Virus record (IMG/VR): IMGVR_UViG_3300025598_000044
Coordinates: 1 to 61,874 of that record
Reading direction: 5' to 3' (one strand)
Source of the DNA: a virus
Lineage: Duplodnaviria > Caudoviricetes
DNA: 61,874 nucleotides
The translations under genes were made by a program, and so were the position numbers. Below the pieces are notes generated by a model. That model was not told the origin of the DNA. It saw only the letters and a program-made list of their open reading frames with translations, and did not search any database. Shown piece by piece: positions 1 to 61,874 of this stretch. How positions within the stretch are numbered: position 1 is the first letter of the stretch; the number at the start of each line of letters is the position of its first letter.

Positions 1-132
1 AGGCTCGGGGGCACGACTGTAGTTACCGCAGCCCATGTAGCCCCCAAACCCGTTTCAAACGCCGGAGATGGTTGGAACGCCCCGAACTGAAACGCGCCCC
101 CCGCAGGAGCCGGTACGGAAATCGACGTCCAG
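1..132. repeat. Terminal direct repeat, left copy (assembly circularisation overlap)
   Basis: Matches 61742-61874 except for a G homopolymer (5 G at 7-11 versus 6 G at 61748-61753). Confidence 0.95.
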
Positions 133-170
133 TTGGGAGTTTCGGTCGTAGTTATGGGCGTCCAAGTCAC
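1..170 (-). CDS. 5' part of junction-spanning 89-aa virion-module protein (continues at 61874->61643)
   Basis: GTG at 170, 1 nt after the methyltransferase stop. Reads MTWTPITTTETPNWTSIS... and stays in frame across the junction using the 6-G copy. Confidence 0.75.
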   Translation of the reverse strand, partial: MTWTPITTTETPNWTSISVPAPAGGAFQFGAFQPSPAFETGLGATWAAVTTVVPPS

Positions 171-171
171 G

Positions 172-678
172 TCACTTCTTCGTCAAAGTAATGATCAGAT
201 CACGATAAGAATTGATGTATCGGCTCATGGAGAACACACGCGTGTCCATGCTCCGAGTCTCAAGCCACGAGTCCCAGCTACCGCCCACCACGAAATCAAA
301 GTCGCAAGTCAGCGGCGCGTGAGGTGCATTGGCATCCCGCCAAGTCTTATTGAGGTAGTACACTGCCCACTCGCTCATGGGGGGCCATTGATGCGTCGGA
401 TCGCCATAAGCACAGGCGTTCGACCAGTGCGGCGTAATGATCCGAGCCTGTGCGCCCGTCTTCATGACACGATACAGTTCATTCCAGAACGCAACGCGCT
501 CCGGGTTCGTAAGGTGTTCAACGAAGTGGCTGGAATGCACTTCCTCAATCGTACCGTCTTCCCAAGGCCACGGAGTCTGGCGCACGTCAAGAACCGTATC
601 GACGCCTTCAAACTCAATGGAATCCACACCGTGGAAACCGGCTTGTTTGTTCTTACCACAACCAATATCAAGCTTCAT
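172..678 (-). CDS. Class I SAM-dependent methyltransferase (Methyltransf_11-like)
   Basis: Motif I LDIGCG followed by GVD, and HSSHFVEHL / ELYRVMKTGA typical of this family. Confidence 0.85.
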   Translation of the reverse strand: MKLDIGCGKNKQAGFHGVDSIEFEGVDTVLDVRQTPWPWEDGTIEEVHSSHFVEHLTNPERVAFWNELYRVMKTGAQARIITPHWSNACAYGDPTHQWPPMSEWAVYYLNKTWRDANAPHAPLTCDFDFVVGGSWDSWLETRSMDTRVFSMSRYINSYRDLIITLTKK

Positions 679-700
679 GACTGTCCTTTAAAGTTGCGGA

Positions 701-1438
701 TTACCACATGGTATCCGGGGGGCCAAACTTGCCATCGTAGTCGTAGTGCCCAACGAGGACACTGCAATCGACAGCACAGCGATAGCCATATTTGCGAGCA
801 TCCGCCCAGAAGTATAGGTCTTGTGTACCTACGCCCTGACCGTCCTGCCCGTTGATGGTCTTGAACCAAGGCTTCCTCAAACGCTCATCTTTGAACATCG
901 ACATACGCCACAAATTGAACCCCATGCTGGTGCCGCAGCACTCGACAAGTTCTCCTGCGCGGGGAACCTGCGGACGGAAGTTCAACTGAGCATCGTTCGG
1001 ATCACCCCAGATGTGGGCACAGCCTTCTGGCCCCTTGCACCAGTACAGCCCGCCAATGCAGGAGTATTCGGGGTGCTTTTCCATCTGGCCAATCAACTTG
1101 ATCAGCCCGTCGCTAGGCGGGCAGTTGTCCGACTCAATCGTGAGGATGTATTCCCACTGACTGAGATCGGGGTGAGCAAGGATCTCTGAGATGCAATTGC
1201 TATACGCCTCGCCAACTTCCTGACCGAGCGCCAACATGCGATGCACGGCTTGATTGGGAGGGAACACGAGAGACCAATGCGCGAAAGCCACCTTCGTAGG
1301 AATCGTGGCTGCGGAAGGAACGATGACGATGACGCGCTGCTTCTTCCAAGACCCGCCTTCCAATACGCGAAGAGAAGACTTGGGAAGATCGACGTTGTGA
1401 TAACCAGAATCGTGTGTTGTGACGATCTGAGGTTTCAA
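701..1438 (-). CDS. GT-A fold glycosyltransferase (GT2-like)
   Basis: YILTIESDN (DxD-like), CIGGLY, GTSMGFNLW, KPWF, TQDLYFW...GY..AVD.SVLVGH pattern. TTG start overlaps the upstream stop. Confidence 0.8.
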   Translation of the reverse strand: MKPQIVTTHDSGYHNVDLPKSSLRVLEGGSWKKQRVIVIVPSAATIPTKVAFAHWSLVFPPNQAVHRMLALGQEVGEAYSNCISEILAHPDLSQWEYILTIESDNCPPSDGLIKLIGQMEKHPEYSCIGGLYWCKGPEGCAHIWGDPNDAQLNFRPQVPRAGELVECCGTSMGFNLWRMSMFKDERLRKPWFKTINGQDGQGVGTQDLYFWADARKYGYRCAVDCSVLVGHYDYDGKFGPPDTMW

Positions 1439-4233
1439 GGAGTTACTCCAAAGATGACGTAATGTTTGTTGCCAGAAGCGGCATTTTGCTGAATGGCGGT
1501 GTACGCCACAGTGCCCGGAAGAGCGGTAGAAGTAGCGAGGTTGAATCCCAGTTGTTTAAGCCTATTGTTTGCCGAGGAAGAAGAAATGTAATTAGGCGCT
1601 ATGACCCCAAGAGCCGAAGCAGACTGCGAGAACGGCTGCACGAACAGCATAGAGCCGACCAAGTTAGCTGTCACGCCACTAGTAACAGAACTCATCTGTA
1701 CGCCAAGGAAATACGTACCGTTTGCAGCCATAGACCCTGTAAATGGCAGGTTGAGGATCTTGGCACCAGAGAGTCCTGAAACGGCGGCAGCAAATTGAAA
1801 GCTGCTCGCCGTGCTATTGGTGCCTTGAGCCAACGTATACCCATAAGTATTGATTGTTGCGCCACCTGTGGTAGCGCCCGAACCGCTTTGGCTGAACAAC
1901 ATTGATGACGAAGACATCAGCGTAAACTGAGATGAATTCGTCCCGATATCTTGCTGATACAAACCATAGTTCAACGTCGTACCAACGGACCACGCCGAGG
2001 CTCTAGTGATGATCGGATTGATGTAGGTAACGAACTGTACGCTTGAGAAAGACACGTTGTTAGGCGGATACAGCGGTGCTACGTAAGGCACGTTTTGGCT
2101 AAGTGTACCCGTAGCGGTTACAGCCATAGGAGCGGGTTCCCAGAAATTCAACGTGTTGGCAACGCCACTCACGGTGCTGACAGAACCGATAATTGAAACC
2201 GTTGCGCTACCGCCGTTCGTTGATCCGGACAACGTGATGTTGTTACCGCCCACCAGCACAAGCTGGTTCGTGGCCATGCCCGAAACGCCTGACGTATTGC
2301 CCAAATTGGACATGCCACCGGAATGCGGAATAGCACCGATGTTGACCGTGCTTCCCGTCGTTGCAACGGTGACCGCGCCCGATCCGGCAATTAGCGACGA
2401 GGCCGGGGCATTGATCGTCAGCGTACCGCCCGAACTGTTGGTCGCCAAAGATTGCGATAGGCTGATGCCGTTGGTTCCGACCAGTACAAAGTTACCCGCA
2501 GTTGCAAAGCCCGTCGTACCCGCCGTGTTGCCAAGGTTCGACACACCGGGGAAAGCGCCGCCACCCGCGCTGGAGAACGACGCAGACGCCGTAACCGTAC
2601 CGCCCGAAAGCCCAAACGTGACGTTGTTGCTGTTGGCAAATGAGATGGCGCTGGCATTGGTCGTGGACCCTTGAGCGGTCACGTTGATACCGCTGATCAG
2701 CCCCGTTGTGGACGGAACGGTATAGCTCGCAACGATAGTACCGTTACTGTTGCTGAACTGGAGTCCATTCACAAGCGCCGAAGCAAAATATAATGTCTGA
2801 AACGTGCTTGAACCGTTAAATGCGCTAAAAACCTGATTGCTCTGGGTAGCCGAGATGACAATCCCAGACCCTGCGCTTGCGCCTACGCTAACGATACCTG
2901 CACCACTGACAGACAACGACCTTGCATCATACGTGCTGCTGCTGGAACCTATAGTGTTGCCCGCAGCGTAAAGACCGACGCTCTGGTTGGTCTGCGAGTA
3001 ACTTGCCGTCAGCGAATTTGAGGACATACCGAACGCGATATTGCCCGCACCGCTGCTGGTGAAGTTCAAGGCATTGACATTGCTGCTCGTCGTGCCCGCA
3101 GAGACGTTGAACGCATAACTTGCGGCAATCGCGCTAGAGCCGCCCGTCGTGGTCGTGTAGAACGAGATGTTATTTGAGTTGGTATGGATCAACGTGCTGA
3201 ACGCGTACGTGCCGTTGGATCCCGCCGCGTAGAACGACTGCAAGCCACCCACGGTAGGACCGGATACGGTCACCGTCATGCCAAGGCTATTTGTAGACCC
3301 GGACAATGTGACGTTGTTACCACCCGCCAACACAAACTGAGGCGGGGCGCTATTCGTGAAGTTGATACCGCTGGAGTTGGTACCGCTGATACCCAACGTC
3401 TGATACGGAACGCCCAGATTGATGGTATTGCTATTCAGCGAATAACTGAGGTTACCCGTGACCGAGATCGACTGTACCGATTGGCTGGCACTTGCCGTAA
3501 TGACCTGATTGCCCAGCGTGTTGGTCGTCGTGCCAAACGTGACGTTGTTTGAGTTCTGAAACTGAACCGTACCCGTCGAAAACGTATTGGACCCGTTGAC
3601 ACCGATAGCCCCGACGCCGCCGCCTGCACCGCCACCCGTCGTCGCATGGATGGCAATCGTCATGTTGCCAGAGGCGTTGGTCGTGCCCGAGAACGTAATG
3701 TTGTTGCCCGCAGCCAGAAGGATCTGGTTGGTGCCGCTCGACGTACCCTGCGTACCGGACGCGCTGAATGTGATCGGCGGCGCAACGCTTGCCGTGATGA
3801 CCGAGTTCGTTCCGCCAAACGAGACGTTGTTGCTGTTGGAGAAGACAACGGTTCCGGTGCTGCCCTGAAGCTGCAACGTGCTTACTGCGGGCTGTACCGA
3901 CTGGGAGAAGCTGGCCGTTATCGTGCCGTTGATGCCACCAAAAAATACGTTAGCGCTGCCACTGCTACCGAAAACAATATTGCCGGAGCTACTCTGCACC
4001 AGAACGCTGTTTTGGGTCTGGATGGACTGACTACCACTGACCGTGGCCGTGATGTAGCCGTTGGAGTTGAGTCCGAATGAGACGTTGCCGCCGTTGGAGA
4101 ACGCCCCAACGACCTCGCTGCCCACCATACTGACAGAGGCGACATGCTTGCTGTTCCAGTTCGACGGCTTGATTTCGTATGCCGTGTTATCCGGGGTCGT
4201 TGCAGTCAACGAGTGATATACGGTAACAGGCAT
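1435..4233 (-). CDS. Ser/Thr/Asn/Gly-rich repetitive fibre-like virion protein (932 aa)
   Basis: Repeats FxNSNNVxFG, LxGGNNxTLSG and SNLGNTxG. Located in the tail module. Confidence 0.7.
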   Translation of the reverse strand: MPVTVYHSLTATTPDNTAYEIKPSNWNSKHVASVSMVGSEVVGAFSNGGNVSFGLNSNGYITATVSGSQSIQTQNSVLVQSSSGNIVFGSSGSANVFFGGINGTITASFSQSVQPAVSTLQLQGSTGTVVFSNSNNVSFGGTNSVITASVAPPITFSASGTQGTSSGTNQILLAAGNNITFSGTTNASGNMTIAIHATTGGGAGGGVGAIGVNGSNTFSTGTVQFQNSNNVTFGTTTNTLGNQVITASASQSVQSISVTGNLSYSLNSNTINLGVPYQTLGISGTNSSGINFTNSAPPQFVLAGGNNVTLSGSTNSLGMTVTVSGPTVGGLQSFYAAGSNGTYAFSTLIHTNSNNISFYTTTTGGSSAIAASYAFNVSAGTTSSNVNALNFTSSGAGNIAFGMSSNSLTASYSQTNQSVGLYAAGNTIGSSSSTYDARSLSVSGAGIVSVGASAGSGIVISATQSNQVFSAFNGSSTFQTLYFASALVNGLQFSNSNGTIVASYTVPSTTGLISGINVTAQGSTTNASAISFANSNNVTFGLSGGTVTASASFSSAGGGAFPGVSNLGNTAGTTGFATAGNFVLVGTNGISLSQSLATNSSGGTLTINAPASSLIAGSGAVTVATTGSTVNIGAIPHSGGMSNLGNTSGVSGMATNQLVLVGGNNITLSGSTNGGSATVSIIGSVSTVSGVANTLNFWEPAPMAVTATGTLSQNVPYVAPLYPPNNVSFSSVQFVTYINPIITRASAWSVGTTLNYGLYQQDIGTNSSQFTLMSSSSMLFSQSGSGATTGGATINTYGYTLAQGTNSTASSFQFAAAVSGLSGAKILNLPFTGSMAANGTYFLGVQMSSVTSGVTANLVGSMLFVQPFSQSASALGVIAPNYISSSSANNRLKQLGFNLATSTALPGTVAYTAIQQNAASGNKHYVIFGVTP

Positions 4234-4245
4234 TGGGCAACCCTA

Positions 4246-4683
4246 TCAGGTAAACGTAAGCACGGAAGTGGTCGGGCCATTAGCCGGAAATTGCACGGTA
4301 AAGACCGTGTTGTTGGGCGTTTTGTTGTTCCCAAACGCCAGAATAGCCACAGCGCGGTTACCCTGCGTACTATTGTATATCAAGGCACCGTTGGCCGTAA
4401 ATGAGGCGTTCGTCCAGACGGCATTGTTGAAGGATAAATACGCTGTCGTCCCAGAGTTGGCCGGGGAGAGGGGGGTCAGGATGATGCCCCCTGCCGTGTA
4501 TCCGGGGCCGGAGGTCTCGCCCACAGTCGTATAGACAGTCGTCGTATTGGGGTCCAGCGAAGCGGCTGACGTGTATAGCGCCATCATGAACGTATCGGCA
4601 GTGCGGTAGGCCGAGTTAAACGCATGAAATCCTTCAAGAAGTTCCGTCTTGAAGCTACCGCACTGGCCTTGGATGATGCTCAC
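4246..4683 (-). CDS. Conserved phage tail-associated protein (145 aa)
   Basis: SFKTELL..H..F..DTF.MALYTS.A...GYTAGG..TA.GALIYN pattern typical of podophage tail modules; RBS present. Confidence 0.7.
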   Translation of the reverse strand: MSIIQGQCGSFKTELLEGFHAFNSAYRTADTFMMALYTSAASLDPNTTTVYTTVGETSGPGYTAGGIILTPLSPANSGTTAYLSFNNAVWTNASFTANGALIYNSTQGNRAVAILAFGNNKTPNNTVFTVQFPANGPTTSVLTFT

Positions 4684-4700
4684 AAATTACTCCCGTCAGC

Positions 4701-7700
4701 TTAGAACGTCGTGATAAATAGCACGAATCCGGGCGCACCCGCGCCACCCTTGCCAGAAGTCTCAACCGTTCTCCAAATCGCTGCGCCGCCACCGCCGCCG
4801 CCCGCGCCGTAGTTTTGTCCTATCACACCACCATTGGCGTCGCCGCCCTTTGCACCGCTATACGTCACGCCCACAGTCGACCCGCCGCCAGAGCCGCCAG
4901 AGCCGCCCATGTAATTGAACGTGTATCCCGTACTTCCGGGTCCGGGGGGCGTGCCACTCGCACCTGCCGAGCTACCAACATTGTCCCCATAGGCCCAACC
5001 GCCATTACCAGCACTAGTTACAGCACCCGCCTTAATGCATCCGCCAGCACCGCCTCCTCCGCCGCCGTACATAGCGCTACCCGCAGGGTGAGAAGGAGGG
5101 CCGTTGGCGCTGCTGGTTCCAAGACCGCCAGCGCCCGCGAAAGGTATAGCCGGATATACGATGGTAGAGGTCGAGTCTCCGATACCGTTACCGCCGCCAT
5201 AAGTGCCGCCGGTAGACCCGGAACCAAAGCCCCAGATACCCGCGCCGCCGCCGCCCAGAACCACAGATCCGTCAGCGGATCCACCAGCACCGCCAGCACC
5301 GCCCCATACGTACACCCATTGGAGTGACGTGCTATCTACAACGTATGTCTCGCCCCCTGCTAAACCGGGGTTGCCCGCTCCAACGCTGTTTGAGACGAAG
5401 CCGCCTCCTAATCCACCAGCGCCAACATAAACATTAAGCGTTAAAGGTAGTTGAGTTGCATCAAAAGTTGCGTCGTAATAAGCGCCGCCCCCTCCGCCTG
5501 CGCCGCCGCTACAAGACCCGCTGACAGCACACAAAGCGCCACTACCGCCACCGCCACCGCCGCCCATCGCTATGATGCGAACCAATTTAGCCCCAGCGGG
5601 CTTGTTCCATATACCAATAGTAGAAGGAGAGCCATTATATGGAGTGGTGAAGGCTTGCAGGTTTGTGCTGCTACCACCGCTAGAGCCACCGACTGCACCG
5701 AACGTTTGCCAGACAGCGGGGCTACCGGGATTGTTGGGGTAGCCGCCCGTCGCCGTGCAGATCCATCCGGCATAGCCGTTTGAAGCAGGTGAGGAGTTGT
5801 AAACAATTGTTCCCGCAGCCCACGGCCCGCCCGTCGGAACAGTCGTGCTGTACTTGGACGACGGCGGCATCTTCGTATTGGTAAACGTACACGACAGATA
5901 GACCGCTTGGTCCGTCGTTGCCATCGTCTGCGTATACGACGAGATGTTAGATATTAATTCGTAGCCCGACGCAGAAGCTTGGTTAAGTGTAAGGTAATTT
6001 CTGGAAAACGGCGTTAGCGTCTTGGAGAAAATAGTCCACGAAATCGTAGAACCCGAAGCCGCCGTAGCCGACAACCCGCTGACGACACCTTGAACAACAA
6101 GCCGCTTATTGTTGGAATCATAACTATTGATCGTAACCGTCGTTCCGTTCAGCGTAAACTGAGAGAACGGGGAAACAGTGATTGGCGGCGCAGACGTAAC
6201 GTAGATGTACTGATCGCCATTATTGGTAGCAGCGGAAGTCGTCAACGAGAAAGGATTGTTACCGAACTGCATATAAAACTGACCGTAGTCAGTTTCGCCG
6301 GTAGCCAGATTCAGCACGTTGACGTTCAAGATACCGGACGTAAGAGTTCCGTTACCCTGCATACTCAATCTACGGTGGAAATACCCATCCGGCATCTTGA
6401 TGGGCAAAGTGCAGCTAAAATTCCACGCATCTACGGGCGTAGTGTCGTTGGATACGAGTCCGCCATTTTGCGGCCCCAACGTAACGACAATATCGCCATC
6501 CGCGCGGCTGTCGTAGCCAGTAGAACTATTCGCCGTGTTCTGACCTAACAGAATAACTTGACCGGCAACGCTACCGGGGACCGCATTTGAATTGGATGCA
6601 AATCCTGTCGTGATCGGCAGCGTCGTGCCGTTATACGTCGGGGGAGTAATTTTGCAATTGATGAACGTTGTATTGGTGTTGTCAATCGCCGTACGGCCAG
6701 AGGAATACCCCTGCCCAGTCAATGTGTAAAACGGAACTTGAGCAAGGACGTTTGTGGTCGTGTTGACGTTCTGTATGTAAAGCGCGTTGATGGAGCCGAA
6801 AATAAAATGCTGCTGCAAAAAGATAACGTTAACAGCTTCCCATTGATACCCATTAATTACCATTCCAATTATGGAAGTATTAACGCAGCCCATGCCGTAG
6901 GTTCCGGCAGCAGCCAAATTGGGATTGACGATGGTATACGTGTAGGCGTCGCGGGGGTTCCTGAACGGTATATAGCAAATCGCCCAACCACTAGGTTTGC
7001 AAACCACGTTGCTTACGTCGAACGGATAAACGTAATCCGTAGTACCCGCGCTAGTGCTGGGTACCGTAGGTCTCAAAATAGAATTGATGAACCATGTATC
7101 GAAGTATGGGTTTGCGAAATGCGTGTTGTCCGCCCATGTTAGATCTTGTCCGCCAGCAGAACTCTGAGAGTTTGTAGACGTGTAAGAGAACCCGTCGGTG
7201 TAATACCCGTCTTGTCCGGCATAAGGTGATCCGTCTGGGAAGCAAGTTGCCGACGAGATATGAACCGGTCCGCCACGAGTAGAACAGTTAACGTACGTAT
7301 AAAGCTGAGACCCCTTGTAACAAAACACCAGCGCATTTACGAACCCAGCGAACAAATTCGTAAACGTGGGCGCAGCATGAGTTTCAAGAAATGCCAACGC
7401 AAACTTGTAACCGTTGAATTCGATATTTTCAAAAACGGATGAGTAAATAAGCGAAGTAAAATAAAACGCGGAGCCTGACATTGGCCCCGTATAATTCGCT
7501 GTGGGATAAGACAGATCGGTAGACGGTACGTTGTAATGACAAACGTAACTGCCGAAATAATTTGATAAGTCCGGCAAAACTTGGCTAGCCGGAGGCACCC
7601 CAGCAATAATAGTGCTTTGGGGGTCTTGTCCTTGGATGTTGAAATAACTACCAGAAACGATTACTGGGCCTTTGACGTAGTAGTACCCGCTAGGCACAAG

Positions 7701-7988
7701 AATGGGGACTTGTGCCAAATTACATACGTTGACAGCGGCTTGGAACGCTGCGGTACATTCTTGGTTATGCGTCGGATCTGCGCCATAACGCAGCACGTTA
7801 CCAACCGGATAATTGAAGTTGGTAGGCACGACACCGACAGAGGCTTCCTGCGTTGTCTGCGGGTAATAGACGCCCGCGCCCGTGTACAACTCCGTAAAGT
7901 TGGCGTTCGTTTTCTGAAACGAAGTACGTATCGGGTCACCGGCACCGTCGTTAGGATACGCGCCGACATTGATAATCTGCTGGGTCAT
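4701..7988 (-). CDS. Tailspike/tail fibre with pectate-lyase-like beta-helix and Gly-rich C-terminus
   Basis: N-terminal NDGAGDPIRTSFQKTNANFTELY anchor motif, NVLRYGADPT..TAAFQAAVN beta-helix cap and a C-terminal Gly-rich domain. Confidence 0.8.
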   Translation of the reverse strand: MTQQIINVGAYPNDGAGDPIRTSFQKTNANFTELYTGAGVYYPQTTQEASVGVVPTNFNYPVGNVLRYGADPTHNQECTAAFQAAVNVCNLAQVPILVPSGYYYVKGPVIVSGSYFNIQGQDPQSTIIAGVPPASQVLPDLSNYFGSYVCHYNVPSTDLSYPTANYTGPMSGSAFYFTSLIYSSVFENIEFNGYKFALAFLETHAAPTFTNLFAGFVNALVFCYKGSQLYTYVNCSTRGGPVHISSATCFPDGSPYAGQDGYYTDGFSYTSTNSQSSAGGQDLTWADNTHFANPYFDTWFINSILRPTVPSTSAGTTDYVYPFDVSNVVCKPSGWAICYIPFRNPRDAYTYTIVNPNLAAAGTYGMGCVNTSIIGMVINGYQWEAVNVIFLQQHFIFGSINALYIQNVNTTTNVLAQVPFYTLTGQGYSSGRTAIDNTNTTFINCKITPPTYNGTTLPITTGFASNSNAVPGSVAGQVILLGQNTANSSTGYDSRADGDIVVTLGPQNGGLVSNDTTPVDAWNFSCTLPIKMPDGYFHRRLSMQGNGTLTSGILNVNVLNLATGETDYGQFYMQFGNNPFSLTTSAATNNGDQYIYVTSAPPITVSPFSQFTLNGTTVTINSYDSNNKRLVVQGVVSGLSATAASGSTISWTIFSKTLTPFSRNYLTLNQASASGYELISNISSYTQTMATTDQAVYLSCTFTNTKMPPSSKYSTTVPTGGPWAAGTIVYNSSPASNGYAGWICTATGGYPNNPGSPAVWQTFGAVGGSSGGSSTNLQAFTTPYNGSPSTIGIWNKPAGAKLVRIIAMGGGGGGGSGALCAVSGSCSGGAGGGGGAYYDATFDATQLPLTLNVYVGAGGLGGGFVSNSVGAGNPGLAGGETYVVDSTSLQWVYVWGGAGGAGGSADGSVVLGGGGAGIWGFGSGSTGGTYGGGNGIGDSTSTIVYPAIPFAGAGGLGTSSANGPPSHPAGSAMYGGGGGGAGGCIKAGAVTSAGNGGWAYGDNVGSSAGASGTPPGPGSTGYTFNYMGGSGGSGGGSTVGVTYSGAKGGDANGGVIGQNYGAGGGGGGAAIWRTVETSGKGGAGAPGFVLFITTF

Positions 7989-7995
7989 GGTGGCC

Positions 7996-8634
7996 TCAGG
8001 TTACAGGAACGCGGACTTGTCCGTTGCGGTAGGCGTCTCGACGGTTCTTACCATCGCCAAGCTGCTTCAGAAGAGCCATGCCTTCGGCATACTTGTCCTC
8101 GCAATACTTGACAAGATCTTGTTCACCCTTCATAAACAAATATGCTTCACGCAAAGACCCGTAGAAAAGCACTTCTTCAAAGTTGGTACCTAGCCAACTC
8201 GTACCTGCTGTCACGATGGACGTTGGGTAATAGTAGTAGTGCAATTCGACCGAATAAGACTGATCCGGAGTGGGTCCGAGAATTAAAGTGCTTACGTCGA
8301 ACTGAGCATAGTAAGCCGGAGTCCCCGTAATAGTCGGCAGGGGGTACGACTCACGGATGAAGTTCACGTCCTTGTCGAGCAAGAACGTCTGTGCGCCGGT
8401 CGCAGGGTTGATAACCGTCAACGAGAAAGTCGCCAACCAATCGGTTGGTAGAGCAAGGTACTTGTTGCCCGCATTCAGGTTACCGATCTGGTTCTTGCGG
8501 ATCGCCGGAATCTGGACCGAGTTATATACACGCTCTTCGGCAAGTTGGACGAAAATAGGAATATTGTTTACGAACGTCGTTTCCGAGTTGTTCGTATAAT
8601 CCTGAATCGCCTGTACAAGCTGCGTGTAATTCAC
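7996..8634 (-). CDS. Head-tail adaptor / tail tubular protein
   Basis: MNYTQLVQAIQDY..FVQLAEER, GTPAYYA..ILGPTPDQSY.VELHYY, and L.YGSL.EAY.FMKGE. Confidence 0.75.
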   Translation of the reverse strand: MNYTQLVQAIQDYTNNSETTFVNNIPIFVQLAEERVYNSVQIPAIRKNQIGNLNAGNKYLALPTDWLATFSLTVINPATGAQTFLLDKDVNFIRESYPLPTITGTPAYYAQFDVSTLILGPTPDQSYSVELHYYYYPTSIVTAGTSWLGTNFEEVLFYGSLREAYLFMKGEQDLVKYCEDKYAEGMALLKQLGDGKNRRDAYRNGQVRVPVT

Positions 8635-8637
8635 GGC

Positions 8638-8946
8638 TTATTCCCCGCTGGAAACCTGCTTACGACCCTTGGTACGCGGAGCGGCACGGTTCTGATCTTC
8701 ATCATAGAACCGCTTACCACGCTGCGTATTCTTGCAGCCACGGATCTCCATGCGCCCCTTCTTGTCGCCGTTCAGCGGGCGGATCCACCGACCATAGGTC
8801 TTGGTGCCGGTCATGTCTTCTTCATCGACCGGATAGCCCTGCTGCCCTGCGCGGCCCGTACGAGGGTTTGGCATCGGCTGCTTGTACTTGCCAATCGGCT
8901 CTTCGTCCCAGTCGAAGAACTTGAAGTCCTGCCATTTGTTGCTCAT
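8638..8946 (-). CDS. Small basic virion-region protein
   Basis: ORF coupled to neighbours (TAATG overlap); EIRGCKNTQRGK motif. Confidence 0.65.
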   Translation of the reverse strand: MSNKWQDFKFFDWDEEPIGKYKQPMPNPRTGRAGQQGYPVDEEDMTGTKTYGRWIRPLNGDKKGRMEIRGCKNTQRGKRFYDEDQNRAAPRTKGRKQVSSGE

Positions 8947-9089
8947 TACCGACCCCTTCCACTGTGCTTGTGGAGACCTTTGCCCTTGGCCTGATTCATG
9001 GCGCGGGCAAGATTCCGACCGTACTTCTTCATCGCTTCACCGGTCACGCCTTCGATATTCTTGGGGCCGTGACTACCATGCTTCTTCAT
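8946..9089 (-). CDS. 47-aa basic protein (not in ORF track)
   Basis: GGAG RBS and ATG at 9089 give MKKHGSHGPKNIEGVTGEAMKKYGRNLARAMNQAKGKGLHKHSGRGR. Its stop overlaps the next ATG and it fills the gap exactly. Confidence 0.75.
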   Translation of the reverse strand: MKKHGSHGPKNIEGVTGEAMKKYGRNLARAMNQAKGKGLHKHSGRGR

Positions 9090-9099
9090 TGCCTTGCTC

Positions 9100-9468
9100 C
9101 TAAACTATAGACACGCCATTGACGGCGCAAGCGGTTTTAAGGTTGTTCGTGGTCTCAGGTAGGAACGACGTATTGTACCCTACAGGATTCCACCCCCACT
9201 GATAAACTCGACTGCCACCCGCACCGTCGTTTCCGGGTTCGTAGTAGCTGATGTCGGGACGTGGTTCTCGCACGGCTTGCGGGTCATTGACCGGATACAG
9301 GCCGAGTTGCAATTGCGGTTGGTCAGGTTCCCAGCACGTTGGACAGACCTTGATCGACACGTTTTTGGTCTTGATGACCAAGTTCTTGAGGTCTGTCAGC
9401 TTATAGCGGAACCCGCATCGGTCGCATTCTGCGATTGCATGTTTGCCAGATGAAAACCGGCTAGGCAT
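9100..9468 (-). CDS. C4 zinc-finger phage protein
   Basis: ECDRCGF...VCPTCWEPDQPQL..DPQA.REPRPD. Confidence 0.75.
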   Translation of the reverse strand: MPSRFSSGKHAIAECDRCGFRYKLTDLKNLVIKTKNVSIKVCPTCWEPDQPQLQLGLYPVNDPQAVREPRPDISYYEPGNDGAGGSRVYQWGWNPVGYNTSFLPETTNNLKTACAVNGVSIV

Positions 9469-9471
9469 ACG

Positions 9472-10191
9472 TCACCGCAAGAACGTTTCACGTGGAACAA
9501 ATCGAACCGCAGCTTTTTCACGATCTTCGTCTGCCGCCCGTTGCCATTCTTCGTCGTACATAGCTTTGAGCATCGGAGTACGAGATTCTGAACCGGGGAG
9601 CTTCAATGACAAGTAATAAGCAAGCCCAGCCACAAAAACGTTGTAGAACCGGAACGGAATATCCTGACCATTGACGCCAGTTCCAGCATCCTGCAAACGA
9701 CGTAGCCGTGTGTAATAGAACGTATACGTTGTAGAGTTATCCGGAGTCGGCCAAACCGTGATAGTTGGATAAGCTACCGTACCATCGGCATTTGTAGCGC
9801 CCGACAACCGATTGATCCAGACCTGAATTGGACGCCCATTGGCCGTCTTGTTTGGGATCATCAGGTAGGTCGAACTGGAAATACGCGTGATGTTGATGTC
9901 GATCTGCGTTGTCCCAGAGCCGGTACGGATCACATGATCCAGCAGATCTACCGTGTCGATTGGCAGGTTGTAAGTAGCCGTGTTGTAGACCAACGGGATC
10001 TGCCCCGTATCCAGCGTCCACAGGTTGATCCCACGATTGGCCCATTCGGACATCATGAGATTGATGCTGCGCGTCGCGGTCCGCAGATCGTAACCAGAAC
10101 GAAGTTCAGCCCCGCAACGCTCAAACGCCTCTTCTACGAGGTCATTGAGGTTCGGAGTGAAACTGTCTGTGCCGCTGAGTAAGGTGGTCAT
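9472..10191 (-). CDS. Head-tail adaptor / gatekeeper-like protein
   Basis: EEAFERCG..RSGYDL..A.RS.NL...EWANRGINLWT, GRPIQVW..VWPTPD, and P.RF...VAGLAYYL. Confidence 0.75.
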   Translation of the reverse strand: MTTLLSGTDSFTPNLNDLVEEAFERCGAELRSGYDLRTATRSINLMMSEWANRGINLWTLDTGQIPLVYNTATYNLPIDTVDLLDHVIRTGSGTTQIDINITRISSSTYLMIPNKTANGRPIQVWINRLSGATNADGTVAYPTITVWPTPDNSTTYTFYYTRLRRLQDAGTGVNGQDIPFRFYNVFVAGLAYYLSLKLPGSESRTPMLKAMYDEEWQRAADEDREKAAVRFVPRETFLR

Positions 10192-10197
10192 TACCTG

Positions 10198-10434
10198 TTA
10201 CCGATAACTGCGGACTTTGTTGGCAATGCCTTTCGGCTGTTTTACAAACTGCTTGCCCGAAGCCTTGCCTTTACGCTTGGCTGCGGTAGTCGCCGCATAT
10301 TCCGAATTACTCAACGCTTTGATTGCGGCTTCTGGCAAGTAACGTTCACCTGTCTTGCTTGACGGCTTCCCGCTCTTGGTGCGCCACTTCTGTTGCGTCC
10401 AGTCTTTCAGCGACTTCTGCGGTCCTTTAATCAC
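10198..10434 (-). CDS. DUF5872-like basic protein, C-terminal half
   Basis: QKSLKDWT.QKWRTKSGKP..GERYLP..GKQFVKQP. Start reassigned to the GTG at 10434 that overlaps the upstream stop. Confidence 0.65.
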   Translation of the reverse strand: MIKGPQKSLKDWTQQKWRTKSGKPSSKTGERYLPEAAIKALSNSEYAATTAAKRKGKASGKQFVKQPKGIANKVRSYR

Positions 10435-10717
10435 GGTACCCGCCACCTTTGGCTTTGTACTGTTTCGCCAGCAACTGCGCTTTACGCGCAGACCATTGCC
10501 CCGCTTTCGTACCCTGCGTTGCGCTTGCTTTGATCTTGTTGAACAAAGCTTTACGCATGGATGGCTTGGTATAGTTACCCGCCTTGTTGACGCCACCACC
10601 CTTCGCCATACCACCCGCGCAATAGACCTTCACGGGGACATGAGCATCCTTACGCTGTATCTTTTTAGATACTTTGTTCGGATTGATCGCGCCCATGCCC
10701 CGTGAAGGAAGCATCAC
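10427..10717 (-). CDS. DUF5872-like basic protein, N-terminal half
   Basis: NYTKP.MRK.LF..IK...GQWSARKAQLLAKQYKAKGGGY. Confidence 0.7.
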   Translation of the reverse strand: MMLPSRGMGAINPNKVSKKIQRKDAHVPVKVYCAGGMAKGGGVNKAGNYTKPSMRKALFNKIKASATQGTKAGQWSARKAQLLAKQYKAKGGGYRD

Positions 10718-10882
10718 TTACTTCCCGTGGAAGTGATGGAGGACATGCTCACGGATGTGTTTGTGGGTATGCACATGTCCGCCATGCTTGTGGTGATGCA
10801 CATGCGGAGTCATATGCTCCGGGTGATGCTTCGGCTCGTGATGCTTCGGGTGACCGTGATGACCCTTCTTTTCATGCTTCAT
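10718..10882 (-). CDS. 54-aa histidine-rich peptide (not in ORF track)
   Basis: AGGAG RBS, ATG at 10882 and TAA at 10718, abutting the next start; 22 of 54 residues are His. Confidence 0.8.
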   Translation of the reverse strand: MKHEKKGHHGHPKHHEPKHHPEHMTPHVHHHKHGGHVHTHKHIREHVLHHFHGK

Positions 10883-10906
10883 AATCAATCTCCTAAAAAT
10901 TAATAA

Positions 10907-11803
10907 TTAGACAACTTTGCAACGGGTGTGGCCCTTGGAGGCCATCCCGTCGGCGCGACGCGACGGGTGCGAGCCAACGTGACCACCGGAAGCCATCTTC
11001 ACCTGCTTGCCACGAGTATGGCCGCGCTCGGCCTTTTCATCAATACCCGCACGGACGCTACCACCCTTGGCATAGTGGTGGTGATGATGGATCTGATGGC
11101 CATGGCCATGGTGGGCGTGATGAGCGACATGACCGCCCTTCTTCATTCCCGGCTGCGGCATCGGGGACGCGCCTGACGCGCCCATCGGGGATCCACCCAT
11201 ACCGCCAAGAGCGCTAGCCAGACCGCCCGGAAGTCCCGGCATCGCCGGAGCAACACCACGCGACTTGCCGCCCTTTTTCATATGCTTGACGTGACCACCT
11301 TTCTTCATAGCGAAGCCTTTCTGCTTCGTTTCTTCCTTGGGAGCCTTCGCACGGGTAACCGAGCGACCCTTGCCCGTGCCCTTGCCCATACCAAAACCCT
11401 TCAGCTTGGTGTCGCCTTCTTCGCCCTTGCTGCTATGAGGAGCCTTACGGCCATGCCCCATGCCTTTGCCCATAGCGAAACCCTTCTTCGGGGTCTCGAC
11501 ACTGCCGCCGCGCTTGTAGCCCATAGCCTTATGCTCCGACTTTTCATGTTCCATAATGGCCTTCGGCGCGTGACCACGCTTCAGGGCTTTCATTTCTTCC
11601 TTGGCAATCGCCTTCGTTTCCTTGGCCTTGCCGTGGAGTTCATTTGCGTGTTTCATTTCGCCGCCTTGATTGAATTTTTTGCCCTTGTCGGCGTCGCTGA
11701 AGTGCTGACCGACCCTTTGTGGAATGCCCACTTTCTTCGCAAAGCCGGGGTTGTGTGCCACCGCCGCCATCAGTCGATGCTGCTTTGCGCTTGAACTTGG
11801 CAT
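10907..11803 (-). CDS. Lys/His/Gly-rich internal virion protein with repeated xKxGG/xAxGG motifs
   Basis: N-terminal MPSSSAKQHRLMAAVAHNP.FAKKVGIPQ.VG, C-terminal RADG.A.KGHTR, and seven hydrophobic-x-x-GG motifs. Confidence 0.75.
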   Translation of the reverse strand: MPSSSAKQHRLMAAVAHNPGFAKKVGIPQRVGQHFSDADKGKKFNQGGEMKHANELHGKAKETKAIAKEEMKALKRGHAPKAIMEHEKSEHKAMGYKRGGSVETPKKGFAMGKGMGHGRKAPHSSKGEEGDTKLKGFGMGKGTGKGRSVTRAKAPKEETKQKGFAMKKGGHVKHMKKGGKSRGVAPAMPGLPGGLASALGGMGGSPMGASGASPMPQPGMKKGGHVAHHAHHGHGHQIHHHHHYAKGGSVRAGIDEKAERGHTRGKQVKMASGGHVGSHPSRRADGMASKGHTRCKVV

Positions 11804-12119
11804 TCATCCGTCTCCAATACTCTTTTCGCCAATTACAGTTCTTACATAAAAGCTGATACAACTTGGGGTATTTTTTGACCAACCAAATCGTGCCGTTATG
11901 TTGCTTCCTGTGTTTTGTTCCACCGTCATCAATATGATCAAAGTCTAGTACAACCGGATCTCTTTCACCACAGTAAGTACATCGACCACCAAATTCACTA
12001 ATCAACTCCAGTCTAGCCTTGCGGACGCGCTCAGAGTTTTTTGCGTGAAGAAAATGTTTGTTCTTGAGGTAATACTTCCGTTTATACGCCCAGCTTTTGT
12101 CTTTACTTACCGCGCTCAT
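11640..12119 (-). CDS. Free-standing HNH endonuclease (zinc-binding)
   Basis: GGRCTYCGE..LDFDHI.DGG..YQLLCKNCN. AT-richer than flanks. Likely start is the ATG at 12119. Confidence 0.8.
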   Translation of the reverse strand: MSAVSKDKSWAYKRKYYLKNKHFLHAKNSERVRKARLELISEFGGRCTYCGERDPVVLDFDHIDDGGTKHRKQHNGTIWLVKKYPKLYQLLCKNCNWRKEYWRRMNAKFKRKAASTDGGGGTQPRLCEESGHSTKGRSALQRRRQGQKIQSRRRNETRK

Positions 12120-12303
12120 GGGGGACAGCCCTTCCCGTAAGCTTACGGACGGTTTCAGACTCCCAGATACGGATGGCATACCAGATGATTGAGAACAACG
12201 CAGCGATAGCAGGTAACCAATTGAACACAGCACCCACCGTAAAAGCCGCGAACATCCAATCAATGAAATGCTTAACGTCTTCGTGTTTGCCTAGCATTTC
12301 CAT
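12103..12303 (-). CDS. Small membrane protein (holin-like)
   Basis: Hydrophobic segment(s) WMFAAFTVGAVFNWLPAIAALFSIIWYAIRIWE with a basic tail. Confidence 0.6.
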   Translation of the reverse strand: MEMLGKHEDVKHFIDWMFAAFTVGAVFNWLPAIAALFSIIWYAIRIWESETVRKLTGRAVPHERGK

Positions 12304-12539
12304 GCCCTCAAAGACTTGTTGATGCGCGAATCCGGGTCGCTGGCCGTTTTCTTGCTGGTCAACTTCCGCTTCATACCCTTCATCCGGGCACAGAACGAGT
12401 CGCGTCTGGAACCACCTTCGGGCTGGGGGGCCTTGAGATGAGCGCCGTGAGCTTTGTTGTAAGAAGCCCTGCCTTTGGCATTCAAGCCGCCAGCAGGGTT
12501 CTTGCCTTCCTTACGCTGCCACGCAGGAGACTTAGCCAT
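12291..12539 (-). CDS. DUF6321-like small basic protein
   Basis: AWQRKEGKNP.GGLNAKGRASY..RR.SFCARM.G..SRINKSLR.WKC. Confidence 0.7.
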   Translation of the reverse strand: MAKSPAWQRKEGKNPAGGLNAKGRASYNKAHGAHLKAPQPEGGSRRDSFCARMKGMKRKLTSKKTASDPDSRINKSLRAWKC

Positions 12540-14824
12540 TACGACATCGCCTCCTGACAGATCACGTTCACGCCAATGTTCGGAGCTGTACCACCCGCCG
12601 CCACCGTGATCGCTACAGTCAGAATATCAGGGATGTTGCCTTTGATATTGGTCAGCAGGGGGAAGAAGTTGGACAGATCCAACTGCTGTAGACCCGAGCC
12701 ACCTGCCGGAGACGTAAACGCATAGACCGCTTCACCACCACTCATTGCCGTAGCTGACACGTCGCGTTCCGCGAATGAGTAGAGCGCGCCTTGTGTATTC
12801 AAGGCTTGGAAGCTCGCGCCATCCAGACCGACCTGCGCCGTTGGCGTACTCGCAATAAGTTCCACAATGCAGACTTGATCAGACGAAATAATAAGTGACT
12901 GCGGTAGCAACTGACCACGGTCGATCAAACCAACCGTAGAACCTGCAATGTTAGTTGGACCGTTAGGTAACGCGTTACCCGTCACTACGTCTTGGATAGT
13001 CAAGACGTTGTTCGTATTGCTACTGATACGAGCGGTATATTGAACGGTTACAGTTCCTAATGTAATTGTTCCTGTCGGGTTAATACCGTACCCAAGATTG
13101 ATTACAACGCTATTGCCTGATACAGAAACAACCGGATAAATCCCGTTAAAGTTGGTAGTGCCCGTCGTAGCGGAAAATCCAGTCAACGTCAATAGGTCAT
13201 TAACAACAAGATTGTGAGCAGCGCTAAAAGTTAATGTAAGTTCAGCGCCCGTAGCCGTCGTAAACGTACCTGCGGTCGAAGTGCTTGTGTTAGGAACACT
13301 GACCGTATAAGTGCCGTCACCGCCCGTTGTTCCGCTGACCTGTCCGGTAATGATATTAGTAGCGGAAGCAAACGTACCGCCGGTTATCGTACCGAGCGTC
13401 ATACCAATGTAGACGCCGCTTCCGCCTGTACCTGAAATAGTGGCAAGGTTGGACGACGCCGCAATGCTGCCCGTAAGACCTGACAACGAAGCGGCGGTTA
13501 CGCTAGACAATATACTTGAACCAGTAGCGCCCGGATAAGTGCTGTAAGACAACATTTTACCCGCGTAGTTTTGCAAAAACGTAACTGTTACGCCTGAATT
13601 AGTTGCGGTAAAAGGCAAAGATACGCCGATAATACCCCCCGTGACGGACGTGACAACCGTACCGGTTTGAATGCCCGTACCTGAAACCGTTTGACCTACA
13701 GCAACGGTTCCACTAGTTACCGTAGTAAAGGTCGTAATTCCGGCGGTAATATTTGATGTACCAGTGAACTGAAATGGGCTACCAGTAGTAACATATGTAG
13801 TAGTTGTACTGGTAGATCTGGCAATTGCAATAGCAGTGGACTGTCCCATCTGCCTCATGCGGAACGACATCACGGGGTAACGCACGGAGCCAGCCGGAAT
13901 GTTACGTCTGGGAGCAGACAAACTCATTCCGTAGGAGTACGTAAAGCCGCGCTGCCGGTCGATAGTGCCTTCGACAAGCACTGAGACGCCGAAATGACGA
14001 AATACTGTTTGGGCAGTAACATTTACATTGCGTTGTTCATAACGAACCGGGAGGTTACCCGTACGCGACCACGGAAGAGCCTGAGGAAGTCCTGTCGCCT
14101 GATTGATGCCGTTACCCGATCCATACTGATGAAGGATGTACGGTTCGCCATTGAGGATCACGCCCCAACGCAAGCAACCTGCGCCGTACCACGAGAACTC
14201 AAGCCAAACCATCTGGATTTTTGTCCAGTCAATAGTGCTCTTGATGCTCGGGTCGCCGTTCCAATTCTCATACGAAATTCGGGTATCAACCGGCATGGCG
14301 CCGTTGACACTTTGAGAATCAGATCGGATAACCACAAACATCCCCGAAGGATTGCTCGTAGTCGGACCCGCTTGCTCAAAGAAAATACCATTGCCGTCAT
14401 CAAAAATACCGACACGTTGAACCTGCCCCGCCAGAGGGCCACCGAAATTAACGTTCGATGCAACGTAAAGCGACTTTCCCGGCTGGTACCGGTGATACGG
14501 ACGCGACTGACGAACAGTAACGTCTCCATTGGAATATATCTGCATCTGGACGCCACCCAACCCCGGAAGGTGGGTGATCGTCGCTGTACCAGAAGTCGAG
14601 TACGTGAACTGCTCCCAACGCAACGGCTGGGTGCCGTATTCAAAGTCTGCGTCGTAAATGTTCTGGTGGATCGACATCTTCTGGCGACCGTTCGTGTCGC
14701 GGACCCGAGGATCCTGAACAACGAACGGTGCGCCATTGAGACCTTTCCAACCCAACGGCCCGCCTTTATTGGTCAGGCCGTTGTTGAACCCCGGTGTACC
14801 AGCATCATAAATATCAGTCATCAC
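12539..14824 (-). CDS. Virion surface protein (761 aa) with central Thr-rich inserted domains
   Basis: Lectin-like N-terminal region (RYQPGK, IFFEQ, W.EFSWYGAG.LRWG) and a Thr/Ser-rich middle; located in the capsid operon. Confidence 0.65.
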   Translation of the reverse strand: MMTDIYDAGTPGFNNGLTNKGGPLGWKGLNGAPFVVQDPRVRDTNGRQKMSIHQNIYDADFEYGTQPLRWEQFTYSTSGTATITHLPGLGGVQMQIYSNGDVTVRQSRPYHRYQPGKSLYVASNVNFGGPLAGQVQRVGIFDDGNGIFFEQAGPTTSNPSGMFVVIRSDSQSVNGAMPVDTRISYENWNGDPSIKSTIDWTKIQMVWLEFSWYGAGCLRWGVILNGEPYILHQYGSGNGINQATGLPQALPWSRTGNLPVRYEQRNVNVTAQTVFRHFGVSVLVEGTIDRQRGFTYSYGMSLSAPRRNIPAGSVRYPVMSFRMRQMGQSTAIAIARSTSTTTTYVTTGSPFQFTGTSNITAGITTFTTVTSGTVAVGQTVSGTGIQTGTVVTSVTGGIIGVSLPFTATNSGVTVTFLQNYAGKMLSYSTYPGATGSSILSSVTAASLSGLTGSIAASSNLATISGTGGSGVYIGMTLGTITGGTFASATNIITGQVSGTTGGDGTYTVSVPNTSTSTAGTFTTATGAELTLTFSAAHNLVVNDLLTLTGFSATTGTTNFNGIYPVVSVSGNSVVINLGYGINPTGTITLGTVTVQYTARISSNTNNVLTIQDVVTGNALPNGPTNIAGSTVGLIDRGQLLPQSLIISSDQVCIVELIASTPTAQVGLDGASFQALNTQGALYSFAERDVSATAMSGGEAVYAFTSPAGGSGLQQLDLSNFFPLLTNIKGNIPDILTVAITVAAGGTAPNIGVNVICQEAMS

Positions 14825-14850
14825 AATCTCCCGAGATTCAGTTCAGAAGA

Positions 14851-15789
14851 TTAATACGAAACCTGCAACGGGTTCGACGTGATATTCGGCGTCTGTGGGA
14901 AAGACGTACCGTCCGGGTTACGCACCGCGTACTCAATCGAAACCGTGGCAAGTCCCGTCGTAGCCGCTACCAGAGTCGTACCCGCCTGTGCGTAGACCGC
15001 CTGAACGATCTGGTCGGTCGGGGTATTCTGGCCCGCGCTGACGTTGTTGAGATACATAAGCGACGAAGCCGTCGGAAGAACGTCACTTGCCGTACCAGAA
15101 CCCGCAGCGTTGGTGCCAATGCTGTAGCGTCCAACAGGAATCGTCATAGTTGCCCCACCCGAACCGCCATTGACCACGCCTAGCACGTACGTACCCGTCG
15201 AGTTCAAAAGCTGAATCGTGATAGACGAAGTACCGCCAGACGCTGCGGTCGGATTGAACGCCGTAAGAACGTCAACAATGATGTCCTTGATATACGCGCC
15301 CGCCGGAAGAATCATCGGATTCATATTGGTCGGGCAAACCAACGGGCTGGAATTCGTTACGAGACCGTTGAAGAACTGAAAGCCCTGCGCCGTAACGGTG
15401 GTCGAAGTCGCCGCCGACAGCGTAACCGTCGAACCCGAAACCGAAGCCACAGTGGTGTTACCAACGATGCCGGGGCCAACAACCGTCATGCCCGAGAAGA
15501 TATTGGCGGCGGCAGCGGTCGTACCAACAAGGGTCATCGTCGTAGACGAAGCCGTCGTAGCAACCGCGTTAACGACGTTGCCCGGAATACCGAGAATCGT
15601 CGTCGTACCTGCCGTGGAAAAGTTGACCGCGCCGGGAGCTGTCTGGATACAGGTCGTAGCGCCCGTATTGCGATAGGAGCCGTTGGCGAAACCGACGCCA
15701 AGAGCCGTGGTAGCGACCGTCGTAGATGTCGCGGTGGAGTTTTTAACCGTGCCAAGGAGCCACGGACCAAGATGAGTAGCAAGTCCCAT
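14851..15789 (-). CDS. Minor capsid / decoration protein
   Basis: Directly downstream of the major capsid gene; ATHLGPW N-terminus and LPAGA.I.DI.VDV.TAF motif. Confidence 0.65.
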   Translation of the reverse strand: MGLATHLGPWLLGTVKNSTATSTTVATTALGVGFANGSYRNTGATTCIQTAPGAVNFSTAGTTTILGIPGNVVNAVATTASSTTMTLVGTTAAAANIFSGMTVVGPGIVGNTTVASVSGSTVTLSAATSTTVTAQGFQFFNGLVTNSSPLVCPTNMNPMILPAGAYIKDIIVDVLTAFNPTAASGGTSSITIQLLNSTGTYVLGVVNGGSGGATMTIPVGRYSIGTNAAGSGTASDVLPTASSLMYLNNVSAGQNTPTDQIVQAVYAQAGTTLVAATTGLATVSIEYAVRNPDGTSFPQTPNITSNPLQVSY

Positions 15790-15875
15790 GATACATTCCT
15801 TACCCCTTGCAGGGGGTCGTTAATCGTCGCCTTACGATCTCTGCAACGTCCGCTAGGTCGGTTCGTAAGACTCAA
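15790..15875 (-). promoter_or_regulatory. Candidate pseudoknotted 5' leader RNA
   Basis: CUUACGA/UCGUAAG stem; loop UUGCAG is complementary to CUGCAA next to the RBS. Confidence 0.5.
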
Positions 15876-15881
15876 AACCCT

Positions 15882-15908
15882 AGAAAGAAGGGGGCCGAAG
15901 CCCCCTCC
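15882..15908 (-). terminator. Intrinsic terminator after the major capsid gene
   Basis: AGGGGGC-UUCG-GCCCCCU followed by UCUUUCU. Confidence 0.85.
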
Positions 15909-15911
15909 ATA

Positions 15912-16814
15912 TTAGGCCACGCCGAACACGCCGAGCGGATCCGACCAACCGAACGAGTAACGCTCGCGGCTCTTGTACCGCACGTTGCCCGTGTCGAAGT
16001 CGCCATCCATGCTGTTCTGGAGGGCCACACGCTCGAACATCTTCAGGCCGTTCGGAACGTCCGTCAGGATGTAGTAGCCGTGGGTGTCAGTGAGGAAGTG
16101 GTTGACCTTGAACCCCTCGCTGATCGTGCCCATCGACTTGAGCGCGTTGATGTCGTTGTCCGTCGTACCAACACGGAGTTCCGTGTCGAGAAGACGCTTG
16201 GCAACGAACATCTGGCTCGGCGGAACCACCAGCTTGCGCGGCTTGGCAGCGATCAGCAGACCACGCTCGTCCGTCCAAGCGGCAATCTGAATCGTGATCG
16301 CTTCAAGCGACGTTTCGTTCAGGTCAGGGCTGGTCGAGAACGTGTTGCTGTTCGTGCCGCCGTTGACGAGCGGATGAGCCGTCGAGAAGAGCGGAACGCC
16401 ATCACCACCGTTGTAAGCGCTGTTGAAGCCGTTGTTGATGACCGACGCAGCCTTGTACTGCTTCGTGTACGCCATAGCGCGGGCAAGAGCCTTCGTATAG
16501 CGCTTCGACAGCGAGTCATACAGGTTGTCCTCAATCGCCTCTTCCGTGATGGAGAAGCCGAGGGCGATGGTCTCGTGGTTGTAACGAGCGGTCCAAGCTT
16601 CCTGCGCGTTGTCGTACGCAATCGCCTGACCTTCGTTCTTCACCGGAGCCGCATTGAAGCCCGAAAGCTTCGTCTCTTCTTCAAACGAACGTTCCGAAGT
16701 CTCGACCTCGAAAAGTTCCTTATGCTCCTCGCCGTAGGAAGCATACTCAAGACCGAACAGAGCGTTCAGGCCGGGGAGCAGTTCCTTAAGGAGCTGTGCG
16801 CGTGAAATTGCCAT
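15912..16814 (-). CDS. Major capsid protein
   Basis: MAISRAQLLKELLPGLNALFGLEY, GGDGVPLFSTAHP and RERYSFGWSDP motifs. Strong codon bias, strong RBS and a downstream terminator. Confidence 0.9.
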   Translation of the reverse strand: MAISRAQLLKELLPGLNALFGLEYASYGEEHKELFEVETSERSFEEETKLSGFNAAPVKNEGQAIAYDNAQEAWTARYNHETIALGFSITEEAIEDNLYDSLSKRYTKALARAMAYTKQYKAASVINNGFNSAYNGGDGVPLFSTAHPLVNGGTNSNTFSTSPDLNETSLEAITIQIAAWTDERGLLIAAKPRKLVVPPSQMFVAKRLLDTELRVGTTDNDINALKSMGTISEGFKVNHFLTDTHGYYILTDVPNGLKMFERVALQNSMDGDFDTGNVRYKSRERYSFGWSDPLGVFGVA

Positions 16815-16827
16815 TTTTAATTACTCC

Positions 16828-17784
16828 TTACTTACCGGTAACGAGATTGTAAGCCTGATAACCGAAGTTCCAGCCAACAATCACTTCCGGATAACCGACA
16901 AACGCAATGGTCGTGCCAGACGGTGCCGAACACGTAATACCAGACACCGAGCTAAGCGTAGTAGCCGGGGTGCTGATCGTAACGCTCGTACCGTTAACCG
17001 AGGTAACCACCGCAAACTGTCCCGGCAGAGCGCCGGTATAGCCCGTGATGATCGCCTGCATTCCCGGCTGAATGCCGGTTGCGCTAGACACAGTAACAAC
17101 GCCCGAAGAGATCGTGCTAGCCGTGGTCGTAACAACGGTAACCGCCGTATCCGGAACAAGCTGGATAACACGGAACGGAGCCGTCGCCAACTGACGCATG
17201 TTGCCAGCCGTATACGCGCCGTTCAGCGGGTTACCGCCAGTAACGCCCATCGAAGAGTCACCAGTCGCCGTGGAACCGCCCGCGCCCGAAACCGGAACAA
17301 CGTTGGTACCGACAAACGCCGGAGACATGTAGCCGATGGTATTCGTCGTGATGTCGGCAATGGTAAACGCCGAAGAGCTTGCAACCGCCGCCTGCTGAAG
17401 AACAGCGACACGGAAGTACGCTTTTTCGTCGTCAACAACGTAACCAACCGCGTCCTGCGCATTGGTCGAAGCGGGCCAGTATTGAAAACGGTTTTTGCCG
17501 TAGATCGGACCCTGCGGAACGCCAACCGAGCTAGACGTAGTGTATTCCGCGCCAACAAACACACCGAGACCGGCGGCAGTGGCGGCGGCGGTAACGCCGT
17601 TATACAAGCTGGACGAAGGAGCAACCAGTGCACCCGAGGCATAACCCACGAGGTCACCATTGAAAATATTGCTGCTGTAACCCGTGGAAATCGGGAACAT
17701 ACGGGTCGAACCCGAGTAGACCCGACCACCAGCAAGGTTTACGGGCTTGAACCCGTAAGGTGCTGAGAGAGTAGGATAAGCCAT
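16828..17784 (-). CDS. Capsid cement/decoration protein with inserted beta-domain
   Basis: APYGFKPVNL.GG..., IF.GD.V, GVFVGAEY and G...TGDS motifs; directly upstream of the major capsid gene. Confidence 0.7.
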   Translation of the reverse strand: MAYPTLSAPYGFKPVNLAGGRVYSGSTRMFPISTGYSSNIFNGDLVGYASGALVAPSSSLYNGVTAAATAAGLGVFVGAEYTTSSSVGVPQGPIYGKNRFQYWPASTNAQDAVGYVVDDEKAYFRVAVLQQAAVASSSAFTIADITTNTIGYMSPAFVGTNVVPVSGAGGSTATGDSSMGVTGGNPLNGAYTAGNMRQLATAPFRVIQLVPDTAVTVVTTTASTISSGVVTVSSATGIQPGMQAIITGYTGALPGQFAVVTSVNGTSVTISTPATTLSSVSGITCSAPSGTTIAFVGYPEVIVGWNFGYQAYNLVTGK

Positions 17785-17800
17785 TAGAGACTCCTAAAAG

Positions 17801-18262
17801 TTATTTGCCACGCCCAAAAGAGACCTGAGATTTCTTCTCGGTGAACATATCCATGTTCGACCGACGGTCCTTCTGAGAAAACATATTGTTATCGACAGCT
17901 TTCAGTTGCTGCTCGGCCAGATTCTCGAAATGTTCACGACGAGACTGGACAAGCTCTTCTGGAGCTTTACAAAGCAAAAGACCACCAATCTCCACACAGT
18001 CGGGGTACCGGCTCTGGGGATTGTTGTCACGCTGGTGCATGATTTCCGGAACTTCAGTTGCCTTCACAGGCTCCCAACCTTCGCGGAACATAGTGGATAC
18101 ATTGGTCGGATCATTCTGACCCATCACCGCCGTACGGATGTACTTGAATTTCCAACCGGGGACGGGATTGGGATCAGGGAGGATCGACGCCGGACGCCAA
18201 GTCATTTTACGCTTGGACGCTTCACGATTTTCCAGTTCACGAGCCAGACGATTTTCAGCCAT
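17801..18262 (-). CDS. Conserved head-morphogenesis protein
   Basis: W.PAS.LP.P...GW.F..IR...G..D.TN....REGWEPV and IGGLLLCK.P motifs; lies between scaffold and capsid genes. Confidence 0.7.
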   Translation of the reverse strand: MAENRLARELENREASKRKMTWRPASILPDPNPVPGWKFKYIRTAVMGQNDPTNVSTMFREGWEPVKATEVPEIMHQRDNNPQSRYPDCVEIGGLLLCKAPEELVQSRREHFENLAEQQLKAVDNNMFSQKDRRSNMDMFTEKKSQVSFGRGK

Positions 18263-19160
18263 TGTTACTCTCCAGTTTCAGTTTCTCACGGGCATAAGCT
18301 TCCGGTGTCAGACCGAGGCGTTTTGCAATTGCGGCTTCGGAGGCCGAGATACGAATCTGACGGGGAGCAGTTGACCGTGTAGCCGGAGCGACAACAGTGC
18401 TGTTAGTTCTGCGTGCGGGCCTTTCAGCCTCGTCGTTATCTTGCACTTCGCCAAAATACTCTGGGAAGCGTTTCCTCATCGTCTTATCGACTCGTTCGTA
18501 GTAGTCGTCGCTCGACGCATCGACTCCTGAACGGACCAACTTTTCATGCAGACCCAACGCGAGGGCGGTCATCTCCTCGTCTTTCCCGAACCACGTATTC
18601 TTTTCTCTCCATGCCACGGCTTTTGGGTCCGGGCGAGGAACAGACTGGTTCTGGAATTGATTCTGTTGGGCGTTTTGTACACCAGTTTCTTCCTCTTGTA
18701 AAGAGGGTCTAAAGGAAGAAACTTCACGAAGTTTGAGCTTCGCGTCAGTCATAGCCTCCTGCGCTTCGGCAATGGACCCCGCATCCCCGGACTCGTACGC
18801 CGCTTTCAGGGCTGCTTTGGCGGCATTGAGTTCAATGGTCGCCGCGTTGGTTGTTTCCTTAGCAAAAATCTTTTCGCCAGTGCTAAGTCGTTGTTTCAGC
18901 AGCTTATTTTCTTCATAAGCCTGTTGAGCAAACCGAAGAGCTTCCTCCCTTTCACGGGCTGCGGCTTCCTTGGCCCGACGCTCATCGTGCCAAACCTTTT
19001 TCATCTGCTTGATGCGGGTCTGGACTTTCTCCGAATACTCGTCTAAATCGTCTTTTTCCAACTCTTTGACCAGTTCTTCGGGCATTGGAGGCTTGTTACG
19101 GTCCTCCGGAGGAGTGTCGTCCTCAATTTCTACCTTAAACGCTTCGGTTTGCTCGCTCAT
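18255..19160 (-). CDS. Scaffolding protein
   Basis: Acidic coiled coil with YSEKVQTRI, W..KN.WFG.D..MT and a C-terminal IAKRLGLT.E.YA helix. Confidence 0.75.
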   Translation of the reverse strand: MSEQTEAFKVEIEDDTPPEDRNKPPMPEELVKELEKDDLDEYSEKVQTRIKQMKKVWHDERRAKEAAAREREEALRFAQQAYEENKLLKQRLSTGEKIFAKETTNAATIELNAAKAALKAAYESGDAGSIAEAQEAMTDAKLKLREVSSFRPSLQEEETGVQNAQQNQFQNQSVPRPDPKAVAWREKNTWFGKDEEMTALALGLHEKLVRSGVDASSDDYYERVDKTMRKRFPEYFGEVQDNDEAERPARRTNSTVVAPATRSTAPRQIRISASEAAIAKRLGLTPEAYAREKLKLESNNG

Positions 19161-19169
19161 ATAGTCTCC

Positions 19170-19559
19170 TTAACCTGCGCGGCCAATGCCACGGGGATCT
19201 TCTACAGTGCCGTCAACGGAATCATCATTGATAATCCGCCATTCGGTTCCATGAATCTTGATACGGGTACCCGAATAGGCCCGTACAACAACAAAATCGC
19301 CCACTTTGCACCACGGACCGGACGGAAAACGAACCGGATCTTTGTAAGCATCAGGGCCAATTTTGGCTACAAAAAGCACAATTGTGGTCTGTTCTTCGAC
19401 TCGAACGGACTCACTGGGCTTGATAAGGCCCGTATTGCCGAATTCTTCTTCGACTTTGGGTACCATGCAGAGCAATTTGAACCCAACAGGGTCTGGCAAC
19501 TGCTTTGCCTTACGTTCTGCCTCAGATAGCGTCTTATCGACGTTAATGTCGCTCATCAA
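19170..19559 (-). CDS. groES: GroES-like co-chaperonin
   Basis: P.G.KLL, GLI.P, V.KIGPDAY, KVGDFV..R.YSGTRIKI.G.E.RIINDD.V. Confidence 0.85.
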   Translation of the reverse strand: MMSDINVDKTLSEAERKAKQLPDPVGFKLLCMVPKVEEEFGNTGLIKPSESVRVEEQTTIVLFVAKIGPDAYKDPVRFPSGPWCKVGDFVVVRAYSGTRIKIHGTEWRIINDDSVDGTVEDPRGIGRAG

Positions 19560-19752
19560 TCAACTCCTCGTCGTTTGCGACCTTGTTGGCCGTGTCTTTG
19601 ATCAACTCAATTGCATACGTAAGCCCCTGAACCAGCCCGACAATTCGGCGGTATTCAGCTTCCGTAGTCCCTCGCAGTACCTGTGCAGTAAGAGAACTGA
19701 TCATGCTTTCTAATCGCTTGATCAAAAACTCCGCTGCGGTATCCGTTTGCAT
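19543..19752 (-). CDS. Small helical protein downstream of portal
   Basis: GAGG RBS, EYRRIVG.VQGL motif, and overlap with the groES start. Confidence 0.65.
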   Translation of the reverse strand: MQTDTAAEFLIKRLESMISSLTAQVLRGTTEAEYRRIVGLVQGLTYAIELIKDTANKVANDEELIDERH

Positions 19753-19763
19753 TTGCGACCTCC

Positions 19764-22415
19764 TCAGTCGTCAGTGTCATCATCGTCGTCATCATCGTCA
19801 TCCGACTCAACCTCCCCGCCCTTAGCCATGTGCTTGGCTTCTTCGCGGCGGATGTCGTGTTCATCCAGCTTGTGAGCAACATCAGCCTTGTGCAGCGCCT
19901 TTTTGTGGGCCATATCGACGCCCAATTTCGCCCCTTCCAGCTCGTGTTTGGAGCGCTCAAGCTCATGCTGGTCGGCTTTATGGGCTACGGCAGCGACGTG
20001 AGTGTGCTTCTTGTGGGCAATATCCGCGCCAAGTTTGGCTCCGCCCAACTCATGAGTAAGCTGTAACTCAAGCTCTCGCAGTTTCAACTCGTCTGCCTTG
20101 CCCGCAGCGTCCATCATGTCTTTCTTGGCTTTGCGCTGCTGCTCGGCCTGCGCAATCTGCGCTTCAGCCTGCACCTGCTGCGCCTTGAGCTGCACTTCTT
20201 GCTGCTTGATCTGCAATTCCTGCTGCTGCATCTGGATGAGCGGGTCTTGCGCTTGCTGCTGAGCCTGCTGCTGCGCAACTTGCTGTTGATTGCTTTGGAG
20301 GAGCTGCTGAGCTGCCTGTGCCGCAAGTGCAGACAACTGAACCTCAATCTCAGGCGGCAGGTAGCCCATGTCGTTGTCAAGGTCAGGCGGGGGTGGCAAT
20401 TGCGTACCCAGCTTCTTCTGGATCTCGTTGCGGTACTTGAACGCCACATGCTCCATAAGATGCGCTGCGCCAGCCGCCATAATCTGTTGCGCCTGCGGGT
20501 TTTGCCCAATGACCTGCTGCATCATCGGATCGTGCATAGCCGCCATATGCGCCTGAATATGCGCATCGTGATCCTGATACATGAACGCTTTGACCGGCTT
20601 ACCCGTCAGAATGAACATGTTTTCGCTGATCGGATCGACCGGCTTCATGTCGTCGTTCAGTGGCACGATCTTGTTGGCGTTCTTGACGCCAATCGTTTCG
20701 ATCATCTGCCGGTGGAGAAAAGGGAGGTTATAAATCTGGGGAGCAGACTGAGCCAGTTGTAGAACCGCCTGATACTGAACAATCCTTTGGGCCATTGTGC
20801 TGGCGTTAGGATCTGACACAGGTAGTACGTCCACGTGGTCATAGTCAGAACGCTTAGCACCAGCGTCACCAGTCTCAGGCTCATAGTCGTAGCTCTCAGG
20901 CGTGTTGTCGCGGATGATGGCGGCAAGGAGCTTGAACTCCTGTTTCATCGTGTAGTGAATGCGGGCTTGGATGGCCCCCATCACCTTCAACTGCCGCTCA
21001 AGAATGGCCAGCGTCGTGCCAACCGGAGCCTGTGCCGACATATCGCTGGCATTGAGATCTGCCGAACCCGCGAACCGACGGGCATCCTCGACAATCTTAT
21101 CCATGAGCGCCGCGAGCACCTGCGACGGCTCTTTGTATGGAAGCGGCAGGATGTTGTCGCGTATCGCACCACTAGGCAAGTCAACGTCGCGAAATTCGCC
21201 CGGAGCAATCGGAGTGTCGTCGCCCTTGACCCGAAGACCTTTGGACTTGAGACCGCCGGGGAGGTTCGACAACGTACCGGCATCAATGAGCTGCCGGATG
21301 AGGGAAGTTGCCGCCTTGCTGTGCCCGCCAATAAGGTGAATCAGGCCAAAGTAATAAAAGCCAAAGCCGGGGATGTAACCGTAATGTGTGAAGTGCTGAC
21401 GACGCAGTTTGAGCTTGTCGTCTTCCAACCAGTTGCGGCGGATTGCAAGGACCGTGGCGGTGCCTTTCTCAACGGTGACAACATACGGCAGTTTGATCCC
21501 CGTGTAGCCGTGCTTGTCCTCGTCCTCATAGCCGGGGAGGTCAAGATTGCAATGGATTTCAAGGATTTGGAATCGCTCGTCCATCGACGCGCTGAAACCC
21601 TGCTGCTCCGCTTTGCGCTTCTCAACCTCGTCCATGATCCGCATCGGTTCGCCAAGTTCGATGTCTCGGTAGAACCCTGCCACCTGAAGCTTGCGCAGCT
21701 CGTTCTTGGTCTTACGCATCCGGTGCGTAATGCGCTCCGCCGTCTCGATATTGGCAGCGCCATACGGAACGATAATGTCCTCGGGAGCGATAAACGGAGC
21801 CACTTGTCGCTCAAGCGACGGATCGAAATAGATCTTCTTGAACGCGTTACCGGCAAGGGCGGTGGTCAGCAAAGCACGTTCATGTTCTGGCCGATACTCC
21901 TGCATGACTTCCGTCATTTCGTAGTTCATATCGGTTTCGACGCGCTTGGCGGCTGCGAGCTTATCGGGAGTCTCTTTCCCAATAATCACGGTACGCACCG
22001 GCCCTGCTGCCGGGAAAGTCTCCATGATGGTCTCGGACTGGAACTTGACCGCTGCTTCCATCAGGAGGGGATGGTAGACGCCGCACGCTCCCGGCCACGG
22101 CTCGGTACGTTCTTCGTACTTAAGGCCCAAGAGCTGTAAGCCTTTGACGTAGGTATCCAGCCATTCTTTACGTGAAGCAATGTCTTCCTCGACATCGCCA
22201 AGGAGTTCGTAAGCAAGCGAGGCCAACTGGCCTTCGGGAATAAGCTCCGCAAGATTTGCGTCGAACTCTTCCTTACCGTCATGCTCCATGTGCATCTCGA
22301 AACCCGGACCTGAGATATGCACTGCTTCCGGATCTTCGATCTCTACGGAAATCGGATCTTCATTGAGGGCACCCAACCCCTGCGGGGCGGCGTAAAGCGA
22401 TTTGTCGATAGCCAT
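19764..22415 (-). CDS. Portal protein
   Basis: Follows TerL. F.ANLAE, SRKEW, PWPGACGV.HP and GFYYFGLIHLIGG..LIDAGTLSNLP motifs, with a Gln-rich C-terminal coiled coil. Confidence 0.9.
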   Translation of the reverse strand: MAIDKSLYAAPQGLGALNEDPISVEIEDPEAVHISGPGFEMHMEHDGKEEFDANLAELIPEGQLASLAYELLGDVEEDIASRKEWLDTYVKGLQLLGLKYEERTEPWPGACGVYHPLLMEAAVKFQSETIMETFPAAGPVRTVIIGKETPDKLAAAKRVETDMNYEMTEVMQEYRPEHERALLTTALAGNAFKKIYFDPSLERQVAPFIAPEDIIVPYGAANIETAERITHRMRKTKNELRKLQVAGFYRDIELGEPMRIMDEVEKRKAEQQGFSASMDERFQILEIHCNLDLPGYEDEDKHGYTGIKLPYVVTVEKGTATVLAIRRNWLEDDKLKLRRQHFTHYGYIPGFGFYYFGLIHLIGGHSKAATSLIRQLIDAGTLSNLPGGLKSKGLRVKGDDTPIAPGEFRDVDLPSGAIRDNILPLPYKEPSQVLAALMDKIVEDARRFAGSADLNASDMSAQAPVGTTLAILERQLKVMGAIQARIHYTMKQEFKLLAAIIRDNTPESYDYEPETGDAGAKRSDYDHVDVLPVSDPNASTMAQRIVQYQAVLQLAQSAPQIYNLPFLHRQMIETIGVKNANKIVPLNDDMKPVDPISENMFILTGKPVKAFMYQDHDAHIQAHMAAMHDPMMQQVIGQNPQAQQIMAAGAAHLMEHVAFKYRNEIQKKLGTQLPPPPDLDNDMGYLPPEIEVQLSALAAQAAQQLLQSNQQQVAQQQAQQQAQDPLIQMQQQELQIKQQEVQLKAQQVQAEAQIAQAEQQRKAKKDMMDAAGKADELKLRELELQLTHELGGAKLGADIAHKKHTHVAAVAHKADQHELERSKHELEGAKLGVDMAHKKALHKADVAHKLDEHDIRREEAKHMAKGGEVESDDDDDDDDDTDD

Positions 22416-23938
22416 TAGTAGTACCCTCTATGCCTAGACCTAAACACCATTGGTTCGTCTTTCTCGTCCGTATCCAGTCGCATGAACCCCCCGCGACGGA
22501 ATCTAAGCAACGCCTGACTAGTGGAGTCCACAAGGTCGTCATGGTCTCCGGAAGGGAAAGAAGCTACTTCTTCCACGACTTCCTCTGCCCAAGACATGTT
22601 GGGCACCCATACGCGACCGGACGAGAATATATCTGCCACGGCGTTAAGTCGCGCAATCTTATCGTTTCCTTTGGAGGGCGTAAATTCCTGTACAGGTATT
22701 CCCATAGCCCTAAGCTCAAAGATAAGCGGGGAACCCGCAGCCTTGGCTTCCACGATAAGACTGTCCGGGTTCCACTCCTTGAACTGCTGCATAGCGGTCT
22801 GCTTCAGTTCCGGAAACTCCATGCGCTCCTTGAAGGCGTTCAGGAGGATAATGTGCGGGTGCAGCACGCCTCGGTCGTCCGGATGGTCAAATATCCCCCA
22901 CGTCGTGCACGCTGAGTAGTCCGCGCGTTCCGATTTGAGGAAGGCGGTATCCCAAGACTGGATGATGTAGTTGCACATCGGCGGGTGGGGCTGTTCCCAT
23001 ATCTTCCACCACTCACGCTTTATAATGGCCGACACGTCTGAGGTCGGCTGCTGCATGTACTGCGCCATCCACTTGGCGAGTGGCAGTTCTTCCCGCAATG
23101 CAGCAAGTTCTTCCAAATTCCAGAATTCGGGCCAGAGCGACCGTTCGCCGTTCTTGGTCTCCAGAATGGCAGGAAACTCAATGACCTCCCACTCTTCACC
23201 GCCACGCTGTGCGGCGGACTTAAGTACTTGACCTGTAAGATCTTTCTTTGACCAACGGGTCATGACGACCACGATTGCGCCGCCCGGTTGCAAACGCTGC
23301 CGGGGTCCGGAGGTATACCACTCGTACGCCTTGTCGTAGATCTCGGAGTTGGTCTCCGCAAGCGTGGCTTCCTGCTCGGAGTGCGGGTCGTCAATAATAA
23401 GGAGGTCTGCGCCCTTACCGGTTACGGCACCGCCCACACCGATAGCGAAGTATTCGCCCATTGCGTTGGTGTTCCAACGACCTGCCGCCTTACTGTCCGC
23501 TTGCAGGGCTACCTCGGGGAAGATGTCCTTATAACGGTCGGAGTCCACGAGATTTCGGACCTTACGACCAAAACCAACGGCCAATTCCGCCGTATGAGAG
23601 GACTGAATGATCTTTTTTTGAGGGTAAAGTCCTAAAAACCAGCTAGGTAAAAGATAAGAAGCAAACTCGGATTTGGTATGTCGTGGCGGCATATTGATAA
23701 TAAGCCGCTTGCATTTGCCTTGAGCAACTCGCTCAAAGGCCGCAGCCATCATCTCGTGGTGCCTTCCATGAATAAACCCCGGCCAGACGTACTTGACATA
23801 GGACAAGAAGTTGTTCTTAGCGAGCTGTCGAGTCCCCAGCCGCCTAGCCTCTGCGATGAGCTGGCCTACTTTCTGCTGAACAGACGGTGGCAGAGTTGGG
23901 AGGCGTTTCTCCGCTTCCAGCAGGAGATCAAGATCCAT
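22415..23938 (-). CDS. terL: Terminase large subunit
   Basis: INMPPRHTKS Walker A, LIIDDPH Walker B, VMTRW, and nuclease motifs SWDTA, IVEAKAAG and HDDLVDS. Likely start is the ATG at 23938. Confidence 0.95.
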   Translation of the reverse strand: MDLDLLLEAEKRLPTLPPSVQQKVGQLIAEARRLGTRQLAKNNFLSYVKYVWPGFIHGRHHEMMAAAFERVAQGKCKRLIINMPPRHTKSEFASYLLPSWFLGLYPQKKIIQSSHTAELAVGFGRKVRNLVDSDRYKDIFPEVALQADSKAAGRWNTNAMGEYFAIGVGGAVTGKGADLLIIDDPHSEQEATLAETNSEIYDKAYEWYTSGPRQRLQPGGAIVVVMTRWSKKDLTGQVLKSAAQRGGEEWEVIEFPAILETKNGERSLWPEFWNLEELAALREELPLAKWMAQYMQQPTSDVSAIIKREWWKIWEQPHPPMCNYIIQSWDTAFLKSERADYSACTTWGIFDHPDDRGVLHPHIILLNAFKERMEFPELKQTAMQQFKEWNPDSLIVEAKAAGSPLIFELRAMGIPVQEFTPSKGNDKIARLNAVADIFSSGRVWVPNMSWAEEVVEEVASFPSGDHDDLVDSTSQALLRFRRGGFMRLDTDEKDEPMVFRSRHRGYY

Positions 23939-24527
23939 CGTCAGATTCCGTATCTTCCGTACTTTCCGTACTTCCCTCTCCCAGTTCCTCGTCCACATCG
24001 AAGTCGGCTATAGCCGTAGTGTCGAGTTCTTCGTCCTTGACCATTGTGTAATCGGTGTACATCTCCAACGTCTTACGCAGCTCGGCCTCAATATCCGACA
24101 CCGAACGATGCGTGATGTTGATGTCTACACGGTCCGAAAATGCGTTAACACCGGCTGTCTTGCCCAGCAGCTCCAGAGCCTTGAGTCGAATTTTGGGGTC
24201 TTCATCGTTACTCTCCAAAAGAAGCTTGTTTGTAACGTAGTTACGAAGCCGTCGGTGCACATCCAGCACCTCGTGGTCCCACTCATTCAATAGTGCTTCC
24301 AACGTGACGATGGCACCGGTTGTCAAGGTCTTGACAGGCGGAAACTCCTTTTCCGCCATGATTTGGTGTGCTTGCCGTCTATCGGCATCAGTAATTTCTA
24401 CTGGTTCATCAAGGACTTGCACCGTAGCAAACAGTGCGTGGGCCTTGGCACGGAAGTCCGTTAACTCTTCCGGAGTCGTGTCGAACGGCAGGGGGATACC
24501 GGACTCTGGGGTAGCGACAATGGGCAT
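23928..24527 (-). CDS. Probable terminase small subunit
   Basis: Directly upstream of and overlapping terL; RLRNYVTNKLL.E..D.KIRLKALELLGK motif. Likely start is the ATG at 24527. Confidence 0.7.
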   Translation of the reverse strand: MPIVATPESGIPLPFDTTPEELTDFRAKAHALFATVQVLDEPVEITDADRRQAHQIMAEKEFPPVKTLTTGAIVTLEALLNEWDHEVLDVHRRLRNYVTNKLLLESNDEDPKIRLKALELLGKTAGVNAFSDRVDINITHRSVSDIEAELRKTLEMYTDYTMVKDEELDTTAIADFDVDEELGEGSTESTEDTESDDGS

Positions 24528-24803
24528 TTTGCATTCGCAATGGCGAAAGAAGCTTAGAACATAACATAAAACTATTTTCAAAAATATATACCCCCCTCCC
24601 CCATCTGAAAAGAAAAAGCAAGGGGGTAGGTTCCTATAAACAAGTGGGTGGGGGGTTGGATTTTAAAGAAGCAGATCGGGTGTGCAGATTATTGAGCATG
24701 GCTGGCGCGCGGGGGGCCCGTTGTGATTTTGGGGGGTGGCCTCCTAGTGGGAGTCAAGGTGCGAACCGTGGCGAATTGCTCGGTTTCGGCTGATCGTGGT
24801 CGT

Positions 24804-24833
24804 TTTGACAATCATCGTCAAATATGGTCTTAT
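24804..24833 (+). promoter_or_regulatory. Sigma70-type early promoter overlapped by an inverted repeat
   Basis: TTGACA (24805-24810), 17-nt spacer, TG-n-TCTTAT; inverted repeat TTTGAC-N7-GTCAAA. Confidence 0.65.
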
Positions 24834-24836
24834 AGA

Positions 24837-25145
24837 TGCAAGTAACGACGTGACGTCGTCGCTAGTCGGATCCCACCCGCAAGAGGTGCAAACCCCCGGA
24901 CGGATCCGCCGGATGCTGAAGGCTAGGGCCTTGCAGCCACGTGGACCGAAAAGCGCGCAAGCGTGAGTACCGGCGAGTGTGGGCGACGTGCAAGAGCAGC
25001 CATTAGGAATACCGAAGGCGCGTAATCGCCCGTACACCACTGGCACCGTGTACGGATTGGATTGCAACCGGATACAGACCGGAACATGAAAAAGCGCATC
25101 AGCCCGTGCTGATATTGAGAAGGGCGCAATCTCGCTACCCTTCAT
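24837..25145 (+). ncRNA. Candidate multi-domain structured RNA (~310 nt)
   Basis: Nested stems, GCAA tetraloops and a GAA/AGUA loop-E-like motif; no credible ORF; lies between the promoter and the first early gene. Confidence 0.6.
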
Positions 25146-25193
25146 AATGTCAACATAGACTCATCTTTATACCAATCAATCGGAGTGCAAATC

Positions 25194-25706
25194 ATGTTTA
25201 AACTTCTCTCACAAGCCGATACCGTTAAGACCATCAAGAGCATCAAGACTCGTGCCAACAAGTTGCAAAGCGACATTCATACCTGCGCGGTCTCGACTCT
25301 CGCCCATATGCGTGACCACGGCGACTACACTCTCGCTGTATCGCTCATGAACGCTCTACCCTCGGGCCAGCGCGTGAAGGGCCTCGCTGCTTGGTACAAG
25401 AATTTTACCAATGGCAAGTTCACGCTGCGGCAGGACAAAAAGCAGGGCAACATCTGGGTCGGCGCTTTGTCGAAAGACCGCACGGCGGAGGATTTCCTCG
25501 TGGATGAAGCGTCGAAAATCACCTTCGCGGAATTCACGGCTGAGTCCGCACCGATGCAGGTCACGCCGGAGTCGATCAAGAAATACCTTGACCGCCTGAT
25601 CGCTAACGACGAGACGATTAAGGACGCGCTCGGCGAGGACCAGCCGAAGGTCACCGAGGCTGCGAAGGTTGCGGCTAAAGCTATGTTGGCCATGATTGCA
25701 GCGTGA
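25194..25706 (+). CDS. First early protein (unknown function, HGD motif)
   Basis: GGAG RBS, ATG at 25194, HMRDHGDYT..L..ALP.G.R...L.AW motif and its own terminator. Confidence 0.8.
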   Translation: MFKLLSQADTVKTIKSIKTRANKLQSDIHTCAVSTLAHMRDHGDYTLAVSLMNALPSGQRVKGLAAWYKNFTNGKFTLRQDKKQGNIWVGALSKDRTAEDFLVDEASKITFAEFTAESAPMQVTPESIKKYLDRLIANDETIKDALGEDQPKVTEAAKVAAKAMLAMIAA

Positions 25707-25723
25707 TCGTGTACTTCACTTTG

Positions 25724-25760
25724 ACCTGTAGGCTGCATTGCAGCCTACAGGTTTTTCTTT
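25724..25760 (+). terminator. Intrinsic terminator
   Basis: 13-bp perfect stem ACCTGTAGGCTGC-ATT-GCAGCCTACAGGT followed by TTTTCTTT. Confidence 0.85.
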
Positions 25761-25764
25761 CGGC

Positions 25765-26155
25765 CGTCAATACTCGCGCAAAATGCGTCGTTGAGTAGCA
25801 ATCACCTATTTTGAGTAGAGTGAGTAGCAGAGGTACTCACTCCGTTTCGTTCGCAAGTGATTGATCCGCAAGCAAGTAGTGAGGGGTCCAGTAGTAAGTA
25901 AGTAATAAGTAATTAAATTATATATATACCCCCTATTCCTCTCACAACACAGAAAAAACTTGTTGCTCTGTGTCTGTACGAGCGGCTGCGCGGGGGTGAA
26001 CGTATATTTTTGAGTTGCTACTCAAAATCGTCGAAAAACGTCTATTTATCTTTTACATTCAATGCCTTAGCGCGATTAGCCTAACTACTCACGCTACTCA
26101 GGCATTTTTTATTGTCTTACATTTCAATAACTTGGAGTGAGTAGCACTACTCACC
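25765..26155. repeat. Iteron-like GAGTAG/CTACTC repeats around an AT-rich core (candidate replication origin)
   Basis: TGAGTAG copies on the left, CTACTCA copies on the right, AT tract at ~25895-25928, and palindrome GTGAGTAG-CA-CTACTCAC at 26137-26154. Confidence 0.6.
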
Positions 26156-26193
26156 CGCCGACCGCGCGAACTATCACGCGCAAAGGATCCGCA

Positions 26194-26325
26194 ATGAAAC
26201 TTAGAGGCTGGAAAGGTTGGCTCATTGCATTGGCATATTTCTCGGCGCTCGGTGCGCCCTTTTGGTTCGCGTTGCCGGTCCTGCTAATGACCGCCGTCGT
26301 AATGGCTCATGAGGAGGAGGAGTGA
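26194..26325 (+). CDS. Small membrane protein (43 aa)
   Basis: AAGGA RBS, hydrophobic core and acidic tail. Confidence 0.55.
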   Translation: MKLRGWKGWLIALAYFSALGAPFWFALPVLLMTAVVMAHEEEE

Positions 26326-26326
26326 G

Positions 26327-26530
26327 ATGGACCGATGCAAGTGGTGCGCACAAGTCATCGCACCGTCACGTGCAAACATCGGGTACCAAACCTGCAAACC
26401 ATGTGGGGAGCGAGACGCTCGCGCCTACAAGCACACCATCGTGCCGATGCACAAGAGTAATTACATGCCGGTCACCGACCGGGAAATGCTGAAACAACTA
26501 ACCCGCCCCGGACGGGGCTTAGGAGGCTGA
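26327..26530 (+). CDS. C4 zinc-finger protein (DksA/TraR-finger-like)
   Basis: CKWC..I...R...GY.TCKPC followed by IVPMHKSNY; strong RBS. Confidence 0.7.
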   Translation: MDRCKWCAQVIAPSRANIGYQTCKPCGERDARAYKHTIVPMHKSNYMPVTDREMLKQLTRPGRGLGG

Positions 26531-26531
26531 G

Positions 26532-26780
26532 ATGAGTAACGAGAACAAGACGAAAGACGGTGCAGTGATGGGCGGCGATTGGGATGCCCGCTGTGACGTG
26601 ACACTCACTTACAAGGGTAAGACTCTCAAGGGCTTTTGGGATAGCGAGTGTGGTTACAACTTGTACAACGATGACGAGACGGAGGCAGTCACCGACGCCA
26701 TGAGCGAGGACGAGGAGGATGCGTTCTGGGATTGGGTGATGGAACTGCCGCAACCCCGTCTGATTTTGGAGGAGGTGTGA
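26532..26780 (+). CDS. Small acidic hypothetical protein
   Basis: AGGAGG RBS; tightly packed with neighbours. Confidence 0.7.
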   Translation: MSNENKTKDGAVMGGDWDARCDVTLTYKGKTLKGFWDSECGYNLYNDDETEAVTDAMSEDEEDAFWDWVMELPQPRLILEEV

Positions 26781-26781
26781 C

Positions 26782-26958
26782 ATGAAGAAATACGTTGTCA
26801 GGATTGAAGTAGAACCTTCTGAATCAGACTTTGAGTTTGACTTTGAGTGTCAGGCGATGAACAACGACCATGCGGAAGAGCAAGCCATGGAGCAGATCAA
26901 CCGGTACGAAGCAGACGAGGCCCACATCAACGCGCCATCAGGAGGCGAACCGAAATGA
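26782..26958 (+). CDS. 58-aa acidic protein (not in ORF track)
   Basis: GGAGG RBS; MKKYVVRIEVEPSESDFEFDFECQAMNNDHAEEQA...; ATGA overlap with the next gene. Confidence 0.75.
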   Translation: MKKYVVRIEVEPSESDFEFDFECQAMNNDHAEEQAMEQINRYEADEAHINAPSGGEPK

Positions 26959-28001
26959 GTATTCCAGACCTGCATCTGTACAACGCGTACAAAGAAATAT
27001 TCAACAAGACTGAACCCCTGCGCGGCACGCACGTGCGGCCAATGGGCAAACGACGCAGCAAGACGTGGGTGCTGATCGAAAAGACCGGATACGACGCAGC
27101 CCTGCAACAAGCAACCGACCCCGTGTACATCGTGCGGCTGTACGAAACCGACATTGTGAAGGTCTACCCGGACGGCACGTGCATAGTGGGTACTGGCGGA
27201 TGGGATACCAACACGACGGCGAGGAGAATATCGGACTCGCTGCGCAAGGGCTTCGGGTATCGCGTGGCGTGGGAGATGGGTGCGTTCAAGCAAGCCAACC
27301 GCGTGTGGCTGTACAGCAGGGGACAGTCCAACTACACAAAGATCCCGCTGACCGCAGACGGCATCAGGTTTCGGGTTAAGGGCGGCGGGCTGGAGCCTAT
27401 CGACTACAAGGTGCAGATCAGCGTGGCTGACCGCAAGGCAACCGCACCGCAGTACGCCAAGATGAGACCGTTCTTCGACTGGATGAAGTCGTTCGTGATG
27501 CTAAGCGACGGCTGGCTGATGCACCAGACACGTAAAGAAGTTTTAGGGACCGTGGAGAATGAAGCAGACCCAGCAGAAGTTCGAGCTAGCCGGTTCGGGT
27601 ATCAGATGCCACCTAAATCCCCATCGGGTAAGCCCGTGCCGTATGCGTTCATGCTCTGGGCTGCGAATGGTGGGTACGCCCCGGTGCAGAGTGATCGGCA
27701 GTTGGCTATCGAGTGGCTGACCAACCTGCACGAAGATGACTATTTGTTGACCTTTTGCCTTTTAGCGTATATAAATGATCCCGGCAACTATGGTTATTCC
27801 CATGCCGGTATGAACGAGGGGCTGCGACCTGTCGAGACGGTGGAGACCAAGTTCAACGGCTGGCCGCGTCGTCTTGTGTATTACGACGTGAAACAAGATC
27901 TGAAACGAATCAAGAGGGCTATACAGAAACTTGTTGTGAGTGAATCGCAGAAGATTGTTGAGATCCAACCGGACGACAAGATCCGGCGCAATGTTGTCTG
28001 A
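26955..28001 (+). CDS. Hypothetical early protein
   Basis: Start reassigned to the ATG at 26955 (AGGAGG RBS); RLYETDIV..YPDG...TGGW.T.TT motif. Confidence 0.75.
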   Translation: MSIPDLHLYNAYKEIFNKTEPLRGTHVRPMGKRRSKTWVLIEKTGYDAALQQATDPVYIVRLYETDIVKVYPDGTCIVGTGGWDTNTTARRISDSLRKGFGYRVAWEMGAFKQANRVWLYSRGQSNYTKIPLTADGIRFRVKGGGLEPIDYKVQISVADRKATAPQYAKMRPFFDWMKSFVMLSDGWLMHQTRKEVLGTVENEADPAEVRASRFGYQMPPKSPSGKPVPYAFMLWAANGGYAPVQSDRQLAIEWLTNLHEDDYLLTFCLLAYINDPGNYGYSHAGMNEGLRPVETVETKFNGWPRRLVYYDVKQDLKRIKRAIQKLVVSESQKIVEIQPDDKIRRNVV

Positions 28002-28028
28002 ACATCCATAAACATATAGGAGTGCAAG

Positions 28029-29105
28029 ATGAGTGCTATCAATTTCGGCAGCGAGATTTCGCTGCAAGAGTTCGCCCATTCCGTTGCGACGGTTGGCGAG
28101 TACGTGACCATCATTGGCGAGGGCGAGATGGGGCTTGGCAAGTCCGCCATGCTGAGCGAGATCGTCCGACTGCGCCCGACCCACAAGCCCATGATGATCG
28201 ACTGCACGTTGCTCGACGTGGGTGACTGCGCGTTGCCGTTCGTGGTTGAAGAGAACGGTATGAAGGTGACGCGCTTCGCTCCCAATGCGCGGTTCGGGTT
28301 CAATGCCGGTGGGCCGGTCGCTGTGTGTCTTGACGAGATCGGCAAGGCGTCCCGCCCCGTGCAGAACGTGTTGCTCACGTTGTTGTACGAGAAGCGTCTT
28401 GGTGACAACTACCTGCCAGAAGGTAGCATCGTGTTTGCGACCAGCAATCTGGGCATTGAAGGTCTAGGCGACCTGATGCAGAAGCACGCTCTCAACCGTG
28501 CGACCAAGGTGCGCATCCGCAAGCCCGACGCTGACGAGTGGATTGAGAACTTCGCAATGCCCAAGGGGCTGGAGGCAACTATCATTGCGTGGGTCAAGCA
28601 GTTCCCGCATTGCCTTGCAGCGGCGACCGATTCGACGCAGCGTGAGAACCCGTACATCAACAACCTGCACGATGCTGGCCGCAGCGCGTTCGTGACCGGA
28701 CGTTCGTTGGAGAAGGCGAGCCACATCGCTGCACGGCGTGCCGAGTTGGGCGAGGCGACGACCATTGCATTGCTGGCCGGTACCGTCGGTGAGTCGGCTG
28801 CGCGTGATATGCAAGCGTTCTTCACGGTGGCTGACAAGTTGCCGACATGGGATGCCATCGTCTCCGACCCGGACAATGCCAAGTTGCCTGACGACACGGT
28901 TGCCAAGTGCATCCTCACGTTCGGTGCGGTGACGCGTGTCGATAAGGACACACTCAGCAAGTGGATGCGGTATGCGCAGCGCATGGACAAGGAGTGGCAG
29001 GCGTTGTTTGCGACCAGCGTGATGAAGGTGGCCAACAAGCAAGCGTTCTGCGTGATGAACAAGGACTTCAAGGACTGGGCGCTTGCGAACCAGTGGCTGT
29101 TCTAA
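28029..29105 (+). CDS. MoxR-like AAA+ ATPase
   Basis: Walker A GEMGLGKS, Walker B CLDEIGK, ATSN sensor, ALNR arginine finger and TGRS sensor 2. Confidence 0.85.
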   Translation: MSAINFGSEISLQEFAHSVATVGEYVTIIGEGEMGLGKSAMLSEIVRLRPTHKPMMIDCTLLDVGDCALPFVVEENGMKVTRFAPNARFGFNAGGPVAVCLDEIGKASRPVQNVLLTLLYEKRLGDNYLPEGSIVFATSNLGIEGLGDLMQKHALNRATKVRIRKPDADEWIENFAMPKGLEATIIAWVKQFPHCLAAATDSTQRENPYINNLHDAGRSAFVTGRSLEKASHIAARRAELGEATTIALLAGTVGESAARDMQAFFTVADKLPTWDAIVSDPDNAKLPDDTVAKCILTFGAVTRVDKDTLSKWMRYAQRMDKEWQALFATSVMKVANKQAFCVMNKDFKDWALANQWLF

Positions 29106-29120
29106 TAACAGGAGAGTGCA

Positions 29121-30293
29121 ATGAAGTTGAGTGCTGAACAGCGTGTGCAGCGTGCACACGTATGGCTGATGCGTAACCCCAAGTACTGTCTGTACTCTGG
29201 GATCATGATGATCGGTAAGACCGAGGTGTGCGACGACGTGCCCACGGCTTGCACCGATGGCGTCAATACCAAGTATGGGCGCGTGTTCGTAGACAAATTG
29301 TTGGATGAGGAACTTCGGTTCCTCATTCTTCACGAGAACCTGCACAAAGCGTTTCGGCATCTTATCGTATGGCGCAAGTTGTACGACCAAGATCCTCGAC
29401 GCGCCAACCGTGCGTGCGACTTCGTTATCAACCTGATGATTCGCGACACCGATCCGGAAGGTAAGGATGTCAAGTTCCCGGCTGGCGGTTGCCTTGACGA
29501 GCAGTATCGCGGACTCGACGCGGGTACTGTGTTCCGCTTGCTTGAGGACGAGGATGACGACGATGAGGGTGGCGACGGTGGCAGCGATGGCGAGTGCTTC
29601 GATGACCACGACTGGGACAGTGCCAAGGAGATGACCGAGGCCGAGAAGGCTACGCTTGAGAAGGACATTGACCAAGCGTTGAGACAGGGCAAGTTGTTGG
29701 CCGGTAAGATGAACGGCAACATCCCCCGCGAGATCAACGAGGCGCTCGAACCCAAGGTTGACCCCCGTGAGATATTGCAGGACTTCATTACCAGTCATTG
29801 CAATGGCAAGGACGAGTCAACGTGGCGCAAGCCACATCGACGGTGGGTGAGTCAGGACGTGTATATGCCGAGCATGATCGGCAACACGGTTGGTCGGTTG
29901 GTCATCGCTATTGATATGTCTGGCTCCGTGACGCAGCAGGTTGCATCACGGTTGCTTGGCTTCGTCAAGTTGGTATGCGAGCAGGTCAAGCCCGACGGCA
30001 TCGACCTGTTGTATTGGGACACGGACATATGTCGTCACGAGACGTATGACGCCGGTCAACTCGACAACTTGTTGCACAGCACCAAGCCAGCGGGCGGTGG
30101 TGGCACCGAGCCGCAATGCGTACCGGACTACATCAAGCAGAAGCGTATCAATGCCGAGTGTGCAATCGTATTGACCGACGGCTATGTGTCGAGTTGGGGT
30201 AACGGGTGGCCGTGTCCGGTGTTGTGGGGTATCACGACCAAGGGCATCGTGGCTGCGAATGGCAAGAGTTTTTACATGGACATCAATAACTAG
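29121..30293 (+). CDS. Metallopeptidase + VWA-domain protein (DUF2201-like)
   Basis: TACTDG, HENLH (HExxH), N.ACD..IN, DDH.W, MIDAS DMSGS, GGGGT and LTDGY. Confidence 0.85.
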   Translation: MKLSAEQRVQRAHVWLMRNPKYCLYSGIMMIGKTEVCDDVPTACTDGVNTKYGRVFVDKLLDEELRFLILHENLHKAFRHLIVWRKLYDQDPRRANRACDFVINLMIRDTDPEGKDVKFPAGGCLDEQYRGLDAGTVFRLLEDEDDDDEGGDGGSDGECFDDHDWDSAKEMTEAEKATLEKDIDQALRQGKLLAGKMNGNIPREINEALEPKVDPREILQDFITSHCNGKDESTWRKPHRRWVSQDVYMPSMIGNTVGRLVIAIDMSGSVTQQVASRLLGFVKLVCEQVKPDGIDLLYWDTDICRHETYDAGQLDNLLHSTKPAGGGGTEPQCVPDYIKQKRINAECAIVLTDGYVSSWGNGWPCPVLWGITTKGIVAANGKSFYMDINN

Positions 30294-30302
30294 GAGTGCA
30301 TC

Positions 30303-31136
30303 ATGATTCAGAATAGTGCAATGTTGATTGATCTCAATCTGGCGGTCTGGCTGGCTCGCAAGATGGATCGCAAGGTCTCGCAGGAAGTGGACGCGAACAA
30401 GAACACCAAGACTCGCGCGGGCAACTATCACAAGCAGTTGCTGCCGGGTATGGACAAACTTGACGCGCTGCATAGCATCGCCAATGCGACTCGCGCTTGG
30501 CATTACGAGAACACGCTGCCGTGGTCGGACAATGGCACGCGGTTGCTGCCTATGTCCAACTTCTTTGAGTACAAGGCCAAACTCAACGAGTGGCAACGCG
30601 CGTTCGATGCGGCGGCTGATGAGTTCTACGCCGAGTATCCCAATCTCATCAGCGCGGCAGCGCTCAAGTTGGGCGACCTGTTCAACCGTGACGACTACCC
30701 GCAGCTTGAGGTCATCAGGCACAAGAATCGGTTCGCGTACACGTTCATGCCGGTGCCGATGGCCGGTGACTTCCGTGTGGATGCACCCGAGGCTGCACAG
30801 CGCGAACTGCGTGAGCAGTACGAGAAGTACTACAACGACAAATTGCAGGACGCCAATCGTGATCTGTGGGAGCGGCTGCACGAATGTCTCAAGCACATGA
30901 GCAACAAGTTGGCAGGTGAGGACAAGCAGATCTTCCGTGATTCGCTTGTAACCAACACTACCGAGTTGTGTTCGATCCTCACGCGCTTGAACGTGACCAA
31001 CGACCCCAAGTTGGAGACTGCGCGACGTGAAGTTGAGAAGGCGCTTGTCGGTCTGACTGCGACTGACTTGCGTAAGGATACCGAGCTGCGTCATGAGACG
31101 AAGCGTCGGGTTGATGAAATTCTAAATATGTTCTAA
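30303..31136 (+). CDS. Conserved helical protein accompanying the AAA/VWA pair (DUF3150-like)
   Basis: W.ARK.D, TLPW.D.G.RLLP, LGDLF..DDYP and LNVT.DP.LE motifs; synteny. Confidence 0.65.
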   Translation: MIQNSAMLIDLNLAVWLARKMDRKVSQEVDANKNTKTRAGNYHKQLLPGMDKLDALHSIANATRAWHYENTLPWSDNGTRLLPMSNFFEYKAKLNEWQRAFDAAADEFYAEYPNLISAAALKLGDLFNRDDYPQLEVIRHKNRFAYTFMPVPMAGDFRVDAPEAAQRELREQYEKYYNDKLQDANRDLWERLHECLKHMSNKLAGEDKQIFRDSLVTNTTELCSILTRLNVTNDPKLETARREVEKALVGLTATDLRKDTELRHETKRRVDEILNMF

Positions 31137-31147
31137 GGAGTGCAATC

Positions 31148-32002
31148 ATGGGTATCAAGTTCGATCCGTCCAAGAAGTTGGGCGAGGATATGGGCATAGA
31201 GATCACCAACATCTGCCAAAAACTGCTCAAGTCATCGCGGTTGATGCGGTATCAGTACGGCATCACCATCACACCCACGGCGCATTACGAAGTGCGCTTT
31301 GCGGATGACCGGCTCGCATTAGGTGGGTACCCCAATGCCCACATGGGCTACTGCGGTAGGCTCACGTATCAGAGGAACGATAAAGGCAATTGGGTATTTG
31401 TTGTCGAGGCTCCGACAATCCACAACGAGAAGCTCAAGAACCGGGGTAGCCGTGCGAATACCAAGTTCGCACGTACTCCAGAAAAAGCAATCGAACTTAT
31501 CAACAACTTCGTCAAGCCTTTGGACTGGAAGAACTTGTTCGATACGCACTCACGTACTGCGCGGGGCGAGCATCGCAGTTGGATCCGTGAAGCAGAGGAG
31601 AAGTATCAAAGGCTGTTTAACGAAGCGGCTGGCTATTCGTTTGGAACAATCAACGAGACGTTGCTGCAAGCGTTGATTAAAGAGCGGTCGTACTCAGGCA
31701 ATTTCGCCACCGAGTATCTCAACAGTCTGACTGACCAGAAAGTTGTGGACGCGTACAAAGAGCGAGTCGGACGAATGACTAAACCGTGGCCGTCGCGCGT
31801 CGCTTATCTTGGAGATGCCGAGGCTGTGATTGCGAACATGGGGCAAGAAGGCATCGTTACTGGCATCCAGCTACCGGCTAAACCGGAAGACTTGGCAAGT
31901 GATATTCAGGAAAAGATTGCGCTCCTCAAATTGATGGACACGCGATTTGTTCCTCATGTTGGATACCGTGCTTGCGATACACTATACTACCTTTACGAGT
32001 AG
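31148..32002 (+). CDS. Hypothetical protein
   Basis: Strong RBS; C-terminal EKIALLKL...VPHVGYR. Confidence 0.75.
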   Translation: MGIKFDPSKKLGEDMGIEITNICQKLLKSSRLMRYQYGITITPTAHYEVRFADDRLALGGYPNAHMGYCGRLTYQRNDKGNWVFVVEAPTIHNEKLKNRGSRANTKFARTPEKAIELINNFVKPLDWKNLFDTHSRTARGEHRSWIREAEEKYQRLFNEAAGYSFGTINETLLQALIKERSYSGNFATEYLNSLTDQKVVDAYKERVGRMTKPWPSRVAYLGDAEAVIANMGQEGIVTGIQLPAKPEDLASDIQEKIALLKLMDTRFVPHVGYRACDTLYYLYE

Positions 32003-32020
32003 TATCTAAACGAGGCAGGT

Positions 32021-32308
32021 ATGACTCCAGAAGCTAAAGTAAAAGCTAAAGTCAAAAAGCTATTGTTGGAATACAACGCTTATTTCTTTATGCCCGCCAC
32101 ACATGGCTACGGTAGCTCTGGAGTCCCTGACATCGTTGCGTGTTTTAACGGTAGGTTCATAGGCATCGAATGTAAGGCTGGGTCTAACAAACCCACAGGA
32201 TTGCAATTGATGAATTTGAACTCCATTGAACGGACTGGTGGACTCAGTTTTGTAATCAACGAATACAATCTGGGAGAACTAGAAAACAAGCTAAAGGAAA
32301 TCAAATGA
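32021..32308 (+). CDS. VRR-NUC domain nuclease / resolvase
   Basis: TPEAKVK, G.SGVPDI..C..GRFIGIECKA...PT.LQ and GG...VINE. Confidence 0.85.
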   Translation: MTPEAKVKAKVKKLLLEYNAYFFMPATHGYGSSGVPDIVACFNGRFIGIECKAGSNKPTGLQLMNLNSIERTGGLSFVINEYNLGELENKLKEIK

Positions 32309-32598
32309 ACTTGAGTAACTTCGCGGAGGCCACGCGGGTACTGAATGACGATGGCTTCGATCTTTCTGATCTGTATGTCATCAGCGAGTACCAACGTGCC
32401 AAAGCCAAAGGCGACGTAACTATCATGACGCTCACCAAGAACACGGTGCTATCCAAGACGGTGATGCTGCGTCGTATAAAAAAACTTGTAGAACAAGGAG
32501 TGTTTAAACGTGCAGAACGCGATTCAGATTTGCGGCTGCGAGTGTTGGTTGATGGCCCGCGCATGGGGCCAATTGTCGAGTACTTCAAAGAAATCTAA
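32305..32598 (+). CDS. Winged-helix (MarR-like) DNA-binding protein
   Basis: SKTVMLRRIKKLVEQGVF.R...DLRLRVL. Confidence 0.65.
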   Translation: MNLSNFAEATRVLNDDGFDLSDLYVISEYQRAKAKGDVTIMTLTKNTVLSKTVMLRRIKKLVEQGVFKRAERDSDLRLRVLVDGPRMGPIVEYFKEI

Positions 32599-32610
32599 CA
32601 GGAGAGTGTG

Positions 32611-32994
32611 ATGAAGAAGCAGAGTAAGTCGGCGCAGATCCGTGCGCTGTTGGCCGAAGGCAAGTCGGTTGATGAGATTGCCAAGGCTGTGAAATGCACA
32701 AAGAAACTTGTCTATGTTGTGCGTAGCCAGTGGGGCAAAGAGCCAAAAGATTGGAAGCCCGCAGAGCCTTTGTTCGTTGAGATCAGCGCGCCTGATATGG
32801 TCAACCATCCTCCGCACTACAACGTAGGCGGCATCGAAGTGATTGAAGCCATCGAAGCGTGGGGTCTCAATTACCGTCTAGGCAACGTCGTCAAGTATGT
32901 CGCTCGCGCAGAGTCCAAGGGCAATTACCTTGAGGATCTCAAGAAGGCGCGGTGGTATTTGGATCGTGAGATTACCAAGTCGGAGGAGATTTAA
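32611..32994 (+). CDS. DUF3310-like protein with N-terminal HTH
   Basis: DMVNHPPHY..GGIEVI, LGNVVKYV.RA..KG..LEDLKKARWYL; N-terminal KSAQIRALLAEG.SV.EIAK. Confidence 0.8.
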   Translation: MKKQSKSAQIRALLAEGKSVDEIAKAVKCTKKLVYVVRSQWGKEPKDWKPAEPLFVEISAPDMVNHPPHYNVGGIEVIEAIEAWGLNYRLGNVVKYVARAESKGNYLEDLKKARWYLDREITKSEEI

Positions 32995-32995
32995 T

Positions 32996-33208
32996 ATGTG
33001 GATGGTACGTGTTTCCGACAAGGGTAAAGAAAGTGTTTTCAAGATGATGCCGCAGTCGGTGCGAGTGTGGCGTTGGAGACCCAAGTACATCAACGTTAAT
33101 CGTTGGGAGTACCGTACAGGAATGTCTGGCGGTTGGACCGCAGTTGCGCCTACTGTAACGGCAGCGCTTTCGATGATTGAAAACGCTCAGACAAGGGGTG
33201 AACCGTGA
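32996..33208 (+). CDS. Hypothetical protein
   Basis: GGAGGAG RBS; GTGA overlap with the next gene. Confidence 0.6.
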   Translation: MWMVRVSDKGKESVFKMMPQSVRVWRWRPKYINVNRWEYRTGMSGGWTAVAPTVTAALSMIENAQTRGEP

Positions 33209-33501
33209 ACGCTCCAGTACAACTTGATCTGTTCAAGGATGATGAATATCCGGCGTGTGGTGTAAAACTTGTAATCGAACGATTACGAACGAATCCGCAA
33301 GATTTCAATGATGACAAATGGGAATGGCTCACCAGTTCCATATATGAGTACATAGCCGATCAAAAAGATCCGGCTATCCAATATTTTATTGGGTTGACCA
33401 AACAGGAAAAAGATATGCTCGCGGATGCTTATACCAAATATATGCGCGAAGAATTTACCACGAAGGTTTTACGAATTTTAACGGAGGCCGACCATGACTG
33501 A
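33205..33501 (+). CDS. Hypothetical protein with N-terminal QLDLF motif
   Basis: Coupled ORF; GVKLVIERL.TNP.DF...KWEW. Confidence 0.7.
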   Translation: MNAPVQLDLFKDDEYPACGVKLVIERLRTNPQDFNDDKWEWLTSSIYEYIADQKDPAIQYFIGLTKQEKDMLADAYTKYMREEFTTKVLRILTEADHD

Positions 33502-33691
33502 AGACACCAAACTTCCGAGCGACGAGGACATTATTCGCAATATGCTTACTTTGCTTGCGGTGCGTGTTGCCAATGATCGTGGTGATCTTCCTATGGATGA
33601 AGAAGATCAAGAGATTTGGGGAGATCGTAGTGTCGCTACCATATTCATCGCGGCCACTAGGCTTAATTTGGAAATAGGAACGATGCAATGA
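33494..33691 (+). CDS. Small acidic hypothetical protein
   Basis: GGAGG RBS; overlapping neighbours. Confidence 0.6.
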   Translation: MTEDTKLPSDEDIIRNMLTLLAVRVANDRGDLPMDEEDQEIWGDRSVATIFIAATRLNLEIGTMQ

Positions 33692-33852
33692 ACGCAGTAT
33701 GGGACTGGTGGCAGAAGTTGTCATGGAGCCACGCATTGTCAGTTGTGCTGATGGTGTGTTGTATCGCCATTTGGGTTATAGCTTTGTTTACAGCAGTCAA
33801 GGAGGAAGAAGCTGATGGACAAAGAAAGCCACCTAAAAACACGCAAGGCTAA
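33688..33852 (+). CDS. 54-aa single-pass membrane protein (not in ORF track)
   Basis: ATGA overlap; MNAVWDWWQKLSWSHALSVVLMVCCIAIWVIALFTAVKEEE... Confidence 0.55.
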   Translation: MNAVWDWWQKLSWSHALSVVLMVCCIAIWVIALFTAVKEEEADGQRKPPKNTQG

Positions 33853-33931
33853 AAAGAAAGGGGTGCATAAGCACCCCCATCCTTGGAGAGCAGTCAGAGG
33901 TCAGTTTAAAAATAAAGGGGAGAAGCTATGA
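33815..33931 (+). CDS. 38-aa basic peptide (not in ORF track)
   Basis: AGGAGG upstream; MDKESHLKTRKAKKKGVHKHPHPWR...; ATGA overlap downstream. Confidence 0.45.
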   Translation: MDKESHLKTRKAKKKGVHKHPHPWRAVRGQFKNKGEKL

Positions 33932-34107
33932 AAATTACTTGCTCATTTAATAGTGCATCTATTGAGTTGGTGCGTATCCACCTAGACGAGTTCAACAAGT
34001 TGGACAATACCATAGAAGGCTTTCCAGTTTATTGGACTCAGAACAAAGACGGTTACATCGTAATGTGGCCTAAGCCTAGCGATGAAGTATTAGGGGAAAG
34101 AGAATGA
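33928..34107 (+). CDS. 59-aa protein resembling the adaptor beta-domain (not in ORF track)
   Basis: GGGGAG RBS, ATGA overlaps at both ends, and GFPVYW...MWPKPSD. Confidence 0.65.
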   Translation: MKITCSFNSASIELVRIHLDEFNKLDNTIEGFPVYWTQNKDGYIVMWPKPSDEVLGERE

Positions 34108-34310
34108 GCATGAAACCCCATTGGTCACCGGGAATCCCGTTGCGTTTTGTCGAGCGCGACGGCAAGAAGATTCTACAGCAAGTGTGGCTGCGTTATGCTT
34201 TCACGGTGCGAGATCATTGGGAGCAAGTTGACGGACATGAGTGGCGCGACGTTCCTATGGATTACGAATGTGAAGACCCGTCCTATTGGTCGCAAGAGAA
34301 AAAAGAATGA
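34104..34310 (+). CDS. Hypothetical protein
   Basis: LRFVERDGKKILQQ.W...EWRDVP; ATGA overlap with the polymerase gene. Confidence 0.7.
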   Translation: MSMKPHWSPGIPLRFVERDGKKILQQVWLRYAFTVRDHWEQVDGHEWRDVPMDYECEDPSYWSQEKKE

Positions 34311-36133
34311 GCATCATCACGATTGACTTTGAAACGTATTACGACAAGGACTACAGCCTGTCGAAGATGACGACGGAGGAGTACATCAACGATCCACGCT
34401 TTGAAGTCATTGGTATGGGCATGAAGGTGGATGACGGCCCGAGCAAGTGGTACTCCGACGCGGCTGAGATAGAGGCTGTCTTGGAAAGAGGCCACAAGGA
34501 GTGGCAGGGACACGCCATCCTCTGCCACAACACAATGTTCGATGGCGCGATCTTATCGTGGCGTTACGGCATCAAACCGAAGGCATGGCTTGACACGTTG
34601 TGTATGGCTCGCGCCATCAATGGGGTAGATGCTGGAGGATCTCTAAAGAAGTTGGCAGAACGATACAACATTGGGGAGAAGGGCAATGAGGTCGTTAATG
34701 CTTTGGGTAAGAGACGCGTTGATTTCAACGCTGCTGATCTTTCTGCCTATGGTAAGTATTGTCGTAACGATGTGGATCTCACTCATCGTCTATTTAGTAT
34801 TCTTGCTAGGGATTTTCCTGTTGGAGAGCTTAGAGTCATAGATCAGACTCTCAGGATGTTCATAGAGCCGACGTTGCAGTTGAACCTGCCGAAGCTTGAA
34901 GCACATCTGGAGAACATCAAAGACAACAAGAGCAAGCTGATGGAAGCTACAGGCGCAAACAAAGATGCGCTCATGAGCAATGATCAGTTCGCCGGGTTGC
35001 TACTGAAGCTGGGCGTCGAGCCACCAAGAAAGGTAAGCCCCCGTACCGGAAAAGATACATGGGCGTTTGCCAAGACCGATGATGAGTTCAAGGCGCTTCT
35101 GGAACATTCAGATCCACGTGTACAGATGTTGGTGAGTGCAAGGCTGGGCGTCAAGACGACGCTGGAAGAAACACGCACGCAACGGTTTATAGATATAGCC
35201 AAGCGAGGGCGGCTGCCTGTACCGATCAAGTACTACGCCGCGCATACGGGGCGGTGGGGAGGAGATGACAAGATCAATCTCCAGAACCTGCCGAGCCGTG
35301 GGGCGTTTGCCGGGAAGCTCAAGCAAGCCATCGAACCCCCGCCGGGGTTTGTAATCATCGACAGTGACTCCAGTCAGATCGAAGCCCGAGTGTTGGCGTG
35401 GCTGGCAGGTGCAAAGGATTTGGTTGATTCGTTTGCACGTGGCGAAGACGTGTATAGAAAAATGGCTTCTGCTATATACGACAAGCCCGAAGATCAGGTC
35501 ACCAAGGAAGAACGCTTTGTCGGCAAGACCACCGTGCTGGGCGCAGGTTACGGCATGGGCGCAGCCAAGTTCCAGATACAGTTAAAGACGTTTGGCGTTG
35601 ACGTGGATTTGGATGAATGCAAACGCATCATCAGTGTGTACCGGAAAGCATACCCGGAAATACCCGCACTCTGGCGGCAGGGGGGTTTATGCCTAGCGGC
35701 TATTCTGTCTCAGAGCGACGCCAAATTTGGGGTCGTAGACGCTGTGAAGTTCGACCCAGAGGAGCGGGGCTTCCTGCTACCAAGCGGGCTGTGGCAGCGG
35801 TATAGCGGGCTGGCGAAGCATGATGGCCCTGATGGTGTGCAGTTTACATATACCACCCGGACAGGCGCTGTTAAGATATACGGCGGCAAGGTTGTAGAAA
35901 ACATCTGCCAAGCAGTTGCCCGTTGTGTAATTGCCGAGCAGATGCTGCGTATCGGGAAACGATACGAGGTCGTGCTGACCGTGCACGATGCCGTCGCTTG
36001 CATTGCCCCTGAAGCTGAAGCGGATGAGGCGATCAAGTACGTAGAAGAATGTATGCGTTGGAGACCGACGTGGGCGCAAGACTTGCCGTTGAATTGCGAA
36101 GCGGGCGTGGGGGCTAACTACGGGGAATGTTGA
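34307..36133 (+). CDS. polA: Family A DNA polymerase with 3'-5' exonuclease
   Basis: ExoI IDFET, HN..FD, Y..ND, HTGRW, NLQN.P, motif A DSSQIEAR, motif B R...KTTVLG.GYG and motif C VHDA. Confidence 0.95.
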   Translation: MSIITIDFETYYDKDYSLSKMTTEEYINDPRFEVIGMGMKVDDGPSKWYSDAAEIEAVLERGHKEWQGHAILCHNTMFDGAILSWRYGIKPKAWLDTLCMARAINGVDAGGSLKKLAERYNIGEKGNEVVNALGKRRVDFNAADLSAYGKYCRNDVDLTHRLFSILARDFPVGELRVIDQTLRMFIEPTLQLNLPKLEAHLENIKDNKSKLMEATGANKDALMSNDQFAGLLLKLGVEPPRKVSPRTGKDTWAFAKTDDEFKALLEHSDPRVQMLVSARLGVKTTLEETRTQRFIDIAKRGRLPVPIKYYAAHTGRWGGDDKINLQNLPSRGAFAGKLKQAIEPPPGFVIIDSDSSQIEARVLAWLAGAKDLVDSFARGEDVYRKMASAIYDKPEDQVTKEERFVGKTTVLGAGYGMGAAKFQIQLKTFGVDVDLDECKRIISVYRKAYPEIPALWRQGGLCLAAILSQSDAKFGVVDAVKFDPEERGFLLPSGLWQRYSGLAKHDGPDGVQFTYTTRTGAVKIYGGKVVENICQAVARCVIAEQMLRIGKRYEVVLTVHDAVACIAPEAEADEAIKYVEECMRWRPTWAQDLPLNCEAGVGANYGEC

Positions 36134-36804
36134 TGGATGAGAACAACTACACATGGTCATACTCATCCTTGGGCCTGTTCCAACAGTGCCCACACAAATA
36201 CTACCGTATACGTATTCAGCAGGATGTGAAGGAACCGCCGACCGACGCTATACGGTACGGGCTGATGATGCACAAGGCTGCGGAGGAATACATCCGCGAC
36301 GACATTGACCTGCCCCCGACGTTGGAATACCTGCGCCCTATCCTTGACAAGTTGGCTGCGTACCCCGGCGAGAAGCATTGCGAATACAAGATGGCATTGA
36401 CTCGCTCAATGGAACCATGCGCGTTCGACTCACCCGATGCTTGGTGGCGGGGCATCGCAGACTTGCTAATCATTGACGGAGACACCGCCCGCATCATCGA
36501 CTACAAGACCGGCAAGTCTGCAAAGTTCGCGGATACGAAGCAGCTTGAGTTGTTGTCGTTGGCTACGTTCAAACACTTCCCGAATGTCAAGCAGACGAAG
36601 TGCGCGTTGCTGTTCGTCGTATCACAAGAGATGGTGAAAGCCAACTACAACGTGCATGACACGCATAGATACTGGTTGAAGTGGCTCAATGAAACTGCTC
36701 TGCTTGAGAAAGCGTTCAAGGTGAAAGTGTGGAATCCAAAACCTAACTTTACATGTAGCAAGTGGTGTCCGATCAAAGACTGCTTGCATAACGGGAGATC
36801 ATAG
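36127..36804 (+). CDS. PD-(D/E)xK (Cas4/RecB-like) exonuclease
   Basis: WSYS....QCP, H...E, GIADL..IIDYKTGK, QL, and C-terminal C.KWCP..DC. Confidence 0.85.
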   Translation: MLMDENNYTWSYSSLGLFQQCPHKYYRIRIQQDVKEPPTDAIRYGLMMHKAAEEYIRDDIDLPPTLEYLRPILDKLAAYPGEKHCEYKMALTRSMEPCAFDSPDAWWRGIADLLIIDGDTARIIDYKTGKSAKFADTKQLELLSLATFKHFPNVKQTKCALLFVVSQEMVKANYNVHDTHRYWLKWLNETALLEKAFKVKVWNPKPNFTCSKWCPIKDCLHNGRS

Positions 36805-37056
36805 ATGGCGCGTGACTACAGACGAGAGTACGACAACTACCAAGGCAAGCCCGAACAAATCAAGAATCGTGCCAAGCGCAATGCGGCACGGGCGGAAATG
36901 GTGAAGGCGGGTCGCGCTCACAAAGGCGACGGCAAAGATGTCGATCACAAACAACCGCTTAGCAAAGGCGGGTCAACGAGTCGCAGCAACTTGCGTGTTG
37001 TCGCAGTGCACAAGAACCGTGCGTACAAGCGAAATAAAGATCGCAAACCCGCTTGA
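36805..37056 (+). CDS. Small HNH-motif protein
   Basis: KGDGKDVDHK.PLSKGG....NLRV....NR. Confidence 0.8.
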   Translation: MARDYRREYDNYQGKPEQIKNRAKRNAARAEMVKAGRAHKGDGKDVDHKQPLSKGGSTSRSNLRVVAVHKNRAYKRNKDRKPA

Positions 37057-37141
37057 CTTTGTTTCGAGAGTATCTATATTAAGTAAACCGACTGACCCCC
37101 GTTAGGGGTCAAGCCGCCAGAAGTAAAAACCTTACTTCTGG
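37053..37141 (+). promoter_or_regulatory. Candidate promoter and double-hairpin leader of the helicase-SSB-primase operon
   Basis: TTGACT-16 nt-TATATT; hairpins TGACCCC/GGGGTCA and CCAGAAGTAA/TTACTTCTGG. Confidence 0.55.
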
Positions 37142-37163
37142 TGCAGAGTCTATTGGAGCAGAT

Positions 37164-38714
37164 GTGCAAATCATAAATAACAAAGCTCTTCTCTTGAAGG
37201 TGAAGAACCCTCAGAGAATCACAACCGTCATTCCACGGTCGAAGCAGCTTGGCCCGAATGATGTGCTGGTGAAGTGGGGGCTGGAGGAAGCTCAGATCCT
37301 CAAGAACCTACAGATGAAGAACGTCCCGTCTCCGATCCTAGCGGACTACGAATGGACCGGGATGTACACACCGTTTGAACATCAGAAGACGACGGCAGCG
37401 TTCTTAACTCTGCACAGGCGGGCGTTCTGTTTCAACGAACAGGGTACCGGCAAGACATCATCTGTGATATGGGCTGCTGACTACTTGATGAATATCGGAC
37501 GTATAAAGAGAGTATTGGTTATATGTCCGCTGTCGATCATGCAGTCCGCATGGGGCAACGATCTGTTCAAGACCGCCATGCACCGTACATGCGCAATTGC
37601 GCATAGCCACTCGAAAGAGAAACGGATTGAGGCAGTGCGCAGCGACGCAGAGTTTGTGATCTGTAACTTCGATGGGCTTGCCATCATCAAGGATGAAATT
37701 GCAAAAGCGAACTTCGATCTGATCGTGGTCGATGAAGCCAACGCGTATAAGAATGTTCAGACGAAGAGATGGAAGGCGCTCAACTCCATCATCAAGGCAG
37801 ACACGTGGATCTGGATGCTGACCGGAACCCCGGCAGCGCAGTTGCCCACCGACGCATATGGGCTGGCGAAGATCGTCAATCCGAAGAACGTACCTAAGTT
37901 TTACGGAGACTTCAGGGATCAACTCATGTACAAAATCAGTACATTCAAGTGGATCCCCAAACCTAACGCTAGCACCGTGGTACATAACGCGTTACAACCT
38001 GCGATCCGGTTTACCAAGGACGAGTGCCTCGACCTGCCGCCAATGACGTATGTAATGCGGGACGTGCCATTGACCACACAGCAGACAAAGTTCTACGAAC
38101 AGATCCGCAAGCAGATGGTCGCGGTCGCAGCGGGCGAAGAGATCACAACCGTCAATGCGGCGGCGCTGCTCAACAAACTGCTGCAACTATCATGTGGCGC
38201 GGTCTATGCGGATACTGGTGAGGTCGTGGCGTTTGATGCGGGCAACCGCATGGACTCGCTGCTTGAGGTAATCGAAGAAGCCAGCCAGAAAGTCATTGTG
38301 TTCGTGCCGTTCAAACACGCCATCGACATCATCGCGGAGAAGCTTACGGCAGAAAAGATCAGCAACGCGATCATCAGTGGCGAGGTAAGCCCAAGGGCGC
38401 GAACCGACATATTCAATCGGTTCCAAACTGAGAAGGATCCAAAGGTATTGATCGTGCAGCCGCAAGCTGCCGCGCATGGTGTAACGCTACACGCTGCGAA
38501 CGTGGTCGTCTGGTGGGGGCCGATTACGTCGATAGAGACATACCTACAAGCCAATGCGCGGGTGCATCGCGCAGGGCAACATCATCCATGCACCGTGGTG
38601 CACTTGCAGGGCAGTCCTGTGGAACGGCATATCTACAAGATGCTGTCCCAGAAGCTCGACGTGCATACGAAGCTGATTGACTTGTACAACAACGTCGCTG
38701 AAGACGCCGCATAA
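37164..38714 (+). CDS. SNF2-like superfamily 2 helicase
   Basis: QGTGKT, VVDEA, LTGTP, HGVTL.AA and QANARVHRAGQ. Confidence 0.9.
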   Translation: MQIINNKALLLKVKNPQRITTVIPRSKQLGPNDVLVKWGLEEAQILKNLQMKNVPSPILADYEWTGMYTPFEHQKTTAAFLTLHRRAFCFNEQGTGKTSSVIWAADYLMNIGRIKRVLVICPLSIMQSAWGNDLFKTAMHRTCAIAHSHSKEKRIEAVRSDAEFVICNFDGLAIIKDEIAKANFDLIVVDEANAYKNVQTKRWKALNSIIKADTWIWMLTGTPAAQLPTDAYGLAKIVNPKNVPKFYGDFRDQLMYKISTFKWIPKPNASTVVHNALQPAIRFTKDECLDLPPMTYVMRDVPLTTQQTKFYEQIRKQMVAVAAGEEITTVNAAALLNKLLQLSCGAVYADTGEVVAFDAGNRMDSLLEVIEEASQKVIVFVPFKHAIDIIAEKLTAEKISNAIISGEVSPRARTDIFNRFQTEKDPKVLIVQPQAAAHGVTLHAANVVVWWGPITSIETYLQANARVHRAGQHHPCTVVHLQGSPVERHIYKMLSQKLDVHTKLIDLYNNVAEDAA

Positions 38715-38729
38715 CAAACGGAGAGTGCA

Positions 38730-39113
38730 ATGAGTGAAGAAGTCAATGTCGATAGGTTGACCAAGATTTACGTAAAGATCCGCGAGAAGCGACGCGAGCT
38801 TGCGGAACAAGATGAAGCGTTGAAGGAACAGCTTGATGTCATATCCAACAAGTTGTTGGAGATTTGCAAGGAGCAGGGACTCAGCACCATGCGCACCGAG
38901 CATGGGACGGTCTCTCGTCGTGTCAACAAGAACTACTGGACGAATGACTGGGGATCGTTCATGGAGTTCATCAAGGAGCATGATGCTTTGAGCTTGCTCC
39001 AGCATCGTATCAACAACACCAACATGGCCCAGTTCTTGGAGGAACATCCCGACCTGCACCCGCCCGGACTGAACATGGATACCAACCAGATCATCGTTAT
39101 TACCAAACGCTAA
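38730..39113 (+). CDS. Conserved replication-region protein
   Basis: L..IYVKIR.K coiled coil, RTEHGT..R, DW..F..FI and LLQ.RI. Confidence 0.75.
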   Translation: MSEEVNVDRLTKIYVKIREKRRELAEQDEALKEQLDVISNKLLEICKEQGLSTMRTEHGTVSRRVNKNYWTNDWGSFMEFIKEHDALSLLQHRINNTNMAQFLEEHPDLHPPGLNMDTNQIIVITKR

Positions 39114-39122
39114 GGAGCGTAT

Positions 39123-40010
39123 ATGTCGAAGGAATTGTCGCTTTTCGACGGCAACAAACTGCCGTCTTATCTGAAGACCCGCGAGATTGACGACGTTACC
39201 AAGTCCCTGATGGGCAGCGGTGGCGGCGGCATCAAGCGCATCAGCATCAAGGGTGGCGTGTGGCGCTGCGTCATCAACGGTAAGGAAGTGTCGCGTAATG
39301 AAGAACGCGCTCTGCCCATCGTCATCGTGAATGCCGCGCCGTACAATTCGCGTACCTACTATGCGGGCGCATACAGCGAAGGCGCTGAGCCGACCCGCCC
39401 CAACTGCTGGAGTGCCAATGGCATCACTCCGGATCCGAAGGTGGCCGAGCCGCAAGCCAAGCGTTGCGTCGATTGCCCGCAGAACATCAAGGGTTCGGGG
39501 CAGGGTGACTCCCGTGCTTGCCGTTACAGCCGCCGTCTGGCGGTCGTGCTTGCCAATGACATCGAAGGTGACGTGTACCAGCTCACGCTTCCGTCGAAGT
39601 CGATCTTTGGTGAAGGCGAACACAACAAGTGGCCGTTGGAAGCCTACGGCAAGTTCATCGGCAGCAAGGGTATTCCCATTACCGCAGTCGTGACCGAAGC
39701 GCGGTTCGATACCAATCAGGCTACGCCGACGATCACGTTCAAGCCCCTGCGCTTCCTTGAAGCCGACGAACACGCTGCTGTTATTCGGCAGGGTGAGTCG
39801 GACGCTGCCAAGAAAGCCATCACCATGACCGTCTCCGAGGTTGATGGTGTCAAGAAGGATCCCGCCCCCGTCGTTACCGAGGAAGAGGAAACCGTTCAAG
39901 CTGCGCCTGTTGAGGCAACGCCCGAGCCGGTCAAGCGTACTTCCAAGAAGAACGAGGCTCCCGCTGAGAAGGCCGATCTGTCCAAGATCCTCGACTCATG
40001 GGATGACTGA
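39123..40010 (+). CDS. Putative single-stranded DNA-binding protein
   Basis: RISIKGG, R.YY, CWS..G..P, C..CPQN..GS, RACR..RRLAV and acidic C-terminus (WDD); strong codon bias. Confidence 0.65.
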   Translation: MSKELSLFDGNKLPSYLKTREIDDVTKSLMGSGGGGIKRISIKGGVWRCVINGKEVSRNEERALPIVIVNAAPYNSRTYYAGAYSEGAEPTRPNCWSANGITPDPKVAEPQAKRCVDCPQNIKGSGQGDSRACRYSRRLAVVLANDIEGDVYQLTLPSKSIFGEGEHNKWPLEAYGKFIGSKGIPITAVVTEARFDTNQATPTITFKPLRFLEADEHAAVIRQGESDAAKKAITMTVSEVDGVKKDPAPVVTEEEETVQAAPVEATPEPVKRTSKKNEAPAEKADLSKILDSWDD

Positions 40011-40035
40011 TAACAACTAAGCGCGGGAGCTTAGG

Positions 40036-42891
40036 ATGCTTACGAGAAATGACTTTCTCGCGCTTGTGCTTCCCCCTCTTACGGAGGGGGAATGCTATTG
40101 CACGACAGGTATCAAAGAAGACGGTGTAAGGCAACGGTTCGTCCATAGTGTTGACGCGCTCAGTCAATACGCAGACGAGTTGATGGCTGACAACTTCAAT
40201 GTATTTTTCGCCGTTGCCAAATTCGGGGGGACGATCAATGGGCGCACGATCAAGAACGCTGTATCGCTACGTTCGTTTTTCATAGACCTTGACTGTGGCT
40301 TCAACAAGCCATACGCCGATCTGAGCGAAGGCATTTCCGCCTTACGTGCTTTCTGCAAGACCACAGGTTTGCCGCGTCCCACCATCGTCAAGTCCGGTGT
40401 GGGTGCGCACGTCTATTGGATCTTGGATAAAGAACTGCCCCGGCTTGATTGGGCGGCGAGAGCAGAGACACTCAAAGATCTTTGCAATCATCACGACTTC
40501 AAGGTGGATGCTGCTGTTACGTGCGACGCTGCGCGAGTCTTACGAGTTCCTGAAACGCTTCACGTCAAAGACCCTACGAACCCCATCCGGGTTGAAGTAC
40601 TGACCGTAGGCGATCTGTGGAGCGTAGATGATGTAGATCAAGTACTGCCAAAGAGCTTTCTTGCTACGAAAGAGAACGCGCCCCGACTTCCGTTGGATGC
40701 GGTCACACTTTCGCTGATGGGTAACAAGCAATCTCGCTTTCGTTCCATTCTGGTCAAATCAGTTGAGGGTAATGGCTGTGGACAACTTTTACATATTTTC
40801 GAGAATCAAGAACAAATTGAGGAGCCTTTATGGAGAGCAGGTCTCAGCATCGCAGAGCGGTGCATCGACCGAAACCGCGCCATCCACGTCATCTCCAACA
40901 AGCACCCGGACTATGACCCGGAAGAAACCGAACGCAAAGCGGCAGCGACCAAAGGCCCGTACACGTGCGAGACGTTCAAGAAACTCAATCCTAGCGGTTG
41001 TGAAGGGTGCCCTCACAAACTTACGTCTCCGATCCAGCTTGGGGTTGAGCTTGTTGAAGCTACGGAAGAAGAAAACAAAGTCGTTGAAAAAGACGAAATC
41101 ACGCAGCAAGAAAAAGAATACGTAATTCCGAAGTTCCCGGCACCTTACGTTCGCGGTAAGACGGGCGGTGTGTACGTCCGCAACCGGATCAAAAACGAAG
41201 AAGGCGTCGAAGAAGAACGTATTGACCTTGTTTACCAACACGACTTTTACGTTGTGAAACGGATGTTGGACCCCGAGGTAGGTGAAACCATACTCATTCG
41301 TGTACACAAACCAAGAGACGGTGTGGTGGATTTCATCATGCCGCTGACGACGCTCATAGCGAAAGACAAGTTCGTTGGGGCTATGGCATTCAACGGGATC
41401 ACCGCGCTCAACAAGCGGCAGGATCTTTTGATGTCCTACGTAACCAAATGGGTGGAGACACTACAAGTGGAGATGAAAGCGGACAAAGCCCACCGGCAGT
41501 TTGGGTGGCTTGATGATGAGTCGGCAATCGTCATTGGCGACCGGGAGATCCGTGCTACGGAGATTGCGCACAACCCGCCGACCGAGGCCACGATTGCGAT
41601 CATGCCGTACTTTACGGCCAAGGGGAGCTTCCATGTCTGGAAGGACATCATCAACTACTACGCAACACCGGGGCTGGAGTATCGGGCGTTTGCGTTCTTC
41701 ATGGGGTTCGGTACTCTGCTGCTGCGATATACCGCGCTGGATGGCTTCCTGCTGAACCTAGTAGGGCGTCAATCAGGTACCGGCAAGACGACCGTCCTGC
41801 AAGCCATCAACAGCATCTACGGTCATCCCAAGCAGCTCTTGCTCAGCCCCAAGGATACGTACAACGTGCGGATGCAGCGGTTGGGCGTAATGAGGAATCT
41901 TGCGGTCACTATGGACGAGATTACTAATATGCCTCCGGACATTATGTCACAACAGGTATATGACGTTACGTCCGGTCGTGGCAAGAACCGAATGAAGCAG
42001 CACTCAAACGCCGAGCGCGTGAACAGCACGACGTTCCAGACGGGCATGATCTCATCGTCCAACCGATCCGTTGTCGATATGCTGACATCCCTAAAGACGA
42101 TGCCGGATGGTGAGATGAAGCGAGTCATGGAGATCACTTTTCCTGACCCGACCGTGGAAGACGCCACGTGGTCTCGCAACCACTTTGAGCCGCTGGTGCA
42201 TCACTACGGGCACGCCATTCAGCCATTCGCACAGGCTCTTGTCGGGCAGTCTAGGATGGTCGAAGCCAAGCTCAACGAGGTACGGACCCTTGTTGACAGG
42301 CAGGGTGACGTGCGCAACTCAGAACGGTATTGGGCGCTACAGACCAGCCTTGCCATAACGGGTGGCGCAGTAGCCAAGCAGCTCAACCTGCACGACATCC
42401 CCATCAAGCCGGTGTTTGACTATGGACTTCAACTCATTCAGAAGTCGCGTGAGACGGCGCGTCAGTACATGTTCGACGCTGACGAGTTCTTGGGGTTGTT
42501 CCTTCAACGGCATTACGCCGAGATATTGGTCATCAACGGGAAGAAGTCTACCCGAGGGCTGGATCCGGGTCCGATTCGTGAACCTCGCGGGGCGCTGACG
42601 ACGCGCTATGAGCCAGACACAAAGATGTTGTATATATCCGCAAATGCGTATCGGGCGGAGTGCAACAAGAACCACATGAACTTTGAGGAGAGCCTTACTC
42701 CATATCGCAAGAGCAACGCGCTTGTTGTTCACGAAGGTAACGAAGTCACGAAGCGGCGGCGTATCTTCTCTGGCACCAGCGCCAACAACAATACGCAAGT
42801 GACGTGTCTGTGGTTCGATACGACCAAGTTGGGGTTCTTCAAAGAAGAAGCGTTCCTTGATGAAGATCGGGTCACAGACGTTGATGATTGA
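40036..42891 (+). CDS. Primase-helicase (RepB/primpol-like primase, DUF927-like region, P-loop ATPase)
   Basis: FIDLDCG, SG.GAHVYW, D.ARVLRVP.T, Cys cluster, SGTGKTT and TMDEIT. Confidence 0.85.
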   Translation: MLTRNDFLALVLPPLTEGECYCTTGIKEDGVRQRFVHSVDALSQYADELMADNFNVFFAVAKFGGTINGRTIKNAVSLRSFFIDLDCGFNKPYADLSEGISALRAFCKTTGLPRPTIVKSGVGAHVYWILDKELPRLDWAARAETLKDLCNHHDFKVDAAVTCDAARVLRVPETLHVKDPTNPIRVEVLTVGDLWSVDDVDQVLPKSFLATKENAPRLPLDAVTLSLMGNKQSRFRSILVKSVEGNGCGQLLHIFENQEQIEEPLWRAGLSIAERCIDRNRAIHVISNKHPDYDPEETERKAAATKGPYTCETFKKLNPSGCEGCPHKLTSPIQLGVELVEATEEENKVVEKDEITQQEKEYVIPKFPAPYVRGKTGGVYVRNRIKNEEGVEEERIDLVYQHDFYVVKRMLDPEVGETILIRVHKPRDGVVDFIMPLTTLIAKDKFVGAMAFNGITALNKRQDLLMSYVTKWVETLQVEMKADKAHRQFGWLDDESAIVIGDREIRATEIAHNPPTEATIAIMPYFTAKGSFHVWKDIINYYATPGLEYRAFAFFMGFGTLLLRYTALDGFLLNLVGRQSGTGKTTVLQAINSIYGHPKQLLLSPKDTYNVRMQRLGVMRNLAVTMDEITNMPPDIMSQQVYDVTSGRGKNRMKQHSNAERVNSTTFQTGMISSSNRSVVDMLTSLKTMPDGEMKRVMEITFPDPTVEDATWSRNHFEPLVHHYGHAIQPFAQALVGQSRMVEAKLNEVRTLVDRQGDVRNSERYWALQTSLAITGGAVAKQLNLHDIPIKPVFDYGLQLIQKSRETARQYMFDADEFLGLFLQRHYAEILVINGKKSTRGLDPGPIREPRGALTTRYEPDTKMLYISANAYRAECNKNHMNFEESLTPYRKSNALVVHEGNEVTKRRRIFSGTSANNNTQVTCLWFDTTKLGFFKEEAFLDEDRVTDVDD

Positions 42892-43072
42892 GTGGACGAA
42901 GTTCCAACCGGGAACATCGTTCTTTGTGCCCTGCCTCAACAGGGCACAGGTTCAACGCTATATCCTAAAAGAAGTTCAGCGTTTGAAAATTGAACGGGTT
43001 GTCTGCAAGCAAGTGATTGAGAACCACGTCTATGGCTTGCGTGTTTGGCGCGACGACCCTATACTCCCCTAG
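42857..43072 (+). CDS. Small conserved protein
   Basis: W..F.PG.SFFVPC...YGLRVWR motif. Confidence 0.7.
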   Translation: MMKIGSQTLMIEWTKFQPGTSFFVPCLNRAQVQRYILKEVQRLKIERVVCKQVIENHVYGLRVWRDDPILP

Positions 43073-43099
43073 CACTCTGCTTCTCCCCCCGAGAAGATT

Positions 43100-43126
43100 A
43101 ACCCCCGCTTCGGCGGGGGTTTTTTT
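43100..43126 (+). terminator. Intrinsic terminator at the convergence of the two arms
   Basis: AACCCCCGC-TTCG-GCGGGGGTT followed by a T run that overlaps the stop of the opposing gene. Confidence 0.9.
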
Positions 43127-46100
43127 ATTCCTCTTCGTCAGGGTATGCGCTCATAATCTCAGAGCGAAGTTTCGGGCGAAGCGAAATCCCATTCACCGAC
43201 TCAGCCAACCGCTTGTAGTGGTTCAGAATGTTGGAACTCAGGTTTGCACCGGAGATGGCTGCACCGGGGTGCCGACTGTTGAACTCTTCAATGCGTTCCA
43301 GCGTTTCGTCAAACCCTTCATCATCCCCAGTCATACGGGCCAGCGCCGCTCTGGTCAGCAACGTCTTGCGGGAATTCTCAATCTTCTTTTCCATGCCCGT
43401 GCGGTTCATGTTCTCCCGCTGCATTTCCGCAAGGTCATCTGGAGCGAATCCGAGAATCTGCATGAAGGCGTTGTAGCCGTTCACATCATGCTTGAGCGGT
43501 ATTCCGTCCTTGTTGGTTGCGCCTTCCAACCCAAGCCGCACGCCTTTCATGGCGTTACTGGCAAACTTGGGTATCACATCTTCCAAACCGCGTTCAAAGT
43601 GCCCTTCAGAAAAATGATGCCACGCGTTCGGCGCGTTTTGCGTTACGAACGAATACGTCGGTCCGAGCGCCTTCTCAGCGGCAAACCCCAAGAACCCCAC
43701 ATCGTTACGTCGCTTCTCGTCATCTCTCCAAATCATATTGTCCCAACCAGTACGGTCAGCGACATTGAGATTCAAGAAGTAATTGATCGGACCTTTATAG
43801 GCCAGCGTACCTACCGACTGCTTGACCATTTCCTCCGGGTCAAACGTATCATCTCCACCCGCCACATCATTCGCTAACTTGGCAAAGAGTTCCCCCCAGC
43901 CAACCAGCGGCATCCCCTGCACGCCAGCGAACAATCCCCCCATCGCAAAGAATCCGAGAGTCTGCATGAGCGCAGCCTTTCTGACTTCGGGAGACTCTCC
44001 CTTTGTAAGATCCTTGAACGACTTGTACAACATATACTCACGGTTCAGAGCAAACTGTTTGAACGTGAGGAACAACTTGGCAATCGGGTGCTGCATCATG
44101 TTGGCACCGGCAGACGAATACGCCGATCCAAGCGTGTTGTAGACTTCCTGCTTGGCGCGTTTGTACGCTTCTTCTTGAAGCGCTTCGCCCGACAGCTTCC
44201 CAGAAAGCGCATCTTTGTGCAGCTCATACGCTGCCAGCAGCGTGGTATCGCGGTTCGCCTTGTCTGCCGTACCCAGCATCTTGTTGAAGATGGCATCGGC
44301 CCGCGCCTTGATGCCAACGTACCGAGTCGTACCGGACGTTTTGAACTCCGCAATATCCTCTGCGCGACGTTCTCCCAATACCCCATCGTCAATGCCCCGC
44401 TTGATTACATTGGCTATCTCAGGCGGGATATTCTTGCCTTCATTGAAATGATAGTTTGTTGAGTACTTACCCGCGTTCCACATTGCCTTGGCAGCGGCGT
44501 CGAAGCCACGGATACGTCCAAGCACGGGGTACACGACCGTCGGCAAGTGGGACAGCGCAACGAACGCGGTCGATACGTTCCCAGCGAGATATTGTAGGTA
44601 GTTGAAGTACTGAACGCCGCTCAGTACGGAATTGGAGTTCGGCTTCAGCATTCCCTGATGGGACTGCTCCACGTTGTCCATGAGCGCACTGGCCACATCG
44701 ACATCCAAGCCTTTCGGGTTGTCGGAATTGGTTTCATGCAGATTGGCGGCGTCCATGAGTTCCTTGCGGATGTTGCCCATCACGCCTTCAAGCTCATGGT
44801 TGTACTTCATGTTGTTAATGTGATACGCCTGCGCGGTCGCCACATTCGCGTACGACTTGACCACATCTTGTTCATAGCCCGCCGTGTTCTTACGCGTGCG
44901 GGTCATTTGCAGGGTGGACTTCGCCGGAAGCAGTTTCAGATACGAGTCCACCACGTTCTCAATGACGCTATCGCTGACCTTTGCTTTGCGCAAGGCAGTA
45001 ACTACTTCACCGAAGAACCCTGCGGGCGGGGCGCCTTTGATCATGTGCTGCAAGTTGTTGTAGCGTTCAATGTCTTTCGCGCCTTCCTGCTTTGCCTGAG
45101 CAATAGCCAACTCACGTTCGCGGGGCGTTTCAAATGACCGCTTTACGAACTCACCGCTCTTATCGGTATACGACACCCAATGATCGCCCGAACGGAACAG
45201 CGGCAGGTACACCCGCAAACGATTTGACTTCCAATTCATCACCAATCGCTGATATTGCGATGGCGTCATAATGGTGCTTAGGAACTGCAACGTAGCATTG
45301 GATTGCTCGTGATACGTTTCGCGCATCTTGCGATACACATCTTGTACATTTTCTGGAAGCGCTTTAAATTCTTTGTACAACGGGCTTGTTTTGTCGGCAA
45401 CCCATCCGCGCTTCGCGTCATCCAGAACTTCGGTCTGATCGACAGTCGTGCGGTTCATGATGTCGAACATTTTTTGTTTTTGCGCCAAAGAATACTTTTT
45501 GAATACTTCATGCGCAGCAATTACGTTGTCGGCAATAGCTTTCTGATCCTTACGCAGCGCAGCGCCTTTCTTGTTCAACACATCGTGGCGCGTGCGTAAT
45601 GACGGCACGACCTTTTCGTATTCGTTGGCGATCTGATTGACGGACATGCCGCTCAGAAGCCCACGTCGAAGAGCGGGACTTGCCGTGGACAATACTTCAC
45701 GACCGCGCTCCATCATTTCTCGCGTAGCGGAAGGCTTGGTGTCATCTTCGGAGACATACGACCGCATAAAGCGCAGATCAGCTTCACGCTGGGCTTCCGG
45801 ATTCAACTTAGTCCGAGATACTGGATCAAACACGGTGTCAATTGTGAGCGTCGCGCTACCCTGTACGCCTTCATGAGCTTGGCGAAGAATTTGAGTGATG
45901 TCGTTGTCAGAATATTTAAGATCAGACCCAAAAAATTGTTTTGCGCTACGGATCCAATCCCTAACCCATGCAGCGACGCGGTTGAATACGCCGCGCAGTC
46001 CGGATTCAGTAGTTGGACCACCCTCCGACCGTTCGGCAAGAACTTCTTCTACGGCACGTGCTTTCTGAAGATCCGTATTGAGATGCTTGTAGGTGTCGGG

Positions 46101-49100
46101 ATTGTTCTTTAGCCACTCATCCGCAGCCTTCCGCATCGACGGATTTTCGTACATCTTGTTGAGTACGCTGTCGAGATCACCCCTAAACTTTTTTTCTAGC
46201 CCGTAGTGTCCCAACGATTCATGAAATACGGTAGCTATAACGCCTTCTAATGACGGTGCATTTTCGCTGATGACGTGCACGGTCTTAGTGGCGCGATCAT
46301 AGAAGCCGGGAGTGTTGTCAGGCACTTTGTCCTGTAAATGCGCGGGAAGATCCTCCCGGCTACGCACCACATTCACGTCAGGCGCATTCTTCCAACCCTT
46401 AGTCGCTTCTTTGGCGGCAGCAACCGCATCTTCATGGGCAATCGCGCCTTTTTTTGTAGTGCCACGTTGAAACAACAGTTCATTCGGTTCGTCCGGGTTG
46501 AAGTTAAGATCAACCCCGTGTTCAGCAAGCAAGCGGTCAGCTTCAGCCTCAAGCTCATCAAGAGTTTTCTTTTGCTCTTTCTTGCGTATTTTTTCTTCTG
46601 TACGTTTGGTTTCACGTTCCGCGATTCGTTCGGCGGCTTTGTTCTGAAGCAGCTTTTCAACGCGAGCAAGATCGGGCGTCCGCTTCTTCAGTTCATCCTT
46701 AATCTCTTCATACGTCTTGAATGAAATCTTGCCATTCTCATACGCTTCAATGGCAGCGTCTCTAAACTTTCCGGCACGCTCTTGAGGGCTAGGCGCAGCC
46801 TCAGTATCCGGATGCGGCCTTCTACCAAACAGTTTTTGAATGGCCCGCAGTCGTTCTTTGGGGCCAACAAGATTAAGCACGCCACTTCGCGCTGCTTCTT
46901 CACGCAACTCTTCGGGGGATTTCTTACTCTGCGCCTCCAACCATTCTTTGGTTTTTTCGCGGCTGTAAGGTTCTCCCTGTTGGAACTGAGGCTCAAACAA
47001 AGACCGTTGATACGGAGCAGAGCCGTAATTCGGTTCGGCCAATGGTGGTTCGGCTTCAGGATGGACGTACCCACGCATTCTACCAGCGGGCATGTCCAGT
47101 TCCATTTGCGGCGATTTTTCTTCAACCGCGCGTTGTTTTTCCGGAAGCGCTTCACCCTTACCGCCAATTTCGGCGCGGATTTGTTCCATCATATCCGACA
47201 ATTGTTTTACAGGAGGTGTGGAAGCAATCTTCTCCCGTGATGGGAGCATCTTTTCTATCTGATCAAGAATCTTGGGGTCATCGTTCTTTGTGAACTTGAA
47301 CCCGTTGGTCATCTCACCAATTTTGTCGTACGTCTTATCGGTAATGAGGCCGGTTCTGTTGAAGTATCCTTCTTCCAGACGATCCATAAGCTCAAGATAA
47401 CGATCAGCCACGCTAGTAGGCTTAACAGGTTCCGGGGCTTTGAGCTTTACTGGTTTAACAGTAGGGGCAGCTTCTTTGCCGATAACATTGTTGCCTTTGT
47501 CCGTAATGCCGCGATTACGCAGATCGCCCATGAATTGCAAAGCTTTTGTACGAGTAGCGCCCGTGGCCTTTTGGATCACCGGAACCGTCGCCTTGCCTTG
47601 CGCCATGATCGCTTCAAACGCTTTATTGTACGTTTCCGAATCGAACGTCTCGCCTTCCGCAGCAGGTGCGGTGACGGCGGCGGGAGTAATCACTTCAGGT
47701 TCGGCAGGTGGGGCAGCTTTCTTTTTCTTTGCCTCACGCGCAGCTTTGGCATCATCTTTGGCTTTCTGTTTAGCGGCAATGAAGTCCTGCGCAGCCTTCT
47801 GTTTCTTCAATGCTTCCTGACGGAAGAACTCCGCTTGCGGGTCATTGAGATACGGGGGCGCTAGGTTCTCAGGAGTAGTACCTGTATAGACTCTGCCCTG
47901 CGGATCGACATGCAACGTCGCGCCAAACAAATCTCGCTGCTGATCGGATACTTCCGGGGTCGCTTCCGGCGGCGGGGCTTCCGGTTCAGGCGCACGCGAC
48001 GTGCCGCCAAAAATGTCGAACTGCGAACCTTCCGGCAATGCGGAAAGTTGTTGCTGAACCGCCGCCTTACGAGCTACATCAATTTCATTTCGGTCAGGCA
48101 GAACAGTTGATGCCGTGCCTGTTTCATCTACATATAATGAAGGTTGTTCGGGCGTCGTACCAAACAACTCCATCTGCCGTTTCGATACATACGGAGCTTC
48201 CGCAGGAGCGGCTTGTTCAGACGGAACTTCATTGAGCGCGGCACGGGGGCGTTCGCCTTCATTCACGAACGAATACTGCGCATTTTCAGGAACGACCGAA
48301 TACCGACCAGATTTGTCGTCGTAGGTCAGATAGCCTTCGTTGACGAGGCGTTCCATTTCGGCTTTGGCCGTTTTGTGGTCAAGTCCTGTGGCGTCTCTGA
48401 ATTGCTTGATGGTGGGACTCTTTTTAAGGACATCCATCACCATGTCGCGGAATAGCGATTCCTCCTTCGTAGTGCTAGGAGGCGGGGGCGGGGTAGGTTC
48501 TTGTGCCGTGGATTCACCAGTAGGTTCTTCAGGAACAAACTGATGCGCACGCGGATCGTACATAGGTTCCGCGCCAATAGTTCGACGCGCGGCATTCCCA
48601 ACTGCACGGCCCAATGTGGTAGGAGTATTGGATAGCCCGCCAAGCAGCGCTTGTTCGGCAACGTCCGTCCAGTCAATTGGCTGTCCGGTAACTCCTTGTT
48701 GGACTATATCTCCAGCAGCGCCCATGCCCGCACCGGTAAACGCCGCCTTACGAGCGGCAGCAACTTCTTCTGCCGTACCCTTGCCAAGCAACGCGGCGGT
48801 ACCCGATAGAGTCGGGCGAATCAACGCTAGGTTGGGGGCAGCTTCACCGAGACGCGCAGCAATCGGATGCGCTTTCTCTTCCGCAAGCAATGTCTCCGGG
48901 TCGATCTTGAGTCTCTTGGCAGTTTCAGGTAGCGCGTCAATTGCAGCCTGCTGTGCTTTACCAGCAAGCCATCCAGCCGGAATAGCACCCGCCAACGCAG
49001 CGAGTCCTTCGACACCGACACCCAGCAGGGGGTTGATTGCCGCCGCGCTAAGAGCCAACGGAGCCGCCGCTCCCGCCGCAAGTTCTGCGCCCGCAAACCC

Positions 49101-49346
49101 ACCCGCAGCAGGTAACGCGCCAAGTGCGGCGCGTTTGGCAAACGTAGCTCCAGCACCCGATTTAGGCGAGGCCGGTTGCGGTACGGTGCTTTCCCTGAAC
49201 TGACGATATGCGGGCCACATATCTTCTGGATTGAGCTTAGGAGCAACCACATCGTGAAAGTATTGATCACGAGCTTCTGATTGTTCTTCAGGACTAAGCG
49301 CCTGATAAGAGGCACTTGCCGCAACTTCAGGCCACGACTTAGGCAT
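43125..49346 (-). CDS. Giant internal virion (ejection) protein, polyvalent type, 2073 aa
   Basis: Last gene of the ejection cluster; GFY...FHESLGHYG..EEVLA zincin-like domain, two winged-helix-like segments and hydrophobic C-terminal helices. Confidence 0.75.
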   Translation of the reverse strand: MPKSWPEVAASASYQALSPEEQSEARDQYFHDVVAPKLNPEDMWPAYRQFRESTVPQPASPKSGAGATFAKRAALGALPAAGGFAGAELAAGAAAPLALSAAAINPLLGVGVEGLAALAGAIPAGWLAGKAQQAAIDALPETAKRLKIDPETLLAEEKAHPIAARLGEAAPNLALIRPTLSGTAALLGKGTAEEVAAARKAAFTGAGMGAAGDIVQQGVTGQPIDWTDVAEQALLGGLSNTPTTLGRAVGNAARRTIGAEPMYDPRAHQFVPEEPTGESTAQEPTPPPPPSTTKEESLFRDMVMDVLKKSPTIKQFRDATGLDHKTAKAEMERLVNEGYLTYDDKSGRYSVVPENAQYSFVNEGERPRAALNEVPSEQAAPAEAPYVSKRQMELFGTTPEQPSLYVDETGTASTVLPDRNEIDVARKAAVQQQLSALPEGSQFDIFGGTSRAPEPEAPPPEATPEVSDQQRDLFGATLHVDPQGRVYTGTTPENLAPPYLNDPQAEFFRQEALKKQKAAQDFIAAKQKAKDDAKAAREAKKKKAAPPAEPEVITPAAVTAPAAEGETFDSETYNKAFEAIMAQGKATVPVIQKATGATRTKALQFMGDLRNRGITDKGNNVIGKEAAPTVKPVKLKAPEPVKPTSVADRYLELMDRLEEGYFNRTGLITDKTYDKIGEMTNGFKFTKNDDPKILDQIEKMLPSREKIASTPPVKQLSDMMEQIRAEIGGKGEALPEKQRAVEEKSPQMELDMPAGRMRGYVHPEAEPPLAEPNYGSAPYQRSLFEPQFQQGEPYSREKTKEWLEAQSKKSPEELREEAARSGVLNLVGPKERLRAIQKLFGRRPHPDTEAAPSPQERAGKFRDAAIEAYENGKISFKTYEEIKDELKKRTPDLARVEKLLQNKAAERIAERETKRTEEKIRKKEQKKTLDELEAEADRLLAEHGVDLNFNPDEPNELLFQRGTTKKGAIAHEDAVAAAKEATKGWKNAPDVNVVRSREDLPAHLQDKVPDNTPGFYDRATKTVHVISENAPSLEGVIATVFHESLGHYGLEKKFRGDLDSVLNKMYENPSMRKAADEWLKNNPDTYKHLNTDLQKARAVEEVLAERSEGGPTTESGLRGVFNRVAAWVRDWIRSAKQFFGSDLKYSDNDITQILRQAHEGVQGSATLTIDTVFDPVSRTKLNPEAQREADLRFMRSYVSEDDTKPSATREMMERGREVLSTASPALRRGLLSGMSVNQIANEYEKVVPSLRTRHDVLNKKGAALRKDQKAIADNVIAAHEVFKKYSLAQKQKMFDIMNRTTVDQTEVLDDAKRGWVADKTSPLYKEFKALPENVQDVYRKMRETYHEQSNATLQFLSTIMTPSQYQRLVMNWKSNRLRVYLPLFRSGDHWVSYTDKSGEFVKRSFETPRERELAIAQAKQEGAKDIERYNNLQHMIKGAPPAGFFGEVVTALRKAKVSDSVIENVVDSYLKLLPAKSTLQMTRTRKNTAGYEQDVVKSYANVATAQAYHINNMKYNHELEGVMGNIRKELMDAANLHETNSDNPKGLDVDVASALMDNVEQSHQGMLKPNSNSVLSGVQYFNYLQYLAGNVSTAFVALSHLPTVVYPVLGRIRGFDAAAKAMWNAGKYSTNYHFNEGKNIPPEIANVIKRGIDDGVLGERRAEDIAEFKTSGTTRYVGIKARADAIFNKMLGTADKANRDTTLLAAYELHKDALSGKLSGEALQEEAYKRAKQEVYNTLGSAYSSAGANMMQHPIAKLFLTFKQFALNREYMLYKSFKDLTKGESPEVRKAALMQTLGFFAMGGLFAGVQGMPLVGWGELFAKLANDVAGGDDTFDPEEMVKQSVGTLAYKGPINYFLNLNVADRTGWDNMIWRDDEKRRNDVGFLGFAAEKALGPTYSFVTQNAPNAWHHFSEGHFERGLEDVIPKFASNAMKGVRLGLEGATNKDGIPLKHDVNGYNAFMQILGFAPDDLAEMQRENMNRTGMEKKIENSRKTLLTRAALARMTGDDEGFDETLERIEEFNSRHPGAAISGANLSSNILNHYKRLAESVNGISLRPKLRSEIMSAYPDEEE

Positions 49347-49349
49347 GGT

Positions 49350-51215
49350 TTATTTCCAGTTTGCGCTGTAGTCTTTGGTTGGCGCTCCGGGGGTTGGCGT
49401 ACTGATACCCGCGTGCTGCATAGCGGCACTGTTCCACGCGTTGTAATAAGCCAGAGCTTCTTTATATTCCGTTTCGATCTGATTCAACATTGCTGGGTTG
49501 TTTTTGGCAACCAATTGTGCATTGTCGTATGCTTTTTTGGCGTTGGCCAGTCGTTGATCTGCGCCGACCATGCCGTATTGAATGAATTTACCCTTTTCAG
49601 CGGCATCAGCTTTTATGTACTGCGCCTGAATCGTATCGTTGTATTGCTTCGACCTAGCGTTCAGCCCAGCTTCCTGCACCAGCGTACGGACGTTCGCAGC
49701 GTGCTCTTGCGCCTTGAACTTAGCCAAGTCTCCGACCATTGCAGAGTAGTTGCGCTGATCCGCGCCATACTCACGAGACGCATCGCGCAACATTTCGGAA
49801 TCTTCACGGCGCTGCGCGTCGGCAAGCCTGAATTTGTCTTCCGCGATCTTCTGCTGCGCGGCCATGAGACCCTGTTGAATATGCGGCACAGCCTGAGAGT
49901 AAGACAGCCCGCCAGTGGCGGCAGCATTGAGGAACTTGGTAAGCCCGTTACCCGCCTGCCCCGGCTGGCCCGCAGCCATCGCCATGTTGAAGAATGCGCC
50001 TGCCCGCGCCATACGCATCTGAGATTCAGCGTTCATCTTTGCCATGCCAGACTGCGCGTCAAGCGCTTTCTTGTACTCTTCCACGCCAGCGTTCGGTCCC
50101 AGCGCTTCACGCTGCTCTCTTATACGATCCGCAATCGACTTAGGCTGCGCATCCCTGATGTGTTGTTCCAAAGAAGCAATCAACGGGTCTTTGCTTTCAT
50201 CCAGATTCATACCGCCAATACGAAGAACGTTTTTGGTTTGTTCCGAAACATTCGCAGCATTTGGCGCGGTGGGAGCCGCATTAGTCGGCGGAGTATTGGT
50301 GGGAGCCGCAGGGGGCGTACCCGCAGGAGCTGCTGCATTAGGAGGTACAGACGGCGCAGCGCCACTTGCTGCGGCCTGTCGAGCAGCAAGAACTTCCGGA
50401 GGAATAGGTGCCTGATTTTGCGAGGGGTTGCGGAAAGCTTGTTCTCGTTGCCGTAGCCTTTCTTCATAGCTGGAAGGGCTGGTAAAGAGATTATTGAAGA
50501 AACTACCAATCCCGGCAGCAATCCCCGTATCAGGCGTAGTGGTTTGCATACGCTGAGTGGGATGCGCCATATACTGAGACTGCGCGTATTCTTTTTCTAC
50601 GTCGTTCAACGGGCGATTGGAGCGAGATACAAGCGAACCATACTCGCCCATATTGGGCACTGCCCCAAGATTATGCAGCTTGCCGCTTGCGTCGATTGCC
50701 ATGTTCAAGGGGCGACCCTGTTCATCATGGGCTAGCATGGGAGTGCCATCCGCGCCGACAGGATCCGTAGAAGCTTCTACGCCGTAAGGACCGCCAGCAT
50801 TGCCACCCGTAGCAAGCGCAACGACGCCACCTTTGGCCATACCTTTTGGTTTACCAAATGAGTACAGATCCGGGTTGACCGGAAGATCCGCGACTCCGCC
50901 CTGACGAGCTTGATCGGCAGCGTGCTGCTGGACGGCTTGCATCGCTTGCGGGGCCACTTGCTGCGCCATCTGTTGAGGCATCTGCTGGAACATCTGATGG
51001 GTGTTCTGCAACACATTAGGCTGCGGACCCATAGCGCCTTGAATAGCCTGTTGCGTCTGTGCGGCACGCTTCAACTGAGCGGCTTCCAGTACGCCAATGG
51101 CGAGCGCCTGATTCAAACCATGCGAAGCAAGGTATTGCAACGCGCTAGCAGGGTCCATACCCGCAATGGCTTCGGACGCTTTCTGATATGCCGGATCACT
51201 AGCAAGAATACTCAT
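49350..51215 (-). CDS. Internal virion / ejection protein (621 aa)
   Basis: Ala/Gln-rich and helical; GMAKGGVVALATGG motif; synteny. Confidence 0.65.
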   Translation of the reverse strand: MSILASDPAYQKASEAIAGMDPASALQYLASHGLNQALAIGVLEAAQLKRAAQTQQAIQGAMGPQPNVLQNTHQMFQQMPQQMAQQVAPQAMQAVQQHAADQARQGGVADLPVNPDLYSFGKPKGMAKGGVVALATGGNAGGPYGVEASTDPVGADGTPMLAHDEQGRPLNMAIDASGKLHNLGAVPNMGEYGSLVSRSNRPLNDVEKEYAQSQYMAHPTQRMQTTTPDTGIAAGIGSFFNNLFTSPSSYEERLRQREQAFRNPSQNQAPIPPEVLAARQAAASGAAPSVPPNAAAPAGTPPAAPTNTPPTNAAPTAPNAANVSEQTKNVLRIGGMNLDESKDPLIASLEQHIRDAQPKSIADRIREQREALGPNAGVEEYKKALDAQSGMAKMNAESQMRMARAGAFFNMAMAAGQPGQAGNGLTKFLNAAATGGLSYSQAVPHIQQGLMAAQQKIAEDKFRLADAQRREDSEMLRDASREYGADQRNYSAMVGDLAKFKAQEHAANVRTLVQEAGLNARSKQYNDTIQAQYIKADAAEKGKFIQYGMVGADQRLANAKKAYDNAQLVAKNNPAMLNQIETEYKEALAYYNAWNSAAMQHAGISTPTPGAPTKDYSANWK

Positions 51216-52147
51216 GCTGCCGCCCCCGCGCCCATACCACCAAACAAGCTTGCCATGCCACCGCCAAGACCAACCGCCTGTCCCAACGCGCTGCCCGGAG
51301 ACATATACGTGGACGACGTGCTTTGCTGGCCCAACGCTCCCGGCGACGTGCCGTGGAGGATACCCGACAAAAACGCTTGCTGCGCGTACGGATAATTGAC
51401 GTAGTTCTGGAAGTTCTGATTGAGCGCATTGTTGACCGCTTGCGACAACTGCTGCTGTTGAGTACCAAGAGCGTTCTGCCCCTGCGTGATACCCATCTGC
51501 TGCGCATACTGGTTCTGGCCAAGCAAACCCAACGCCTGTGCCGCGCCAAGCCCCATCTGCTGTTGGTTTTGCAACGCGCCCTGCGCGTTCTGATAACCAC
51601 TCTGAAGCCCAGCAGCCGTGATGCCCTGCAACTGGCTCTGAAGGTTTCGATTGGCTTCGGACTGCATCAACGCTTCGCGCGATCCACCCAAACCACCGAC
51701 GTTGGCAGCGGCGGATCCCAACTGCGGGAGGCTACGTGCGTAGTCCGCGATAGCCTGATTCTGCTGCTGGTTGATGACGTTCTGCGTATATGGAGACAGG
51801 TAGTTCTGGATGTTCTGCTGATACCGCGACGGATCCATCGCCTGAGCGCCAACCAGCCCCGCCATACCAGACGCTTGCTGCGTCTGCGGCGACACACCCA
51901 TTCGCTGCATGTTTTGCATGGCTTGCACTTGCAACGGGGTCATCCCGGCAACGGTCGTACCTTGAATACCCTGACCACCAGCAGCCGCGTTACCAATATA
52001 GGACTGGTACGGGTTCTGGCTTGTATTCGTTAGCGCAAGCGCTTGACCAGCAAGCTGCTGTACCGGACCTTGCAAATAGGTCGGTAGGTTGGTGTTGTAG
52101 ACTGTCGATTGTGTGGGTTGACTAGACCCGCCGCCACCGCTGCACAT
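51212..52147 (-). CDS. DNA ejection pilot protein
   Basis: MCSGGGG start, Gln-rich repeats, Y.SPY...V, GGSR, and Gly-rich hydrophobic C-terminus. Confidence 0.7.
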   Translation of the reverse strand: MCSGGGGSSQPTQSTVYNTNLPTYLQGPVQQLAGQALALTNTSQNPYQSYIGNAAAGGQGIQGTTVAGMTPLQVQAMQNMQRMGVSPQTQQASGMAGLVGAQAMDPSRYQQNIQNYLSPYTQNVINQQQNQAIADYARSLPQLGSAAANVGGLGGSREALMQSEANRNLQSQLQGITAAGLQSGYQNAQGALQNQQQMGLGAAQALGLLGQNQYAQQMGITQGQNALGTQQQQLSQAVNNALNQNFQNYVNYPYAQQAFLSGILHGTSPGALGQQSTSSTYMSPGSALGQAVGLGGGMASLFGGMGAGAAA

Positions 52148-52150
52148 AAC

Positions 52151-52519
52151 TCACCTCAAAACAATGTGGTAGGGGATCGGGAAATGAAGCGTGTCGTCCA
52201 TGCTTCCTGTACGCCGATCCATAGGCAGGTTTCTAAACGGCGCAGGTACGCCATACAAAAACCGATTGAAAATAACCGTGTTATTCTCAAGCGCCAAGAC
52301 TTCATGTAAAGCGCTCCAATCAAGCGCGTGGTGTTCGCCTTCAACCAAAACGACTGACGGCATATCACCCGACACGCGAACTGCGCCTTTCATGACCAGA
52401 ATATCGTGCGCGGTATCTTCCTCATGCACATGTGCCATGAGACCTTCACCACGTTTATCGAAAGCGTAAAGGATGCCCTCCAAGCCTCCGAGTTGAATCA
52501 ATTGAATATGAGTTGTCAT
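52151..52519 (-). CDS. Cupin-fold protein
   Basis: G.GL.AHVH....H..LV.KG.V.V and H.V.ALE.NT..F. Confidence 0.7.
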   Translation of the reverse strand: MTTHIQLIQLGGLEGILYAFDKRGEGLMAHVHEEDTAHDILVMKGAVRVSGDMPSVVLVEGEHHALDWSALHEVLALENNTVIFNRFLYGVPAPFRNLPMDRRTGSMDDTLHFPIPYHIVLR

Positions 52520-52947
52520 CGGAAGAACTTCTCATAGACCACAGTCTGCGACGTGCAACCATGCTTGCGAGCATGATTCCGCCAACCGGGACGCCCAAAG
52601 AATTCAATCCCCTGACAGCCCTGATCTTTTGCAAACTTCTCCAATTCCGTAAACACCAGATCCCCAGATAAATCAAGCACTCCCTCATCGCCTGCGCTGT
52701 ACTGAAATACCAGCATCTTGCACAGGGGATACTGCTTGATCTCCGTGATGACATAACCCCAAACGTCTTCCGTCTCAGGATCATGTACCGCCCACAACTG
52801 CATGTGCATCGTGTAAAGAAATCGCACGATGTCATCAATAGACGCCCGTCCCCGCGTCCACAACTCTGACTTTTTCAGGTTGTGAATAACCTTTGGCAGC
52901 ACGTAAGAGAGCTGTCCATAAGGAACGTAGGTGACGGTCAGGGCCAT
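52516..52947 (-). CDS. GNAT-like (acetyltransferase-fold) tail assembly protein
   Basis: QLW, TEI..YP..K.L and FAK..GC..IE..GR.GW; positioned before the ejection genes. Confidence 0.7.
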   Translation of the reverse strand: MALTVTYVPYGQLSYVLPKVIHNLKKSELWTRGRASIDDIVRFLYTMHMQLWAVHDPETEDVWGYVITEIKQYPLCKMLVFQYSAGDEGVLDLSGDLVFTELEKFAKDQGCQGIEFFGRPGWRNHARKHGCTSQTVVYEKFFR

Positions 52948-53276
52948 TAGCTGTTCCTGATTTGCGGGCCGTAGTGCTGCAAACCGCTAGGCTGCGGAGC
53001 AATGGAAGCAAGACCGGTGGAGGTCATTGGATTCTGAAACTGCTGTGTCTGCTGCATCGGCATCTGCTGACCCGGAATACCCGCCATGCCACCGCCGACG
53101 CCGCCGAATAGTCCGCCAAGCTGCCCCACCTGACCCGGCATCTGTTGTCCTGTCATCGGCATCGTCTGACCGCCGGGAGCCGCCGGTTTACCCGCCTGAC
53201 CGCCAGCGGGAGCCATCGGACTCCGCATCATCTGCTGCCCCATCGGGGGCGTCGCCTGTCCTGCTCCACCTGCCAT
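52947..53276 (-). CDS. Low-complexity Met/Gln/Gly/Pro protein
   Basis: AGGAG RBS; stop overlaps the next ATG. Confidence 0.6.
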   Translation of the reverse strand: MAGGAGQATPPMGQQMMRSPMAPAGGQAGKPAAPGGQTMPMTGQQMPGQVGQLGGLFGGVGGGMAGIPGQQMPMQQTQQFQNPMTSTGLASIAPQPSGLQHYGPQIRNS

Positions 53277-53285
53277 GTTTATCTC

Positions 53286-55022
53286 CTAAGCCGGAATGAA
53301 TTTATCGGGGTTGATCTGACGACCCTGCTTGGGGTTGCCGGTGCGAGCCTGACGCACGCGATCCATCATCTTGTAGAGTGTACGCGAACCGGCTTCTGTA
53401 GAGCCATTCCCAAGATGGGAGACAACATCTGCCGGGATGACAAACTCACCGTCTGCCAAGGCAGCGGGTTGTGGCTTATTCCCTACAATATGTGCTGGGA
53501 TGTCATCGGACATACCATCGCCCGGACCCTTGAGCAGTCGCCCACCGTCCGAATAAGAGCCAAGGGTCGTGCCGCCGCCAGCAAACGCGTTGAGCGAACC
53601 AATCCCACCACCCGCCGCCTTGCCGCCGCCCCCACCGCCAAACCGACCAAAGCCAGAGTTTGTCTGAGTGTAAGACTGCGTGGCCGGATTCCACGTATAA
53701 GACGGCATACTGTCTCCGCCGTCTGTGCCGCTACTAAACGGACCAAACCCACCAAGGCCACTAAACCGAGGGGTTGTCGGAGTCTGCGTCGCTGACGTAG
53801 TGGTTGAGGACGGAGGCGGGGCCGTGTAGCCGTACGGGTTGGTTGCCGACTGCGGCTGCTGATTCCCCAAGAACCCCATACCGGCACCGCCAGTTGGAGT
53901 CGTCGGAGCAGTACCCGCGCTGATACCGGCCATGTACGCATTGTTGGCCGCAGGGCTGGGAGTTTGCAGGGTGGACGTGGTGTTCGCGCCGCTCATCAAA
54001 CCCTTGTAGTAATCCTGAAGATTGCTGGACGTACCGCCCGCCGCCATGTGCTTGACTGAGCCACCTTCCTTGCCGTTCACCGCATAAGGATTGACCGGTG
54101 CGATAGACCCGTACGGATTGGCAAACGAACCAAGCGGTGCGGCACCTGCGACTTGGACCTGATTAAGTCCCGGCGCACCCGTATATCCTGTCCCTGCAAA
54201 TTGCGTACTCCAGTTGCCACGTGAATACCGCTGCGTACGCGGATCGTAGGTGGTGTTGTAATACGGAGCCGCTGCGGTGTTTGCAGCGGTCATTCCCGGC
54301 TGACCTGAACTGACTGCGCCAAGAACGGATCCGGCAGCGCCCGCCATACCAAGCGGACCCATAGCCTTTCCAATAGAGCTAAGCGCCCCCGGCTGGTTCA
54401 GATTGCCAAGACCGGTCTTGAACGCTTGCCACGGGGAGTTGTTGACGGCATTAAGCGCTTGCATTTGCGCAGAACCAGCGGTTCCAGCCAATTGACCAGA
54501 AGCCACTGCGGGCATCTGCGCCACTTCTCCAGTCAACGGATTGGTAACGTCAATAGCGCTGATGCCTTGTGGCACAGCAGTTTCTGCTCCGCTTGTTATT
54601 GCATTTGCCGCAGCGTCTGACGCTGCTTTCGCGCCCACACCTTCAATGCCGCCAGCAAGGGTAGCACCGCCGTACGCGCCAAGCCCCGCCATGAGGCCCT
54701 TCTTCCAACTACCCGTGATGGCGGTATCGGCAGCGCCGGTAAGCGCAGCAGCGCCCAGCGACCCAAGCCCCGGCAGGAGAAAGTTCAGACCAAACCCTGC
54801 AACCATCGGCAAGATCGAAGACAGGAACCCTGCTTCGTATAGACCCGTATGCGGATTAACGGTTAGGTCACCGCCAGCAGCCATTGCCAACTGCTTGAGA
54901 CCACCCACTTCCTGCGGAGTCATGTGCACGAGCATTTTGTCGTCGCCACGACCAAGCGAAGCCAGTCCAAGCGCCGCGTGATGCGGGTGGTGGGCTAATG
55001 GACGCATTTCACCTGTAAACAT
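53286..55022 (-). CDS. Internal virion protein with C-terminal GPGDG.SDDIPA..LADGEFVIP domain
   Basis: N-terminal GRGDD.MLVHMTP.E..NP.TGL.E, hydrophobic segments and multiple xAxGG motifs. Confidence 0.7.
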   Translation of the reverse strand: MFTGEMRPLAHHPHHAALGLASLGRGDDKMLVHMTPQEVGGLKQLAMAAGGDLTVNPHTGLYEAGFLSSILPMVAGFGLNFLLPGLGSLGAAALTGAADTAITGSWKKGLMAGLGAYGGATLAGGIEGVGAKAASDAAANAITSGAETAVPQGISAIDVTNPLTGEVAQMPAVASGQLAGTAGSAQMQALNAVNNSPWQAFKTGLGNLNQPGALSSIGKAMGPLGMAGAAGSVLGAVSSGQPGMTAANTAAAPYYNTTYDPRTQRYSRGNWSTQFAGTGYTGAPGLNQVQVAGAAPLGSFANPYGSIAPVNPYAVNGKEGGSVKHMAAGGTSSNLQDYYKGLMSGANTTSTLQTPSPAANNAYMAGISAGTAPTTPTGGAGMGFLGNQQPQSATNPYGYTAPPPSSTTTSATQTPTTPRFSGLGGFGPFSSGTDGGDSMPSYTWNPATQSYTQTNSGFGRFGGGGGGKAAGGGIGSLNAFAGGGTTLGSYSDGGRLLKGPGDGMSDDIPAHIVGNKPQPAALADGEFVIPADVVSHLGNGSTEAGSRTLYKMMDRVRQARTGNPKQGRQINPDKFIPA

Positions 55023-55024
55023 AG

Positions 55025-55804
55025 TTACACCGCTGTATTAGAAATAAGGATGCCTTCGACGCCGATACCGACTTGGAACGAACCGGACGACGGTTCACCC
55101 GCCGCTTGCCATTGAACGTCGGTCTTTTGCGGATAGGCGCGTGGGGCTACACGAAGCGTTCCGTATTCGTTCGTGAACGGAGCCTGAAGAAGAATTTGAA
55201 TTAGGCCCGTACTGGATTGTGTGTACACGCGATAAAACGAATAGTTGCCCGCCGTGTTACCGTTAAGGCTTGAGTAAGCATTGGAACGCGTCAGATAGAA
55301 CGTGTAACCGTTTGGTACGGTGTAGATCATCATCTGACTCTTGCCATATCCGGCGGTAATCTCAGCGTATTGAAGAGTCTTACCCGCGTTGCCTACGTTC
55401 AGCGTACCTACCGCGTTGACCGTTCCGACCACCGAAATACCGTTGATCCGCAAATACGAATTGACGGAAGTAACGCCTGTCGTGCCGTTAGTCAGGGTAA
55501 GAGTTTCTGAAATCTGGTTGTATCCAGAATCGAGTCCGTTGATTAGGACTTGCACTGCTGTGTCAGAGTTTGATGAACTCCAGAGCAATACCTGCGCCGC
55601 TGACGCAGGGTATGTGTATTGCGTAGTGTTTTCCCAAACCGGATAAAACGTAGCGCCGCTGCTATTAGGCAAAGCGTTCTGGTATCCGTACACGTTGACA
55701 ACCGAACACCCCGGCACGAGACCACGGGCCACCTGCATGTACCAAGGAGCCGCAAGGCTCGACTCAGTGCTGCCAGCAAACGGTGGGTAGAGCGTGATAC
55801 TCAT
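55025..55804 (-). CDS. Tail-associated structural protein
   Basis: QVARG.VPG....VYGY, I.GLD..Y...SE, RIN, and Q.MIYTVPNGY.FY. Confidence 0.65.
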   Translation of the reverse strand: MSITLYPPFAGSTESSLAAPWYMQVARGLVPGCSVVNVYGYQNALPNSSGATFYPVWENTTQYTYPASAAQVLLWSSSNSDTAVQVLINGLDSGYNQISETLTLTNGTTGVTSVNSYLRINGISVVGTVNAVGTLNVGNAGKTLQYAEITAGYGKSQMMIYTVPNGYTFYLTRSNAYSSLNGNTAGNYSFYRVYTQSSTGLIQILLQAPFTNEYGTLRVAPRAYPQKTDVQWQAAGEPSSGSFQVGIGVEGILISNTAV

Positions 55805-56136
55805 TGAGACTCACCGCCCGTCAGAGTTGCCGTGACGCCCGTCGTGCTGGCCTTCATCTGGATGGTGTCCCCGGTGTTCATGATCTGGGATCCAGTCCAT
55901 TGCATCGTGCTGTAAGCAGGGATGGCGGCTTGGTAGAAAATGGCGTTGTACGTATTCGGGGCGCTGCCTACCGGGACGATGCACAGAGTGACGGTGACCG
56001 CCGTGCTGTTCGTGTTGCAAATATCAACGTCTTTGAGGAACGTGCGTGTACTCGCCGGGACCGTATAGACAACGCCATACGATGCAGTCAAGGCAACCTG
56101 CCCGAGTCTAACCGGCGTAATATTCTGGTACGCCAT
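55801..56136 (-). CDS. Small tail-associated beta-sandwich protein
   Basis: VYTVPA....K...ICN and GDTI; likely start is the ATG at 56136. Confidence 0.65.
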   Translation of the reverse strand: MAYQNITPVRLGQVALTASYGVVYTVPASTRTFLKDVDICNTNSTAVTVTLCIVPVGSAPNTYNAIFYQAAIPAYSTMQWTGSQIMNTGDTIQMKASTTGVTATLTGGESQ

Positions 56137-56324
56137 TAGAGGAATTCCCCAAGCCACTGATATACGGCAAGATTACCAAGTTGTTGAATGGTCTGCTTGT
56201 CGTTGTTGTCGATCTGGTTGAAGTACAACCGCAACTGATTGGCGAATTGATTGTGGCTACCCGCGTCGTATTGCGGCGGCGCAACAAGCAGGTTGGGTGC
56301 TTTGGTGGGGGTCAGCGTTGACAT
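56136..56324 (-). CDS. Small tail protein
   Basis: APNL..AP..YD....Q..N.LRLYFNQID; coupled to neighbours. Confidence 0.65.
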   Translation of the reverse strand: MSTLTPTKAPNLLVAPPQYDAGSHNQFANQLRLYFNQIDNNDKQTIQQLGNLAVYQWLGEFL

Positions 56325-58666
56325 TAGCGCCTACCATCCGGACGGACATCGACACGGGTAACACCCAACTGCCAAGCCGTACCCTTCTGTGAAGACTCGA
56401 CCCGCATCGCCATCTGCCGCCCACGGACCCGCGTGTATATCTGACCGGTGTACTGTTCGACAGGCGCGATAGAGGGCGGAGTCGGGGGTAGTTGCGTCGA
56501 GGTAACTACCGGGGTATCTACCGGGTAAGTATAGGACGAGCCGGGGTTCTGCCGGGGCTTCAGGGTGTACGTCACCTGCGGATTGCTGTTGGGCGTCGAT
56601 CCATCAAACGTAATGTCAGGGATGATGCGCCACACGTACGAGAAGTGATCCCCCGAATCCAATTCAAAGTCCGTGGTTTCAATATACGCACTGATGCCAA
56701 TCGAAGGACTCACCGAGCCGTCGTCCGTACCGACCTCATGCAGCAGGATCTGGTTGGGGACCACATACGATACCTTGTCGTACTGGTAATGTTGTTGAGT
56801 GGTCGCCGTACCGTTGACTAGCGTCAGAGACCCGCCTGAGTTGCTGCTATATGCCAGCGTCTCCGTACCAATCGTGATCGACCCCGAATTCGGGTAGGAG
56901 ATAGAAGTCGTCATGGGGATCACAGTAGACCCCACCGGCAGGTTGGTCGTCAGGTAAGAAGTCTGAATACTGAACGCGCCCAGCGGGTTGGTGGCAAACG
57001 GCGAGTCGTACCATGCGGTACGGTTCATGGTGCCGAAGTACCACGACTGATCCATGTAGTTGAGGACAACGTAGCTATCGTTCGTCTGGCTGTTGGTGGA
57101 CGGATAGAACCACCAGATCTCGCTATACGCTTCGTTGTGCCCGCACACGACCTGATAGGACTGACTCATATTCAGGTTGGCGAACACGTATTGACGCACC
57201 GGACATACCAGCGGCTGCACCGTACCGCTATACGCGTAGAACTTGTCCACACCCATCCAGTAGGTGATGTTGTTCACCGTGATCATGGCATTGGGCGACA
57301 TGATGGAGATGTTGTCCATCAAGGTCTGGAAGTTGAATACGAACGGAGCGCCGATGTACTGCATAGAGTACAGCGCTTTGTCGGTCCAAATCAGAAGTTC
57401 CTGTCGGGTAGCAACACCGCTTACGATGTAAGATCCGTTGGCCAGCAACTGTTCACCGGACTGATTCGCCGTCGTCGGCGTCCATTCATACGGCACAGAC
57501 TGGTCTGACCAGCGCACCAGCATGGGGTTGAACGTCGGGGAGAACGTTGTTGGGTCATACGGTGTAGCGCCTAGCGCCACAGCAAACTGATACGTGCTGA
57601 AGATGACGATCTGGTTGGTCTCATTGGGCGCGTTCTGCCCCGAGTATGAGAAAGAAATCGTCGCGCCTTGGGCGACAGTAGATGACAAGGGTTGCGTCAA
57701 TGGGATTGTCGTACTGCCGTTCCAACTTGTAGAAACGTAAGTATTTGGCGGAATGCCCGCGCCGGTAACTGTGGACCCTACGTCGATACTGATCGTATCC
57801 GTTACGGTGATAGTTGACGTTCCACTATTGCTAGAAGCCGTAGTTGCCTTGCTCGTTTTCTGTATAGAACCCGCATACGAGTTGATGGTTATCGCGGGTG
57901 AATACGCTTGGTAGCCAAGGTCGTTGGTGTTCTTGAGCCAGTAATAGATCTGACCGGCGCGTTGCGCCATGATGAGGTCTTGGCCCCAGTTGGCTTGGGA
58001 CCACAGGTTGAGCGGGACGTACCCACCGATGTTATTACCCCAGCCACCCGTACCCCAGCCACCGGCACCCCAACCACCCGTCTGCGTTGCAGCATAGGTC
58101 GAACTGCCCGCCGACAGTTCATAATTGATGTTGACCGTCGCGCCGCCTGTACCTGAAGAAGTCGCTGTGCTACTACCCCGGATGACGTATTGCGTTGCAT
58201 TAAGTACGGCCAGAATCTCGTAGGCTCCGTAGAGCAGGACTCCGTTAACCGTATAACTTGAAGCTCCGGCAATCGTAATGAACGACCCAACCGTAGAAGA
58301 GAAGTTCGGATCGGTTACCGTGACAAGGCTGCTTCCGTTGGTCGTCGTGAATGCAAGAGAAAGCGTCGCCGTGTACGTGATTGGCGTTATGGCATAATAG
58401 TTGAGATCGGCTTGGTTCTGGATGTAGTACCGCTGGTTGGTGCCGACCGCCAGCAACTTCTGGGCATCCAGAGTGACCCAGTTGAACAATGTACGTACAA
58501 CGCCCGCAAAGGTAGCCCCTGCGTTGTTGTTGACCCATCCACCGAGCTTCTGAGGGAAGCCGTAACGAAACCGGATCTTGTCACAGTTGTAATACGCCCC
58601 TTCGTTGGCGTAATTCGTCAACTCTCTATTGAGTCCCGGTTTCGGATGGATCTTGACCAAAGCCAT
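56324..58666 (-). CDS. Tail nozzle / DNA stabilisation protein (beta-propeller)
   Basis: KIRFR.G.PQKLGGW, LWSQ.NWG.DL, VRWSDQ, WMG.DKFY.YSG, EIWWFYP, and R.RGRQ..WQLG..R.D..PDGRR. Confidence 0.8.
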   Translation of the reverse strand: MALVKIHPKPGLNRELTNYANEGAYYNCDKIRFRYGFPQKLGGWVNNNAGATFAGVVRTLFNWVTLDAQKLLAVGTNQRYYIQNQADLNYYAITPITYTATLSLAFTTTNGSSLVTVTDPNFSSTVGSFITIAGASSYTVNGVLLYGAYEILAVLNATQYVIRGSSTATSSGTGGATVNINYELSAGSSTYAATQTGGWGAGGWGTGGWGNNIGGYVPLNLWSQANWGQDLIMAQRAGQIYYWLKNTNDLGYQAYSPAITINSYAGSIQKTSKATTASSNSGTSTITVTDTISIDVGSTVTGAGIPPNTYVSTSWNGSTTIPLTQPLSSTVAQGATISFSYSGQNAPNETNQIVIFSTYQFAVALGATPYDPTTFSPTFNPMLVRWSDQSVPYEWTPTTANQSGEQLLANGSYIVSGVATRQELLIWTDKALYSMQYIGAPFVFNFQTLMDNISIMSPNAMITVNNITYWMGVDKFYAYSGTVQPLVCPVRQYVFANLNMSQSYQVVCGHNEAYSEIWWFYPSTNSQTNDSYVVLNYMDQSWYFGTMNRTAWYDSPFATNPLGAFSIQTSYLTTNLPVGSTVIPMTTSISYPNSGSITIGTETLAYSSNSGGSLTLVNGTATTQQHYQYDKVSYVVPNQILLHEVGTDDGSVSPSIGISAYIETTDFELDSGDHFSYVWRIIPDITFDGSTPNSNPQVTYTLKPRQNPGSSYTYPVDTPVVTSTQLPPTPPSIAPVEQYTGQIYTRVRGRQMAMRVESSQKGTAWQLGVTRVDVRPDGRR

Positions 58667-58668
58667 GA

Positions 58669-58881
58669 TTATTCGCCTTCACGAAGCTTACGGGCTTCTT
58701 CCGTTGCTTTCTCGTCACGGGTCCATTTTTCCCAGACTGCGCCCTGCTCGTATTTATACTCAATAGAGTGAACGAGTCCGCAGTCGCAACACTCGTGATG
58801 ATACGGAGGCCGACCGTGGGCCGACCGATACCACTTACCATCTTCTAGTTGGTAGGTGTGTTCACGCTTTTTCTTGGCCAT
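58669..58881 (-). CDS. Small Cys-motif protein
   Basis: ECCDCGLVH; likely start is the ATG at 58881, overlapping the lysozyme end. Confidence 0.6.
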   Translation of the reverse strand: MAKKKREHTYQLEDGKWYRSAHGRPPYHHECCDCGLVHSIEYKYEQGAVWEKWTRDEKATEEARKLREGE

Positions 58882-59326
58882 TTCCAGTCCTCGCAAAGAG
58901 TTCCGCTTCAGCCGCACGTCGCTTGGTCAAACCCGGAAGCACCTTGCCGCCAGCCTTGTTCCACTTGGAGAACTCCTTGGTCGCCGCATCGAAGTCTTTC
59001 GCATTGACCAGACTCAGAAGCGTCGAGCCTTTGAAGTTGCCCGCACCGACGTTGAACACAAAATCACACAGCGCATCGAACTGATTCTGATTGATCTGCG
59101 GCTCAACAAGATTGTTGACCGTGTTTTGGGCACTTTGCAGATCCAGCATCAGAAGATAATCAGCGCGGGCTTGGTCGATCTTGAGACCCGCATAAACGTC
59201 AGGGCCAGTATGGCCATAGCCGACCGTCCACTTACCAATCGGATCTTGGTACGCTTCTAATTGGCAACTCTCAAACTGCTTGGTGATCGCCGCGCAGTTT
59301 GGACTGACGTTCATGCGGTTCAACAT
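58862..59326 (-). CDS. Endolysin, GH24 phage lysozyme
   Basis: FES..L.AYQD..G.WTVGYGHT, QFDAL.DF.FNVG and GLTKRR.AE. Confidence 0.9.
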   Translation of the reverse strand: MLNRMNVSPNCAAITKQFESCQLEAYQDPIGKWTVGYGHTGPDVYAGLKIDQARADYLLMLDLQSAQNTVNNLVEPQINQNQFDALCDFVFNVGAGNFKGSTLLSLVNAKDFDAATKEFSKWNKAGGKVLPGLTKRRAAEAELFARTGNGQEKA

Positions 59327-59328
59327 GA

Positions 59329-59685
59329 TTAAGCCGCCGGAGCCGTGATCGGAGCCGGGGTCGTCGCCGCCGCAACCTGATTAACGACCGTCGTAACGAG
59401 CGTAGTCACAGTCTTGGCCGCGATGTCCTTGCCCAGAGCCTTGAACTCGACTTCAGCCGAAGCAAGACCCGCAGCAATCGCTGCGCTGGTGCCGCCCGAG
59501 GCAAGAGCCGACAGGACAGCCAGACCGATGACTTTGACCGCGTTTTCAAGATCCGCAACGGCAATCTGGTTCAGTTCGGTGACGCAAGCCCTGTAATCGG
59601 CTTCGACAGCGGCAGCAATCGGGCTACCTTCAAACCACTTCTTGACCGCAAGCAGATCATTCTCAATCGTAGTGAAAAAACTCAT
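59329..59685 (-). CDS. Ala-rich helical protein in the lysis cassette
   Basis: GGAGG RBS; amphipathic/hydrophobic helices. Confidence 0.65.
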   Translation of the reverse strand: MSFFTTIENDLLAVKKWFEGSPIAAAVEADYRACVTELNQIAVADLENAVKVIGLAVLSALASGGTSAAIAAGLASAEVEFKALGKDIAAKTVTTLVTTVVNQVAAATTPAPITAPAA

Positions 59686-59686
59686 T

Positions 59687-59896
59687 TCAATCCTCCGTTA
59701 ATAAACACGAGAACCCAATATCGAACTCAGCCCTCTCAAGACTTTCCACCGTCCACGGGCTGTTCGGCTGTGGAACCACTCCCGCTGTTGGACGGCATTC
59801 CAACCCTTGCCGACGTAATGACGTGCATGACTGCATTGACAGCAGCGACGATAGCAACAATACCCGCAGCAAGATTCTGAATGGTGTCATTGTCAA
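59687..59896 (-). CDS. Possible overlapping lipoprotein (spanin-like)
   Basis: Hydrophobic signal RILLRVLLLSSLLSMQS-C with a non-canonical lipobox; ends 1 nt before the next start. Confidence 0.45.
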   Translation of the reverse strand: MTMTPFRILLRVLLLSSLLSMQSCTSLRRQGLECRPTAGVVPQPNSPWTVESLERAEFDIGFSCLLTED

Positions 59897-60071
59897 GACT
59901 CAGTGGGTAGCCGAAAGCCTTGGCAAGTGCAAGGAGCGTACCGATCAAAGCCAACAGGACGTTGGTCGCAATGGTGCGATTCTTCCACGTCGTGGGATCG
60001 GCAACTTCCTTACCTTCCTTGAACAGTTCAAAGAATTTAGGAGCGTTCTTGATGTAATCGAACAATGACAT
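59736..60071 (-). CDS. Holin-like membrane protein
   Basis: Two hydrophobic helices, WKNRT motif and TS..VG ending; located upstream of the lysozyme. Confidence 0.65.
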   Translation of the reverse strand: MSLFDYIKNAPKFFELFKEGKEVADPTTWKNRTIATNVLLALIGTLLALAKAFGYPLSLDNDTIQNLAAGIVAIVAAVNAVMHVITSARVGMPSNSGSGSTAEQPVDGGKS

Positions 60072-60080
60072 GTGGATACC

Positions 60081-60563
60081 TCAAGTAATGGATACAGATA
60101 TTTTTGCACCAACCGTTGTACCAAACAACGTAGTCGTATCCGTACGCGTGAATGTAAATCTCGTATTTGATACTGAGCCTTGTCCCGTCGAATCGTAAGT
60201 TGCAACGGGGCTAGTCAATGTTGTGCCGTTAATTGTCAAAGTCGTTATGCCAGTCGTATGGTTTCCGCTAACATAAACATAATAAACCGCCGCATCGACC
60301 GTGCCATTTGGGGCACTTCTTGAAACAACCCCAAGCACCGTCAAGCCGTTCACAATGTAAGGACTGGGGGAAACGCTGCCGCTGGCGTTATCCGGATATA
60401 GTAGCCACGGCCCTGAAGGCGTGCCCGTATTGGTAATTGAACTCCATCCCCACCAACCAAAAGAATTTCCGTTTACGGTATTGACTGACGACATCGAACC
60501 TACAGTGATTGATGTACTTGCGCCACGCGCCAAATAGCCAAGCGTACGTACCGCGAATGTCAT
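60081..60563 (-). CDS. Fibre-tip / receptor-binding-like protein
   Basis: Thr/Ser/Gly-rich beta protein coupled to the tail fibre gene. Confidence 0.55.
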   Translation of the reverse strand: MTFAVRTLGYLARGASTSITVGSMSSVNTVNGNSFGWWGWSSITNTGTPSGPWLLYPDNASGSVSPSPYIVNGLTVLGVVSRSAPNGTVDAAVYYVYVSGNHTTGITTLTINGTTLTSPVATYDSTGQGSVSNTRFTFTRTDTTTLFGTTVGAKISVSIT

Positions 60564-61633
60564 TATGCAAACGCCTTAGCAACTGTGGCGTACCACGTAG
60601 TGCCACGATATGTGGCAACGATCAGATCTACCGCGCTCGACGTGGTGCTAAGAAGGGGCGACGGAGCGCCTCCCGGCCACTTGGCCCACGAGGTATACAT
60701 CGTCGCAGCCGTACCGCTGGCGGGTTGAGTCACAAAAATGTTAATGGTCTGTCCGTCACCCTGATTGGTAAACGTCAGCGTATTGATCGCTGCCGAGGCA
60801 GCGAGCGTCATGTAGAAAACGTTGCCCGTCGAACAATCAATTGAGGCAGCACTTGTAGAGGGCGAAATCGAAACAGCGCCGGTATATGCCTGAGTGAATT
60901 TAGCCTTAGTGGGTGTACTCTGCCCAATCGTGGAGTTTTCAATAGTGTCTCCTTGAATAGTGACACCCTGCATAGTTCCGCCAACAATAGAGGCGGTATT
61001 GATCGTTGGAGACGTAAGCGTTTTGCCTGAGATACTCTGAGTAGAGCTTGTATCAACAAGCGTTACAGACCCCGGAATCGTCGTACCATTCAGTACCGTT
61101 GCGCCCGACACCGTGAGCGAAGAAGCGTTCAACGTCGTGAACGCGCCCGTCGAAGGAGTATTGGCTCCGATAGGCGTATTGTCGATGGCATTGGTCGAGA
61201 AGTTGGCGATGTAGTTGATCGCCGGGACGATAGCCGTACCATTACACGCAAGGCAGATACGCGAGCCTGTCGGAATCGTAACCCCGCTGCTACCCGTCGT
61301 GACCGTAAGCGCCTGACCCGTGTTGTTGTATATAAAGTACAACTTCTTATTAGTCGGCACGGTGAGCGTGGCGGGGGACGACAAAGACCCCTGACACTCA
61401 ATGTACATGTTGCGGGCAATCGCATATGGGCTGCTGTTGTCGTAGCCATTCGGGATCGTGATCGCCATGCTACCCGTCATCGTAAGGACGAAGTAACCGC
61501 TGACCGCCTGTTCCAGAATGCCCGACGCATTGGTCGATTGGTCGCCAAGATTATTGTTGGCGAGGGCACCCCAGTTCGGCGTACCCGTGTCTGGGATGGC
61601 GATTTTAAGGTTCGTGCTGTAGTAAATTGCCAT
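60563..61633 (-). CDS. Tail fibre protein
   Basis: YS.NL....TG..WG...N.N...EQA.SG N-terminus, IDNTPIGA.TPSTGAFTTL repeat, and C-terminal KWPGG..P.LST...AVD. Confidence 0.75.
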   Translation of the reverse strand: MAIYYSTNLKIAIPDTGTPNWGALANNNLGDQSTNASGILEQAVSGYFVLTMTGSMAITIPNGYDNSSPYAIARNMYIECQGSLSSPATLTVPTNKKLYFIYNNTGQALTVTTGSSGVTIPTGSRICLACNGTAIVPAINYIANFSTNAIDNTPIGANTPSTGAFTTLNASSLTVSGATVLNGTTIPGSVTLVDTSSTQSISGKTLTSPTINTASIVGGTMQGVTIQGDTIENSTIGQSTPTKAKFTQAYTGAVSISPSTSAASIDCSTGNVFYMTLAASAAINTLTFTNQGDGQTINIFVTQPASGTAATMYTSWAKWPGGAPSPLLSTTSSAVDLIVATYRGTTWYATVAKAFA

Positions 61634-61642
61634 GATGATTCC

Positions 61643-61874
61643 TCAAGTCGTCGCCACAGGTACCCAACCCACTTCGGTAGATACGTCTGCTCTGTACACC
61701 GTGCTATCCGCAGTAATGTAAGTCGTATCAGCGCTGAAGTAAGGCTCGGGGGGCACGACTGTAGTTACCGCAGCCCATGTAGCCCCCAAACCCGTTTCAA
61801 ACGCCGGAGATGGTTGGAACGCCCCGAACTGAAACGCGCCCCCCGCAGGAGCCGGTACGGAAATCGACGTCCAG
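61643..61874 (-). CDS. 3' part of junction-spanning 89-aa protein
   Basis: ...GATWAAVTTVVPPEPYFSADTTYITADSTVYRADVSTEVGWVPVATT*; TGA at 61643 overlaps the RBS of the fibre gene. Confidence 0.75.
   Translation of the reverse strand, partial: WTSISVPAPAGGAFQFGAFQPSPAFETGLGATWAAVTTVVPPEPYFSADTTYITADSTVYRADVSTEVGWVPVATT
61742..61874. repeat. Terminal direct repeat, right copy
   Basis: Matches 1-132 with one extra G. Confidence 0.95.

What the first reader, a model, noticed from the sequence alone, without database searches (positions are those of the whole stretch)
24837..25760. ~310-nt multi-domain structured RNA co-transcribed with the first early gene
Seen: directly after the promoter, domain 1 is closed by UGCAAG/CUUGCA (24837-42/24930-35). 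It contains ACGACG/CGUCGU, CUAGUC/GGCUAG, CGGAUCC/GGAUCCG and a CACC-C-GCAA-G-A-GGUG hairpin. Domain 2 is closed by CACGU/ACGUG (24938-42/24986-90) and has GCGC-GCAA-GCGU flanked by GAA and AGUA (loop-E-like). Further stems are CCGUACAC/GUGUACGG, AUCAGC/GCUGAU and GAAGGG/CCCUUC. One 170-aa gene and a strong terminator follow. Known: GNRA loops and loop-E motifs mark tertiary-folded RNAs. Inference: an undescribed immediate-early ncRNA or RNA-protein module (anti-defence decoy, antiterminator or ribozyme). I cannot match it to a named family.
Basis: partly seen in the sequence, partly recalled or inferred. Interest (0 to 1): 0.82.

Follow-up and report, generated by a model that had tools for sequence, protein, structure and literature searches.

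The report
Structured leader RNA of phage early gene
The stretch is the long, folded, non-coding start of the first early messenger RNA of an uncultured freshwater phage; parts of its fold are kept by selection in a close relative, it matches no named RNA family, and what it does is still unknown.

Summary
The window is a 98%-complete, 61.9-kb freshwater virus record. Its rightward gene block opens with one cassette: a sigma-70-like promoter (24805-24833), about 350 nt without a conserved reading frame, a 170-aa gene (25194-25706, phrog_1448, no known function) and a strong terminator (25723-25753).

Only some are supported by relatives.

- Supported: ACGACG/CGUCGU, CGGAUCC/GGAUCCG, CCGUACAC/GUGUACGG and GAAGGG/CCCUUC. 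The last extends to a 15-pair hairpin.
- Not supported: UGCAAG/CUUGCA, CUAGUC/GGCUAG and the CACC..GGUG hairpin.

The only alignable relative encodes a protein 84% identical.
- The 3' 144 nt of the leader are 78% identical, against 61% at fourfold-degenerate codon sites.
- All 37 predicted pairs are kept in both sequences, and 5 pairs changed on both sides.

Three more distant relatives share a three-tier stem-loop module. A further clade has long leaders of its own, with a strongly covarying hairpin.

Rfam gives no family. I found no RNA sequencing runs, and no test separated the candidate functions.

My reading is a real, selected, cis-acting structured 5' leader of a new sequence family. 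A decoy, antiterminator or ribozyme role is not shown.

The parts
24805..24833 (+). Sigma-70-like promoter: -35 TTGACA 24805-24810, TG 24825-24826, -10 TCTTAT 24828-24833. The start is predicted near 24840.
   Evidence: Read. The same TTGACA(ATC) box, 17-nt spacer and TGn plus hexamer are in L001, L003 and L004. It is not in the 645 nt held upstream of the gene in L008. The consensus scan did not list it because the -10 lacks A at position 2. The start site is inferred.
24845..24859 (+). H1: a hairpin at the 5' end, ACGACG-UGA-CGUCGU. As DNA it is a 15-bp palindrome.
   Evidence: A-U becomes C-G in L001, the other 5 pairs are invariant. The first 32 nt of the leader are 87.5% identical to L001. 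There are no extra copies in the window beyond chance: 35 matches at up to 3 mismatches against 28.7 expected.
24867..24908 (+). H2: a three-tier stem-loop module. Outer stem 24867-73/24902-08, 3-pair stem CCG 24877-79 / CGG 24897-99, apical GGU-GCAA-ACC 24885-94.
   Evidence: The MFE of the isolated module gives the same three-tier architecture in 5 of 5 leaders (win, L001, L003, L004, L008). All proposed pairs are canonical and the stems carry different letters; the 3-pair stem is CCG/CGG in three, UGG/CCA in one and AGG/CCU in one. MAFFT did not put L003 and L008 in register, so there is no tool count of covariation.
24912..25011 (+). Variable middle domain.
   Evidence: It cannot be aligned with L001 by blastn. 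The helices there are predictions on a single sequence.
25018..25097 (+). Conserved three-way-junction domain: P1 GCGC 25018-21 / GCGC 25094-97; P2 GUAAUC 25022-27 / GAUUGC 25060-65; P2a CCGUACAC 25030-37 / GUGUACGG 25048-55; P3 CCGG 25068-71 / CCGG 25079-82.
   Evidence: RNAalifold on win plus L001. All 22 pairs are kept in both sequences, and 4 pairs of P2a changed on both sides. P1, P2 and P3 never vary apart from one U-A to U-G change, so they are untested. A local alternative, GGCG-CGUAAU-CGCC, cannot be excluded.
25098..25113 (+). H8: a weak hairpin, AUCAGC-CCGU-GCUGAU.
   Evidence: Single-sequence MFE. L001 has only AUUG/CAAU there (by eye). It shares 3 nt with H9 and is not in the consensus structure.
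25111..25151 (+). H9: a 15-pair hairpin (GAUAUUG-A-GAAGGG ... CCCUUC-A-UAAUGUC) that ends 21 nt before the ribosome-binding site.
   Evidence: All 15 pairs are kept in both sequences and 1 changed on both sides; A.A in the window becomes G-C in L001. Two G.U pairs make it specific to the + strand. A contig of a third variant differs at only 4 of 104 positions over 25088-25191, against 65 of 460 in the gene (record 7).
25173..25706 (+). Ribosome-binding site GGAG 25173-76 and the 170-aa gene 25194-25706 (phrog_1448).
   Evidence: Pfam and NCBIfam gave no hit. phrog_1448 scored E 3.1e-23. The AlphaFold model has pLDDT 91 with no clear fold match.
25723..25763 (+). Intrinsic terminator that closes the one-gene unit.
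   Evidence: 14-pair stem, 8 of them G-C, followed by TTTTCTTTCGG. A strong hairpin follows the stop codon in 17 of 17 related loci examined; several in the distant clade have no T run.

Best explanation
This is the 5' untranslated leader of a one-gene early transcription unit read by the host polymerase: promoter 24805-24833, leader about 24840-25193, gene 25194-25706, terminator 25723-25753.

The leader is a selected, multi-hairpin RNA that acts in cis on its own messenger. Its parts are:
- a hairpin a few nucleotides from the 5' end (H1);
- a three-tier stem-loop module (H2);
- a fast-evolving middle part;
- a conserved three-way-junction domain;
- a 15-pair hairpin about 20 nt before the ribosome-binding site (H9).

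Inferred mechanism. The terminal hairpin and the compact fold protect a long untranslated stretch from 5'-end-dependent decay and from premature Rho termination. The conserved 3' domain and the long hairpin set the processing or translation of the first early gene, either as a double-strand RNase site or as a binding platform for a protein.

Shown: the anatomy, the conservation above the neutral level, the pair-preserving changes, and the absence of coding constraint or a known family. Inferred: the start site, early timing, and every functional step.
For: - Anatomy.
- The promoter box is conserved in 4 of 5 close leaders.
- No terminator-like site lies on the + strand between 24837 and 25193, so RNA and gene are one transcript if the promoter fires.
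- Folding z is -2.08, with 4 of 100 shuffles as good. Of the 14 related leaders computed, 12 have z of -2 or lower on the + strand.
- Against L001, the leader's 3' 144 nt are 77.8% identical and its first 32 nt 87.5%. The gene's third codon positions are 57% identical and its fourfold sites 42 of 69, or 61%.
- In the 3' domain 74 of 74 pair cells are canonical and 5 pairs changed on both sides. Controls with partners slid by 1-3 columns gave 30-39% paired and 0 such pairs.
- Gaps of 1, 3, 1 and 2 nt exclude a conserved reading frame.
- G.U pairs in P2 and H9 favour the + strand. Model R1 scores 176 bits on + and only 16 bits for the hairpin on -.
- A third variant is 96% identical over 25088-25191 but 86% in the gene.
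- The H2 module architecture recurs in 5 of 5 close leaders.
- Long upstream leaders occur across the wider clade. A hairpin there has 14 of 16 pairs changed on both sides, and 0 of 500 shuffles reach its covariation score.
Against: - No transcript, start site or processing data. No RNA run is listed.
- Only two distinct sequences can be aligned, so the covariation rests on one comparison. In control (a), 21 of 500 shuffles equalled the observed values.
- The four paired changes in P2a could come from one templated event in a quasi-palindrome rather than from four selected substitutions.
- P1, P2 and P3 of the junction never vary, so they are untested.
- Two of the five close leaders (L003, L004) fold no better than shuffles, z about -0.6.
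- Predicted pairing of the ribosome-binding site and start codon with the leader is no stronger than with shuffled leaders: 18, 3, 33, 23 and 24 of 60 shuffles were at least as high. Simple occlusion is therefore not supported.
- No partner protein, ligand or nuclease site was shown.
Confidence: 0.5

Rival explanations
1. Autoregulatory RNA and DNA platform, as in acr-aca operons. The encoded 170-aa protein (or, in relatives, the small basic protein) binds the palindrome or hairpin just after the start site, and perhaps the conserved 3' domain, to shut off its own strong early expression.
For: H1 is a 15-bp palindrome about 5 nt after the predicted start, and it keeps its symmetry in L001. The model of the protein has three helices followed by a beta hairpin, and its best Foldseek rows are MarR/SarA-type regulators. 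Aca1 and Aca2 helix-turn-helix proteins bind hairpins that start directly after the start site in acr-aca 5' UTRs (PMC13551039, passages read).
Against: The fold matches are weak: Foldseek E 0.4 or more, probability 0.47 or less; VIA best Z 5.8 to unrelated proteins. Pfam and NCBIfam give no DNA-binding domain. The palindrome has no second copy. L003 and L004 show no comparable palindrome after their promoters (by eye). A 300-nt RNA is far more than such an operator needs.
Confidence: 0.12
2. A stable non-coding RNA in its own right. It would be cut from the leader at or near H9 and act in trans as a sponge or decoy for a host protein or defence system.
For: There is a multi-domain fold with GNRA and UNCG tetraloops. 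The loops and junction strands of the 3' domain are more conserved than the stems. A long hairpin suited to a double-strand RNase lies between the RNA and the ribosome-binding site. In L003, L004 and L008 the structured part lies between two genes rather than at the 5' end.
Against: It has no terminator or 3' end of its own. No RNA data exist. The sequence family is tiny and evolves fast: model R1 finds only win and L001 among 22 sources, and also with filters off on 10 loci. No repeated binding motif rises above what C-GCAA-G tetraloops explain.
Confidence: 0.13
3. A riboswitch-like sensor. The conserved three-way junction binds a host metabolite or ion and tunes expression of the first early gene.
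For: The junction strands and the AUACNGA loop are invariant, while the P2a stem varies with compensation. The domain is followed by a hairpin close to the ribosome-binding site.
Against: No known riboswitch class scores, even at E up to 10. There is no terminator or anti-terminator pair. Pairing with the translation start is not above chance. The domain is not found in L003, L004, L008 or the distant clade, which is unlike ligand-binding cores.
Confidence: 0.06
4. A processive antiterminator RNA, put-like. It would modify the polymerase that made it so that transcription reads through the terminator at 25723 into the downstream early genes.
For: Structured RNA lies directly after an early promoter, and a strong terminator separates gene 1 from the remaining rightward genes. 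The consensus scan found no promoter on the + strand between 25760 and 26140.
Against: The same scan also missed the promoter at 24805, so its silence means little. The AT-rich stretch 25900-26130, flanked by GAGTAG boxes, could hold a regulated promoter (by eye). I found no boxA/boxB-like element. The structured parts are not conserved across relatives that all keep the hairpin after the gene.
Confidence: 0.05
5. A DNA-level element (operators, origin, packaging signal), or hairpins without function in a GC-rich spacer.
For: The region lies at the junction of the leftward terminase genes and the rightward early genes, beside other conserved DNA elements (24675-24740) and repeated GAGTAG boxes. 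As DNA, the inverted repeats could be maintained by templated mutation. L003 and L004 fold no better than shuffles.
Against: The G.U pairs and the strand asymmetry of the model score point to RNA on the + strand. The 3' half is conserved well above synonymous sites. Relatives by terminase that lack the gene also lack the leader, yet keep the upstream DNA element.
Confidence: 0.1

Closest known systems
Leader of the lambda N gene (nutL plus an RNase III-sensitive hairpin before the N start). Recalled, not tested here.
   Same: A long (about 200 nt) structured leader between an immediate-early host-type promoter and the first early gene, with a long hairpin shortly before the ribosome-binding site and a terminator after the gene.
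   Different: No boxA/boxB-like element was seen. The encoded protein is not N-like (170 aa; no arginine-rich motif noted). The leader here is about 350 nt with a three-way junction. No antitermination is shown.
T7-group early leader with the R0.3 RNase III site. Recalled, not tested here.
   Same: Several hundred untranslated nucleotides between host-type early promoters and the first early gene, ending in a long imperfect hairpin. Relatives of the gene (phrog_1448) lie near one end of the record in many of the listed 40-46-kb phage genomes, e.g. positions 536-940 and 1343-1750.
   Different: The T7 leader is long mainly because it carries three tandem promoters. Here no further promoter was found, and the RNA itself is conserved and compensated.
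Aca1/Aca2-bound RNA hairpins in acr-aca 5' UTRs (PMC13551039, passages read)
   Same: A strong early promoter, a hairpin starting directly after the start site, and a small operon closed by a regulator-sized protein. Relatives carry a small upstream ORF plus the 170-aa gene.
   Different: Those motifs are hairpins of about 20 nt within 100 nt of the start codon. Here the RNA is about 315 nt with several domains. The protein has no recognised HTH family. No inverted repeat overlapping the promoter was seen.
HK022 put RNA. Recalled, not tested here.
   Same: A structured RNA made immediately after an early promoter, upstream of terminators.
   Different: put is about 70 nt with two stem-loops. 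No homology or functional evidence here.
Rfam RF01678 (Pseudomonas sRNA P37), the best sub-threshold match inside the leader
   Same: Two adjacent hairpins at 24846-24911 align to the model.
   Different: 18.7 bits against a gathering score of 50, E 1.2. This is a chance-level match, not membership.

Membership tests
Any Rfam 15 family (4227 models) | Score at or above the family's gathering threshold | tested here: not met
   0 matches over the whole window. In the sensitive mode on 24560-26020 there were 4 matches, all far below threshold. In 20 related loci the only match was a tRNA elsewhere in L010.
Known self-cleaving ribozymes and riboswitch classes (as held in Rfam) | A conserved catalytic or ligand-binding core detectable by its covariance model | tested here: not met
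   No such model appears at E up to 10 on 24560-26020.
Aca-type 5'-UTR RNA motif (acr-aca operons) | A hairpin starting directly downstream of the transcription start | tested here: inconclusive
   H1 at 24845-24859 lies about 5 nt after the predicted start and keeps its pairing in L001. The start site is only predicted.
Aca-type 5'-UTR RNA motif (acr-aca operons) | The operon encodes a recognised Aca (HTH or RHH) regulator and an anti-defence gene | tested here: not met
   The 170-aa protein has no Pfam or NCBIfam family. Fold matches to MarR-type proteins are weak, E 0.4 or more. The window has no second gene in the unit.
Aca-type 5'-UTR RNA motif (acr-aca operons) | An inverted-repeat DNA operator overlapping the promoter | tested here: not met
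   The repeat finder on 24400-26400 lists no inverted repeat in 24800-24840.
Lambda-type nut site (N-dependent antitermination) | A boxA sequence followed by a boxB hairpin with a GNRA-like pentaloop, and an N-like arginine-rich protein | not tested
   I only looked by eye and saw no convincing boxA/boxB. The motif definitions are recalled, and no model was available.
RNase III processing site of phage early mRNAs | About two turns of imperfect double helix between genes or before the first gene, cleaved by RNase III | not testable with these tools
   H9 has 15 pairs with one 1x1 internal loop. Cleavage cannot be assessed in silico.
New leader family defined here (model R1, 25012-25158) | A match to the covariance model built from the window and L001 | tested here: met
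   Window 176 bits and L001 173 bits, both by construction. There was no other match in the leader position among 22 sources, nor with filters off on 10 loci. Exact-motif scans of the viral collection found only the two L001-type contigs.

The most novel reading that the evidence does not exclude
The leader is a member of a so far undescribed class of large, tertiary-folded RNAs that head the early gene block (by its position) of a widespread lineage of roughly 60-kb podophages. These phages occur in freshwater and soil and are related by terminase to the HTVC023P/027P-type pelagiphages. In this reading the RNA acts beyond its own messenger, as a protein sponge or decoy, a sensor, or a polymerase-modifying RNA. 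The three-tier module and the three-way junction would be its functional cores.
Probability: 0.15. Interest if true: 0.75.

Novelty: new variant of a known kind. Interest (0 to 1): 0.42.

Why it matters
Structured leaders of phage early messengers, such as the lambda N leader, the T7 R0.3 region and the acr-aca 5' UTRs, are where phages time their takeover genes.

This one is unusually long and has several domains. It has no named family. It belongs to an abundant lineage of environmental phages, most of them known only from metagenomes, whose early biology is largely unknown. Relatives show that long structured leaders are a recurring trait of this cassette.

If the RNA turns out to bind a protein or a ligand, it would give a handle on early gene control in these phages and a new RNA motif. 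If it is only a stabilising leader, it is an ordinary feature that has now been documented.

Tried and rejected
**Searches that found nothing more**
- Rfam: no family.
- blastn of 24580-25760 against 50,697 phage records: no match.
- Relatives fetched through the protein: viral, metagenome and genome collections. Only the L001-type contigs (L001 = L002 = L006 = L007 in the leader) align with the window's leader.
- Relatives fetched through the large terminase: of 80 loci, only 1 (the contig of L003) carries the gene.
- An nhmmer profile of the distant clade's leaders against the five close leaders: no hit.
- Covariance model R1 and exact-motif scans: nothing beyond the window and L001.
- The search of earlier findings: only notes on this same window.

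**Sequencing runs**
- No RNA holder is listed.
- Contigs of 4 DNA runs were laid. They gave one useful variant (record 7) and otherwise nothing for the structure.

**Tests with a negative or empty result**
- Sequestration of the ribosome-binding site and start codon by the leader looked striking in partition-function folds. It is no stronger than with shuffled leaders, so I rejected it.
- The small basic ORF found in relatives has no counterpart in the window (tblastn).
- H1 has no extra copies beyond chance.
- The - strand ORF 24744-25145 is rejected as coding, because the gaps against L001 break the frame.

**The 170-aa protein and the small ORF**
- AlphaFold model, pLDDT 91.
- Foldseek against PDB: best E 0.41. 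VIA wide: best Z 5.8. The Atlas returned only unnamed viral clusters. No function could be assigned.
- Pfam and NCBIfam on the small ORF: nothing above threshold.

**Alignment limits**
- MAFFT could not put the H2 module of L003 and L008 in register. Its covariation was therefore checked only by a coordinate-based script.
- The alignment of the whole leader reports 16 pairs changed on both sides. Those in the unalignable middle part are not trustworthy, and I do not count them.

**Literature**
- Search 'HTVC027P': 12 papers. In PMC12753301 I read two passages found by term; it has no occurrence of intergenic, non-coding, promoter or untranslated.
- Search bacteriophage / early promoter / untranslated region / structured RNA / covariation: 15 papers. 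I read passages of PMC13551039.
- I found no description of this RNA in these two searches. Supplements were not opened.
Full report
**Context**

The window is a whole virus record of 61,874 bases, rated 98% complete, from freshwater metagenomes. Genes for portal, large terminase and a small-terminase-like protein run leftward and end at 24581. From 25194 to about 43000, genes for an ATPase, DNA polymerase, helicase and primase run rightward. By large terminase, the nearest named phages are roughly 57-65-kb phages such as Phage DSL-LC04, Pelagibacter phages HTVC027P and HTVC023P, and Planktothrix phage Pag-Yong1, at 49-59% identity. The finding lies at the head of the rightward block.

**Anatomy**

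- TTGACA at 24805-24810, a 17-nt spacer ending in TGg, then TCTTAT at 24828-24833.
- About 350 nt without a conserved reading frame.
- GGAG at 25173-25176 and ATG at 25194, opening a 170-aa ORF that ends at 25706.
- A 14-pair hairpin at 25723-25753, followed by a T run.

The consensus scan did not list the promoter because its -10 lacks A at position 2. I infer the promoter from conservation. The same TTGACAATC box (TTTACAATC in L004), the same spacing and a TGn before the hexamer are present in L001, L003 and L004. It is absent from the 645 nt held upstream of the gene in L008. A start near 24840 follows from that and is an inference. No terminator-like site lies on the + strand between 24837 and 25193, so the structured stretch and the gene would be one transcript.

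**The observation**

The stretch folds better than dinucleotide shuffles, but not dramatically: z = -2.08, with 4 of 100 shuffles as good. For 24838-25155, z = -2.97 on the + strand and -1.85 on the - strand with 40 shuffles.

**Relatives**

The 170-aa protein belongs to phrog_1448, of unknown function, and has no Pfam or NCBIfam family. tblastn finds it at under 60% identity in 448 phage records. In many of the listed 40-46-kb genomes it lies near one end. Loci fetched through the protein fall into two sets.

- The close set has protein identity of 54-84%: the window, L001 (identical in the leader to L002, L006 and L007), L003, L004 and L008.
- The distant set has 32-50% identity, is largely from soil-type metagenomes, and includes a 60.8-kb contig binned with an Acidobacteriaceae MAG.

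Of 80 loci fetched through the terminase, only one (the contig of L003) has the gene. Those without the gene also lack the leader, for example L043.

**Conservation and pair-preserving change**

Only the L001 type aligns with the window's leader. The first 32 nt are 87.5% identical and the last 144 nt (25015-25155) are 77.8% identical. The roughly 150 nt in between do not align. For comparison, the gene is 78.9% identical overall, 57% at third codon positions and 42 of 69 (61%) at fourfold-degenerate sites. The two ends of the leader are therefore more conserved than neutral sites, and the middle is not.

The gaps in the 3' part are 1, 3, 1 and 2 nt, so a reading frame is not what is being conserved. 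The consensus fold of the 3' part has 37 pairs.
- All 74 pair cells are canonical.
- Five pairs changed on both sides: four in CCGUACAC/GUGUACGG and one in GAAGGG/CCCUUC. One pair changed on one side, U-A to U-G.
- With partners slid by 1-3 columns, only 30-39% of cells pair and no pair changes on both sides.
- With two sequences the shuffle control is weak: 21 of 500 shuffles equal the observed values.

H1 shows one further change on both sides, A-U to C-G. A contig of a third variant differs at 4 of 104 positions over 25088-25191 but at 65 of 460 positions in the gene. G.U pairs in P2 and H9, and the model score (176 bits on +; only 16 bits for the hairpin alone on -), assign the fold to the sense RNA.

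**Resulting structure**

- H1: 24845-24859.
- H2: 24867-24908, a three-tier module.
- A variable middle part: 24912-25011.
- A three-way junction, 25018-25097: P1 GCGC/GCGC; P2 GUAAUC/GAUUGC carrying P2a; P3 CCGG-AUACAGA-CCGG.
- H8: a weak hairpin.
- H9: 25111-25151.

P1, P2 and P3 never vary, so they are neither supported nor contradicted.

The alternative recurs in all five close leaders. The MFE of the isolated module gives an outer stem, a 3-pair stem and an apical tetraloop hairpin in 5 of 5, with different letters. The 3-pair stem is CCG/CGG in three, UGG/CCA in one and AGG/CCU in one, and the apical stems run from 3 to 7 pairs. In L003, L004 and L008 the module is the first element after a small upstream ORF. 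In the window and L001 it follows H1.

The helix said to close domain 1 (UGCAAG/CUUGCA) has no partner in L001, and its 5' arm would lie largely upstream of the predicted start. CUAGUC/GGCUAG has no equivalent in L001. Domain 2 cannot be judged.

**The wider picture**

Beyond L001 the RNA is not recognisable by sequence or by model R1. It evolves fast.

Long upstream leaders are nevertheless a trait of this cassette. Several distant-set loci have 580-1030 nt upstream of the gene without an ORF of 70 aa or more, with conserved blocks. Of the 14 leaders computed, 12 have z of -2 or lower on the + strand.

The distant set carries a conserved ORF of about 58-66 aa for a small basic protein just before the gene. 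L003, L004 and L008 carry a homologue directly after the promoter. The window and L001 have none.

In the distant set a long hairpin abuts the ribosome-binding site of that small ORF. Of its 16 pairs, 14 changed on both sides. Its covariation score is 0.505 against 0.196 in shuffles (0 of 500 reach it) and at most 0.142 when slid. I did not analyse the rest of those leaders.

A strong hairpin follows the stop codon of the gene in 17 of 17 loci examined.

**What it is not, as far as tested**

- No Rfam family, ribozyme or riboswitch model.
- No match in cultured phage records.
- Not a conserved coding region.
- Pairing of the translation start with the leader is not above chance.
- No repeated operator.
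- The protein gives no functional clue. Its model is confident (pLDDT 91), with three helices and a beta hairpin in the N-terminal two thirds. The best matches are weak: Foldseek E 0.41 to MarR-type regulators, and VIA Z 5.8 or less to unrelated proteins.

**Mechanism**

I commit, at about 0.5, to a cis-acting leader. A hairpin near the 5' end and a compact fold protect a long untranslated stretch. A conserved 3' domain and a 15-pair hairpin about 20 nt before the ribosome-binding site govern processing or translation of the first early gene. These functional steps are inferred by analogy with the lambda N leader and the T7 R0.3 region, both recalled, and with the Aca-bound 5' UTR hairpins (PMC13551039, passages read). 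None of them is shown here.

The rivals are:
- an Aca-like autoregulatory platform (0.12);
- a processed trans-acting RNA (0.13);
- a ligand sensor (0.06);
- a put-like antiterminator (0.05);
- a DNA-level or functionless element (0.10).

**Novelty and verdict**

The RNA is real enough to name as a candidate new leader family, but the family currently holds two distinct sequences. It is of a known kind, the structured leader of a phage early mRNA. It differs from described examples in length, in its modular fold and in having no named family. I score it 0.42.

**Limits**

- One pairwise comparison carries most of the covariation.
- The changes in P2a may be a single templated event.
- The start site and the early timing are inferred.
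- The tool that could have supplied a dozen closer relatives was closed.
- Supplements of the papers were not seen.

Noticed in passing
window 24675-24740 (core 24679-24697): A DNA element upstream of the promoter is better conserved than the leader. A 22-nt core containing TGTGCAGATTATTGAGC is 95% identical in the window, L001 and L003, and a variant is in L004. It is followed by CGCGCG(A/G)GGG and G runs. TGTGCAGAT also lies upstream of the terminase genes in L038, L043 and L044, which lack the gene and the leader. Its function is unknown: a packaging site, an origin or a regulator site are possibilities.
   Followed up: partly
window 24584-24595 and 25922-25933: An exact 12-nt direct repeat, ATATATACCCCC, flanks the whole cassette. 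On the - strand each copy forms the -10 part of a promoter-like site. TATATACCCC occurs upstream of the terminase genes in 18 of 80 terminase-related loci. This may be the leftward promoter of the leftward (structural) genes, duplicated around an inserted cassette.
   Followed up: partly
L014 1680-1853, L004 2494-2637, L003 and L008 upstream regions, and 13 more loci: A conserved small basic ORF of 48-69 aa with the core motif R-x-F/Y-A ... (D/E/Q/A)(R/K/Q)(I/V). It sits between the leader and the phrog_1448 gene in the distant clade, and directly after the promoter in L003, L004 and L008. It is absent from the window and L001. No family was found.
   Followed up: partly
window 25790-26151; L001, L003 and L008 just after their terminators: (T)GAGTAGCA boxes follow the terminator in the window and also in L001, L003 and L008. 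The window also has inverted copies and an 18-nt palindrome at 26134-26151 around an AT-rich stretch.
   Followed up: partly
L015 330-433 and ten other distant-clade loci (alignment A6): A long hairpin abutting the ribosome-binding site of the small ORF shows strong covariation: 14 of 16 pairs changed on both sides, and 0 of 500 shuffles reach the score. The 300 nt upstream of it have conserved blocks that I did not analyse.
   Followed up: partly
window 25087-25113: A mini-ORF of 8 codons (AUG in the window; GUG and 9 codons in L001) overlaps the conserved junction strand and H8. It has only a weak ribosome-binding site. It is probably a by-product of the conserved RNA sequence.
   Followed up: no
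window 43125-49343 (- strand): A 2072-aa protein whose C-terminal third matches a PHROG annotated as DarB-like antirestriction, E 2.9e-49.
   Followed up: no
L010 1317-1386 (- strand): A tRNA gene in the related 60.8-kb contig, about 1.1 kb upstream of its phrog_1448 gene.
   Followed up: no
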